Shown here: positions 1 through 64,000 of the stretch, in pieces | How the letters are laid out: every line of letters begins with the position of its first letter | Position numbering within the stretch: the first letter of the stretch is position 1 | Assembly: GCA_951406725.2 (NCBI GenBank) | Contig: OX597840.1 | Coordinates: forward strand, 21,328,001-21,392,000 | Source of the DNA: Octopus vulgaris | Taxonomy: Eukaryota | Direction of reading: 5' to 3' | Length of the DNA: 64,000 nt | Position numbers and translations under genes: made by a program | Notes under the pieces: generated by a model | Databases searched by the model: none | What the model was told of the DNA's origin: nothing | Seen by the model: only the letters and a program-made list of their open reading frames with translations

Positions 1-36
1 ACTTCTCACACCACGAGTCAACAAGACTCTCTGCAT

Positions 37-359
37 CAGCGGTTCACAACCGGAGTCCATGTGCCCCTTGGGAGCCCCATGTGCCCCTTGGGAGCCCCAT
101 GTGCCCCTTGGGAGCCCCATGTGCCCCTTGGGAGCCCAGATAAGATTTTTTTGTTAAAAATCATCTCCAATCATTGGTCAAACTTCTACAATACACAAAA
201 TATTTCAATTTTTTTGTTCTTTTTTTATACGGTTCCTCATAATATCTAATCCTAAAAATATAACCAGAATTTTCAGACATCAAATGGCTTTGAGGGTCCT
301 CTTCTGGGTAAAATAAGAAGCAAAGGGATTCATAAGTGAAAAATGGTTGAGACCCACTG
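37..359 (+). mobile_element. hAT/Charlie-like MITE with an internal 20-bp tandem repeat
   Basis: Termini CAGCGGTTCACAACC / GGTTGAGACCCACTG; degenerate 8-bp TSD ctctgcat/cactacat; (CCATGTGCCCCTTGGGAGCC)x~4 at 57-138; related copies at 8457, 42188, 42925. Confidence 0.75.
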
Positions 360-710
360 CACTACATGGTCATACAACTTGCTAGAAATAGCAGTGAAAT
401 CCCATCCAAAGGCACTGATTCTTGGTTTATTTGACTTGTAAACTGGCAACGAAGCAAGACAGATGACTGACATATTTCACAAAAGTTTAAAAAAGGAATG
501 GTGTACTTTAATTGACTAAAGTTAAAAATTGCTGGCATTCTTTGAATACCAAGTTAAAAATTACTGGTACATTCTTCACATCTTTCATTTATCTCTAATC
601 TTTATCTCTTCCTTGTTTCAGTTGGACCCAATATGAAGACAGGAGTTGGCTCGTTGGGTTGAGCACTTCATTGAAGGGCTTCAGGGGAAAAAACTGCACC
701 CCTTACCTAT

Positions 711-994
711 TTACTCTTTTATTTGTTTCAGTCATTTGACTGTGGCTAGGCTGGAGCACTACCTATAAAGATTTTTTAGGCAAAGAAATCGACCCCCAGA
801 ACTTATTCTTTGTAAGCCAAGCACTTATTCTATCGGTCTTTTTTGCTGAACCGCTAAGTTACAGTGACATAAACACACCAACACCAGAGGTCAAGTGATG
901 GTGGGGAGACAAACACAAAGACCCACCCACACACTTCCTTGCAGTTTCCTTCTACTAAATCCACCCACAAGGCTTTGGTTGACCTGAGGCTATA
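711..994 (-). mobile_element. SINE family A, 5'-truncated
   Basis: Reverse complement of the body and tail of the full copies at 5031 and 15958. Confidence 0.9.
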
Positions 995-1116
995 TATATA
1001 TATATATATAGAAAACAAGCTTTTTATCAAACAACGAAAGAAACAAATAGGTGACAGGGCAACATAAAGAACATTCCCTTCATCAGTTGTCCTTTCTTTT
1101 ATCAGGTAAGTTATAC

Positions 1117-1161
<45 letters not shown>

Positions 1162-1683
1162 TCATATGTACTTGCAGATAGGTCACGCTTTTTCTCTTTT
1201 ACCAAAAATTTTGATAACCATCAGGGGTGCGACCTATCCACTGAGCATCACCAGGATCTGAAGTAGACGCCTGATGAACAAATGCAAGGAATATTTGTTT
1301 GACTACGAAGAAGAACTGTTGGGTTTCAATCCTGAATGAAGTTAAAGAACTCTATCTCAATGAATAAACACTTTTCTTATGTAACATTTGTTTTCTGTTC
1401 TGTTCTGTTTGTAATTCAAGACGTTTTTCTTGTCAAGTTGATATTTATTGATTTTTTTCCCTCTGAGTTGATTTATCTTTCGTAGTTATTTCCACAAAAA
1501 TGCTTTAATATTTTGCAAGCAAAGTTTTGAAATAAAGGTGAATATTTGATCATATTTAACAAATATTAGCTATATTTACGTCAAAAAGAGTCATGTAAAC
1601 CCCCAAACACAATTTATAGTGCAGCCTGTCTGCATGCCAACCCCAAACTGAGGGTGTAACATATCCATGAGTGTGTGTGTGTG

Positions 1684-1717
<34 letters not shown>

Positions 1718-1721
<4 letters not shown>

Positions 1722-1908
1722 TCATCATTTAACGTCCGCTTTCCATGCTAGCATGGGTTGGACGGTTCGACTGGGGTCTGGGAAGCCAGGAGGCTGCACC
1801 AGGCTCCAGTCTGATCTGACAGTGTTTCTACAGCTGGATGCCCTTCCTAACGCCAACCACTCCGAGAGTGTAGTGCGTGCTTTTTACGTGCCACCTGCAC
1901 AGGTGCCA
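1718..1908 (-). mobile_element. Family B: 3' end of the RTE-clade LINE (5'-truncated copy or tail-sharing SINE)
   Basis: Matches 38890-39072 in reverse; (GAT)n tail; adjoins (TA)n. Confidence 0.85.
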
Positions 1909-2439
1909 GACGATGATATACACACAGTGAAAACCATGTCTAATTATAGGGAAATATTACTTTGTTCAGAAATATGTGAGGGCAGGTGACAGGAAGAGAA
2001 CCCAGCTGACGAAAATCTGCCTTGGTAAATTCTGTCTGACCCATACAAGTGTGGAAAAGGGGTCATTAAATGATGATTATGATGACCACAAGGTCCAGTT
2101 GCAGTGTGGGGACCTCTGTGTGTCTCAAGGTGCAAGCATGTAGTAGGGCCTCCATGCTGGACAGGTCAAAAGATAAAGGCTAGACTTAATATGGACCACC
2201 TCTTTCCCAGAGATAAAAATGGGATTGTAGAGGGTTTAGCACCCCTACCTAGAAAAAAGGGAACTTAAGAAGCTTTGATGACAATTCAAAGCCAAGACCT
2301 AGGAGAGGAAGGCTTTCAAAGACAGGAGAGAAAAGTCGATGGCCTGTCCTTCATAGGGAGCAAAGTGCTTAATTAAGTATAATTTATCCGAAACCTTATT
2401 ATTTAATGTGTCCTTCCTTATTATTAAGATGGTACAATG

Positions 2440-2710
2440 TGAATTAAGGGGTATTTGGCTGCTATTTCTTGCTAGGTCAAACGACCACATAAAAGGTTGT
2501 GTCACTGGCTTTGGGATTATTGTTGCTTAGTTTCGTATCAACCCGATTGAGTAAAGCAACGATCAAAATTATTCCAGCCGTGACCTTCCCGTCTATTTTC
2601 TTCAATTACCCCCAACCAGTGTATTACTGATTACAAACTGCTTCTTTTTGATAAACACAGGAATTTGAAGGGAAGGAGTTTGAGCTGCTATTTCTAGCAT
2701 GTCCAGCGTA
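2440..2710 (-). repeat. Old dispersed repeat family F
   Basis: Carries the recurrent motif CTAGAAATAGCAGCCAAATC in reverse, seen in many degenerate copies across the window. Confidence 0.6.
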
Positions 2711-3317
2711 CACTATTTGGCAAAGTAGAAATTGTTTTAAAGTGACGAGAGTTCATTGTTATTCGTTTTTCTAATTTTATTGTCAGCTCGTTACTAAGCT
2801 TTGACAAAGAAATTACCACCGACTGTCACACGGGGGGGGTCAATGGGGTGGCAGGGGGTTTAAAACAAAACACTACAACACGCCCACGCATTACCATAGT
2901 TAGTTATCCCCGTCGATGGTGGGGGGTGGGGTGAAGCGGGGACGAAAAGGGGTCAGTCATTGAACCTCTGTCGCGGACAGAAGTCAATAGTGAGAAAAGA
3001 AACGGTGTATGTGTGTGTGTTGCGCCTGAGTGAGAGGAAGTGTGTAGGCCAGTGTGTGTGTGGAGGGGAGAGAGAGAGAGAGAGCACCTGCATGAGTGTG
3101 TGTGTGTGTGTGTGTGTGTGAGCGTGTGTAGCTGCTTGTGTGCATGCGTGTGTATATAAGAATGTATGTGAATAGAGGAGTTAAGAAAAAAGGACTCGTG
3201 ATGGCGAGCAAATCTTACAATACAAGACATGCACAAAACACACACCCATATTTATTTTTTAAAATTTTTATCTAGTTTCAGCTCACAAGCTGTGGCCATG
3301 CTGGGGCACCGCCATTT

Positions 3318-3376
3318 ATACATACATACATACATACATACACACCCATACATACATACATACACACCCATATACA

Positions 3377-3412
<36 letters not shown>

Positions 3413-3495
3413 TACATACATACACACCCATATACATACATACATACATACATATATACATACATACACACCCATATACATATATACATACATAC
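3318..3495. repeat. (CATA)n compound microsatellite
   Basis: Direct inspection. Confidence 0.95.
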
Positions 3496-4134
3496 AGCAG
3501 CCACACAGACACACACACAAATAGCCTTACGCATACACATACGTATATGTGCGCACGAATGTGGCAATTAGCGTCAGTATTTTTATACACCCAGGGTTTC
3601 GTACTACATCTTAAGTAGTGTATATATTATACACACACACACACACACATACACACATCTGTATATAATAAACAGACTCCTACTCATACACACACACACA
3701 GAGAAAGAAGGGCTGTGGGGGGAGCGCCAGTGAGCAAGAGAGCAAGAGAGTACGAGTGTGCATGTGTGAGGAGAGGACTTCCTGCGCTGGAAGAGAGAGA
3801 GAAGAGAGGAGAGAAAGGAAGAAGGCAAAGCGAGCAAGACACCAACCGAAAAAAAACCAAGCAGCAGCGAGTGTGGTGTGTGTAGTATTTATTATAAGAG
3901 AGAGAATGAATGGAATCAAGTTAGGTGACCTATAAGTGAGGAAGCAGTCAGGCCCCTTCCTGTCTGACGCGATGGCTGGTAGGGCTGGATGGTTGGTTGG
4001 TTGGCTGAAAAGGATGGTTGATGGTTGGCACAGAGCTTGGCAGCTGGTTTCATCTGCCAATTTCAATAGGGGTGTGTAGAAGGCCACGAAGTGTGTGTGT
4101 GTTTATGTCAATATACGTGTATATGTTGATATGT

Positions 4135-4531
4135 ATAATATATATATATACACACACATATACATACATATATATATATACACATATATACACACATATA
4201 TATACACATACACACATACATATATATATATATACACATATATATATACACACATATATATATACACACATATATATATACATATACACATATATATATA
4301 CACACATATATATATATATACACACACATATATATATATATACACACACATATATACACACATATATATATACACATATATATATACACACATAAATATA
4401 TATATACACACATATATATACACACACACATATATATACACACATGTATATATACACACACACATATTTATACACGCACACACACACACACACATATACA
4501 CAGATATATATATATACATACATATATACAT

Positions 4532-4566
<35 letters not shown>

Positions 4567-4582
4567 AACACACATATATATA
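4135..4582. repeat. (TA)n/(CA)n compound microsatellite
   Basis: Direct inspection. Confidence 0.95.
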
Positions 4583-4830
4583 ACGAAGTGTGTATACATA
4601 TTTTGATTAGGATTAAATAATGTATATATATATGCGTGTGTGTGTGTGTATATATATATTTTTTTTTCTGCATATGGAGACAGACGTTGCATGCGAGTGT
4701 TCAGTAGAACTATGCATGCTTATATTTAGACACCCGTGTGCATATATACAGTATATCGTAAACACACATAGGCACAAATTATATAGATATATCTGTCCTC
4801 ATTTTATTCTTCAATTCCTCCAGATTATAT

Positions 4831-5420
4831 GGTGTGGCATGGCTGTGTGGAAAGAGGCTTGCTTTCCAACCACAAGGGTCTGGGTTCAGTCTCACTGCAT
4901 GGCACCTTGGCCAAATAACTGTCGTAGTGTCTCCTACTATGGCCCCCACACTGACCGAAACCTTGTGAGTAAATTCCGCAGTTGGAAAGTGAAAGAAGCC
5001 CACTGTATGTTAACTGTATGTATGTATACAGGGTGTAGGAGTGGCTGTGTGGTAAGTAGCTTGCTTACTAACCACATGGTCGGGGTTCAGTCCCACTGCG
5101 TGGCACCTTGGTTAAGTGTCTTCTACTATAGCCTCGGGCTGACCAAAGCCTTGTGAGTGGATTTGGTAGACGGAAACTGAAAGAAGCCCGTCGTATATAT
5201 GTATATGTATATATGTCTGTGTGTGCTTGTGTTTGTCCCCCAACATCGCTTGACAACCGATGCTGGTGTGTTTACGTCCCCATAACTTAGTGGTTCAGCA
5301 AAAGAGACCGATAGATTAAGTACTAGGCTCACAAAGAATAAGTCCTGGGGTTGATGTGCTCGACTAAAGGCAGTGCTCCAGCATGGCCACAGCCAAATGA
5401 CTGCAAGAAGCAAAAGAGTG
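4831..5420 (+). mobile_element. SINE family A: diverged head (4831-5010) followed by a full copy (5031-5420)
   Basis: tRNA-like head with A box TGGCTGTGTGG and B box GGTTCAGTCCC, CORE-like ACCTTGGGCAAGTG segment, internal TA/TG microsatellite, tail GCATGGCC.CAGTCAAATGACTGAAACAAGTAAAAGAG. Confidence 0.9.
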
Positions 5421-5814
5421 TATATATATATATAAACCGATACTATGCAGTCTTTAAAAGGACATTACCGAAGTCAGGATCAATTGAGTATAGTAAATTT
5501 GACTAATTGGAATCCATCTGCATCCACTGAGATTATCCAACATTGTTAACCAATAAGAGAGAGCAGGGTACCCGCTAGATTTATATGTGCCTCTTAACCA
5601 TTTTGGGAAATATATATCAGAAGTCTATGACTGCGATGAAGACAGCATTAATTCTTTAAGATCGTTCAATTTTTGTCAGCCAATCAACGGACCAATTGAG
5701 CAAAGTGCTCAATGAACAAACCTATAATGACCATCAGAAACAGCTGTGAGTCAAATTCAGTACAATAAAGAAATGTGTAATGACTATTACACCTTGTCTG
5801 TCTGTCTGTATCAA

Positions 5815-6130
5815 CATCATCGTTTAACATCCTCTTTCCATGCAGGCACGGGTTGGACAGTTTGACTGAGGACTGGCCAGGCAGGAGCAAGCACCATGCT
5901 TCTGTGTGTTTTGGCATGGTTTTTATGGTTGGATGCCCTTCTGAACACCAACCTTCCCGTAGACTGGGCTGAGTGCTTTTTACGTGGCACAAGCACAGGC
6001 GGGGTTAGTTTTGGCATGGTCTTTATAGCTGGATGCCTTTCCAAATGCCAACCACTTCATAGTGTGGACTGGGTGCTTTTGAAGTGGCACCTGCACTGAC
6101 AGGGTCACCAAGTAACTTGCAAGACAAGGA
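5815..6130 (-). mobile_element. Family B variant with two GGAAGGGCATCC modules
   Basis: Reverse homologue of 17845-18192. Confidence 0.75.
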
Positions 6131-6193
6131 ATGTTTGAGAGGAGAGCGAGAAGTGGAGGAGGTGATTTTGTGTCAGATGATAAATGGTTAGAG

Positions 6194-6394
6194 CAGTGGT
6201 TTTCAACCAGGGTTCCGCCAGTACAGTCCAAGGGTTCTGCAAGAAGTTACAAAACTGCAAAAATCGGCAGTAAGTTTTAAGTCTCCTGTGCAGATATGTA
6301 TGCATAAGACTATTAAATTATTGCACAGGGGTTCCTCGAGCCAGTGGAATGCTTCCTTGGAGTTCCGCTCCATCAAAAAGTTTGAGAAGCACTG
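6194..6394. mobile_element. hAT/Charlie-like MITE
   Basis: TIRs CAGTGGTTTTCAA / TTGAGAAGCACTG; perfect 8-bp TSD GGTTAGAG at 6186-6193 and 6395-6402. Confidence 0.9.
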
Positions 6395-6918
6395 GGTTAG
6401 AGTGAGACAGAGAGACAGAAACAGGTGTCTTGCTGTAGAGGAGGTACATGGTTACCCAACCCGAGAGAGAGGAGAGCACATGTGTGTGTGTGTGTGTGCA
6501 CATGTTGCTATCTCCTGACCCTGACATCACATGATAATTGTAAACAAATGTCACCAACATGCAAGCATAAATAAATAACTACATATGATATACTAACACT
6601 ATGTTCTATGGGGACAGCTGACTTTCCCATCAAACCAAAGAAACCATATTTCCAATGGTTTCTTTTTTAATTACAAACACTATCACCCAGTCAGAACCCT
6701 TACCTGAAGGGTTGCCATTTTTTTAGTGATGGGGCAGAATTTGATCTCAGGATGCAGGAGGAGTCTTGCCTGGTGATCATCTACTCCAGACTGGTATCTT
6801 TGTATTGATCTTGAAAGGATGAACAACAAAGATGTCTCTGATGAGATTTCAACTGAGAAAATTACAGAGTTGGAACAAAGGCAGCGAGGCATTCTACCCA
6901 CCACAAACCATTCTGTTA

Positions 6919-6946
6919 AGACGGAAACTAAAAGAAGCCCGTCGTA

Positions 6947-6989
<43 letters not shown>

Positions 6990-7215
6990 GTGTGTGTATA
7001 TGTTTGTGTGTCTGCATTTGTCCCCCCAGCATTGCTTGACAACCGATGCTGGTGTGTTTACGTCCCCGTAACTTAGCGGTTCGGCTAAAGAGACCGATAG
7101 AATAAGTACTAGGCTTACAAAGAGTAAGTCCTGGGGTGGATTTGCTAGACTTAAGGCGGTGCTCCAGCATGGCCGCATTCAAATGACTGAAACAAGTAAA
7201 AGAGTAAAGAGAGTA
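6919..7215 (+). mobile_element. SINE family A, 5'-truncated
   Basis: Homologous to 5170-5420. Confidence 0.9.
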
Positions 7216-7567
7216 CATATGTAACTTTATCCTGTTGTGTCGTCATCAAAGTTTTACCTGGCCTGTTTCTACCTGTTGGAAATTTTATCTGAAGTGCTGG
7301 AATTATGCTATGGCATAATCTATGAATACATCAATAAAATTCTTTTGAAACTGTAATCAATTCTAGATCCTCATTTGTGTTCTTTTTACATTTATAATAT
7401 TATAATAATAATATTAGGGAGTATAACTCCAAATTTACAGGGAAAAATTCAATTTAGTATTAAATCAAATTTCACAGTATAAATATATAAAATATAAATT
7501 AGAGATAAAACCACAATTAGGCAACTCAAACAGTGATCTAGTTACAAGTTATATATTATTAAAAAAA

Positions 7568-7599
<32 letters not shown>

Positions 7600-7602
7600 C
7601 AC

Positions 7603-7760
7603 TTTATTTAAAAGCAGCAGAAAATTCAACAAAACTTGTTACTCGGAGTTTCACGTTGCCATTCGTTGGACAGTTTTTTCTAGCAAAAACTGTCAGACGA
7701 ACGGGAACGTGAAACTCAGAGTAACAGGTTTTGTTGAATTTTCTGCTGCTTTTAAATAAA
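7603..7760. mobile_element. Fold-back (Penelope-like pLTR) palindrome with a hammerhead-like motif in each arm
   Basis: ~77-bp inverted arms around a CTAGC centre; + arm reads ctgt CAGACGA acgggaacgt GAAA ctcagag TA acag; flanked by (TA)n. Confidence 0.7.
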
Positions 7761-7830
7761 ACATATTACTCTACCACTGGTTTTTGAGTACTCTTTTTTC
7801 CACCTTGTTTCACATTTATGTGTTTACTCC

Positions 7831-7879
<49 letters not shown>

Positions 7880-8456
7880 TGTTATTTATGTATTGGTTTA
7901 TGTCTATCACTGTTTGAGTTGCATAATAGTGGTTTTATCTCTAATTTATATTTTATACAATATTACATATATAAATGCAAAACCGCTCTGCAGGCTGTAA
8001 CGGTCAACAAAATAGAAACAAAAATTTTAAAATTCATTCTTTCTGTGTGTCTCGGTACCAAAAGATCACTGGCCCTGTAGGGGGGCACTGCAACCCAGTG
8101 GTTGAAAACCCCTACTCGATATTATAGCTTAACTCACAGAAATAGCAGCTTAATCACTCCATTTAAGATGAAAGCGAAGGCTTGAAACATTAGGTTATAC
8201 AATCCTTACGACAAATAAACTAAGGGAACTCTTCTACTGGTCCCTTCCACCCTCTACACCTTCACTTCCCTGTGGAATCCCGATTTTGGATCATTGGTTA
8301 AAATTCGAAGAATTAAACTACATTAAACTTACAAATTACAATTTTGCTTTCAATTTTGTTTACAATAATGTTTTCTTTTGACACATTCTACCAGTATACG
8401 AAGTTTCAAATTAATTAGTTAACTAGAAAATTCCGTCCATCAAAAGGACTCCAGAT

Positions 8457-8684
8457 CAGTGGTTCACAGTAATTTTTTCTTTTTACCTATGGACCCCCTC
8501 GATTCTAATTACAGCCATTTGATGTTTTAAAATCCTATAAGATTTTCATAATTAAATATTAATAGGAATTGTATTTAAAAAATTGTTAAAATACTTTGTG
8601 TATTGTCGAAGTGTAACAAACTAATTAGACACAAAATTTAATAAGGGAATCTGATAAGGACCCCCTCCCACTTCCGGTTGAGAC
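8457..8684 (-). mobile_element. hAT-like MITE, same family as 37-359
   Basis: CAGTGGTTCAC start, GGTTGAGAC end, TSD ctccagat/caccagat. Confidence 0.65.
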
Positions 8685-9188
8685 ACACCAGATAAAAAGT
8701 CATGTCCAACTGGGGTGTCGTGACACCCTCGGGTATCGGAGACAGTGAGTTAAGGGTGCCATTCAAATTCAAATAACTGACACAATAAAATGTTAATAGG
8801 GGTGTTGTTTACTTTAAGGAATGGGAGATTGAATGACGAGGCAGGTCACAGAAACAGCAACCCCATTCACCACCACCACCAGCCCCTTTCAGTTGTGTTC
8901 CCTAAACCCGACACATATTTCTGAAATATTTAAATATATTTTTTCAAACCCGGCGCATCTTAGATCACATCATCCAGTGTGTACGTTTAAGACAGTAAGG
9001 TGTGATCTGAGGGAGATTTGACTGCTCTTTCAAGCAAATCGAGAGACCAGGTCGAGACTGTTTCACAGGTTTGTGAGTGAGTGTATATATTGAAGTACAA
9101 GGAAAAAAACAAATTAAAATGGGGAGGTGCTGGTTAGAATTACAAACACAACGGCTTTGAGGGATTAAACAGAAAGGGTTAACTTAGA

Positions 9189-9189
<1 letters not shown>

Positions 9190-9231
<42 letters not shown>

Positions 9232-9418
9232 TATATACACACACACACACATATATATATACACACACACACACACATATATATACACACACACACACAC
9301 ATATATATATATACACACACACACATATATATATATATACACACACACACATATATATATATATACACACACACACACATATATATATATACACACACAC
9401 ACATATATATATATATAT

Positions 9419-9473
<55 letters not shown>

Positions 9474-9530
9474 CATATATACACACATACACACACACAC
9501 ATATATATATTTATATATATATATATATAT

Positions 9531-9562
<32 letters not shown>

Positions 9563-9565
9563 TAC
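9190..9565. repeat. (CA)n(TA)n compound microsatellite
   Basis: Direct inspection. Confidence 0.95.
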
Positions 9566-10087
9566 TTGTATCAACACGTTTATATACACGTAAGATGTAT
9601 ATAATTGAGTGCACGAAATATCTTAGGCTTCTTTTCAGTTTCCACCTACCAAATAAGCTCAATAAGCATTGGACGGCCCTGGGCTATAGTGGAAGACACC
9701 AGAGGTGCAATGTATATATATACAAACATACATACACGTATACACACACAAAAATGTCTATAATATACACACCCACACAAGGCACATATTTTAATAGTTT
9801 CCTGGCCTCAATCCGACCGCAACGTAAAACAATAAACAAATATAAGAACAAAGAATAATTAATTTAATTAAAATTTCTTGATTAATTAGATAGCGACATC
9901 TGGCGCACACACACGGTACCAATAAATGTCCGGTCCGTTAACTGGAATAAGTTCCGTAGTATAAGGGATATTAGCCAACCGAATATGGCTAGGGACAGGG
10001 CAGTTCCGTAGTGATTCGGGGGAAAGGCCTCTTTCCGTTTGAATAGCAAATGGCCTGAGAAAGAGATACAATACGAAGGTATAAGTT

Positions 10088-10312
10088 GCAGGCGTGGCTG
10101 CGTGGTGAAGAAGCTTGACTCCAAATCATGGGGTCATGGGTTCAGAGCCACTGTGTAGCACCTCGGGTGTCTTCCACTATAGCCCAGGACCGACCAATGC
10201 CTAATTGAGTTTATTTGCTAGGTGGAAAATGGAAAAAGCCTATATATATATATATATATATATCTTTCATCTAGTTTCAGCTCACGAGCTGTGGCCATAC
10301 TGGAGCACCGCC

Positions 10313-10356
<44 letters not shown>

Positions 10357-10610
10357 TTATGTGTATCTACATGAGTGTGTGTGTGTGTGTCTATCTTTGT
10401 GCTCGCCATCCACCACAGCCTGAACAGCCGGCGTTGGTTTGTTAATATCCCCATAACTTAGTGATTCGGCAAAAAAAAAAAGACCGATAGAATGAGTACC
10501 AAACTTAAAAAAAAACAAAACAAAGTATTGGAGGATTCGATTTGTTCGACTAAACCCTTGAAGGCCGATGCCCCGGCATGGCCACAAAACCAAAAACTGA
10601 GACGAGTCTA
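10088..10610 (+). mobile_element. SINE family A, diverged, with insertions in its internal microsatellite
   Basis: Head at 10088-10235 and body/tail at 10380-10610. Confidence 0.75.
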
Positions 10611-10950
10611 AGATGAAGTCTAAGCTGTTTAGACCATCCACAAAGCAGAGAGAGACAGGAGACAGTTGGTGATTGTAATGTCCCGTCTAATTTGTTAGAT
10701 ATAGGTTATTATAGACACCGTAAATGAGTGCAAAACCGTATATTCTTGAATATCAATTAGGAATTTCCCAGCTTCTCAGTCAAGTTTCCCCATTTAGACA
10801 GCAGCGAATGAATGGCGATCTCTCTCTCTCTCCTGTTAACACCGATGATATACATACATATATATACATATATACATCCGTATATACTTGTAGGTCTGTT
10901 GGTACAAACAGGAAAATAGAACTCGAAGCATCAGCGTTTGTGTGTGTTTG

Positions 10951-11247
10951 GGCGATCTTTCGTCTCTAGTAGACCTTTCCGTCGATTTCCGTAAAAAATT
11001 TTTTTTTTTTACATATGGGCTTGCGGGAACTTTTGAAGTAATGAGAGCGAAAGAGACTAAGAGAAAGCGATTGTATGACGAGGGAAGTTCTTTTGAAGTT
11101 ACCGTGCATGTGAAGCATTGATGTACATGTGTGTGTGTGTGTGTGTTTGATGGGGTGTGGGAGAAGTTCCCGCAAGCCCATATGTAAAAAAAAAAAATTT
11201 TTTTTACGGAAATCGACGGAAAGGTCTACTAGAGACGAAAGATCGCC
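10951..11247. mobile_element. MITE with ~83-bp TIRs and 8-bp TSD (Merlin-like)
   Basis: TIR GGCGATCTTTCGTCTCTAGTAGACC...GCGGGAACTT matches the right end almost perfectly; TSD TGTGTTTG at 10943-10950 and 11248-11255. GG termini plus an 8-bp TSD fit Merlin; superfamily call is tentative. Confidence 0.85.
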
Positions 11248-13222
11248 TGTGTTTGTATTAATAATCGGCAAAGCTTACTGCCTCAAGCGCTGGAGGACCA
11301 ACAATAAACGAAACTTTCGGCCCTCGAGTTACACAGCAACTTCTGCCATTTAATAACAAAATTCATTTACTCATGTCTATTTATGTGTGGAAAGAGGGAA
11401 ACGAATTGCTTTTCGTAATGTCTAAATTTCAAAGCGATATTATAGACGCCCGCGCTAATGTCTCTATTGAAACACATATATAATACATTGTTTTTTCTTC
11501 CTTTCGCAATAGAAAAGACACACAAAAGCGGTCAATGGGGAGGCCCTTGTGTTTCAAAAGCGAGCAGAATGGGAAAGTTTATCATATGACACACAGACAC
11601 ACACACACACACAAAGATAATCAAAGAAGAGGAAAAAGTAAAAGAAAAGAGAGGGACTGGGTTACGGTTTCCTTTTGTGTGTCTCTTATCATTACACATC
11701 TACACACACATCCACACAATTATATGAGCTGATATACCACAAGGCAAGTTAAATGCAGCCACACCCACAAACACAGACCAACAAACGGGACCTTAAATCA
11801 TTAAACCAACTGATAAAAACCCCCCAAAAAACGGTAGTAGACGTAGTGGTGATGAGGGACGACATGGCTTAATGTAGTCCTCGATACACTATGCCTGAAT
11901 ATAAGACAGTAGAGTCTTCTAATGGGGAATGCTTTGAACATGTGTTTGCTGTATGGGTCAGGTGGGGTGAACAAAGGTTAATTAACGATTTGGACAAGAA
12001 CGGTTCCACTACTGTATAATGGTGGTCACGCATCCGTTACATGAATTGAATAAACGGAATGGTCGAGGGTGGAGCGCTTTTGATCGTAGGACTGACCTAG
12101 AACTAAAACAGCCACAAAGCTATGTATTCCGTGTGTGCGTATGAATATTGTTACGGATTTTAACCGAAAAAAATAGGGTGGTAACCGACGATATAGTTGT
12201 ACTAAAGAATATGTCACACCACACGAAGACACACACATACATAGAATTCTGAAAGCGGGGTGCTCCAGCCTGGCCTTCGTATCGTGACTAAACTAAATAA
12301 AAGCCAAAACTTATATAAAAGGTTGGGTGGGAGAGAAAATAAGACTTTCGAACGAATAATCGCAGGCGTGGCCTGTAGTAAGAAGCTTGCCTCACGACTG
12401 TATTGTTCTGGGTTCAGACGTACTGTGTGGCACCCATGGAAGGACCAGAGCTTTGTGGAGCGGATTTGGAAACTGAAAGAAGCCCGTCGTGTGTGTGTGT
12501 GTGTGTGATGAGTGACTAAACTATTCAGGGCGGTGCCCCAGCATGGCCGCAGTCTAATGGCAGAATCAAGAAAACGAATTAAAAAGAATAAAATTCATTT
12601 TCATTGAGCTCAATAAAAAAAAAAACTGGATTTTAAGGTCGAAGGTTGCCTGTGGTGGAGTTCGAACTCATATCTTTTGTAAACATGCCATCAAAAATAT
12701 TTTTTTTTAATGCACACACACACACGAACGCACGCCCGCGCGCTTTCTACTTGTTCCACTTACTGGAGCGCGGCCATGCTGGGGCACCGCTTCGATAGGT
12801 TCAGCGAAACACCTCGACCTCAATATGTACTCCATGAATTTTTTCCTTTTCCCCTCTGCTTCAACACCGGTCGAATCAACGAACTGAAATGAACTTCACC
12901 CATCTTAATTCATTCACAAAGCATCGAACCACCCGGAGAGGTGCAGGTGCCTTCGTGTGGGACCGAACCATGCACCAAATAAATACACATACTGCTCATC
13001 ATATACAATAGACATATATATAAATATATACACACACATATATACATACATACGATACATATATATATAAATACACGCGCAGCAAATCGTTATCTATTTT
13101 CGAATGTCCATTCATTTTTAGCTCAGATTATCTCTCGAAATATTAACTTCCTTTATGCGTTTAGTATGGAAAATATTTTCCTTATATTTACGAGACACTA
13201 TTTCCCTCGCACACACACATTA

Positions 13223-13263
<41 letters not shown>

Positions 13264-13265
13264 AA

Positions 13266-13298
<33 letters not shown>

Positions 13299-13353
13299 TA
13301 TAGAGAGATATGTATGTATATATATATATAGAGAGAGAGAGAGAGATATTATG

Positions 13354-13434
<81 letters not shown>

Positions 13435-13641
13435 TGTGTGTATATAAAGAGAGGTGGGGCCTAGATTATCTTATTAAATTGGTGCTTATAATGTCGTCTA
13501 ATAGCACTGTTTAGATATTAATACATGTGTGTCTGTGTCTGTGTTCATGTTTGGGAGAGAGAAAGCCGGATTCTCTTCTATATATTAAATGGGTGCTTCT
13601 AATGTCTGATGGCAGTGTATATAGTCTTTCTCCATGATAGC

Positions 13642-13672
<31 letters not shown>

Positions 13673-14033
13673 AAATACTACACACACACACACACGGGGG
13701 GGGGGGGCAAGTAAATAAAATATAAATAGCAAGTCATGTCGTCGTCGGAGAGGGAGGGGAAGAAAATTGTGAAGTGGTGAGAGAAGTGAAGGATGAATGA
13801 TTGTATATGAGAGAGAGAGAGGGGGGAGAAAGAGAGAGAGGAAGATGGTTGGTGAAAAGCCAGAGAGAGAGAGAGGTGAAAGAGTAATTTTGATGTGCAG
13901 AGAGAGAGAGAGAGAGGGGGGGAGCGAAAGAATGAGAGAGTGAGAGAGAGAGACAGACAAGAGATTGTATGAGCTACAAGTGTAATAAATGCAGTCAACA
14001 GTCACACATTAACGATATACATATGCGTCTGTG

Positions 14034-14108
<75 letters not shown>

Positions 14109-14704
14109 GTATGTATATATATAAATGTATGTATGTGTGTGTGGGAGAAGGATGGCGAGGTAGACACTATGACCGACATGCTGTGTCGATTTAATAACTT
14201 TTGACTCAGCCAGAAGAAGACTTACAGTGCCACGAACCTCTCTTAACTCTCCCATACATATTACTATCACTTCAATTAATAAAATACTCGTGCATTACAA
14301 CGTAGGGCTATTACAACACAATTAAGCTCAGAGCCCCTCCCCCCTCGTCCTCCCGAATGAAATACCGCTTTCATGCCTCTCCCCTGCTTTATTGTCATCA
14401 TGGTGAGAGAGATATATTTCACTCGGGTACAATATAACGCTACTGTTGCTTACAATTCGCTCGATATGATGGAAATGGCAGCCGCCAAAACTTCCTCAAA
14501 TCATTTCCTGGATTGGAATTGCCCGTGTTCAGTCGACTGCAGGACGGAGGAGGCTTCGTCATGTTGATCTCCACCGACCATGGTCTCATGTGAAGGCCAT
14601 GAATTTCAGCTTGAGACCATAAACTGGTTTGATGAGACAGCTGTTTCCCACACCGGCTCGACATGGCAAAGGCAGAGCGATGCAGTTTTCTATACTAAAT
14701 ACCC

Positions 14705-14875
14705 AAAAAGTAGTTAAATCGATGGCATCAACCGCCCTGTGCTCAACTGACATATATTTTATCGACCCCGAAAGGATGAAAAGCAAAGTGGAAATGGGCG
14801 GAATTTGAACTCAGAACGTTGCGACAGACGAAATACCACGGAGCACTTAGTTAATAATTCCGCTAGCTCGGCGCT
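14705..14875 (-). mobile_element. SINE family C (tRNA head plus Deu/Nin-like domain)
   Basis: Reverse of GTTCTGAGTTCAAATTCCGCC...TTTCATCCTTTCGGGGTCGATAAA. Confidence 0.8.
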
Positions 14876-15957
14876 TAAATCATTCCTTATCGTCTTTAAA
14901 AAAAAATGTGTAACCCTTTTGAGACCCTTTTGTTCTTTGACAGAAACTTCCTGTTGTCAAATGATTTAAATTTTAACTTTTCACTAAAATTTCATGTTAA
15001 ACAAATAACTCGATCCTTTTTTTGACTCTTTTATGTGTTTCAGCCTGAAGGCTTTGGCAATGCTGGAGCACCGCCACTATCATCACATTTTGAATGGCCA
15101 TTTCTATCTGGTTGGCATTTAGTGAAAGAAGGAGTTTGATAATGAATAGCAAAATTATTTTAATAAATAGAAGCTATGTATTTCACCAGAAATATATTAA
15201 CAAAAGGGTTATGGACACAGCAGATAATGTAGTCCTAAATATACGCCTGGAAAAAAGATGGGACGGTCATGCTAGGAACGTCTTTGATCGTAGTCTTGTT
15301 AAATCATAAAAGGTGGACTGGCGTGGATTAACAATCAATGCCGGATATAATAAAATATGCACAGGTGTAAGTAGGGAACCTCTACATAGCCGTTCTACAA
15401 TTCGTTCAATATGCTAGAAATAGCAGCCAACACTCCCTCAAACCGTTACCTGGACTGGATTGAATAGGATTGCCCCATTTCAGGACGAAGGCTTCAGCAC
15501 GTTTCTCTCTACCAACGACGGTCTGACATGCAGGTCGTGAATTTGAGCTTAAGACACTGGTCTGATGGACCTACTCTGTCACACTGGCTGAACATGGCTG
15601 TGCAGAGGGATGCAATTTTTATACTATACACAACCAACCAGGAAACAAAGAGACAGACACAGGCCAAGGTGATCCTTCATATACTATACACGAGAGAAAA
15701 ACGAGGTGGCCATGGCTGTAATGCTTTGTATTACATGTCCGCTTGGCTGAGGCCCAATAAATCAAGAACCATGTTTGTTGCTTTCACCAAATAGCTCAAA
15801 GAAGAGACCCACTTCAACAGATCGTTGTCTACAGTTACCAAAATCTTAATTAATTGTATTGGCCTTACCGATCTTGCTTCATTTTAGACTTTAAAAAGAA
15901 ATCTCTACAGGGAGGTTTTTTTCTCTAATTGCAAGTTAATTAAAGTTTTTCAACTCA

Positions 15958-16114
15958 GGTGTAGGAGTGGCCGTGTGGTAAGTAGCTTGCTTACCAACCA
16001 CATGGTTCTGGGTTCAGTCCCACTGCGTGGCACCTTGGGCAAGTGTCTTCTACTATAGCCTCGGGCTGACCAAAGCCTTGCGAGTGGATTTGGTAGACGG
16101 AAACTGAAAGAAGC

Positions 16115-16179
<65 letters not shown>

Positions 16180-16380
16180 GTATATATATATGTTTGTCCC
16201 ACCAACATCGCTTGACAACTGATGGTGATGTGTTTACATCTCCGTAACCTTAGCGGTTTGGCTAAAGAGACGGATAGAATAAGTACAAGGCTTACAAAGA
16301 ATAAGTCCTGGGGTAGATTTGCTTGACTAAAGGCGGTGCTCCAGCATGGCCGCAGTCAAATGACTGAAACACGTAAAAGA
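15958..16380 (+). mobile_element. SINE family A, full length
   Basis: A/B boxes, internal (TA)n and complete tail. Confidence 0.92.
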
Positions 16381-16429
16381 ATCACTAAATTACACATGAA
16401 CATGGAAGACCAAGATCTGTAATGTTTAT

Positions 16430-16835
16430 TTGGTGTTAATGTATGGAAGTGAAGCATGGTCAACAACATCAGAAATGAGAAGGGGCTTGGAGAGCAGTGA
16501 GGCGTGGATGTTAACCCTTTCATTATTATTATACTGAGGACAGCTTGGATAAAGCGTCCGATGAAGAAGTGATGAGCTGGGCTGCAGTGAATAGGAAACT
16601 GCTTTGTGAGATTTCTAAGAAAGCAATTGAGATTTCCAAGTCACGTGATGAGGAAAGAGAGACTGGAGAATATATAGTGATGACCGGAAAGACTGAAGGG
16701 AAATGAAGCGGGGGAAGGAGAAGGATGATACACGATGCCAAGCATCACGGAACCGGTTGGAAGAAAAGAGGAGGCGTTAAACAGCAGGAAGAGGAAACGG
16801 TTAGAGAAAACAAAGGATGGAGAATTGTGGCAGGA
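16430..16835 (+). pseudogene. Degenerate RTE/BovB-like LINE ORF C-terminus
   Basis: Manual translation across frameshifts: VLMYGSEAWSTTSEMRRGLESSEAWM..SDEEVM..QLRFPSHVMRKERLENI..VMTGKTEGK*SGGRRR, matching the RTE YGxEAW, LRFxGHVMR and GKxEGKRxRGR motifs. Confidence 0.8.
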
Positions 16836-16911
16836 TGTGGCCACCTAGGTCCCTACATCCTGGACATGGCAGCCAGAAGATATTACTCATGTGAGATCCT
16901 AACATGTAGAT

Positions 16912-17290
16912 TCAGGCAGGAGTGTGTGAGCAAAAAGCTCACCTTGCAACCATGTGGTTGCAGGTTCAGTCCTCACTGTAGTTCTAAAAGGTACTTCCCA
17001 CCTTGGGGCAAGAATCTTCTACTGTAGCCCCAGGCCAACCAATTGTCTTGTGAGTGAATTTGGTAGATGGAAACTGTGTAGAAGCTTGCTATGTGTGTGT
17101 GTGTGTGAGTAATTTTGTCCCTATACCACCATTTGACGACTGGGGCTTTGTAACTTAGTGGTACAGCAAAAGACACCGATAGAACAAGTACCAGACTTGA
17201 AAATAAAGTATTAGGGTCGATTTGTGTGACTAAACCACTTGAGGCAGCGCTCCTGCATGGCCAGTAGCCTTACGACTGAAACAAGGAAAA
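16912..17290 (+). mobile_element. SINE family A, diverged
   Basis: Colinear homology to 15958-16380. Confidence 0.8.
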
Positions 17291-17844
17291 GATAACACAA
17301 GTAACAGAACAATAAATACACAATAAAAGTAGAAAGAGAGAGAGAGAGAGAAAGGAAAGGGCAAACACACAGACATTCACACACACACACACACACCAAT
17401 AATAAGACTATGTGTGCGTGTGTTTGGTGTTGTACTAAGGAAACTGTTGGAGTAGGAGGCTATCCTATGAACAAATAGGAAGTGAGAGGAGGAGGTCTTC
17501 GTCATGTTTTTGGCATTTTACTTTCTTTTTCCATTCTATTACTTGGTGCAGAAGATATTTCCGAAAATAAAGAGTTTGAATATTAAATTTCATTTGAACA
17601 GGAACACTATTATCTATGTTCTGAAGAGTCACCGGATTGCGGCCATACTGGAGCACGGCACTGCTTTGAAAGGGTTTGGTCAAATAAATCAATCCCTTAA
17701 CACTTAGCAGTTTGACAAAAGAACCTGATAGAAAAGCATAAGATTTTTATAAAAAAAAACAACTAACTTATGAGAACATAAACAAACCAACATCGGCTGT
17801 TAAGCGTTGGTGGTGAACAAAAACCAAAAAACACAATTATATAT

Positions 17845-18192
17845 CAGATCACCTCTTCCAATACTGCCTCTTGTCTCAAAGATTCCTTGTCTTGTAAAGG
17901 TTCTTGGTGACCCTGCCATTGCAGGTGCCACTTAAAAAGCACCCAGTCCACACTATGAAGTGGTTGGCATTTTGAAGGGCATCCAGCTGTAAAAACCATG
18001 CCAAAACTGACCATCCCCGTGCTGGTGCCATGCAAAAAGCACTCAGCCCATTCTGCAAAGTGGTTGGTGTTGGGAAGGGCATCCAGACATTAAAACCCTG
18101 CCAAAACAGACACAGAAGCATGGTGCTTGCTCCTGTCAAACCACCCAACCCATCCCAGCATGGAAGGAGGACGTTAAACGATGATGATGATG
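17845..18192 (+). mobile_element. Family B variant
   Basis: Two GGAAGGGCATCC modules and a GGACGTTAAACGATGATG tail. Confidence 0.8.
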
Positions 18193-18391
18193 ATACATAT
18201 AACACAATTGCCAAGGACTGCCCAAAGTGATGACATGTCATCATTGAGGGAACAGACCTGATGAAAATAACAGGCATCAAGTGGGGCAGACACAACTCAC
18301 ACTACCTTGCCCCCTCCCCAACTCTCTCCTGTGATAAATGCTCTGCCCCTCCCCCCCGGCTCTTCAATACTACCACCCTTGGTCTTCTATA

Positions 18392-18805
18392 CCTATTTCT
18401 TTACTACCCACAAGGGGCTAAAAACAGAGGGGACAAACAGACAAATGGATTAAGTCGATTCCATCGACCCCGGTGCGTAACTGGTACTTAATTTATCGAC
18501 CCCGAAAGGAAGAAAGGCAAAGTTGACCTCGGTGGAATTTGAACTCAGAACGTAACAACAGATGAAATACCTATTTCTTTACTATCCACAAGGGGCAAAA
18601 AACAAAAGAGACAAACAAGGACAAACAGATTATTAAGTCGATTATATTGACCCCGGTGCGTAACTGGTACTTATTTAATCGACCCCGAAAGGATGAAAGG
18701 CAAAGTTGACCTCGGCGGAATTTGAACTCAGAACGTAACGGCAGACGAAACACCACTAAGCATATCGCCCGGCATGCTAACGTTTCTGCCAGCTCCCTCC
18801 GCCTT
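18392..18805 (-). mobile_element. SINE family C with tandemly duplicated 3' half
   Basis: 18392-18570 repeats 18571-18750; head ends near 18805. Confidence 0.88.
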
Positions 18806-19469
18806 ACCACTTCAGACATCAGCACCTTTTGCAGAGTCTCAATCACTGGCTACAGATCAGATACTCAGACAGGAGTTAATGCCTTCAATGAAATTCTCAA
18901 AAGGCCCTGGCAGGGCAACAAGAGAGCCAACTTGTCCAAGGTGCCGAGCACAGATGCAATGAACCTGAAACCACGTGGTGGCAAAATAACCAACTGAACC
19001 AGACTAATTAAAACTAAATTAATTTCTTGCAGCATAACTTGAAAACTAACAAATAAATACCAGTGCACACGACTCAGGCTTCGAATGTAGTCAGTCAACT
19101 TAGCAGAGTATCACGAATCACACGCTTTGTCTTTAAAATGAAGAAAGGACATTGAATAATTCAGTCTGGGATAACGAGGAATAATTAACCTTGATCATCA
19201 GAAGCTTAGGAGGCGAAACAACAGCAGAAACCATAAAAACAGACACCAATGGACACCATTACTGCTCAGTCAACAATATATATACAACAGTATCAACCAG
19301 ACCATAAGATATTGTTATACACTGCCAGTCACAATGCACTTCCAATTCCGTTTTGATTGCACCATTTTTCCCCAACTTGACCTAAATAACTTAACTAAAT
19401 CACCTTGACATTGTTGTAGAGGTCTTCCAAATGGCCTTTTCCAGTACCATATATATATATATATATATA

Positions 19470-19785
19470 CCAGTGCCAGTGGCACGTAAGAGAACCATCC
19501 GAACGTGGCCGTTGCCAGCGCCGCCCCGACTGGCCTCCATGCCGGTGGCACGTAAAAAGCACCATCCGATCGTGACAGTTGCCAGCCTCGTCTGGCACCT
19601 GTGCAGGTGGCACATAAAAAGCACCCACTACACTCTCGGAGTGGTTGGCGTTAGGAAGGGCATCCAGCTGTAGAAATATTGCCAGATCAGAATGGGCCTG
19701 GTGCAGCCTCCTGGCTTCCCAGACCCCAGTTGAACCATCCAACCCATGCTAGCATGGAAAACGGACGTTAAACGATGATGATGAT
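19470..19785 (+). mobile_element. Family B with three internal repeat units, inserted in (TA)n
   Basis: GTGCCGGTGGCACGTAAAAAGCACC units plus tail; (TA)n on both sides. Confidence 0.88.
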
Positions 19786-20052
19786 ATATATATATATATC
19801 AAATAAAATTAAAAACAGAACACGAAGGATATCACGGTACACGTGTTTCAAGCTTTATAAACAATCTGTTCTTACATCAGTATATTATTGATATAAAAGA
19901 TGGTTTAAAGCATGCATACATATGTTAAAATAAAGATGGGAATTTATTTTTAATTCTACAGTTACAATTGTTTCATCACTACATGCAAAAGACATTTTAT
20001 GAAGCTAAATATTAATAATATGAATATAAAGAATTCATAATATAATAGGATT

Positions 20053-20682
20053 CTTTTACTTGTTTCAATCATGCTGGAGCACTGCCTTAAAGGGTTTTAG
20101 TCGAAGGAATCGACCCCAGGACTTATTGGTCTCTTCTGTCAAAAAGCTAAGTTACAGGGACATAAACACCAGCATCAGTTGTCAAGCGATGGTGGGAGAG
20201 ACAAACACAGAGACACACACATGACAGGCTTCTTTCAGTTTCCATCAACCAAATCCACTCGCAAGGCTTTGGTTGGACCGAGGCTAGAACAGAAGACACT
20301 TGCCCAAGGTGCCATGCAGTGGGACTGAACCTGGAACTATGTGGTTGGTAAACAAGCTTCTAACCACGCAGCCATGCCTGTGCATACACACATATCTGTA
20401 AGTGGCCGTTGCCAGCGCCGCCCCGTCTGGCCTCCATGTCGGTGGCACGTAAAAAGCACCATCCGATCGTAGCCGTTTGCCAGCCTCATCTGGCACCTGT
20501 GCAGGTGGCACATAAAAAGCACCCACTACACTCTCGGAGTGGTTGGCATTAGGAAGGACATCCAGCTGTAGAAACACTGCCAGATCAGACTGGGCCTGGC
20601 ACAGCCTTCTGGCTTCCCAGACCCCAGTTGAACCGTCCAGCCCATGCTAGCATGGAAAACGGACGTTAAACGATGATGTTGA

Positions 20683-20685
<3 letters not shown>
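20053..20685. mobile_element. SINE A (-, 20053-20380) back-to-back with family B (+, 20400-20685)
   Basis: Homology to other copies in the window. Confidence 0.85.
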
Positions 20686-20724
<39 letters not shown>

Positions 20725-21230
20725 TATTTTGTGAAATTTGATTTAGTATTTCTAAATTGAATTTTTCCCTGTAAGTTTGGAATAATATTCCCTCATATCA
20801 TATATATATAATTATTTACTACCCATGTGCAATTCATAAAAGTGATTCTCTCCTTAAAGATAAAACATCCACAAACATAAAATTGAAAGCCGGAAATTGT
20901 GGAAATACTTCTTAATGACACAGCTTGGTGTGTGTGTGTTATTGTGTGTGTGTGTTAGTGTGTGTGTGTGTGTTAGTGTGTGTGTGTTAGTGTGTAGACA
21001 TCATGTGATGGTTGCAAATAAACACCATTGCCATACAAGTGATGAGGTGGTCTCTTTTCAGAATTCTGTGAAAAACATGTATTACAGGGAAATATTACCT
21101 TGCTTGGGAACAAGAAGAGTGTTGGGGACAGAAAATGTATCCGGCTACAGAAGATCTTGTAAGAGCCATTCAAGTATAGGAAAGAGGATGTTGAAACAAT
21201 GATGTGTGTGTATATATATATATGTGTATA

Positions 21231-21544
21231 TATATAAGTTCAGCAAAATTTAGATTCAGATGAATATGGTACTTAAGTTGAAGGCACCAGAATTTGGTAT
21301 GGTTTTATCCATATAAATCAAATGGGGTGATTATAATCAAAATAAGCAACAAGTATGACCAAGGTAGAGTAGTACAATTGAAGTAGCATGAAACAATTGG
21401 ACTACACTACCTTGGATATCCTTGTTGCTAATTTTCATTATAATCTCCCCATTTGATTTATATGGATAATACCATACAAAATTCTGGTGCCTTTAACTTA
21501 AGTACCATATTCATCTGAATCTAAATTTTGATGAACTTATATAT
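21231..21544. mobile_element. Fold-back palindrome with the 3' half of a hammerhead at the centre
   Basis: ~150-bp inverted arms with a 13-nt spacer; centre GAAA CAATTG (T/G)A ctac; (TA)n flanks. Confidence 0.75.
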
Positions 21545-21547
21545 ATA

Positions 21548-21803
21548 TCATCATCGTTTAACGTCCGTTCTCCATGCTGGCATGGGTTGGACGGTTCGAC
21601 CGGGGATCTGGGAAGCCAGAAGGCTGCACCAGGTTCCGGTCTTATCTGGCAAAGTTTCTACAGCTGGATGCCCTTCCTAATGCCAACCACTCCGAGAGTG
21701 TAGTGGGTGCTTTTTATGTGCCACTGGCACTGGTGCCAGGCGAGGCTGGCATCGGCCACGGTCGGATTGGTGCATTTTACGTGCCACCTGCACGGAAGCC
21801 AGT
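21548..21803 (-). mobile_element. Family B
   Basis: Reverse homology to 19470-19785. Confidence 0.88.
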
Positions 21804-21810
21804 ATGTATG

Positions 21811-21848
<38 letters not shown>

Positions 21849-21897
21849 GTATATATATACAGTATATATATATATACAGTATATATATATATATACA

Positions 21898-21929
<32 letters not shown>

Positions 21930-22024
21930 GCTGTATATATATACAAACATACATATTGTTAAAGGTACAAAACCGTAATGATTTCTGGACGATAACTGAT
22001 GAAGCAGGAGTTATGTGCACATCT

Positions 22025-22865
22025 TATTCTTTTATTTGTTCCAGTTTTTAGGCCGTGCCCATACTGGGGCACTACCTTGAAAAATTTCAGTTGAATGAAT
22101 CAACTCCAGTTCTTTTACTTTTATAACCATGATGCTTATTTTATCAGACTCTTTTGCTAAACTGCTAAGTTACAGGGATGTAAACACACCAATACCGATT
22201 GCCAAATAGTGGTGGGGAACAAACACAAGACACATAGATATATACATAAACATATACACACACGACAGGCTTCTTTCAGTTTCTGTCAACTAAATCCATT
22301 CAAGGCTCTGGTCAGCCTGTGGCTATATTAGGTGCCACGCAGTGAGACTGTGCCACAACCATGTGATTGAGGAGCAAAGCTTTTTACCACACAGCCACGC
22401 CTATGCCTGAGCCACGCTCTGCTCTCGTAGGTTCTTTTGTGGTCCATCTATGTAATTTTTTTATCTATGTGACTGTGTGGTAAGAAACTAACTTCCCAAC
22501 TACATGGTTCTGGGTTCAGTCTCCCTGCATGGCACCTTCGGCAGGTATGTCTTCTGATATAGCCAAGGGGCATCCAAAGCCTTGTGAGTGGATTTGGTAG
22601 ATGGAAACTGAAAGCCTGTTGTGTGTGTATATGTATATACACACACACACACATACATGTATATATATTTATGTGTCTGTTTGTCCCCACCACCATCGTT
22701 TGACAACTGATGCTGGTGTGTTTATGTTCCTGTAACTTAGCAGTTCTGCAAAAGAGACTGATAGAATAAGTACTAGGCTTACAAAGGATAGGCCCTGGGT
22801 CGGTTTATTCTAATAAAAAAACCCTATAAGGTGGTGCTCCAGCATGGCCACGGCCAAATGGCTAG
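22025..22865. mobile_element. Head-to-head inverted pair of SINE A (22025-22405 -, 22466-22865 +)
   Basis: Both copies are colinear with the family A consensus. Confidence 0.85.
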
Positions 22866-23196
22866 AATGAATGAATGAATGCACGTATGTATGTATCCAC
22901 ACACACACTCCCACACACAACCACATTAATCACACAGTCACACACAAACACAATACAAGCGTGCACAATTAGACAAAGACACACACACACGTAACATATG
23001 TGTAGATGATTCGTCTGTGTATTTCGGGTCACACCCTAAAATAACAACGCGAACCAAATTAACAAACAGAACTGTTTCATGACATCGTAATAATGTAACG
23101 TGCTTAAGTAAGGCTAATTACGAAGGGGGGGGGGGGGGGAGCAAGAAAAAAAAAAAACTGCAACTTGTGTGTGTGTGTTTGGAGGAGTATTCAAAA

Positions 23197-23457
23197 CTAC
23201 AATGGAACTATTTCAGAAGGACCTAAACGGTAATGTGAATACAGTCTGGTTTGAATGAGATCACGTGCAACAGAGGCTATTCTAAAAATATGGTGGGAGG
23301 AAATGCTACCCGAGACCGTTACAAGATCTCCAAGACTGATTGATGGGTGGGGAGCAAAGTAGGAACCATTCGTCAGGATCGGATCGTACATCTGATGGGG
23401 ATTCACATAGTTTCCCATCAACCCCAATTCCTGTTGCAACACTGAATTCACATCCCC
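23197..23457 (-). CDS. Possible downstream exon of the minus-strand gene (GDVNSVLQQELGLMGNYVNPHQMYDP...)
   Basis: Unique, non-repeat 87-codon frame; CTGAC...cccacccacAG acceptor in phase 0, compatible with the 33702 donor. No recognisable domain and a weak pyrimidine tract. Confidence 0.22.
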   Translation of the reverse strand, partial: GDVNSVLQQELGLMGNYVNPHQMYDPILTNGSYFAPHPSISLGDLVTVSGSISSHHIFRIASVARDLIQTRLYSHYRLGPSEIVPL

Positions 23458-23530
23458 CTGTGGGTGGGTGGGTGGGTCTTGGGGGTCAGATAAATGATAC
23501 CTGGCGCAGATAGATACCTTACATTATTAA

Positions 23531-23730
23531 CCCTTTCGTTACCAACCTGGCCAAAACCGGCTCTGGTTCTGATAAGTTTTGAATTAAAATCTTCCACCAA
23601 ACCTTAGTCACAAATTATGTTCCTAACTCTAGCTGAATGATAACTAAGTTATTTTACTAAATTCTTTATTATATTTAAAGTAATTGAAAGAAACACAGAG
23701 CATCACAAAATAAATACAGTAACGAAAGGG
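23531..23730 (+). mobile_element. piggyBac-type MITE, family 1
   Basis: TTAA|CCCTTTCGTTAC ... GTAACGAAAGGG|TTAA. Confidence 0.92.
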
Positions 23731-24134
23731 TTAAGTGTATTTCCTAGTTCTCTTATGTTCTCAGTGTTCAGATAGCACCAAGGCCAACCTTGCCTTCCGT
23801 TCTTTCAAGAGTGATAAGACAGTATTGCTGTGACAACAGCAGAAAGATTGGCTGTTTTACCCTCTTTGCCAATATTTGTCTTTTATTTCGTATATTTTCA
23901 TTTGTTTTGCTCATTTTTACATTTTGGTGTTTTGCTGAGATTTTTCTTGAGAACACATTCTTCGTGGTAATGGCGATTTGACATCTATGTTCAGCATATT
24001 AGGTGTCCACTATAGTGGTCGTTCCTCTTAATTTTGTATGTAACACAATTTTTTTAATCTTCACATTCTTTAAATATGCTAAGCCACTGGTTTTAATTGA
24101 TTAATATCAATTTCTACCCTTATTATTTATCAAA

Positions 24135-25190
24135 GTCGAAATCAAACTCGGTGTCTGCCATCCGTTGCTAGTGGAGCGCTAAGAGTACCATACGAGTGAG
24201 ATCGTGCCAGAGCAGCAAGCTGGCCTTCGTGCCGGTGGCACGTTAAACACACCATTCAAGCAGGATTGTTACTTGCGTCGCTTTACTGGCACTTGTGCTG
24301 GTGGCACGTGAAACATTCGAGCGAGGTCGTCGCCAGTGCCGCTGGACTGGCTCCTGTGCAGGTGGCACATAAAAAGCACCATTTGGGTGTGGCCATTGTC
24401 ACTTCCACCAAACTGGCCCTCGTGCCGGTGGCATGTAAAAACACCCACTACACTCGGAGTGGTTGGTGTTAGGAAGGGCATCCAGCTGTAGAAACTCGGC
24501 CAAATCAGATTGGAGTCTGGTTCGCCAGACCTCAGTCAAATCATCCAACCCATGCTAGCATGGAAAGCAGACATTAAATGATGATGATGATGATTATGAT
24601 TATTTAATATACATATACATGTGCACAGACATACACACATGCATTCAGTATGTTATACAACCATGCAACACTCACAAGTTTCCTGGCAATCCACACGGAT
24701 TCAATTATCAACAGTTGTACTGCCATTCCACAGGTCATCAACCGTTGCAAGACAGAACAGTTGAACAGTGGCACAGAGATTACTTACAACCATCAACTGC
24801 AAGGTTTCATCGCTGTGGCTTGCCAGGGAGATCAGAAATCTGGAGTGAGTGTTGCTTCTTTGAACATTGGATTCAGCATCATCCACTCTTGACCATACTC
24901 AGATTTACTTCTGTTGCTACATCATCATCATCGTTTAACGTCCGTTCTCCATGCTAGCATGGGTTGGATGGTGCAACTGGGGTCTGGGAAGCCAGAAGGC
25001 TGCACCAGGCCCAGTCTGATCTGGCAATGTTTCTACGGCTGGATGCCCTTCCTAACGCCAACCACTCCATGAGTGTAGTGGGTGCTTTTTACGTGCCACT
25101 GGGACGGAGGCCAGCAAATGGCCACGATCGGATGGTGCTTTTTACATGCCACCGGCACGGAGGCCAGCCGAGGCTGGCTACGGCCACGAC
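24135..25190. mobile_element. Tail-to-tail family B pair (24135-24595 +, 24920-25190 -)
   Basis: The left copy extends into sequence homologous to 38515-38600 of the RTE 3' UTR. Confidence 0.85.
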
Positions 25191-25387
25191 ATACACGTGG
25201 TTAATTGCTAAACATCTTTTAGTTTTGGCCAAACGACGAACGGGAATGTTTTTGCATTGTTTTTGCAGTTTTATAAATAAAGCATATTTGCTCTCCCTCT
25301 TGTATTCGGGTATATTGCTCTCCCTCTTGTATTCGGGTACTGTTTTGTCCACCTTGTTTCATATTCATATGATACATTCATTCATTC

Positions 25388-25422
<35 letters not shown>

Positions 25423-25837
25423 TGTATATATATTTAAACATGTACACATAGAAGTATATATGCATGTCAATACATCTACACACAGATATATGTAGAGGTG
25501 CACATCTTATCCATACTGACATGCCTCTACCCCTACATATATTTACATGCATATATACATATATATTTATACACACACACACACACACATATATATACAT
25601 ACACATATATAACAATATACATATACATACATACACATATGTACATGTGTATATCTTTGTTTATTATATACACCTTCTGTTGCCATAGGTACCAGACGAA
25701 CCTAAAGGATGACAAGAAACGCAAACAAGAGAAGCAGCATCTAACTCCATCACATGGCCATTGAAAAGAGGATGATACTGGCACTGCTCCAGCATGGCCA
25801 CAGCCTTTAGGCTGAAATGCATAAAAATATATATACA

Positions 25838-26212
25838 GGTGTAGCTGTGTGGTAAGAAGCTTGCTTACCAACCACATGGTTCCAGTTCAGTCCCACTGCG
25901 AGTCACCTTGGGCAAGTGTCTTCTACTATAGCCTCGGACCAACCACAGCCTTGTGAGTAGATTTGATAGATGGAAACCGAAAGAAGCCCATCGTATATAT
26001 GTGTGTGTGTGTGTGTGTTTTTGTCCCTCCATCACCGCTCGACAACCAGTACCAATGTGTTTACATTCCCGTAACCCAGCGGCAAAAGAGACCAATATGA
26101 TAAATACTAGGCTTAAGAAATAAACTCTGGGTTTGATTTGCTTGACCAAAAAACACCCCATAGTGGTGCTCCAGCATGGCTGCAGTCAAATGACTGAAAC
26201 AAGTAAAAGAAT
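25838..26212 (+). mobile_element. SINE family A, full length
   Basis: A/B boxes, body and tail. Confidence 0.9.
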
Positions 26213-26599
26213 ATGTTTGTGGGCGTGCGGGTGTCCACATGTAGAATTTCTCTGGAATGAAGAAAAATGCCTTGCTGAGAAATTTGATAAGTGTTTGCGA
26301 CAGCAAGAGCAGCCGGCCATAAAAATTCTGCCTCAAGAATTTCCCCATCTAAGCCACGCTAGCATGAGTAACAAACTCTAGATGAGACAGAGTCGGATGA
26401 TAGAAATGGACAGTCATATATACATAGTCAAACATACATATACAAATATACACATATAGATATGTACATACATATAGACATAGACATATGTATGTACATG
26501 TGTGTGTGTGTATGTACTAATAAGTGGAAGTATTGAAGGCCAATCTCAAAACGCTGAGTCTCACAATGGATGACAGAAGACGAAGAAATGTGATGCCTT

Positions 26600-27550
26600 G
26601 CTGTACTCAAGAAGACCTGCCCACCACAACAGAATTGAGATCCTAAAACCAAGGTGCCATGTGCAAAACATTGGTGTGGATACTGGTCCCCTATAAAAAG
26701 CACCGGTGATGGTGTCACATAAAAAGCACCCAGGACACTCTGTAAAGGGGTTGGCATTAGGAAGGGAATCCAGCTGTAGAAACTTAGCCAAAACAGACAA
26801 TGGCACTTGGTGCAGTCCTTGGCCTCACCAGTTCCTGTCAAGCCGTCCAACCCATGCCAGCATGGAAAACAGACGTTAAATGTTGATGATGTTGACAATA
26901 CATACATGTGTGTGTGTGTGTGCGCGTATATATGTATATAGACACATACACACATAATCCATCCATTCTCCCTCAAGTCCCAACCTGCACAAAATTACAT
27001 CCCTGTTAAATTCCTTCCCCACAAAATATCCTACGAATACCTCCCTCCCTCTACCAGTGCCCCCTTATTAGATCCCACTCCCCTTCTCTAGTTCTCACTC
27101 TCCTTTTGAAATCTTGTGAATGCATCCACCCCTAACCTAACCCTTTTCCAAGCCCCAGTCTACTTCAGAATAGACACCTCCCTGTAACTTCCATGTACAG
27201 TTCCTACCTAAGCCCACCTCATCACATCAGTATTCTTCTCTCGCCATTTGAGGAAGCCATGTTTCTCTCCTAACACAGGACATTTCCTCTGTCCCTCAAT
27301 ACTACTGCCCCCTCAGTTGAGGGGTTTTGTCTTGCAAGTTACTCGGTGACCTCACCAGTGCTGGTGCCACATAAAAGGTATCCAGAACATTCTGAGAAAT
27401 GGTTGGCGTTAGGAAGGGCATCCAGCTGTAGAAACCCTACCAAAGTGGACAGCAAATGCTGATGCAGTCTTCTGACTCACCAATTCCTGTCAAACAGTCC
27501 GAGACATGCCAGTACGGAAAACAGACACTAAATGACGACGACGATGATGC
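26600..27550 (+). mobile_element. Two family B variant copies (about 26600-26895 and 27320-27550)
   Basis: GGTTGGCRTTAGGAAGGG..TCCAGCTGTAGAAA module and GAT tails. Confidence 0.7.
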
Positions 27551-27862
27551 TGTATGTATGTATGTATATATATTTTATATATACAAATATGTGTGTTCAT
27601 GCATATGAATTCACACGTTCCCAAATAAGTAGATATAGAGATATATATACATACATATACAACACTTTGATCTTAACAAAAGACATATCTGCATATATAT
27701 TATGTAGATATGTATATATTTTATGATTTGGCTTAGGGACAGAGATAGTAATGAGTACTCCTTACAATTTTCATGCTTTAGAAAGTAACCCATTAGGTGG
27801 ATATAGAGTGAAACATCAATTAACGCAGGACAAAGGAAGAGGACTTATGTAACGAGTGGGAC

Positions 27863-27946
27863 TAGAGTACAGCTGTTTCTGCTGAAAGAAGCTTTCAGTT
27901 AGAGATGAGTGCTTGTGCAACATCTTGTAGCTTCTTCAGAGCTCTA
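27863..27946 (-). ncRNA. Type I hammerhead ribozyme-like motif with enlarged stem II
   Basis: Minus strand: tagag(ct) CTGAAGA agct..agca GAAA CAGCTG TA ctcta; 2-nt insertion in stem I; two hairpins inside loop II. Confidence 0.55.
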
Positions 27947-27962
27947 TCTATCTATCTATCTA

Positions 27963-28074
<112 letters not shown>

Positions 28075-28715
28075 CAGACAGACAGATAGATTTATGTATA
28101 TATCGGCATATGTGCAGATAGATGAGCATATGTATACATACATACATCTGTGCAAGTACATATACATACAAAATATATATATGTATGTATATGTATACAT
28201 AAAAATATGAATTTGATATATATATATATATATATATATATAAATTTTATGTATATCTCATACATATACATAAGCACACACACATATACACATCTGAAAA
28301 CAGACATATATAGACACATACAGAAAAATACCAAAATAGCAAAATTTTTATACACACTCACAAATTTATATATATATATATATACATATATATATACCCA
28401 GACGCATTCACATTTTTTTTGCCTATCTGTACGTACATATTTTCCTATTTTTTTTTTTTTTTTCATTGCTTCAAACATTCTCACAGATTTAGACATATTC
28501 TCTCTCTCTCTCTCTCTCTCTCTTTCACACACGTCGGTCGAAAATTGAGAAAGAGTCGGTGCCGAGGAGAGACGACAATGGTTGATATTAATTGGCTTGA
28601 AACGTCCGTTTAAATAATAAATGACATGCATATATGCAAGCCAGTAATGTTGATCGTGGAAATGGCCCAACACTGTTGCACAGCAGATATTGCTATACAA
28701 TGCCACTGCACCGAA

Positions 28716-28748
<33 letters not shown>

Positions 28749-29102
28749 CAGACGTTCCACTCTTTTACATTCTTGTAAGCCAACTAGGAGTCGGTATGCG
28801 GTCGCTTAACATGCTAGAAATAGCAGCCGTTTATTTATCCCTTCAGTAATTTGTAACTAACCTACTTCTTCAAAAGAGAAGCATCCATCTGCCAGAAATA
28901 GCAGTCGATATCCTCTTAAAATTCAACCTACTTCTTCAACATATATATATATACGTGTGTGTGTGTGTGTGTGTGTATTTATGTGTATATATAGAGAGAT
29001 AGATAGATATGTATGTGTATATATACATATGTGTCTGAGGCTAGAAAACGGGAAAAATATATATGCATTTATATATCTTTGTGTGTGTGTGTGTATATTA
29101 AC

Positions 29103-29159
<57 letters not shown>

Positions 29160-29759
29160 CACACGCACATATATATATATATACACACGCACATATATAT
29201 ACACACACACACACACATATATGTATGTATGTACATACACACACACATACATACACAAATATATACACCTTTATTTGTGAGTATATATTTATAGGTATTC
29301 GTGTGTGTGTGTGTATAAAATAAGGCAGCAGGACAGCTCGGTTAATGTAGGTCCTGGCTATGGAAGAAGATACCAAAAACCATTCACTCACACAGAGAAA
29401 GGTAAATTAGGCCCAAACAGCCACAGCTGGAACGTATTTCACAGTGATGGTAGTAGGAGAGAGTGAGTGCTCCTCGGCCTGGACTGACCTGGAGCAGCCA
29501 GAACACCTTTCTCTCCATATCGAAAAACAGAAAACGAAAGAATGTCGCCAAAGCCACCGCCATATACTAAAACCGTTTCCTTATTAATTATACACTCACT
29601 CACACACTCACAAATACACATATACACACGCATGATGTATGTATATATGTATGAAGTTCACTTGGTGTGTATTCGATGAATGAAGGGGCTTTCGACATAC
29701 AGACAGACAGATGTTTCACTATTCCATGTCTTAATGTATGTAACTGACGAAATATGTAC

Positions 29760-30050
29760 ACACACACACGCGTGTATATATACATACATAAATATACACA
29801 CACATATATATATATATACACACACACACATATATATACACACACACACACATATATATATACACACACACACACATATATATATACACACACATATATA
29901 TATACACACACACACACATATATATATACACACACACACACATATATATATACACACACACATACATACACACACACACATATACACACACACACATATA
30001 TATATATACACACACACATATATATATATACACACATATATATATGTATA
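29760..30050. repeat. (CA)n(TA)n compound microsatellite
   Basis: Direct inspection. Confidence 0.95.
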
Positions 30051-30856
30051 CATGTGTATTATATACAGACTTCCTTATTGTAATGTGTATATTATATATA
30101 GAGTGATTTTGGAAGAGACAAACACACTTCATTCACTTAATAAACATGCGAGAGTGCCCAATTAATTATATATGACGCTAAAAACGGATATATATAAATG
30201 TGTGTGTGTATATATATATATATATACACACACACACCTACATAAGTATATAAGATAAACGTGTGATCGTAAACCTAACTTAATATCCATATTAAATACA
30301 TCGACACACGAAGAGGAAGTACGTGTGTATACATAATAGTATGTGTATATATATATATATACATACACACACGCGAGTCTATGTACGTGTACATTATATA
30401 TATACACACACAATATATGAACGTATATATAATATACATACACACGTGTGTATATGTGTGTGTATATGTATGTGTGTATATATATATATATATGTATTAA
30501 TTACATGCAGTCGTTAATGTAGTTGCATGTATGTAAAAGCAAGAGAAGACATATGGAAGAAGGAACGTATATATACACATCTATGTGTCTGTCTGTGTGT
30601 CGGACCGAGTGGCCGCCGCCGCGGAACGGGACTGAGGAGAGGCGGAAGAAGAAGCAGCCGACTTTGCTCGTCTTTCCAATCCATATTTCCATGTCTCTCT
30701 CACACACACACACAACTGGTGTAGTCTGATATATATCACACACCGACACGACATAACCATACCTCATAGCCTCATCAGAAGTGTACATTAACAAAATATA
30801 TACACTCAGTGCCTCTCTACGTGTCGGTGCGTGTATGTGTGTGTATATATATATAT

Positions 30857-30890
<34 letters not shown>

Positions 30891-30943
30891 GAAAGGAGAG
30901 AGAGATCTGTAAAGTGAAAGACATAGATGGCGGCGGCTACATC

Positions 30944-30992
<49 letters not shown>

Positions 30993-30996
<4 letters not shown>

Positions 30997-31292
30997 TTCA
31001 AATTGCGCCCAGGTCGAGTTTGCCTTTCATCCTTTCGGGGTCGATAAATAAAGTACCAGTTACGCACTGGGGTCGATGTAATCGACTTAATCCTTTGTGT
31101 CTGTCCTTGTTTGTCCACTCCGTGTTTAGCCCCTTGAGGGCGTTAAAGAAATATATATATCACTGGGGTCGATGTATATATATATATATATATTTCTTTA
31201 CTGCCCACAAGGGGCCAAACATAGAGGGGGCAAACAAGGACAGACAAAAGGATTAAGTCGATTACATCGACCCCAGTGCGTAACTGGTACTT
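30993..31292. mobile_element. Tail-to-tail pair of SINE C fragments (+ 30993-31150, - 31193-31292)
   Basis: Homology to 18392-18805. Confidence 0.85.
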
Positions 31293-31332
<40 letters not shown>

Positions 31333-31376
31333 TGGACAGAATTGTGTGTTGTAGACAGATTGGGATATATGCATTG

Positions 31377-31410
<34 letters not shown>

Positions 31411-31556
31411 CATACATACACACACACACAAAGATAGAGTAGTAAAATAAGAAAGATAGTCGTCCCGTTCCTTATAGAATTATGTTATAAAAAATAAGAG
31501 AAAAAGACACAATAAAAACATTTACTGAATTCAACCGGAGTCAACACAACACATAA

Positions 31557-31587
<31 letters not shown>

Positions 31588-32369
31588 AATACACACTCAT
31601 TCGTGTGTATAAGTGTGTGTACGTGTGCAATTAGTGGGAGCATCCGTTTGCTGATCTGTGCAATTAACGAATGTCTAGGTGCGATGCCTGTCCGCATCAA
31701 GACACGACAAGAGACGAGCAACGGGTTAAAAGAGGAAAAAACCACCCCAAAAAAGAAAGAAACAGTAAAAAAAGATTTAATAAATAAATGACACGATTTC
31801 TTGGTCTAAACAAAATGAAATGTGGTGGATGGGGCATCTGTCCTAGTCTTTAGTAGTTTAGCGGTAGCAGCAGTAATTGATGATAGATACTTCTTGTTGC
31901 ACGAACTGTGGTAGGGTTAGAGAGAGAGAGAGAAGAAGAAAGCACCAGAAATTCTCTGCACTGAGGCCGTTTTTTTGTGTGTGAATAATGTAGCAACTCT
32001 GGTGTAAGTACAGCTGTTGAATTAGTAGTGTACAGCAGTTTAAGGTTTAATAAATATACAGAGATTAAACTGGGTGTAGGTTACGAATAAATATATATAT
32101 ATATATGTGAACTGAAACATAGGTGTATGATTTTAGGTAGGCCCCCGAAATATAAGGTGTGATGGGCGCATGTTTCCATGTCTGATGTCTGTTAATTTAG
32201 GTCTCTCGTTTTATTTAGCAGAGTGTGTGTATAAGGCGTATATTTTGATATCTGACTACCGTAGAAGTGTCTATATACACATGCACCCATAAATTGGCCA
32301 TTCACATTTATATATATAGATGTTACACACACATTAACGTCCGTCCATGTTCCATGCTGGCATGAGTAT

Positions 32370-32800
32370 ATTATATACACACACATAAATATACATTATA
32401 TATTTTATGCATATATACATATATATACACACACACATACATTTTATACATACATGTACATTATAGATATATGTACACACACAAATATACATTATATATA
32501 TTTTCATGCATGTATATATATACACACACACATATATATACATTATATATATTTTATGTATGGATATATATACATACATTTTATACACACATGTACATTA
32601 TAGATGTACGTACACACACATAAATATACATTATATATATTTTATGCATGTATATATATATATATACATTTTATACACACATGCACATTATAGATATATG
32701 TACATACACATAAATATACACTATATATATTTCATGCATGTATCTATATATATACATTTTATACACACATGTACATTATAGATATATGTACACACACACA
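32370..32800. repeat. ~88-bp AT-rich tandem repeat, about 4-5 copies
   Basis: Recurrent CATTTTATACACACATGTACATTATAGATATATGTAC...TTTTATGCATG. Confidence 0.8.
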
Positions 32801-32908
32801 TACTTGTCATTACATGACACAGAGACAATTAAATGTACCTGATGTATGCGGTACTATCGTAAAATGTGAACTATTGAAATGTATGTATGTATATATATAT
32901 ATATGTAC

Positions 32909-33088
32909 AACGGTGAATGTATGTGATCAGTGTGTATATATATATATGTGTGTGTTTGTGTGTGGTTTTTTTATTATGTGGATGATGTGAAGTGAGGTGT
33001 AAATGAGACGTGTGTGTGTCTCAATTATAGTATGTATATATGTGTATGTATAATGTATGTATATATAACGGTGAATGTATGTGATCAG

Positions 33089-33147
<59 letters not shown>

Positions 33148-33328
33148 TTTTTATGATGTGGATGATATGAAGTGAGGTGTAAATGAGACGTGTGTGTGTC
33201 TTGATTATAGTATGTATATATGTGTATGTATAATGTATGTATATATAACGGTGAATGTATGTATGTGTGTGTGTGTGGTTTTGTATGATGGTGGAGTGAG
33301 GTGTAAAGGAGACGTGTGTGTGTGTCTG
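32909..33328. repeat. ~160-180-bp tandem repeat, 3 copies, with embedded microsatellites
   Basis: AACGGTGAATGTATGT at 32909, 33067 and 33247; GTGAGGTGTAAA.GAGACGTGTG three times. Confidence 0.85.
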
Positions 33329-33701
33329 GATTTATAGTTTTTGGTGAATTTAATGGAAATGGACGAGAAAAAAAGGCTGAGGCTGTGGCAGTGACAAGCA
33401 TAAAAGCATACAAGTGCTAATAGGGAGAGAGAGAGAGGGAGGGAGGGATGAAGAGGAGCAGTGGGAGAGAGACAATCGTGACGGGTGGAGGAGGTCGGGA
33501 CCGAGTGATAGAAACGGGTGTAGAGAGAGAGATGACGGGGTACAAGAAAACTGATAACATAGACAAAAATATATTAGAAAATATATATATATATATATAC
33601 AGTATTGAAAAAAAACGTTACATGTGTAGTAAATATAGAGGTGTGTGTGTGTGTTGGATGATGAAGAAATATGGTTATTAGAGTGAAGTTTTTTGTATTA
33701 C

Positions 33702-34106
33702 CTTTCCCCTGGGTGAGCCGGACATGGTGGGAGAGGGTATCACATCAGGTTTGTTCTGGTTGGTAGTAGTCCTGTTGGTTCGTCCTCCGCTGACACTTGA
33801 CGGCGCCGACATTCTAGCTCTACTATACTGCAGATGTTGTTGTTGCTGTTGTTGCTGTTGTAAGTGGTAATGTGGTGGAGGTGGTTGGTTGTGTTGGTGG
33901 TGGTGATGGTGGTGGTAGGGTTGATGGTGGTGGTGTTCGTGTGCGGGGTACTGATGGTGGTGGTGGTGGTGGTGGTGTGTCTGTGGTTGGTGCTGGTGTT
34001 GTTGTTGTTGGTGATGGTGGTGGTGTGGTTGTTGTTGGTGGTGGTGGTGTTGTTTGCTGTCTATCCACCTGTGTGCGGCTGTAGGAGGCACTGGCCGGCT
34101 GGTCAT
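33702..34106 (-). CDS. Probable first coding exon (135 codons) of a protein with a His/Gln-rich N-terminus; product unknown
   Basis: MTSRPVPPTAAHRWIDSKQHHHHQQQ...YSRARMSAPSSVSGGRTNRTTTNQNKPDVIPSPTMSGSPRGK; mixed CAC/CAT/CAA/CAG codons kept in frame; phase-0 donor AAG|GTAATA; second Met has A at -3; CpG-rich surroundings. Confidence 0.6.
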
Positions 34107-35441
34107 TCCATCGGTTTTCTGGCTGGTTGTAAAAGATAGTGGTTACGGAGTGGCTTGGAGGTAGATAGATAGACAGATAGATAGATCGCTGGCGAAGGAT
34201 GGCAGGATAGGGTGGTAGACTCTGAGTGTGTGTGTGTGTGTGTGTGTGTGTAATGACAGGCAGATCGAGAGAGAGAGAAGATATTTGGGACAGATCTGGT
34301 CGCTTTTCTAAGTAGACAAGAAACGGAGAGAGAAGAAGGATGGATAGAAAGATAGAAAGACAAAAAACAGATGGACAGACAGACAGAATAGGTTTGATGA
34401 AGAGAGACGACACAGGGTGGCTAGTTAAGAAAGGGAATAGATGGGTAGGTGAGTAGATGCTGATGATGGGATAAAATGGTGGCAAGGCCCGTTTCTTAAG
34501 CTTCTAATTTGAACTTCACACAGTGTGTGTGTGTGTGTAATGGATGGTTCGGTGTGTTTGTGTGACAGAGTGAGTGTGGAACAGAGAGAGCAGTGTCTAT
34601 CGACACTTGCCGTTCACACACAGGCATACACTCACACACACACAACATACACACAATATAATATATTGTGTGTAAGTACAGTGGAGAGTGTATATATTGA
34701 GTTAGGGCGGTAACACACAACTGACAGCAGTTGTGGAAGAGGCCACCAGTTTTTACATTTTTAAACGTCGCCGCCGCCGCTGCCGCATTCACTCATGAAA
34801 GAGTTTATGATGGGGGAAATGAGAGGAGGGGAAGACACCACCGAGGAAAGAAAGGAAAGTAGCTAATTATTGTGACGATGATGAAGGGATCAACAAGAAA
34901 GGGGAGAAAGAAAAAGACCAGAAGGAGTGGGAAAAATAAGGAAAAACAAAACAAGAGATTAATGCAGGAAGTGAGAAGCAACCAACAAACGAGTAGCAAA
35001 GCGACGAGAGGCCAACAGCTCCACTCCGGTGCTGTGGTTTGTAGCAACAAGAGAGGGAGGAAGAGAGCCGAGTGAGAAGCAGGAAGCTAGAGTGTGAGTG
35101 CGGGTGCGGTTGCGGCGGAGATAGGATGACGACGACGGAGTAGGAGGAGGAGGGGAAGGAAAGGGAGGAGGAGGAGGATTGTGACAGAGTGAGATAAGTA
35201 GGGGAAAATATTGGGAGTGAGGTAAGGTGATGTAGAAGGAGAGGAGGAGAGGGAATGAGAGAGTAGAGAGGAGGACGTTGGTGAGATAAGCAGAGAAGTA
35301 GGAGGAGAGGAGGACGTTAGTGAAAGAGTTGGAATGTGAGGCGGGAGAGAGAAAGAAGACCAGGCTATGATTGAGGTGGGGAAGAAAGAAAGAAAGATGG
35401 TATCATGTGTGAGAAAGAGAAGGACTAAGTGATATGTGGCT

Positions 35442-35476
<35 letters not shown>

Positions 35477-36100
35477 GTGAAGGAAGGGAGGAATGTGTGA
35501 CATGGTGAGTGAAAGTAATTTTGTGCTACATGGACAGAAGAAGGAGGGGGGGGAAATGAAGTGTGTAAAGTGATAATAGAGAGGGGGGGGGAGGAACTGA
35601 GAGAACAGCAGAAAGGAAGAGGAAAAAGAAATAGGTATATGAAGAGAAAGGAAGGAAGGAGGCAGAATGAAGAGAAGAAGAAGAAGGTATAAGGGAGTCA
35701 CCCACTTAGATAGATTGATAGAGAAGGAAAGCGCGAAAATGGGAGATGAGAGATGAGTGTGTGTTGAGGCGCGCGCACTTGAAGATCTAATTGTGTGAGG
35801 GAAATGTCCGAGATGTGGAAAACAGCAGAAAGGAAAGGGAAAATAAAATGTGGGAGTAAGTGGGAAGGGATGGAAATATAACCTTTAATCAGCATCACTA
35901 TGTGGTCCCTCGTTTGAGAATAGTGGTACAATTTTTCGAAAGGGATTTTTGTGTGTAGTTTGCTCATCAGGTCGAGCGACTGACTACGGCGAAACTCCTT
36001 GACATGGCGAGAGCCTGGAATAAGTAGCAAATTGGTGAGCAACACATGCAACATGTCCCCCACTACTAACTAACCTACACGCCATACAACATGCCTCGAT
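34107..36100 (-). promoter_or_regulatory. Putative 5' UTR/promoter region of the minus-strand gene
   Basis: Transposon-free, CpG-retaining, long GA/CT-skewed tracts and (GCC)n directly upstream of the ATG. TSS not located. Confidence 0.35.
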
Positions 36101-36889
36101 TGTCACACGAGCTTATCGCAAATGACATATCTCCATGTAACGGAATACATGATGACTCGCTGCTACAAAATCCATCCCGAACGTATTTCGACCCGACTCG
36201 TCCCGATTACCACACTACAGTACCACAAACACACCTTAACTGTCATACTACATCACAAACAACCACATACCACATCCTACATCCATCCGATCGATGTCCC
36301 TATACTACAAATACTACATCGTCAAAATATTTCTATATTCACAGTTTGACCTGATTACCCGCAACATACCCTTCCTTACAACGCTTCAAGCCCCCATCAG
36401 ACTCCTCGCTGTCACACACATACCTAAAACAAGAATAGAAAAGCGGGTGGATGGGTGGCGGCGGTTGGGAAGTCAGAAAACATTTGCGGAATTTAATTCC
36501 TGGCCCTCAACGTTCCGATTTCAAATCCCGCCGAGGTCAACTTTGTTTTTCATTCTTTAGTCGAGTTCTGTGTTAGTTTTTAAAAGCATCCTAGATGTGA
36601 ATGGAATTATAATAGGACGCCGACTAACATATCGTCATCTGCTGGCAGACATTCTCTCACCACTACAGCAACATCCCAAACATTTATTTCGGCCTAGTAA
36701 TGGAAAGATAGCTCACAGTATGTAGCAGACACCATCAGACTACACACAGCAACGAACATCGTTACACGATTCCCCAACACAATCTACACAGGATTGTCCG
36801 ATCGTCACAAACACGTTCACCTAATTACTAACACAGCACCTCCATTATCAATAACACAAAAACACCAGCATCGCCTTTCCATAGGCACA

Positions 36890-37275
36890 TGGCAGGACAT
36901 TTTGGGACAGCGGGGAAGAGACGGTTACATCGACCCGGGTGCTTAACTGGTCCTTTATTTTATCCACCCCTGATAGAATGAAACGCAAAGTAAACCTCGG
37001 CAGAATTTGAACACAGAGTGTAGAGCCGGAAGAAATGCCACCAAGCGTTTTGTCCGGAATGGTAACGGACTCTGCTCGCTTGCTGCCTTAGCAATAATAA
37101 TAATGGTTTCAAATTTTGGCACAAGGCCAGCAATTTCGGAGGATGGTGTTAGTCGATTACATCGACCCCAGTGCTCAACTGGTACTTATTTTATCGACCT
37201 CGGACTGACGGACGAAATACCACTAAATACTTTGACCGGCATAACTAACGACTCTGCCAGCTCGCCCCCAAAATA
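36890..37275 (-). mobile_element. Two adjacent SINE C copies
   Basis: TTACATCGACCC..AACTGGT..GCAAAG..GACCTCGG motifs. Confidence 0.75.
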
Positions 37276-37319
37276 ATAATTACCACCAGTATTCACCCAA
37301 CCACCTCAAACACCATGGG

Positions 37320-37710
37320 AACGAGGACATTCCATATGACCACTAAGATTGCTAGAAAAAACAGCCAGATTTCTCTCAAAAAGAGTTATATTATTTCTGA
37401 AAGGCTGGTCACGGCTGGAATGTCTTGCTCAATTAGAGCTAAACAACCGCTTAAACACACAATCACCGCGGCAACATCCCAAAACACTACTACAAAATCG
37501 CTGGCCAATGAGGGAGCCTCTTCGCAGTCACTCAGTTTGCTAGAAACAGCAGCCATATCTTTCTCAAATAACACATCTTTAAGGGAAATAAACCCCTGTA
37601 TATTTAGATTATGTAGTCCTAAAAAGACAGTACCTGAAAGATGGGCTGGTCACGGCTGGAATGTTCCTGATGAGAGGTTTGTTTTATCATTGCTGAACTA
37701 AGGCTATACA
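37320..37710 (+). repeat. Family F old repeat, two tandem copies
   Basis: CTAGAAA.AGCAGCCA..TC...GGCTGGTCACGGCTGGAATG occurs twice. Confidence 0.6.
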
Positions 37711-37804
37711 ACTGCGACAGTGTCTCGGGACTCTTCCACAACCTTCGGAACACTCTCCTCATCAACACAGACTCCAAAACAGATTATTTATTCATTCACT
37801 TAAT

Positions 37805-38050
37805 CATCGTCGTCGTCGTTTTAACGTCCATTTTTCCATGCTTGCATGGGTCAGATGGAATTTGTTCAGGCAGATTTCTGTTGCAAGTCCTCCGCATATT
37901 TCCAAGCAAGGTGATATTTCCTCATTTCTGGACACGTTTTCCCTGAGAATTTGAAACAAAGGACTCTACGTTGCTTGACAGTGACACTCATTTCCAACCG
38001 TCACGTAATGTCAAGGCAAGGAAAGAGTAACACATACACACACACACACA
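37805..38050 (-). mobile_element. SINE family E with an RTE-like (family B) tail
   Basis: Tail CCATGCAAGCATGGAAAAATGGACGTTAAAACGACG; body shared with 20990-21205, 1920-2085 and 58805-58950. Confidence 0.7.
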
Positions 38051-38079
38051 CATGCAGTAATATTATTGTAATAATAATG

Positions 38080-39072
38080 TTAGTATGATTCGATGGATGT
38101 GTAATGTCAGTGTTCATACTCGACAGAGTGTAAGTACCTTGAGAGAAAAGTTGGACCTAAGAAGCATCAGTTGTGGTGTGCAAGAGAGACGACTGTGCTG
38201 GTATGGTCATGTGGCGAGAATGGATGAGGATAGTTGTGTGAGAAAGTACCACACCCTAGCGGTTGAGGGAACCTGTGGAAGAGGTAGTCCCAGGAAGACC
38301 TGGGATGAAGTGGTGAAGCATGACCTTTGAACATTAGGCCTTACCGAGGCAATGACTAGTGACCGAGACTTTTGGAAATATGCTGTGTTTGAGAAGTTAT
38401 GGCAAGCCAAATGAGACCATAAACTGTGGCCTATGCCAGGAGCATAACCACCCCGCTTATGCGTACCTTTTCCTTCTTTGGTCACTAAACCTTGCTTGCA
38501 AAGACCTGTTGAGGCAAGTGAAATCAAAATCAAATTCAATGACTGGCATCCATGCTAGCAGGGTGCAAAGAGCACCATATGAGTGTGATCGTTGACAGAG
38601 TGGCTAATCGGCTTCCGTGCCAGTGGCACATAAAAGGGCACCATTCGAGTGTGATCGTTACCAGTGTCGCCTTACTGGCACTTGTGCCCATGCTAGTAGG
38701 GTGCCAAGAGCACCATCCGAGCTTGATTGTTGCCAGAGCAGCCAACTGGCTTCCATGCCGGTGGCACGTAAAAGGGCACCATTCGAGCGTGATCGTTACC
38801 AACGTCGCCTTACTGGCACCTGTGCCGGTGGCATGTGTAAAAAGATTTGAGCGAGGTCATTGCCAGTACCGCCTGACTGACCTCTGTGCCGGTGGCACGT
38901 AAAAAGCACCCACTACAGTCTTAGAGTGGTTGGCTTTAGGAAGGGCATCCAGCTGTAGAATCTCTGCCAGATCAAGATTGGAGCCTGGTGCAGCCATCTG
39001 GTTCACCAGCCCTCAGTCAAAATCGTGCAGCATGGAAAGCGGACATTAAACGATGATGATGATGATGATGAA
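38080..39072 (+). mobile_element. 5'-truncated RTE-clade LINE: ORF C-terminus (38085-38414, one internal TGA) plus structured 3' UTR and (GAT)n tail
   Basis: MIRWMCNVS..LREKLDLRSISCGVQERRLCWYGHVARM..VEGTCGRGSPRKTWDEVVKHDL*TLGLTEAMTSDRDFWK is the canonical RTE RLRWYGHVxRM / GRPRKTW / DRxxW terminus. Confidence 0.92.
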
Positions 39073-39792
39073 TGTTATATTGCCTGAAGAAATGAATCCA
39101 TGAAGATGATCAACCCGATGCCCACGGATACTAAGGACTCTTCAGTAATCGTCCCAGGAATGCAGACTCTGATCATAAGAGACAGGTGATTTGAGGAAAC
39201 GTGCATAGCAATGCATTGAAATATTTCTAAATTCCAACTACAACAACTGCAGCCACTACAGAACCCTGTTCTCACTTATAATGCTTCTAAATTCTCTACA
39301 AGAAATAGAATACAGTAAAACCATGAGAGTGGAAGCATCTGGAATATGGGGAATCAGGGGAGGAAGAGAGAAGGAGAGGCAAGAGTGGGTTGAAGGAGGA
39401 GGGGGAGGGAATATTGCAGAAGTTAAAACATCACAAAGTTATTTTATTCTCTAAACCAGGGGCAGGGGTAGCCTTTTTTTAGTACCAAGGGGGTAGTTGT
39501 AAGTGCATAAAAACAGATGGGACATTTCTGGTCTGAGGAAAATAAAGCATCGTTGATTGTACAAATTTATTGTTATGCAACTTATATGGAATTATGGTTT
39601 GATTTACTCCCAAGACTTAAACCATTTCTTCATCATGTTTTTTAGAGGTTCTGTCAGCAGGCGAGGGTGGTACTTCACCGCCCCCTGTTCTATACAGGTC
39701 TATTTCTCTATCCCAGCCAGTGTGTAATGTCGGGCTGCATTCATTTTGCTGAATAATTCTGTCATCATTACTTCAGATAGAGAAAAATCTAT

Positions 39793-39836
39793 ACTTCACT
39801 GATGAAGTCATAACAAGGCTGAAACATGTCTTGAGT
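39793..39836 (+). ncRNA. Minimal type I hammerhead ribozyme motif
   Basis: acttca CTGATGA agtc ataacaa ggct GAAA CATG TC ttgagt: intact core and GUC triplet; one mismatch in stem I. Confidence 0.65.
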
Positions 39837-40702
39837 TATTTCCTCTGAATGCTGAAACAATCAAAATCTTTTTTAGTCATTGACTAACATCGTCTTCTCT
39901 CTTCGATGTGATAATACTAACTTTACCGTACTTGTATTCAATTTGGCTGGCGGAAAATAAAACATCACAGCTGCACTCACACACGCACATGTACACACAC
40001 ACACGCACACACACACACAAGCACACAGGGTGGAAGTGGTAATGACTGCTGTAATAGAGATGGTCACACACACATCTTTCTGTTCCACCCAACATTTTTG
40101 CAAAAAAACAACACCAGCAACAAGAATGCAAACAATTTTATCAGCCACAGAATGCAGTAGCTTTTCTTGTTTAGCCCCAGGTCAGGCCTGATCGTAAAGA
40201 CCAGTAATCAAAACCATTCCATCCATGACCAACTCATACTTGTTTCAGACAATCTATCATCTTTCTAATATCCTGTGATATAATCTTTTCTTCCTAAGGT
40301 GTGATTTGAGGGACATTTTGCTGCTACTTCTAGTAGGTCAAACAACCAGTTACAGACTCCTCCTCCCCTCATCTGTTCTAGATCCATGATTCAGTTTGTT
40401 TAATCCCAGGTCAACCCTAACCCTGTCAACTCATGCTCAAAGGCATTCTTCTCGTCACAATCCTACTCTCTCCTTATTTACAATAGTAAGGAATGATCTG
40501 AGGGAGACTTGGCTGCTATTTCTAACAGAACAATCACATATATTCATGTTGTACAGGCTTGCATGTAAGGAATACAGCTCATTAATTAATTTCACACCAA
40601 TAATTAACTAAAACAGTCAGAGACCCTAGTGTTTTACAGGCCCAGGGTGTACAAGGAATGAGGGTATATTTATAATTAATTAACTTCGTTACAGTATTCG
40701 TT

Positions 40703-41610
40703 TAACCATTTTGGTACCAAACTGCCTCAAACTGCCACCCCTGCTTCTCTAATAAACACTTCCTGTTTTAAAGTCGTCTAATTAAAACCGAATTTCTCGT
40801 TAATTTATCTATGTTCCAGACTTCAGCTGAAGAACGACAAAGTTATTTTACTAAATTCTTTCATTATTTTCAAAATTAATTGAAACGAAAGAACGGTAAC
40901 AAAGGAATTAACGAAGAATAGAACTGCTTTGTCTCTCAACCTACTAGAAATAGCAGCCAAATCTCCTTTCGTTAAACCTTTAGCCTTCAGATTACTTGGT
41001 CAAATGGAATGCTTATTTATTCACATTGTTTTAGGTTTATCCGGCATTCTCTCACAGCTTCAAGACTTTGATGATGATGATGATGATCATCATCATCGTT
41101 TAACGTCCGTTTTCCATGCTAGCATGGGTTGGACAGTTTGACTGGGGTCTGGGAAGCCAGGAGGCTGTACCAGGCTCCAGTCTGATCTGGCAGTGTTTCT
41201 ACAGGTGGATGCCCTTCCTAATGCCAACCACTCCGAGAGTGTAGTGGGTGCTTTTTATGTGCCAGGGGAGGCTGGCACCGGCCATGATGCGTTTGTTTAT
41301 TTTTAGAATGAAGTGTGTGAGATATCTGATGTGGTCAGTTTGAACAGAAAACAAGTCCAGAATATTTGGACAGACATGGCTGGTTCTTCAACCCTTTAGC
41401 TTTCAGATTCTTCTGCCAAATATAATTCTTATTCATTGTTTTAAATTAATCATGCACTATCTTGTAGCTTTAAGATTCCAATGACCTGTTAGTTTACTTT
41501 TAGAATAACATTGTAGGGAAAGTGTGAGAGGTCTAATATGGCCACTTTGGACATAAAACCAGAAGAATATTTGCACTGGATATGGTTGGTTGGTTGGTTT
41601 TAAGCCTCTA
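40703..41610 (+). mobile_element. Cluster of degenerate piggyBac MITEs; one is split by a family B insertion (41085-41285, -)
   Basis: Homology to 23531-23730 and 42627-42845. Confidence 0.65.
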
Positions 41611-41664
41611 AGAATCAGATTATTAGGCCAAATGGAATGCTTATTTATTTACATTGTTTTCAAT

Positions 41665-42178
41665 TAATAATAATAATAATAATAATAATAATGAACTTGT
41701 TGTATACAGTGCTCAGGTGCACCACAACTTGTCAGAAAGTGCGTATAGAGTACATGCAGTAATGTAGAAATGTCTGGAAAGTGAACAGTGTATGAGTCAG
41801 ATACTTGCTTGTGTGTGTATGGAGGGGAGAAAATCAGGTGTAGTGTTGGCGAACCTCGGGAAGCATGGAAGTTTTGAAGGATGCAGTGCTCCGACAACTA
41901 ACAACTGATGCCGGCAGTTTGTTCCATACTTCAGCAACTCTTAGCTTGAAAAATTGTTTCTGGAAGTCATGGGAGCTGTGCTGTTTTCTGACTTTGTAAA
42001 CATGTCCACAGGTGTTAGACAGGTGGAGTTTTGAAAAGGTGCTCAGAGTTATTGTTTGTAAGATGGTTAATAATTTTAGGGGTGTCTGCCAAGTCAGCCG
42101 TCAGACGTCGGAGTTTCAATGTATCCATGCCCAAGGAAGTAAGGTGTTCAGAATATGGCAAATGCCTGATAGAGAGTA
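41665..42178 (-). mobile_element. CR1-clade LINE 3' end with (ATT)n tail
   Basis: IRHLPYSEHLTSLGMDTLKLRRLTADL..KIINHL / SNTCGHVYKVRKQ..FFKLRVAEVWNKLPASVV..SFK, matching the CR1 TRGH..RVV..WN.LP..VV motif. Confidence 0.88.
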
Positions 42179-42187
42179 ACTGGGTTT

Positions 42188-43244
42188 CAGTGGTTTTCAA
42201 CCAAGGGTCCACATGATCCAGGAGACCCATTTATGATTTTGCTGTTAAAATTAATCCGCAGTAAATTGTTCATATTTCTATAGTACACAAAATATTTTAA
42301 CAATCTTTATTTTTATAGAATTTCAAAGAATATTTAATTCTAAAAATGTAACAGGATTTTTTAAACATCAAATGACTGTGGGGATCCATCCAATTAAAAC
42401 AAGAATGAAAGGTGTTCAAAGCTAAAAAAAAAATGATTGAGAAAAATAGGATTTCAATGATTTGCAGACGAGGGTCCATATAATCCTTGGGGATCCATGA
42501 AGGATTTTGCTAAAATTTATCTGCAATAAATTGGCCAGATTTCTACAATACACAAAATGTTTCACAATTTTTTTAATACAATTCCCCATAAGATTTAATT
42601 ATGAAGATCTAATGGGACATCTTTAACCCTTTAGTGTTCAGATTATTCTATCAAACACAATGCCTATTGATTCCCATTGATTTGAATTAATCATGCATTA
42701 TCTCATATCTTCAAGATCTTGATGGTGTAATTACTTAATGTAGAATGACATTGTAGGGTAAGTGTGAGAGCCTGGATCTGGTCAGTTTGAACATAAAACA
42801 GATTAAATATTTTGGCCGGATATGGCCGGTTTAAATACTAAGGGGTTAAAAACATTGAATGGTTGTGAGGTTCCATCCGATTAAAAGAGGAACCAAAGGG
42901 GTCGATAGGAGAAGCATTGGTCTTCAGTGGTTCTCAGCTAGGGTCCACGTGACCCCTTGGAGCCCACATAAGATTTTGGGGTTCCACAATGGTATTTCAA
43001 GGGTCCATGAAAGAAATTTCGCTTTCGCTGTCTTTATTGCAAGAAAGAGCCAGGTTTCTTCTTCTGATGTTTTCCATAGGGAATGCGTGAATAAGAAAAG
43101 GGAACAACAAGAGAGAAATTTCAAAAGAAGTACCTATCAAACTAGTTTTTAAACACTGAATGGCTGTGAGGGGCTACTGCAATAAAATAGGAATCAAAAA
43201 GGGTTCATAGACAAAAAAAAAAAAAGAATGGTTGAGAAACATTG
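42188..43244 (+). mobile_element. Tandem hAT-like MITEs (42188-42919 and 42925-43244)
   Basis: CAGTGGTTYTCA.C starts and GAGAA.CATTG ends; homology to 37-359. Confidence 0.7.
42627..42845 (+). mobile_element. piggyBac-type MITE, family 2, nested in the hAT MITE
   Basis: TTAA|CCCTTTAG ... CTAAGGGG|TTAA. Confidence 0.85.
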
Positions 43245-43292
43245 GTTATGATGGATAAAAGCTGACCTAGAACTTAGCCATAAGAGCAACAT

Positions 43293-43965
<673 letters not shown>

Positions 43966-44699
43966 AAGCAAACACAGACTCTCTCCTGCTCTCTCGATCT
44001 CACCCAAACACACACACACACACACATATACACAGGAAATAAAATTATAGATGGAAGTTGATTACAGTAGCCGTTACAAACCAGTGGCTGCTGCTGCTGC
44101 TGCTGCCAACTGTGTCAAGGCCTAACGAGTCTGCATCATGACAAACATCTTTAGGCCATTAACTTCAGGTCACAAGATTGGAAAGTTTTTCTGGTGCAGT
44201 GACAAGGAGTGACAGGAGTTGATAGCAAAAGAGTACACTTTGCTGAGAAACTCACAGCAATTGTACAAACAAAATATTATGTTTCCTGAAGTCTGAAGTC
44301 GGTTAAAATAAATACTGAAGTGGTGTGTATATGCACACACACACACACACACAGACATCTGATAAAATTGGCACTTAGAATTTGCACTTACAAGATAGCG
44401 ATCATGTTCTGCCTATGCTTATGTACATGCATATAGACAGGTAGATAGATAGATAGATGGATAGATAGAGAGACAGACAGATAGATAGATAAGTAGATAG
44501 ATATAGGGAGATAGGGAGAGAAAGACAGGTTGATAGATAGCTTGATTGATTGATTGATAGATAGATAGGTAGACAGGTAGGTAGATAAATAGATAGACAA
44601 ACAGATAGATAGATAGACAGATAGATAGAGAGAGAGAGATGGATAGGTAGATAGTTACACACACACACATGTACCTATATATGAACTTTTGATTTTGTC

Positions 44700-44957
44700 C
44701 TGCTGTGTGACACCTTGGGCAAATGTCTTCTACTAGGGCTCAGACCAACTTAAAGCTTTGTGACTGGATTTGGTAGACAGAAACTGAAAGGAGCCTGTTG
44801 TAGGCATGGCTATGTGGTAAGAAGCTTTTCTCCCAACCACATGCTTTCAGGTTCAGTCCCACTGCATGACACCTTGGAGAGTGTCTTCTATTATAGCCTC
44901 GGGCTGACCAAAGCCTTGTGAGTGGATTTGGTAGATGGAAACTGAAAGAAGCCTGTC

Positions 44958-45001
<44 letters not shown>

Positions 45002-45450
45002 CCTTTCTTCTATAGGCACAAGGCCTGAAATTTGGGGGAAAGGGATGAGTTGATTACATCAACTTAATTTACTGATCCCGAAAGGACAAAAGGCAAAGTC
45101 AACCCTGGCAGCATTTGAACTCAGAACGTGAAGACAGATGAAACACTGCTAAGCGTTTCGCTTGGTGTGCTAATGATTCTGCCATTAGCTAAAAATTCTT
45201 TAAGGCAGTGCTCCAGCATGGCCGCAGTCTAATGACTGAAACAAGTAAAAAGGTAAAACAGGTTTCAGTCCTTGAACTGTGGCCATGCTGGGGCATGCCT
45301 TGAAGGGTCTTAGTCAGACAAATCGACTCTAGAATTTGTTTTTTTTAGAATCTGGAACTATCGGTCTCTTTTGCCAAACCACTAAGTTATGGGTTTGAAA
45401 CAAACCAACATAATTGTCATGGGGTGGGGTGGGAGATAAACCCAAACACA
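44700..45450. mobile_element. Cluster of SINE A heads (+), SINE C (-, 45003-45190) and SINE A tails
   Basis: Homology to the family consensus sequences. Confidence 0.8.
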
Positions 45451-45501
45451 GACAATACATATACATATAAACTAACTATGACTTAACTATCCTCTCACAC
45501 C

Positions 45502-45553
45502 GTCTCTGATGAAGGGATATAATTCATAAATATCCTAGAAACAGCTGTAAGAC
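45502..45553 (+). ncRNA. Minimal type I hammerhead ribozyme (Penelope-like element type)
   Basis: GTCT CTGATGA aGGGATAT aattcataa ATATCCTa GAAA CAGCTG TA AGAC: stems I and II pair, palindromic stem III, predicted cleavage after 45549. Confidence 0.8.
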
Positions 45554-45661
45554 CTATCTATAAATGCTCTAATATCTATACAGCCTTGGTTTTTTTATCT
45601 TATTACACAAAAAATTCTTATACACACACACATATGCATGCATATATATATATATATATAT

Positions 45662-46019
45662 ATTGTTATATTTTGGAATGGTCATTTTGCCAGTTTAGCC
45701 AATAAAAACACACGCACAATATATTTGGTGTTACTTTGCTTCAGTGTTATTTATTTTTTACATTAATCTTAATCTTATTTCGGCCAGAGTTCTTTCGGTT
45801 AGTAAGGAGAGACACAAATAAGTGAGAGACACAAATAAGTGAGAAGAAAACAAAGGACCACTGATGCGGTCACAGGAGTGTGACGAAAGAACTCTGGCCG
45901 AAATAAGATTAAGATTAATGTAAAAAATAGATAACACTGAAGCAAAATAACACCAAATATATAGTGCGTGTGTTTTTATTGGCTAAACTGGCAAAATGAC
46001 CATTCCGAAATATAACAAT
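45662..46019. mobile_element. Fold-back palindrome with a hammerhead-like motif (45855-45899) at the spacer/arm junction
   Basis: ~136-bp inverted arms; gacca CTGATGC gGTCACA ggag TGTGAC GAAA gaac TC tggcc. Confidence 0.75.
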
Positions 46020-46074
46020 GTCTGTTTCAACACACGACTTCACATAAAAAATCTTGCACAACAAATATATAAAC

Positions 46075-46111
<37 letters not shown>

Positions 46112-46987
46112 ACTCTTTATCTATCATAATCTCCAGCTTTCTTCAAGTGTCTCTTATATTTGGTAACATTCTAAGAATTGTGAACTGCTAAACCCTTTAT
46201 TAGACCAACAACAGCCAATGCATTCTCATTCTCTTCTCCACTTGTAAAGTCATTTACATGTTCCACTTCAACCAAGATACATTCTTTCGGACAGACACAT
46301 AGATTGAACCCACAAACACACCAACTGAAGTACTACACTTAACGTGGTACTTAAATGAGAGTTATATTTCTCATCGTTTTGTCACACACGAGAAACAGAG
46401 AGTGGGAGTTAAGAGCTTAAATTGTTTGGTTTCCACATCATCATCATCATCATCATCGTCGTCAGACATTAAACGATGATGATGATGATGATGATGCCGT
46501 TGCTTCAATTAAGTTTCAAAATAAGAACTTGATAAAATTATTTTGCCATAATTAAGTTGGAACATAAATTAACTTGAAATTTTGACAGAAAGTTTTGGCT
46601 TAGAACATTTTAAACTGTTTTGTTACCATATTTTTTCAGTTGAAAGAAGCTGCTTTTTGGATCAATTAATTCTGAAAGTAATGAAAAATTTGTCATAATT
46701 AAGCTGGTGTTTGCAATGTAAGATGTATAGATCCTTCACAAACACAGAGGCTGGCCCTGGAATGACAGATGGTGTTTCAACACCTATTATTTACATATTT
46801 CTCCATGGCAAACCCATGGTGAAAATGGACTTGATACACGTCATATGTCCCAAACATATTTGAATTAATCTAAAAGTTAGTTTTATACAGTGTGTGAGTG
46901 AGTGTGTAGGTGCAGTTGTGGCAGTGAGGTATATAATATATATATACACACACACATAATACATATATAGACATATATATATATATA

Positions 46988-47125
46988 TCATCATCATCAT
47001 CATCGTTTAACATCCGTTTTCCGCGGGTTGGACGGTTCGACCAGGGTCTGGGAAGCCAGGGGCCGCACCAGGCTCCAGTCTGATCTGGCAGAGTTTCTAC
47101 AGCTGGATGCCCTTCCTAACGCCAA
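46988..47125 (-). mobile_element. Family B, short copy
   Basis: Reverse tail homology; adjoins (TA)n. Confidence 0.85.
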
Positions 47126-47689
47126 TATAAGCATATACATGTATATACTTTATTTGTGGGTTAACAAAGCAACCAATGGTTTCATGTGAAGAGATCTTCA
47201 CAATTGTTTAAGCATTCCATATGGAAATATTTGTACTCATCTCTATTTTAGATGAGAATACAACATATATATAAACACACACACACAGAGCCATACTATA
47301 TATATTATGTGTGCACATATATGTGCATGTATATAAATACACACACACAAATATATACACTGATACATATACAAATGCATACATATACGTGTACAAATTT
47401 AGCATAACACTTACACACAAACATGAAAGAGACTTTATAGAATTACTTAGTAATAGCTGATGTTTCATCTAAAAGGTATTGATTGTCCACAATAGTATGT
47501 GTGTATATACAAAGCAATGAGATGTGTTTGTGGAGGACGGGGCAAGATGATCTGTAAGAGAATAAGCCACAAGCAGGCCACCATTCCAAAGATCTACAGG
47601 CAAAGATGGTGATGGTTTCTTTCTGTCATCAACGACAACCATGTCGATAATAGTAATAATTAAATGATGACAGCACAGGCAATGATAAC

Positions 47690-47905
47690 AGTGATGATGA
47701 TGACAATGATGATGGTGGTGGTGGTGACAACAATGATGATAATGATGATGGTGATTATAAAATGACAGCAGTAAAGACAGTGATAACAATGTTGATGATG
47801 ACGATGATGATGATAATGATGATGACGATGATGATGATAATGATGATGATGATGACAATGATGATGACGATGATGATGATAATGATGATGACGATGATGA
47901 TGCTA

Positions 47906-47943
<38 letters not shown>

Positions 47944-48178
47944 AATGATGATGATGATGATGATGATGATAATGATGATGGTGGTGGTGGTGACAACAAT
48001 GATGATAATGATGATGATGATGATGATGATAATGATGATGACGATGATGATGATAATGATGATGATGATGACAATGATGATGACGATGATGATGATAATG
48101 ATGATGACGATGATGATGATAATGATGATGATGATGACAATGATGATGACGATGATGATGATAATGATGATGATGATT

Positions 48179-48217
<39 letters not shown>

Positions 48218-48256
48218 ATGATGATGATGATGATGATGATGATAATGATGATGATG
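47690..48256. repeat. (GAT)n microsatellite with higher-order variant periodicity
   Basis: GAT interrupted regularly by AAT and GAC; GGTGGTGGTGGTGACAACAATGATGATAATG occurs twice. Confidence 0.95.
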
Positions 48257-49214
48257 AGGAACTTTAGAATGATTCTTTGAGGTACTTTTAGGAAACTGTT
48301 TGAAACCCCAATGTTGTGCAGACACTTCACCAAGAGATATTCAACACTGCCATTGACCCTGCTAGAATCAGCAGCTAAATACCCCCTTCCTCAAATCCTT
48401 CCCCCAATGCCTTAAAATGGCTTAAGGAGAAAGGATGGTCCCACTGGACAATGTGGTCCTTGATATACAAAAGAGGAAAGAAGACAAAGACAGTTGGATC
48501 ATATTTCTGGAATAGTTTTGGTTGGAGATCTGCTCAGTCAGGACTGACCTGTGGTTATATAAAAGCAATATTTTGCTATGGGATGACCCTGGAAGGACTT
48601 CTGGGCATCTTGATCAGGGGTTGGCCCCTTGCTGTGGTTGGGTGTAAGCGAGGGGACTGCACAGTTTTGTACTTTGAAGAGAGGGAAGGCGGGAGGGATG
48701 GAGGGAGGTAAATAACACCATGATGATGATGATGATGATGATGATGATATGTATTGCACTTGTTATTGATATTAAAGACCAAGAAAAAAAGCAAAGACAA
48801 AAGTAATAAGGGAACAACAACAACAACAACAGGAAAAAAACTGCAATAACAACAAGAACAATAGAACCCATTAAAACACACACACACACACGCATACACA
48901 TGCACGCACGCACGCACCCGCACACGCGCCAGAAAAAGGGGTCATTTGAAAAAACTGATGAAACAGACTATGTAATAAGTTGTACTTTCTATTTACTGCA
49001 GATAGAGGGGAGGGGGGAAAGAGGGGACAGGACGGGACGGGACGGTGGGGGAGAGACGGTTGGGCTGGGGGGAGGGGGTAGATGCATGTGTGTGCGTGTG
49101 TGGGGGGGGGTATGGAGTGGGCGGGTGTCCAGCTACATAGTGAAACACTTATTTGTGAAATGTTCAATAGCTATCGATATTTTGGATCCAACCCAAGCAA
49201 CACAAAAGGAAGAA

Positions 49215-49276
<62 letters not shown>

Positions 49277-49359
49277 GGGGGCGATAGGGAAACGGGGGGG
49301 GGAGGGAAAAGGAAGGTGGGAGTTCAAGATCAATGCACTGACTTTGAGCTTGTTGTTGT

Positions 49360-49637
49360 TATCATCATCGTTATCATTATCATCTTCACCACCACCACCA
49401 CCATCATCAACATCCTCATCACCACTATCATCATCATCATCAACATCCTCATCACCAATATCATCACCATCATCACCATCATCATCACCATCAACATCCT
49501 CATCACCGCCACCACCACCATCATCATCACTACCACCACCACAATCATCATCATCATCATCATCATCACCAGTATCAACATCACTGCTACTACCATCATC
49601 ATCACCATCATCATCATCACCACTGCTATCAGCATCA
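49360..49637. repeat. (CAT/CAC)n compound microsatellite
   Basis: Direct inspection. Confidence 0.9.
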
Positions 49638-50040
49638 TATATAAAAAAAACAAAAAAACAAATCTTTCCCCCCATTTTTATTCATGGTTGTAATTAGCTA
49701 CCATCTGATGTAGTTCTTGGCCTTTGTTTCTCTTCCTCCTTCCACCCCACCCCCCACCACCGACCCCTTCTTCAACCCTCTCTTTTGTAGTAGTTAATAG
49801 TAGTAAGTAGTAGTGGTGGGTGGTGGTGGTGGTGGTGGTGGTGGTTGTGCATTCATTCTTCCACTTAACTTTGATGATGGTACCTGCCTAACTTTACAAG
49901 GAATCAATAATTTTATGTCGGTACTTTTACTCCTTGTAGTTTACTCTACCACCACTGACGGCGGCCTCATCGCTAAACCTCAGACACCCAAACCTCTATA
50001 CCACCAACAGCAATGCTACACCAATGACTGCTCTACCATA

Positions 50041-50480
50041 CCATACTATACCATTAACAGCCATACTATATTACTCACTGCCATACTACACCCCTGACAG
50101 CCATACTCTACCACTGAAAGCCATACTATAACACTGACAGCCATACTATAACACTGACAGCCATACTATATCACTGACAGCCATACTATAACACTGACAG
50201 ACATACTATAACACTGACAGCCATACTATAACACTGACAGCCATACTATAACACTGACAGCCATACTATACTCCTGACAGCCATACTCTACCACTGAAAG
50301 CCATACTATAACACTGACAGCCATACTATACCCCTGACAGCCATACTCTACCACTGACAGCCATACTATATCACTGACAGCCATACTATATCACTGACAT
50401 CCATACCACATTACTGACAGCCATACTACATAATTCACTGCCATACTATACCACTAACAGCTGTACTATACGACCAACAG
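50041..50480. repeat. 20-bp minisatellite, about 22 units
   Basis: Unit CCATACTATAACACTGACAG in exact phase. Confidence 0.95.
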
Positions 50481-51328
50481 TCATAACACTGGCAGTCATA
50501 CAACTCAACCATACCATTAGATTGCTCCCATACCTCAACAAAACCTCTTTTATTGTCTCCTACCCCAACGAAACCACCCTCTACTGAATCGCACCACACA
50601 AGGGTGGGCATTGTTATTTAATATTACATCACCATCATATCCACCCACACATTAAATAACAGAGTTCTCCCTTCCTCTAAGAGGGGATGGTCGTGGATTG
50701 GAATGCTTTTGATCGGGACTGGCCTGCAGAGAGAGTAAACAACAGCAATAACCTACTTCCAGCATCCATCTCCATCCAGCGCATCGGAGAACGTTCCATT
50801 TCTTTTGTACTTACATACATTATGCATGTATGTGTGCATGTGCGTGTGTGTACACGCATGCATGTATGCGTGTGTAGACGCACACGCAGACACGATATGT
50901 ATTCACTAATATACAAGTGCATGCGTAGCTGCGTGGCGATGCAAAAGTCATGTGCTACAGTCCCTGTGGAACGAATTCTCTCCTATCCCCTGTTCCCTTT
51001 GTTTGAACACATTCATCTGTGTGTTAATGTAGTGTATCTGTGTGGATAGGTGTGTTTTGTGCACACAGTCATGTGTTCATATATATTCATATATATATAT
51101 ATATGTGCATATATATATATATATATATATATGAATATATGGTCATAAATATATATATATACATATACATATATATATATACATATATATATATGCATAT
51201 ATATATATATATATATATGCACACACCCACATATGTATAATATATATGCATATATGTTCATATATATATATATATATATGATCATATATGTATATATATA
51301 TTATACATATGTGGGTGTATGCCACTGT

Positions 51329-51400
<72 letters not shown>

Positions 51401-51648
51401 TATACATATGCGGGTGTGAGCTAGTGTGTATATACACACACACACACATATTCATAAATATATATAGATATACATAATTTGTACACTATATATATGCATG
51501 CATACCTAAATGTGCGTGTATGTGTTCGTGTGTGTGTATAGACATGCACACATTATATCAACAATCTGGAGAGTGTTAGAAAATAGCAAAAAATATCAAA
51601 ATGGCATTCTTTGCTGACAACTTTAAACAGCAAAAACAACTAAAACAA

Positions 51649-51687
<39 letters not shown>

Positions 51688-51736
51688 CATACATATACAA
51701 AGATTATGCATACATACTTACATATATATATATATA

Positions 51737-52060
51737 GGCACACTCTGTCGGTTACAACGACGAGGATCCCATTTGATACGATCAATGGAACAGCTTGCTC
51801 GTGAAATTAATGTGCAAGTGGCTGAGCACTCCACAGACACATGTACCCTTAAAATAGTTCTTGGGGAGATTCAGCGACACAAAAGTGTGACAAGGCCGGC
51901 CCTTTGAAATACAGGGGCTACTCATTTTTGCCAACTGAGTGGACTGGAGCAATGTGAAATAAAGTGTCTTGCTCAAGGACACAATGTGTTGCTGGGAATT
52001 GAACTGACAACTTTACGATTGTGAGCCAAATGCCCTAACCACTAAGCCACGCGCCTTCAC
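51737..52060 (-). mobile_element. SINE family D, full length
   Basis: Head GTGGCTTAGTGGTTAGGG..AGTTCAATTCCC, then GTGTCCTTGAGCAAGACACTT; second copy at 58966-59292. Confidence 0.88.
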
Positions 52061-52649
52061 TTCACATATATACATACACGAGTACATACATATGTATGTA
52101 CACACATACATATGCATGCATGTACGCATGTATGTGTGTATGAGTTTGTAAGTATGTATGTATATATGTGTTTGTATGAATGTGTGTGGTGAGGAGTTTC
52201 AGTGGCACATTCTCAATTATGTAATTGTCTGCAGAAAATGCCAGACTCTACGCTACTCCTGTCTGCCTGCCTGTCTGTCTGTCTGCCTCTTGATCACTGA
52301 CCTTAAAAACTGAAGTGCAGCAACACAAATGCACCCAAGTGGATTGACGCTTCTACATTGAGTTCCTCTGAAAAGCTCGGACAATACAAGAAGCAGTTCA
52401 AGCAATCAATCTAAATCACAGTGGGGATCCACATAGGCTCAGGGACAGGGGGTGCAGGGTTGTACAAGCATGTCCCCTGAAATTTTTGTGGGGGCAATGA
52501 AAACGTTTTGAACGTCCTTCTGTAAAATTTCATTGCCAAAATGAACAGAGAAACACTTCCGTACTGGTTTGGAACATTACTTTTCCATTGTCGGACGAAT
52601 CCGTTTTGATTGATATAGAAATAATAATTATCATTGTTATACCTGTGTT

Positions 52650-53095
52650 TAAGGTAGCGAGCTAACAGAATCGTTAACATGTCAGGTGAAATGCTGAGTA
52701 GCGTTTCGTCTGTCTTCAAGTTCTGAGTTCAAATTCTACCGAGGTTGACTTTACCTTTCATCCTTTCAGGGCTGATAAATACCAGCTGATCACTGAGGTC
52801 ACGGGGTCAATGTAATCGACTATCCTCCTCCCCCAAATTTCAGGCCTTGTGCCAATAATAGAAAGGACTATTATACCAGTGCTTAAGGTGGTGAGGTGGC
52901 AGATTCGTTAGCATGTCAGGTGAAATGCAGACTGGCATTTCATCCGTCTTCACGTTCTGAGTTCAAATTCCACTGAGTTGGACTTGGCTTTTCTTCTTTC
53001 AGGGTTGATAACATTAAACCCAGTTGATCACTGGGTCTAATCAACTTAATCCCTCTCCAAAAATTGCTGGCCTTGTGCCACAATTTGAAACCATC
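52650..53095 (+). mobile_element. Two tandem SINE C copies
   Basis: AAGGYRGYGAG..CAGA.TCGTTARCATG..GTTCTGAGTTCAAATTC occurs twice. Confidence 0.88.
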
Positions 53096-53386
53096 TTTAC
53101 ACCTGTGTTTCTTTTGATACTAAGATTGCTTATAAAAAATTTTGGACCTGGGTTTGCATCCCCAAAGAAAATGTCATTCCGATAATTATTGTAATCAATG
53201 GATAAGTTTTAGTAAACAGCTCAATGAAGCCGTTTCCTCTACACTGGGGTTTATTGAAAGAATGCACCAGGATTAGCTCAAAGAAAATGAAAGACTTGTG
53301 AAAAAAATTCTTGGGAGAAAAGAAAGTGGCACTTGACAAGTTGCTCTGTTATAGTGTGAAGAGGATAAGTTAGGGAAAGATCTTAA

Positions 53387-53604
53387 CCTTTTCATTACCA
53401 AACCAGCTGAAACCGCTTCTGGTTCTGAGTACAAATATGTTTTCATAAGTTTTGAATTAATATCTTCCACCAAACCTTAGTCACAATTTATGTTCCTAAC
53501 ACTGGCTGAATGATAACTAAGTTATTTTACTAAATTCCGTGTTATATTTAACATTAATTGAAAGAAAAACAGAGCATCTCAAAATAAATACAGTAACGAA
53601 AGGG
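53387..53604 (+). mobile_element. piggyBac-type MITE, family 1
   Basis: TTAA flanks; highly similar to 23531-23730. Confidence 0.9.
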
Positions 53605-53854
53605 TTAATGAATGCCAGGCTAAGGCTCAGCGAGGGTTGCAAGCAGCAGGGGTCACATCAAAGCCAGTAAAGCCTGTGAAATTCAGGAACAACCTTCAGA
53701 CAAATGAAATTCAAAATCTCTGTGTCACCAGCTGCGTGCATTCTTTGGCCCATCATCCTCAATCTTTGAACTTATGCAAAGACTGGTAATGCACTGTTGC
53801 ACAGGTGAGATGAAATCAAGGCCAGGTGGCAGCAGCATTTTAGTGATGTCATGA

Positions 53855-54982
53855 ATTGGATTTGGTAGATGGAAACTGAAAGAAGCCGGTCGTATCTGTC
53901 ATATACAAATATGTATGTGTGTGTGAGAGAGAGAGTGTGTGTATGCACGTGTGTGTGTGTGTGTTGTGTTTGTCCCCACTACCACTTGATAACTGGTGAG
54001 GGTTTGTTTACATCCTTGTAACATAGGGGTTTGGCAGGGGGGGGGACTGATAGAATAACTATCAGGCTTAAAAAAAAAAAAGCACCAAGGTCGATTCCTC
54101 TGACTAAAAAATTCTTTAAGGTGGAGCCCCAGCATGGCCACAACCTACTGACTGAAACAAGTAAAAGATGAAAGACAAAAGATAAATTGAGGAAGCTTTG
54201 ACTGCTATTTCTAGCCGATCGTACGACCATGTAGCAGCTCCTTTGTCAGCTTGTATTGTGAGCTCCATGGCTTTTCTAAACAGAAGCTGTGCAAAGGATG
54301 GGGGTGGGCAGGAGGCTTATCAATGGCTCCATTGTGTTTGTCACACTTATCAAGGATACGGCTGTTGTTTGAGGTCAGACCTGCATCGACGAAAGATATG
54401 ATAAATGCAAAAACGCCCAGGAGAGAGATTGATCACTGCCAGATAAAATCAATGATAAAGCTACTTTGAACTGCTGGGATCGCTTAAAGTCATTGAATCT
54501 ATATTCCTTCCGATGGAGCCGTAAATGCTTTTTATCAGTTTTGCTCTGAGCAAAAAACCACACCAACTGCTTTTCACTGAGGGTCGGATGTTCTTTAGTT
54601 CGTTTTATTTGACTGCAGCCAAGCTGGAGCACCACTTTTCAGTCGAAGAAGTCGACCCCAGAACTTATTCTTTGTAAGCCTGGTACTTACTCTATCAGTC
54701 ACTTTTGCTGAACCGCTAAGTTACAGGGACATAAATGCACCAACATCGGTAGTCAAGTGTTGGTATGGGGGTGTGGGAACAAACACAGACACAAAGACAC
54801 ACACATATATATATATACAATGGGCTTCTTTCAGTTTCCTTCTACCAAATCCACTCACAAAGCTTTGGTTGGCCCAAGGCAATAGTAGAAGACACTTGCC
54901 CAAGGTGCCACGCAGTGGGACTGAACCCAGAACCATGTGGTTGGGAAGCAAGCTTCTTACCACACAGTCATGCCTGCACCTA
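53855..54982. mobile_element. Tail-to-tail SINE A pair (53855-54170 +, 54600-54982 -)
   Basis: Family A homology. Confidence 0.82.
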
Positions 54983-55035
54983 CATGTGAATCTTTAATGG
55001 AAAGAAGATTTAAAAACACTACATAGAAAGTGGAA

Positions 55036-55380
55036 GTGAATGGCTTAGTAGTTAGGGTGTTGGACTTGTGATTGTAAGATTGTGGTTTCAATTCCTGAAC
55101 CAGGTGACGCATCGTGTTCTTGAGCGAAACACTTCATTTCATGTTGCCCCAGTCCACTCAGCTGGCAAAAGGGAGTGACCCTGTGATGGACTGGCGTCCC
55201 ATTAGTGTTGGCAGCATGAAAAAAAAAAGCATTCAGTACTCAATGTAGAGTGTCTTTGGTAGGAAGGACATCCAACTTTAGAAACCATGCCAAAGCTGAT
55301 GCTAGAGCACAATGCAGTGATCCAGCTTGGCGGAACCTGTCACATTAGCCAACCCAGGCCAGAAAAACAGACATTACATC
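55036..55380 (+). mobile_element. SINE with a family D-like head and V-domain-like motif, joined to a family B variant tail
   Basis: CCCTGTGATGGACTGGCGTCCC resembles the V-SINE central domain (from recall). Confidence 0.6.
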
Positions 55381-55749
55381 ATGATGATGACGATGATGAT
55401 GACGATGATGATGATAATGATGATGATGACGATGACGACAACGATGATGGTGATGATGATGATGATGACTCATCAGTTTAATTGCCCAACTTATGAACTA
55501 AGGTTGGCAATTCTATGTGGTTTTCAACCCATTAGAAATAACAGGTAAATATCCTGCAAATCCTGCTCTAGCATCTTGAAAAAGAAGGTTAAATAATACT
55601 GGATGTTATTTAAAAGCTTAAAAAGAAAATAGAAAAGGATGGAAGGTCATAGCTGGAGAGTCTTTGGCCATAAACCTCATTATAGGCAGACTGTGCTGAT
55701 GGTGGAAGAACAACAACAGTAATCTTAAATCTACCCCCTAAATCTCCAA

Positions 55750-55860
55750 ACGAAAATATATTCCAGACTTCACCTTGACAAATTGCTTGATAAGATTCTG
55801 GAAAGGCTGCCAGTATCTGGATACGTATCTCTAAATAATGGTCTTCCAGGTGGGCACGGC
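55750..55860 (+). pseudogene. Possible degenerate CR1/L2-group ORF2 C-terminus
   Basis: F-RLHLDKLLDKILERLPVSGYVSLNNGL resembles FKxxLDKxLxxxPDxPxxxGY..NSL. Confidence 0.3.
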
Positions 55861-56438
55861 GCCAAAAGACTGGCACCGTTTCATATGTAACTGACAGAAG
55901 CAACTCTAGTAGTTCACTAGTTTGTTGGTATGACTCCAGAGATGTGAAAGGGTGGAATATGAACTCACAACATAAAGGATTAAAACTAATTTCTGTAAGG
56001 CACATAATGTGCCCATCTGTTGTTTCTCCTATGGCCTCACCCAAAATAATGGGACCACCCAAATAATGGGATCACCCAAATAACAGCAGCACCATTTAAT
56101 GCCGTAAGACATACCGTATGGAGTGAGGTACGCAAGTGTTAAGGCACACTTGTTACGTTTTTGAGTTCAAATTCCACCAAGGTCGACTTTGCCTTTCATC
56201 CTTTCAGGGTCAATAAATAAAGTACCAGTTTCGCACTGAGGTCGATCTAATCGACTTAATACCTTTGTCTGTCTTTATTTGTCCCTTCTATGTTTAGCCC
56301 CTTGTGGGCAGTAAAGAAATCTAAATGTTACATCACACCATTAGCAATTTGAAAGTTTTATAAAAAAAAAAAGATTTAATAACTTTTACTTGCTTCAATG
56401 ATTGAACTGTGGCCATGCTGGAGCACTGCCTAAAAGAG

Positions 56439-56695
56439 TTTAGCCCCAGGAGACATCGTCTCTAGCTGGCTATACGACACAATCTGTGTCCTTATATATT
56501 CGAACAAGAGAATCTAGCACCCCCACTCAGCTCAAAACAATTATTCTCTGCTGATGAAGAGAAATAACCCAGAAATCGCAATACACAGATATTGTTTTGA
56601 GCTGAGGGGAGGGGGGCTAGATTCCCTTGTTTGAAAATGTAAGGGCATAGATCATGTCGTATAGCCAGCTGGAGATGACATCTCTAGGGGCTAAA
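56439..56695. mobile_element. Fold-back palindrome whose spacer is a hammerhead core (56545-56589)
   Basis: ~105-bp inverted arms; tctctg CTGATGA agag aaataa ccca GAAA tcgcaa TA cacaga. Confidence 0.75.
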
Positions 56696-56774
56696 TTACA
56701 GCAACATTCGTCCTAAACCAGGACTGCCATGTTATGCTGGCAAACAATCTTTACTATATGAAGAAACGATTGCA

Positions 56775-56990
56775 TCCAGTGCTCAGGTGCAGCACAACGC
56801 ATCAGAGAAATGTAGCCAAAACTGCATGAACGGTGCACAGGATAATGCACAAGAAATGAACAATGAAGACGTCTTCAAAATAAATGGGGGCTGAGGGGTC
56901 AGGTGTACTGTTGGTGAATGTCAGGAAGTTTTGAAGGATGTTGTGCCTTGACTACAAACGACTGATGCAGGCAGTTTATTGCATCTTGTG
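56775..56990 (-). mobile_element. CR1 3' fragment, diverged relative of 41665-41940
   Basis: CAGTGCTCAGGTGCA.CACAAC..GGAAGTTTTGAAGGATG..ACTGATGC.GGCAGTTT. Confidence 0.7.
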
Positions 56991-58439
56991 TTGTTTTGTG
57001 ATTTCGTAAGCATGCATCCAGCTGTAGAAACACTGCCAGATCAGACTGGAGCCTGGTGCAGCCATCTTCCAGCTTCCAGCCCTGGTTAAACCATCCAACC
57101 CACGTTAACAGGCGTTAAATGATGATGATGATGATGATGATGATGATGCCTGAGACATACAGAATTCAAAATGGTGCCCAAGGTTGTTGTTGTTGTTGTT
57201 GGAAAGGTGACAGGCTTCCACACAATTTCCATTTACCAAATATTCTATCGGTCTCTTTTTCCAGACCAGTAACTTAAGGGGACGTAAACACACCAGCACC
57301 AGTTGTCAAGCAGTGATGGGGGTGGGTGGGACAGAAACACAAAGGCACACACACATAGACATACACATATATCTATAGACACAACCGCAGTTTAATGATG
57401 ATGATGATGATGATGATGATGGTGATATATGATCTTTTATTCTTTTACTTGTTTCAGTTATCTGACTGCGGTCATGCTGGAGCACTGACTTGAAGAGTTT
57501 TAGTCGAACAAATCATCCCCAGGACTTATTATTTTAAAGCCCAGTACATATTCTATCGGTCTCTTTTTCCAGACCAGTAACTTAAGGGGACGTAAACACA
57601 CCAACACCAGTTGTCAAGCAGTGATGAGTGGGTAGGTGGGGGTGAACAGAAACACAAAGACACACACACACACATAGACATACACATATATCTATAGACA
57701 CAACCGCAGTTTAATGATTGAAACGAGTAAAAGATAAATGATGGAAAAAGTCTTTTTTACTCCAGGGCTGCTTCTGTTGTATAATATTTATGAATACGAG
57801 GTTTAATGAAGAGAAAGGTCATCATTAGGAAAATTGAAATCCCCACGATAATCAATTGTGAGAGATTCTGGGGTGGGGAGGGTTATTATCTCAGGCTTTC
57901 CATCTTGAATAGTACACCTGACCTAGAAAAGATCATTCACTTGATTAGAAAACTGAGTCTGAGAAAGAAATGGAAATCATTCCAAAATGATTTCTGTCTC
58001 CACTGAATAACAAAAGACTTCAGAGTTGCTTCCCTTTGAATCGCCCCCCCCACCTCTTGCTCTTCCATATTTGATCTTTTACTTGAGGTAATCATTGGAC
58101 TCAGGTCATCCTGGGGCATCACCCCGAAGGGTTTAGCCAAGCAAATTAACCCCAGTACTTATCTCAAGTCTGGGACTTGTTCTATAGGTCTCTTTTACTA
58201 AACTGTTATGTTGCAGGGATGTAAACAAACCAACAATGGTTTCCAAGCAGCAGTAGGGGGGGGGGGGGGTCAAACACACACATACACACATAGAAGTGAG
58301 TGCTGAAAAGTTCCTGGCTTCAAAGGAATCGCGAAAAGCCTGGCTGGGGGCCCAACCCTCCAAGTTGGAATTCATTGACACAGATTTTCTATAGCTAGGT
58401 GCTCTTCCTGCCATTAACCCTCACCTGGTTCCAAGTAAT

Positions 58440-58800
58440 ATTTCCACTGAGGTCGACTTTGCCTTTCATCCTTTCGGGGTCGATTAAATAAGTACCAGTT
58501 ACGCACTGGGGTCGATACAATCGACTTAATCCGTTTGTCTGTCCTTGTTTGTCCCCTCTGTGTTCAGCCCCTTGTGGACAGTAAAGAAATAATTAATATT
58601 TCCCCCTTGGTGAGCTGACAGCATCATTACCATGCCAGGCGAAATGCTTAGTTGTATGTCACCCATCTTTGCATTCTGAGTTCAAATTTGCTTTTCATCC
58701 TTTCGGGGTAGTTGAAATAAGTACCGGTTACACACTGGGGTCGATGTAAACGACTGGCACCCTACCATCCCCCAAAGTTAAGGCCCTGTGCCTATAGCAG
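58440..58800 (+). mobile_element. Two SINE C copies nested in a family E element
   Basis: Family C homology; family E sequence resumes at 58805. Confidence 0.75.
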
Positions 58801-58965
58801 AGATGAATATTTCTCCCATGGCCAAACAAATTTTCACAGAAGATTAGAAACAATGGACACCGCTTGTATGACAGTGACACTCGTTTACAACATGATACAG
58901 TGTCAGGACAAGAAGATACTACATACACACACACACACACATACACGACAGTATATACTTAGTGA

Positions 58966-59292
58966 GTGAAGACATGTGGCTTAGTGGTTAGGGTAATCAA
59001 CTGACAGTCATAAGGTCATGAGTTCAATTCCCAGCGACACATTGTGTCCTTGAGCAAGACACTTTATTTCACCTCGTTCCAGTCCATTCAGCTGGTGAAA
59101 AGGAGTTGTACCTGAAATTCAAAGGGGCCAGCTTTGTAACATTCTGCTTTGTCTTGCTGGATCTCCCTGAGAACTACTTTAAGGATACACGTGTCTGTGG
59201 GGCACTCAGCCACTTGCATGTTAATTTCCTGTGCAGGCTGTTCTGCCGATCGGATCAACTGGAATCCTTGTCCTCAGAAGCAGCAAAGTGCC
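58966..59292 (+). mobile_element. SINE family D
   Basis: Homologous to 51737-52060. Confidence 0.85.
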
Positions 59293-59955
59293 AGGACCAA
59301 AAAAAAAAATTAAAAAAAAAAAAAACACTTGGCGTAGGTGTAAGAGTTGAAACACCTTTCTTCGTTAAAGGTAAGGTCAATGGTCTGAGACAATTATAAA
59401 CATATTTTTAGATAAACTCATCTGACACAGGTGGAATTATGGGAAACACAGACTCATTCATCTGACTCACATTATGGAATGTGTTAGGTCAGTCGATCTA
59501 AGTTAAATAGAGGGATGGTGTATATTCGTTACACTAATGATATTGTGTTGCAGTCTGGAGGAAACTAATAATTTCGTTGTGGCAGGGGATGCCGGAGGCA
59601 ATGGTGTCAAGGCAAAACAATGAGAAGGCAGCAGAGAGCTGGCAGAAGTGGAAGCACGCGACGCAAACTGTTTAGCAGCATTTCTTCTGGTTCTTTAGGT
59701 ACTGAGTTCAAATCCCACCAAGATCAACTTAGCCTTTTATCACTTGGGAATTGATAAAAAGAAAAAAGTGTACCAGTCAAGTACTGGGGTCAATGTAATC
59801 GACTTGTTCCCTCCCCTCAAAATTATTGGCTGGACGCTACGACAGACCAGTGTTCCATTCAAAGTTATGTTGGGGCCCCAGTTGCTTATGAGCCATGGAA
59901 ACGAGGGAACCAATCTTATGACCCCTAAGGCTCAAGAAAATAAAAAAATCTATAA

Positions 59956-60127
59956 AGGCGTAAGAGTGGCTGTGTGGTAGTAGCTTGCTTATGAACCACA
60001 TGGTTCTGGGTTCAGTCCCACTGCATGGCACCTTGGGCAAGTGTTTTCTACTATAGCCTCAGGACGACCAAAGCCTTGTGAGTGGATTTGGTAGACGGAA
60101 ACTGAAAGAAGCCTGTCATATATATGC

Positions 60128-60175
<48 letters not shown>

Positions 60176-60405
60176 GTATATGTTTGTGTGTCTGTGTTTG
60201 TCCCCCCAACATCGCTTGACAACCGATGCTGGTCTGTTTGCGTCCCCGTAATTTAGCGGTTCGGCAAAAGAGACTGATAGAACAAGTACTAGGCTTACAA
60301 AGAATAAGTCCTGGGATCGAAGTGCTCAACTAAAGGCAGTGCTCCAGCATGGCCACAGTCAAATGACTGAAACAAGTAAAGGAGTAAAGAGTAAAAGAGT
60401 AAAGA
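59956..60405 (+). mobile_element. SINE family A, full length
   Basis: A/B boxes, internal (TA)n and (GAGTAAA)n tail. Confidence 0.92.
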
Positions 60406-60837
60406 AATAATGGTGGGTGCATACATGGACACACATATTGTAGTTGTATAATTAGGTTATGTCAAGTAAATGGATTGGATTGGTTTGGACTGCCCATGTT
60501 CAGACCACTGCAGGACCAAGGCCTCAGCATGTCCTCTCCACCAACCATAGTCTGATGTGGACCCTGTGGATCTGAGTTTGAGATCCTACTGGTTTCATGA
60601 GTTTACTCTGTCTCTTTGACTTGACATATGTTGGATTGAATTGCTTAGGTTCAGTCCACTGCAAGACTAAGAACTCAGCATCTTCTCTCTATTAACCAGA
60701 GTCCGATGTGCAAGGGAATATTTCACCCTGGTCAGAAGATGTTTCTGCGGAATATTGAGAATGAAGGACACGGCTTGGGCATCAGTGACAACCATTTACA
60801 ATTATTATGTAATATCAACAGTAGCCAGTACCGCATC

Positions 60838-61362
60838 AACTGGCCTCCATGCTGGTGGCACATAACAAACACCATCCGATCATGGCCGTGCCAGCCTCGC
60901 CTGGCCTCTGTGCTGGTGGCACATAAAAAACACCATCCGAGTGTGGCCGTTCGCCAGCCTCGTCTGGCACCTGTGTCAGTGGCACATAAAAAGCACCCAC
61001 TACACTCTCGGAGTGGTTGGCGTTAGGAAGAGCATCCAGCTGTAGAAACACTGACAGATCTGACTGGGCCTGATGAAGCCTCCGGGCTTCCCAGACCCCA
61101 GTTGAACCGTCCAACCCATGCTAGCATGGAAAGTGGACGTTAAACGATGATGATGATGATGATGATGATCAACACAAGGAGACATGATCACACACACACA
61201 CGACAGGCTTCTTTCAGTTTCCGTCTACCAAATCCACTCACAGGACTTTGGTCGGCCTGAGGCTATAGTAGAAGACACTTGCCCAAGGTGCCACGCAGTG
61301 GGGCTGAACTGAGAACCATGTGGTTGGAAAGCAAACTTATTACCATACAGCATTGCCCACAC
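60838..61362. mobile_element. Family B (+, 60838-61170) and a SINE A head (-, 61200-61362)
   Basis: Three pseudoknot-type units plus tail. Confidence 0.88.
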
Positions 61363-61515
61363 CTGTCTTATGCAAGGTAAAAAAATACCTGGAACAGGGT
61401 TTGAACTCATAATATATTCACCTGTTGTCTAAACCACGTTTTACAATTATATTGTGATGCTATGTTTTTTCTCACCTCTCTTAAACCAAAGCAAAAAAAT
61501 CTGTCTCTCTTTCAA

Positions 61516-61554
<39 letters not shown>

Positions 61555-62699
61555 CTTTCTCTTTCTCACATCCATCCATTCTGTAAGTTTCAGGGCAGTT
61601 GCCAATGAGAGCACCTCTCACAAATTGGTAAACTGCCCGTTTTGAAACGCTAAACAAATTAAGTCTTTGTGTTTTGGGTTTTTTGCCAATTAAGATCAAT
61701 AAGTTTTCAACAATTATCTTTCAGTCTTGGAGACGATTTTCTTCATTTGCTTGACATGACTGTCATAATTAAACATATTAGCAATACCTAACGATCATTA
61801 AGTCCAACGGCCGTGGAGTCAGGAATGCTCGATTACAAACAGCGTGACGATGAGTTCAAATGGTGCTGTTGCCGTTGTTGTATCGTGACCAGGAGCCTGC
61901 TGGGCAAGGAAAAGAATCATACTCGCTGCAGTAGAACTGTCTGATGAAAAAAAAGCAAAAACAAAAACAAAAAACTGGTTTCTCATCTACTTCATAGTTG
62001 AGTGCTTAGCACTAGGAAGTATATATATAGCTGTGAAAACAATCACTTGAATAACAAGTGAGTACTATGTACTAGTATGAATGAATTAACTGCAAAGTGA
62101 GGGGGAGCGAGGAGGAAGGCAAGCAACCAAGATGTGTGTGTGTGTGTCTGTTTGTAGCCCATTCCCATTTGACAACCAGTGTTGGTTTGTTTATGTCCCC
62201 CTTAGTGGTTTGGCAAAAGATACCAAATGGAATAGGTAGCAAATTTAAGACTACGTAATGAGGTTAGTTCGCCGAACTAAAAAACCCTTCAAGGGCAGTG
62301 CTCCAGCATGGGCTGTGGTCCAATGACACAAACAAGTAAAAGATAAAAGAGACAAACGTAGAAAGCAAAAGAAGTTGGAAGTCCTACAAGATGTGGTGGA
62401 GGTGGCATGGCAGGAGGGCCGGTGGGGTGGGGGTGGGGGAGTTTAACGACTCAGATACAGGAACTGGGTTGGGAAATTCAGAAGTGAAATGAACAAAGAA
62501 CATCAGAAGACACGATTTCTTTGGAAGCTTCTTGAAGGGAAGAAGGAAGCAATCTAAGGATCTCTTTGTCAAATTCTATGGCTTCATTCTTTCAACATCA
62601 TTAATCACCATAAGATTGACCTTGTTAATCATAAAGCTACCATAAACTCTGGCCTTATTAATCACCATAAGACTGGCCTCTTAAAATGGTGATGATGAT

Positions 62700-62885
62700 A
62701 TTAATGGTTTTAAATTTTGGCACAAGGCCAGCAGTTTTTGAGGAGTGGGGAAGTTAATTACAATGACCCCAGTACTTGACTGGGACTTACTTTATCAACC
62801 CCAAAAGGATGAAAGGCAAAGTTGACCTCAACGGAATTTGAACTCAGAACATAAAGATGGACAAAATACTGCTAAGCATTTTGCC
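62700..62885 (-). mobile_element. SINE family C
   Basis: Family C homology. Confidence 0.85.
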
Positions 62886-62923
62886 TGCTCACCACCCTAA
62901 TAATAATAATAATAATAGTAGTA

Positions 62924-62983
<60 letters not shown>

Positions 62984-63026
62984 GTAATAGTAGTAGTAGT
63001 AGTAATGATAATAATAATAATTATAA

Positions 63027-63214
63027 AATCTCGAGAAGTACATGGAACAAATAGGGGCTGCAATAAGGGTGGATCACTTGCAGAAAACAGCACTGCTTCG
63101 AACCGCTCGAATACTCCAGAAGGGGCTCGAAAAATAGTGGGTGTTACCTTAGTTCACTAGTATTGAACAGCTGACATGGTAGTACATTTCCAGCATTAGA
63201 AGCTGTGCAAAGGC
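63027..63214 (+). mobile_element. R4/Dong-clade non-LTR retrotransposon 3' end inserted in (TAA)n
   Basis: NLEKYMEQIGAAIRVDHLQKTALLRTARILQKGLEK* matches the R4/Dong LQKxALLGTARILR terminus; (AAT)n on both sides. Confidence 0.85.
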
Positions 63215-63253
<39 letters not shown>

Positions 63254-63460
63254 CCTTTCTACTAAAGGCACAAGGCTTGAAATTTGAGGGGAGAGGACTA
63301 GTCGATTACATCAACCCTAGTGTTTCACTGGTATTTAATTTATTGACCCCGAAATGATGAAAGGCAAAGTTGACCTCGGTGGAATTTGAACTCAGAACTT
63401 GGCAACGGGTGAAATACCACCAAGCATTTTGCCCAGTGTGCTAATGATTCTGCTAGCTAG
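63254..63460 (-). mobile_element. SINE family C
   Basis: Family C homology. Confidence 0.85.
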
Positions 63461-64000
63461 GTGTCATAATAATAATAAATAATAATATGTATAGAGTGGG
63501 TCTCTTTGCCCTAGGTGTCATGAAGACACCTGACAAAAAATGGAAACAAAACTGCAAGAAAAAAAACTAATGATGATGATGATGATGATGACGATTTTTT
63601 TTTTCACCATAGGGCATTGACTGAAGGGGATATTTCAAGGACAAATAATAATAGTAAGATAACCATGAAGAATACAGAAGGAAAATGAAAGAAGAAAAGA
63701 AACAAGAATAAAGGAGAGAAAGAAATCAATAAGAAAAGGAGAGAGAGAGAGACAGATAGAGGGAGGGGGAGATGAGAGGGAGAGAGAGAGAAAGGAAGGA
63801 AAGAAGGAAAGAAGTAGCAAATGTCGAAATAGGATTAAACATTTTCATTTTGCAACATGGAACTGTGCTAAGTTGTTGTAAGACTGACGAGAATTCTTCA
63901 GACAATGGAGAGGAAAAGATTGGGAAACGAATGGAAGCGGGGGGGGGGGGGGAAAAAGGAAAAACAAAAACAAAACCCAACAAAGAACAACAGACATGGA

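Follow-up and report, generated by a model that had tools for sequence, protein, structure and literature searches.

An RTE-type LINE end with an array of units predicted to be structured

The window, the whole 64-kb stretch of DNA analysed here, is repeat-rich animal DNA with a GC content of 39%. Between 38,085 and 39,071 it carries the end of a LINE: an ORF remnant, a spacer, an array of six units, a conserved GGAAGGGCATCC domain and a 3′ tail (Table 1). An in-frame stop (38328-38330) precedes the terminal TGA of the remnant (38412-38414). The remnant aligns with the C-terminus of P0024, a protein of 1031 aa with Exo_endo_phos, RVT_1 and PHD matches; it is 79% identical to P0001 over 111 aa and 76% identical to a UniRef protein labelled Octopus bimaculoides. 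A Pfam search with the 94-aa remnant matched no family. The window copy being truncated, the single ORF with AP endonuclease and reverse transcriptase is seen in relatives only (P0024), and the RTE label is drawn from this architecture together with a C-terminal motif that we take to be RTE-type. A simple-sequence 3′ end of RTE type is present as (TGA)n at 39052-39071, as it is in other copies. From the stop codon to this microsatellite the 38.4-39.1 kb copy measures about 640 nt and is not of the very short form that is usual, as a typical and not a defining trait, for RTE 3′ UTRs (PMC2887409).

The family is very abundant, with 54,886-86,040 contigs placed per large run, so that thousands of such structures are to be expected in introns and UTRs. 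Contigs from four runs (three coded organisms) covered 30 of 30 bins from the ORF to the tail, and divergent contigs covered the spacer in all four; among the contigs listed none spans the whole stretch, and the variants (40 of 180 rows) are unphased. Three scans of viral contigs gave 0, 1 (chance-like) and 0 matches.

A preliminary description had placed about six units 3′ of an RTE-type stop codon, and six are found at 38550-38910. The repeat is real: with up to two mismatches allowed, the window holds 16 matches to a 25-nt core pattern, and 100 shuffles gave none. The same description had the typical unit folding as stem 1, loop 1, stem 2 and loop 3 of a pseudoknot. That architecture can be drawn for three of the six units (38616-38642, 38754-38780 and 38885-38910), the first two carrying decay mismatches, one of them an A-C in stem 1 of 38754-38780. 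It does not fit two hairpin variants (38550-38576 and 38688-38714), which form a plain hairpin from GGTGC and GCACC, nor one unit without CACC, a type that occurs in the 24.3-kb copy too. The linker and hairpin loop given for the typical unit both vary strongly among unit types. Among the three loop-1 bases proposed, C, A or T, the A is a genuine variant (5 of 21 main-type units) and the T is ascribed to CpG decay, the loop-1 CpG reading CG in 8 of the 21, CA in 5, TG in 3 and AG in 5.

Positions 38550-38826 are one 138-bp duplication with halves 85% alike, the second half beginning in unit 3. Duplication periods among the modules are 63-70, 100 and 138 bp. Contig joints lie in the register of the units, with skips of 70, 145, 154 and 206 bases and returns of 53, 66 and 136 bases, which indicates that unit number varies among copies.

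Table 1. Positions in the window of the LINE remnant, the array and the related copies (fold assignments are predictions)
Feature	Position	Strand	Remark
LINE C-terminal ORF remnant, 5′-truncated and decayed, single-ORF endonuclease/reverse-transcriptase type	38085..38414	+	protein matches P0024, P0001
Non-repeated spacer, stop codon to array, no microsatellite tail	38415..38549	+	3′ end common to the 24.1-kb copy
Unit 1, hairpin variant without pseudoknot	38550..38576	+	GGTGC/GCACC closes a 5-nt loop (38562-38576)
Unit 2, decayed hairpin and predicted pseudoknot	38594..38642	+	hairpin 38594-38612; pseudoknot 38616-38642
Unit 3, hairpin and second hairpin-variant copy	38660..38714	+	hairpin 38660-38679; variant hairpin 38700-38714 (within 38688-38714)
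Unit 4, hairpin and predicted pseudoknot	38732..38780	+	hairpin 38732-38750; pseudoknot 38754-38780
Unit 5, hairpin and stem 1 only	38798..38845	+	hairpin 38798-38817; core 38821-38835; stem-2 CACC strand absent
Unit 6, hairpin and intact predicted pseudoknot	38862..38910	+	hairpin 38862-38881; pseudoknot 38885-38910 (5-1-4-0-5-7-4)
Short hairpin and conserved GGAAGGGCATCC domain	38911..38968	+	domain just before ORF start in related elements
3′ tail and (TGA)n end	39020..39071	+	homologous to relatives' last ORF codons (partly deleted here)
Truncated copy, 1 unit, domain, tail	1718..1913	-	
Second-subfamily copy, pseudoknot and domain duplicated as 100-bp unit	5810..6100	-	span 5908-6090
Second-subfamily copy, same 100-bp pseudoknot-plus-domain duplication	17912..18194	+	
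Truncated copy, 3 units, domain, tail	19473..19785	+	
Truncated copy, 2 units, domain, tail	20400..20686	+	
Truncated copy, 2 units, domain, tail	21547..21802	-	
Copy with spacer end and 5 units	24133..24599	+	order as in the 38.5-kb array
Truncated copy, 2 units, domain, tail	24920..25188	-	
Second-subfamily copy, own ORF-end remnant, pseudoknot with A-U junction pair, domain, tail	26525..26895	+	start approximate
Second-subfamily copy, one pseudoknot, domain, tail	27351..27557	+	
Truncated copy, single unit minus pseudoknot 5′ half	41080..41280	-	
Truncated copy, 3 units, domain, tail	60821..61165	+	

Further arrays had been reported at 19470, 20400, 21700 (minus strand), 24170, 25080 (minus strand) and 60838, and every one of them is present; the range of one to four units given for them is exceeded by the 24.2-kb copy, which has five. 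An ORF-end remnant precedes the 26.5-kb copy according to protein alignment (score 52 against a best of 41 in 100 shuffles); DNA alignment gave no confirmation (score 20, null maximum 31). For five other copies, a search of the upstream sequence detected no ORF remnant. Elsewhere in the window, two head-to-tail 183-bp copies, 87% alike and presumably of a common octopus SINE, lie at 18389-18754, an (ATG)n tract of 156 copies at 47789-48257 and a 20-bp minisatellite of 21.5 copies at 50041-50471. The UniRef octopus helicase model P0002 carries a piece of the LINE ORF end at residues ~65-120, probably an artefact of the gene model.

Conservation and pairing of the units

Twenty-one main-type cores were aligned; three hairpin variants, the half-deleted 41.3-kb unit, an old 55.2-kb copy and the second subfamily were excluded. 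The search anchor fixed part of stem 1 and of loop 3, and the rows represent only about five or six unit types. Counted without truncated row parts and without the tails of two CACC-less units, departures from the column majority occur in 13 of 424 non-CpG stem cells, as against 54 of 120 in the hairpin loops, 24 of 62 in the spacer and 77 of 1351 in the terminal region. The CACC strand, which lies outside the anchor, departs in 1 of 75 cells; the A-rich loop 3, partly fixed by the anchor, departs in 15 of 139. At the level of the aligned sequences the stems are conserved and the loops diverged. A loop and spacer divergence of ~40-45% beside ~3% in non-CpG stems, among paralogous units, argues for lasting constraint on several of them.

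This pattern bears on an unlikely alternative, in which the fold and a 5′-UTR origin (see below) are real, the reverse transcriptase slips at structures, and the extra units do nothing. The free variation of unit number and order, the joints in unit register, the three duplication periods and the loss of stem 2 from one unit type in two copies all agree with such passive multiplication. Yet the difference between stem and loop divergence requires constraint, even if five or six unit types furnish few independent observations.

Covariation had been proposed as a test of the pseudoknot, and among the 21 main-type units, at the present depth, the test fails. The pseudoknot model pairs 90.2% of 256 cells, compared to 90.0% in shuffles; its covariation score of 0.101 was equalled or beaten by 97 of 500 shuffles, and a plain hairpin model scores as well. 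The sole double change (C-G to U-A) coincides with CpG sites; the three CpG sites are each about half decayed, in both directions, as is expected of dead copies. For the 27-nt core of eight units, the pseudoknot energy, which takes the better register with a generic penalty and excludes stacking and triples, was -3.9 to -6.6 kcal/mol, compared to -4.6 to -8.6 kcal/mol for the best nested fold. Competing nested structures arise in longer windows, RNAalifold predicted stem 1 alone for the main-type units, and the z-scores for folding of the whole array were weak (-2.29 and -0.78).

The lack of covariation, the undecided energies and the RNAalifold prediction would suit units made of two plain hairpins, with CACC conserved for its sequence or paired otherwise, as would the finding that in terminal units with loop-1 A the GGTG can pair with an upstream CACC. 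At 19594-19610, 20492-20508 and 1891-1907 (minus strand), an upstream CACCT can pair with AGGTG in competition with stem 2, and a two-state fold is possible for these units. The loop-1 A speaks for the pseudoknot in another respect, since with it the plain hairpin loses its sixth pair and the pseudoknot keeps all of its own; the C of the second subfamily has the same effect. With the evidence from other families, given next, we regard the plain-hairpin reading as unlikely.

In the second subfamily (5.8, 17.9, 26.7 and 27.4 kb) the base at the stem junction is a C or a T. Outside the window, scans with a downstream anchor covered 121 of ~340 metagenome loci and 20 genome loci, 10 of the latter being chance-like bacterial matches. 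One locus, L031, has the geometry of the octopus unit with a different stem 1; another, L126, is flanked by a target-site-like repeat and keeps the 3′ portion of the fold, apparently through truncation within the pseudoknot. A cross-family alignment has 12 rows: four main-type units (out of 21), six units from the second subfamily, and the loci L031 and L126. In it 87-89% of cells pair, and the covariation score (0.237 or 0.256 in the two registers) was reached by none of 500 shuffles, for a set that is small, hand-picked and composed of related rows, which can beat shuffles without structure. The signal consists of few independent changes, those of L031 foremost. Across families 97.9% of stem-2 cells are paired, and the fifth pair of this stem shows a double change from C-G to U-A; both results argue against plain hairpins. 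In 12 of 12 rows the junction base finds a partner at the top of stem 1 (C-G, A-U), at the end of loop 3 (C-G, U-A, U-G) or at both, so that nine pairs are kept as the stem boundary slides. The resulting geometries, 5-1-4-0-5-7-4 or 4-2-5-0-4-6-5, give two interleaved stems with loops that could span the grooves; the short loop lengths may suit the sense strand only.

A narrow pseudoknot descriptor applied upstream of the anchor matched 2 of 23 representative loci, where 0.07 were expected. A wider descriptor, set after the narrow result, matched 6 of 32 loci (near-duplicates included) against 0.6 expected, none of 16 in another outside family, and none of 12 in a control group that by oversight included L143, the contig of L126. 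In a large SINE-like family it matched 3 of 80, with 1.6 expected. Four loci are convincing (L031, L051, L056 and L103), with 9-13 pairs and unrelated stem sequences, and the recurrence of one geometry from unrelated stems in L051, L056 and L103 again counts against plain hairpins; the matches in L009 and L072 may be chance. A pattern search of five genomes behind loci returned the L126 site and no other. In L002, L004, L059 and 13 similar loci, a longer bulged pseudoknot followed by a GTCG/CGAC-type hairpin can be seen by eye 60-105 bases before the anchor; the descriptor missed this family of 16 loci. Taken together, stem conservation, the second subfamily, the outside elements and the pseudoknots with unrelated stems favour the pseudoknot reading, and within-family covariation and energies do not. 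We judge the feature to be probably pseudoknotted.

The GGAAGGGCATCC domain and its 5′-UTR position in relatives

The GGAAGGGCATCC domain that follows the array can itself be drawn as a predicted pseudoknot, with GTTGG/CCAGC and GGCA/TGCC as stems and an A-rich loop. A free stem-2 partner, [TC]GC[CT], is present in 11 of 23 representatives, where by our estimate ~4 are expected. In elements outside the window the domain occupies the 5′ UTR. Among eight outside loci with an RTE N-terminal match, seven have the ORF start 16-29 nt 3′ of the domain anchor, the start being an ATG that opens a frame of 93-227 codons; among the loci, L103 was included on visual inspection and L139 is broken. Outside elements carry, in the slot 5′ of the domain, a twister ribozyme (L132, L139, L140) or the compact pseudoknots described above. 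The twister-P1 matches, all below the Rfam gathering score, lie directly 5′ of the domain at L132:726-805, L139:616-696 and L140:416-475.

The tail of the octopus element translates as RPTHASMENGR*, of which 8 of 11 residues are like the last residues of P0016 (1 of the 39 C-termini listed). At L122, a short-tail form of the RTE 3′ end, a similar tail directly follows the ORF end. The 5′-UTR position of the domain and the ORF-end likeness of the tail together indicate that ~600 nt of 5′-UTR-type sequence came between the ORF end and the tail. The domain thus matches RTE 5′ UTR and the tail RTE ORF-end sequence, the two parts of the bipartite '5′ UTR + 3′ tail' RTE derivatives described as common (Kojima 2018, PMC5786205); RTE 5′-UTR domains are also reported in SINE bodies, as in hagfish SINEs (PMC7245038). 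It is likely, judging from these matches, that the octopus array arose when the element captured a 5′-UTR module between its ORF end and its former 3′ tail and the module was then amplified. The ORF-end link of the 26.5-kb copy and the contigs that cross the stop codon argue against a one-off chimera. The interpretation in the preliminary description is supported in part; that module and domain are 5′-UTR parts in relatives had escaped it.

Two candidates were set aside. L122, considered as an instance of the octopus arrangement, proved to have an ordinary short tail, with a separate element lying behind it. RTE-2_OV is a different element, with a 3′ UTR described as mostly microsatellite (PMC9115989).

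Non-coding elements keep the domain (L053, L081, L126, L138 and ~80 SINE-like loci), which points to a role in mobilising RNA, beyond ORF translation, and the constancy of its distance from the start codon speaks for ribosome contact. On why the domain is conserved across phyla, the available text of PMC5786205 speculates only. The SINE-like RTE derivative (L007, L014, L016 and the ~80 metagenome loci) has a sharp 5′ end, placed ~36 bases 5′ of the anchor. This spacing is shared by 53 of 61 distinct loci, conservation falls a few bases upstream, and the element's initial bases could pair with the anchor. The end may mark a fixed site of processing or a fixed start site. Several animal-type RTE elements or SINEs lie in bacterial assembly contigs (L122, L123, L126, L127, L128, L132 and L137-L140), likely as contamination.

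The twister in the slot before the domain bears on self-cleavage, which the preliminary description had raised and for which we found no support. A reading of the units as self-cleaving ribozymes, possibly of twister descent, would agree with this shared slot and with the order of GTGCCGGT and a distant GTAAA in both twister and octopus unit. Rfam searches of 38000-39200 gave no relevant family and no ribozyme match at E up to 10, and a twister core at three mismatches is absent from the 64-kb window; as controls, L132, L139 and L140 match the twister model RF03160, below its gathering score. Descriptors run without a positive control found an HDV-like fold in none of 10 copies and the hammerhead word CUGANGA in only 1 of 10. 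Copies run unbroken from ORF through array to tail, which is not compatible with active cleavage, and we consider a ribozyme very improbable indeed. With respect to -1 frameshifting, a slippery heptamer occurs in 1 of 10 copies and not in the 38.4-39.1 kb copy, where the array follows the stop.

The same slot is where twister leaves an uncapped end (PMC8501958), and in related elements the module lies there, on the 5′ side of the ORF, as a block to an exonuclease might. By halting it, the units would protect the RNA 3′ of them, and short stable 3′ RNAs would be copied as non-autonomous elements. Short 3′ copies are indeed abundant, and in 14 of 16 inspected copies the vicinity of the module is free of any ORF remnant, 7 of them being covered by the upstream test. 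The preliminary description had suggested a check for clustering of truncation points at unit boundaries. Among the seven array-truncated copies none begins inside a pseudoknot and one begins at its 5′ edge, which would suit a block, but they share no common position: the 5′ ends, too few in number, lie variously in the linker, in the hairpin or at the edge of the pseudoknot. Ordinary 5′ truncation would look alike, and L126 is apparently truncated inside the pseudoknot. Known XRN1-resistant RNAs have a ring-like junction, and this 26-nt pseudoknot is without one. We hold such an exonuclease block to be improbable.

A possible function and comparison with known systems

The reading that we tentatively prefer, at somewhat less than even confidence, sees in the array an RTE-type LINE's 3′ UTR built of tandem hairpins and predicted compact H-type pseudoknots, a captured 5′-UTR module that was multiplied as a protein-recruiting RNA handle. 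By template switching, which would be the simplest route, a non-coding '5′ UTR + 3′ tail' derivative may have taken the place of an autonomous element's short 3′ end. The module would then have been duplicated repeatedly, at the 63-70, 100 and 138-bp periods, with selection on active master copies preserving the pairing. The predicted fold would bind the endonuclease/reverse transcriptase protein, directly or at its ribosome, and so favour the element's own RNA as template. Several results weigh against a handle. The SINE-like family, starting ~36 nt before the anchor, is large and has pseudoknot matches near expectation, so the module is not needed for mobilisation everywhere; three of the six units at the locus are not pseudoknots; and the main-type units show neither covariation nor an energetic preference for the pseudoknot over nested folds.

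A bolder and decidedly unlikely version would have RTE LINEs of distant animals sharing a string of pseudoknots 16-29 nt before the start codon, for IRES-like docking of the ribosome, with SINEs stealing the module and the octopus LINE having moved and multiplied it as a multivalent trap. If it were true, the conserved RTE 5′-UTR domain could be explained in both structure and mechanism, and loading of reverse transcriptase could be directed by a portable RNA tag. More generally, the folds offered here for the domain and the upstream module are concrete and testable in relation to own-RNA choice in the RTE clade and to reuse of the domain in SINEs; should the units be passengers only, they make a useful annotation note.

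A literature search of text sources, without Repbase Reports and most subscription papers, turned up no earlier account of the array, and the preliminary description knew of none. The available text of two octopus repeat papers (PMC9115989, PMC13282606) does not describe this UTR. Neither GGGCATCC nor 'octopus' appears in the supplement text of PMC5786205, a text-only search in which a line break could hide a match. What is new is probably a structured variant of a LINE UTR, in which a coding LINE has a 5′-UTR cassette as its 3′ UTR, in amplified form.

The closest relatives in build are the bipartite RTE derivatives (PMC5786205, PMC7245038), which likewise join an RTE 5′-UTR piece to a 3′ tail and exchange modules by template switching; the HaSE1/RTE-2_DPl piece in the supplement of PMC5786205 has, by eye, a similar order of motifs. 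The octopus cassette differs in that it stands behind the ORF of a coding LINE and has its pseudoknot module tandemly amplified, and the available text of PMC5786205 proposes no RNA structure. Twister ribozymes are known at RTE 5′ ends, as in Perere-3 (PMC8501958; see also PMC6765202), in the same slot relative to the GGAAGGGCATCC domain and ORF start; the octopus unit has neither a twister core nor an Rfam match. In size and shape the unit resembles the luteovirus/polerovirus frameshift pseudoknots, such as that of PLRV (PMC5416846), which has ~26 nt, two short stems and an A-rich loop able to form minor-groove triples with stem 1. The 2-nt loop 1 of PLRV is CA (PMC5416846), and that of the second subfamily here CA or CT. 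In contrast, the octopus units are non-coding, tandem and without the unpaired bridge residue, and 9 of 10 copies have no slippery heptamer or downstream frame. The upstream pseudoknot domain of TMV (PMC4683447) also consists of consecutive small pseudoknots after a stop, 5′ of a terminal structured domain, and is reported to act in replication, translation and eEF1A binding. TMV is viral, whereas the octopus pseudoknots alternate with hairpins and end in a retrotransposon tail, and no sequence likeness is expected. LINE proteins recognise 3′-UTR structures, among them the 3′-UTR pseudoknot of R2 and the stem-loops of stringent-type LINEs. These handles for the reverse transcriptase near the 3′ end offer the closest functional model; they are single terminal elements, whereas the octopus LINE carries an array within a UTR of ~640 nt.
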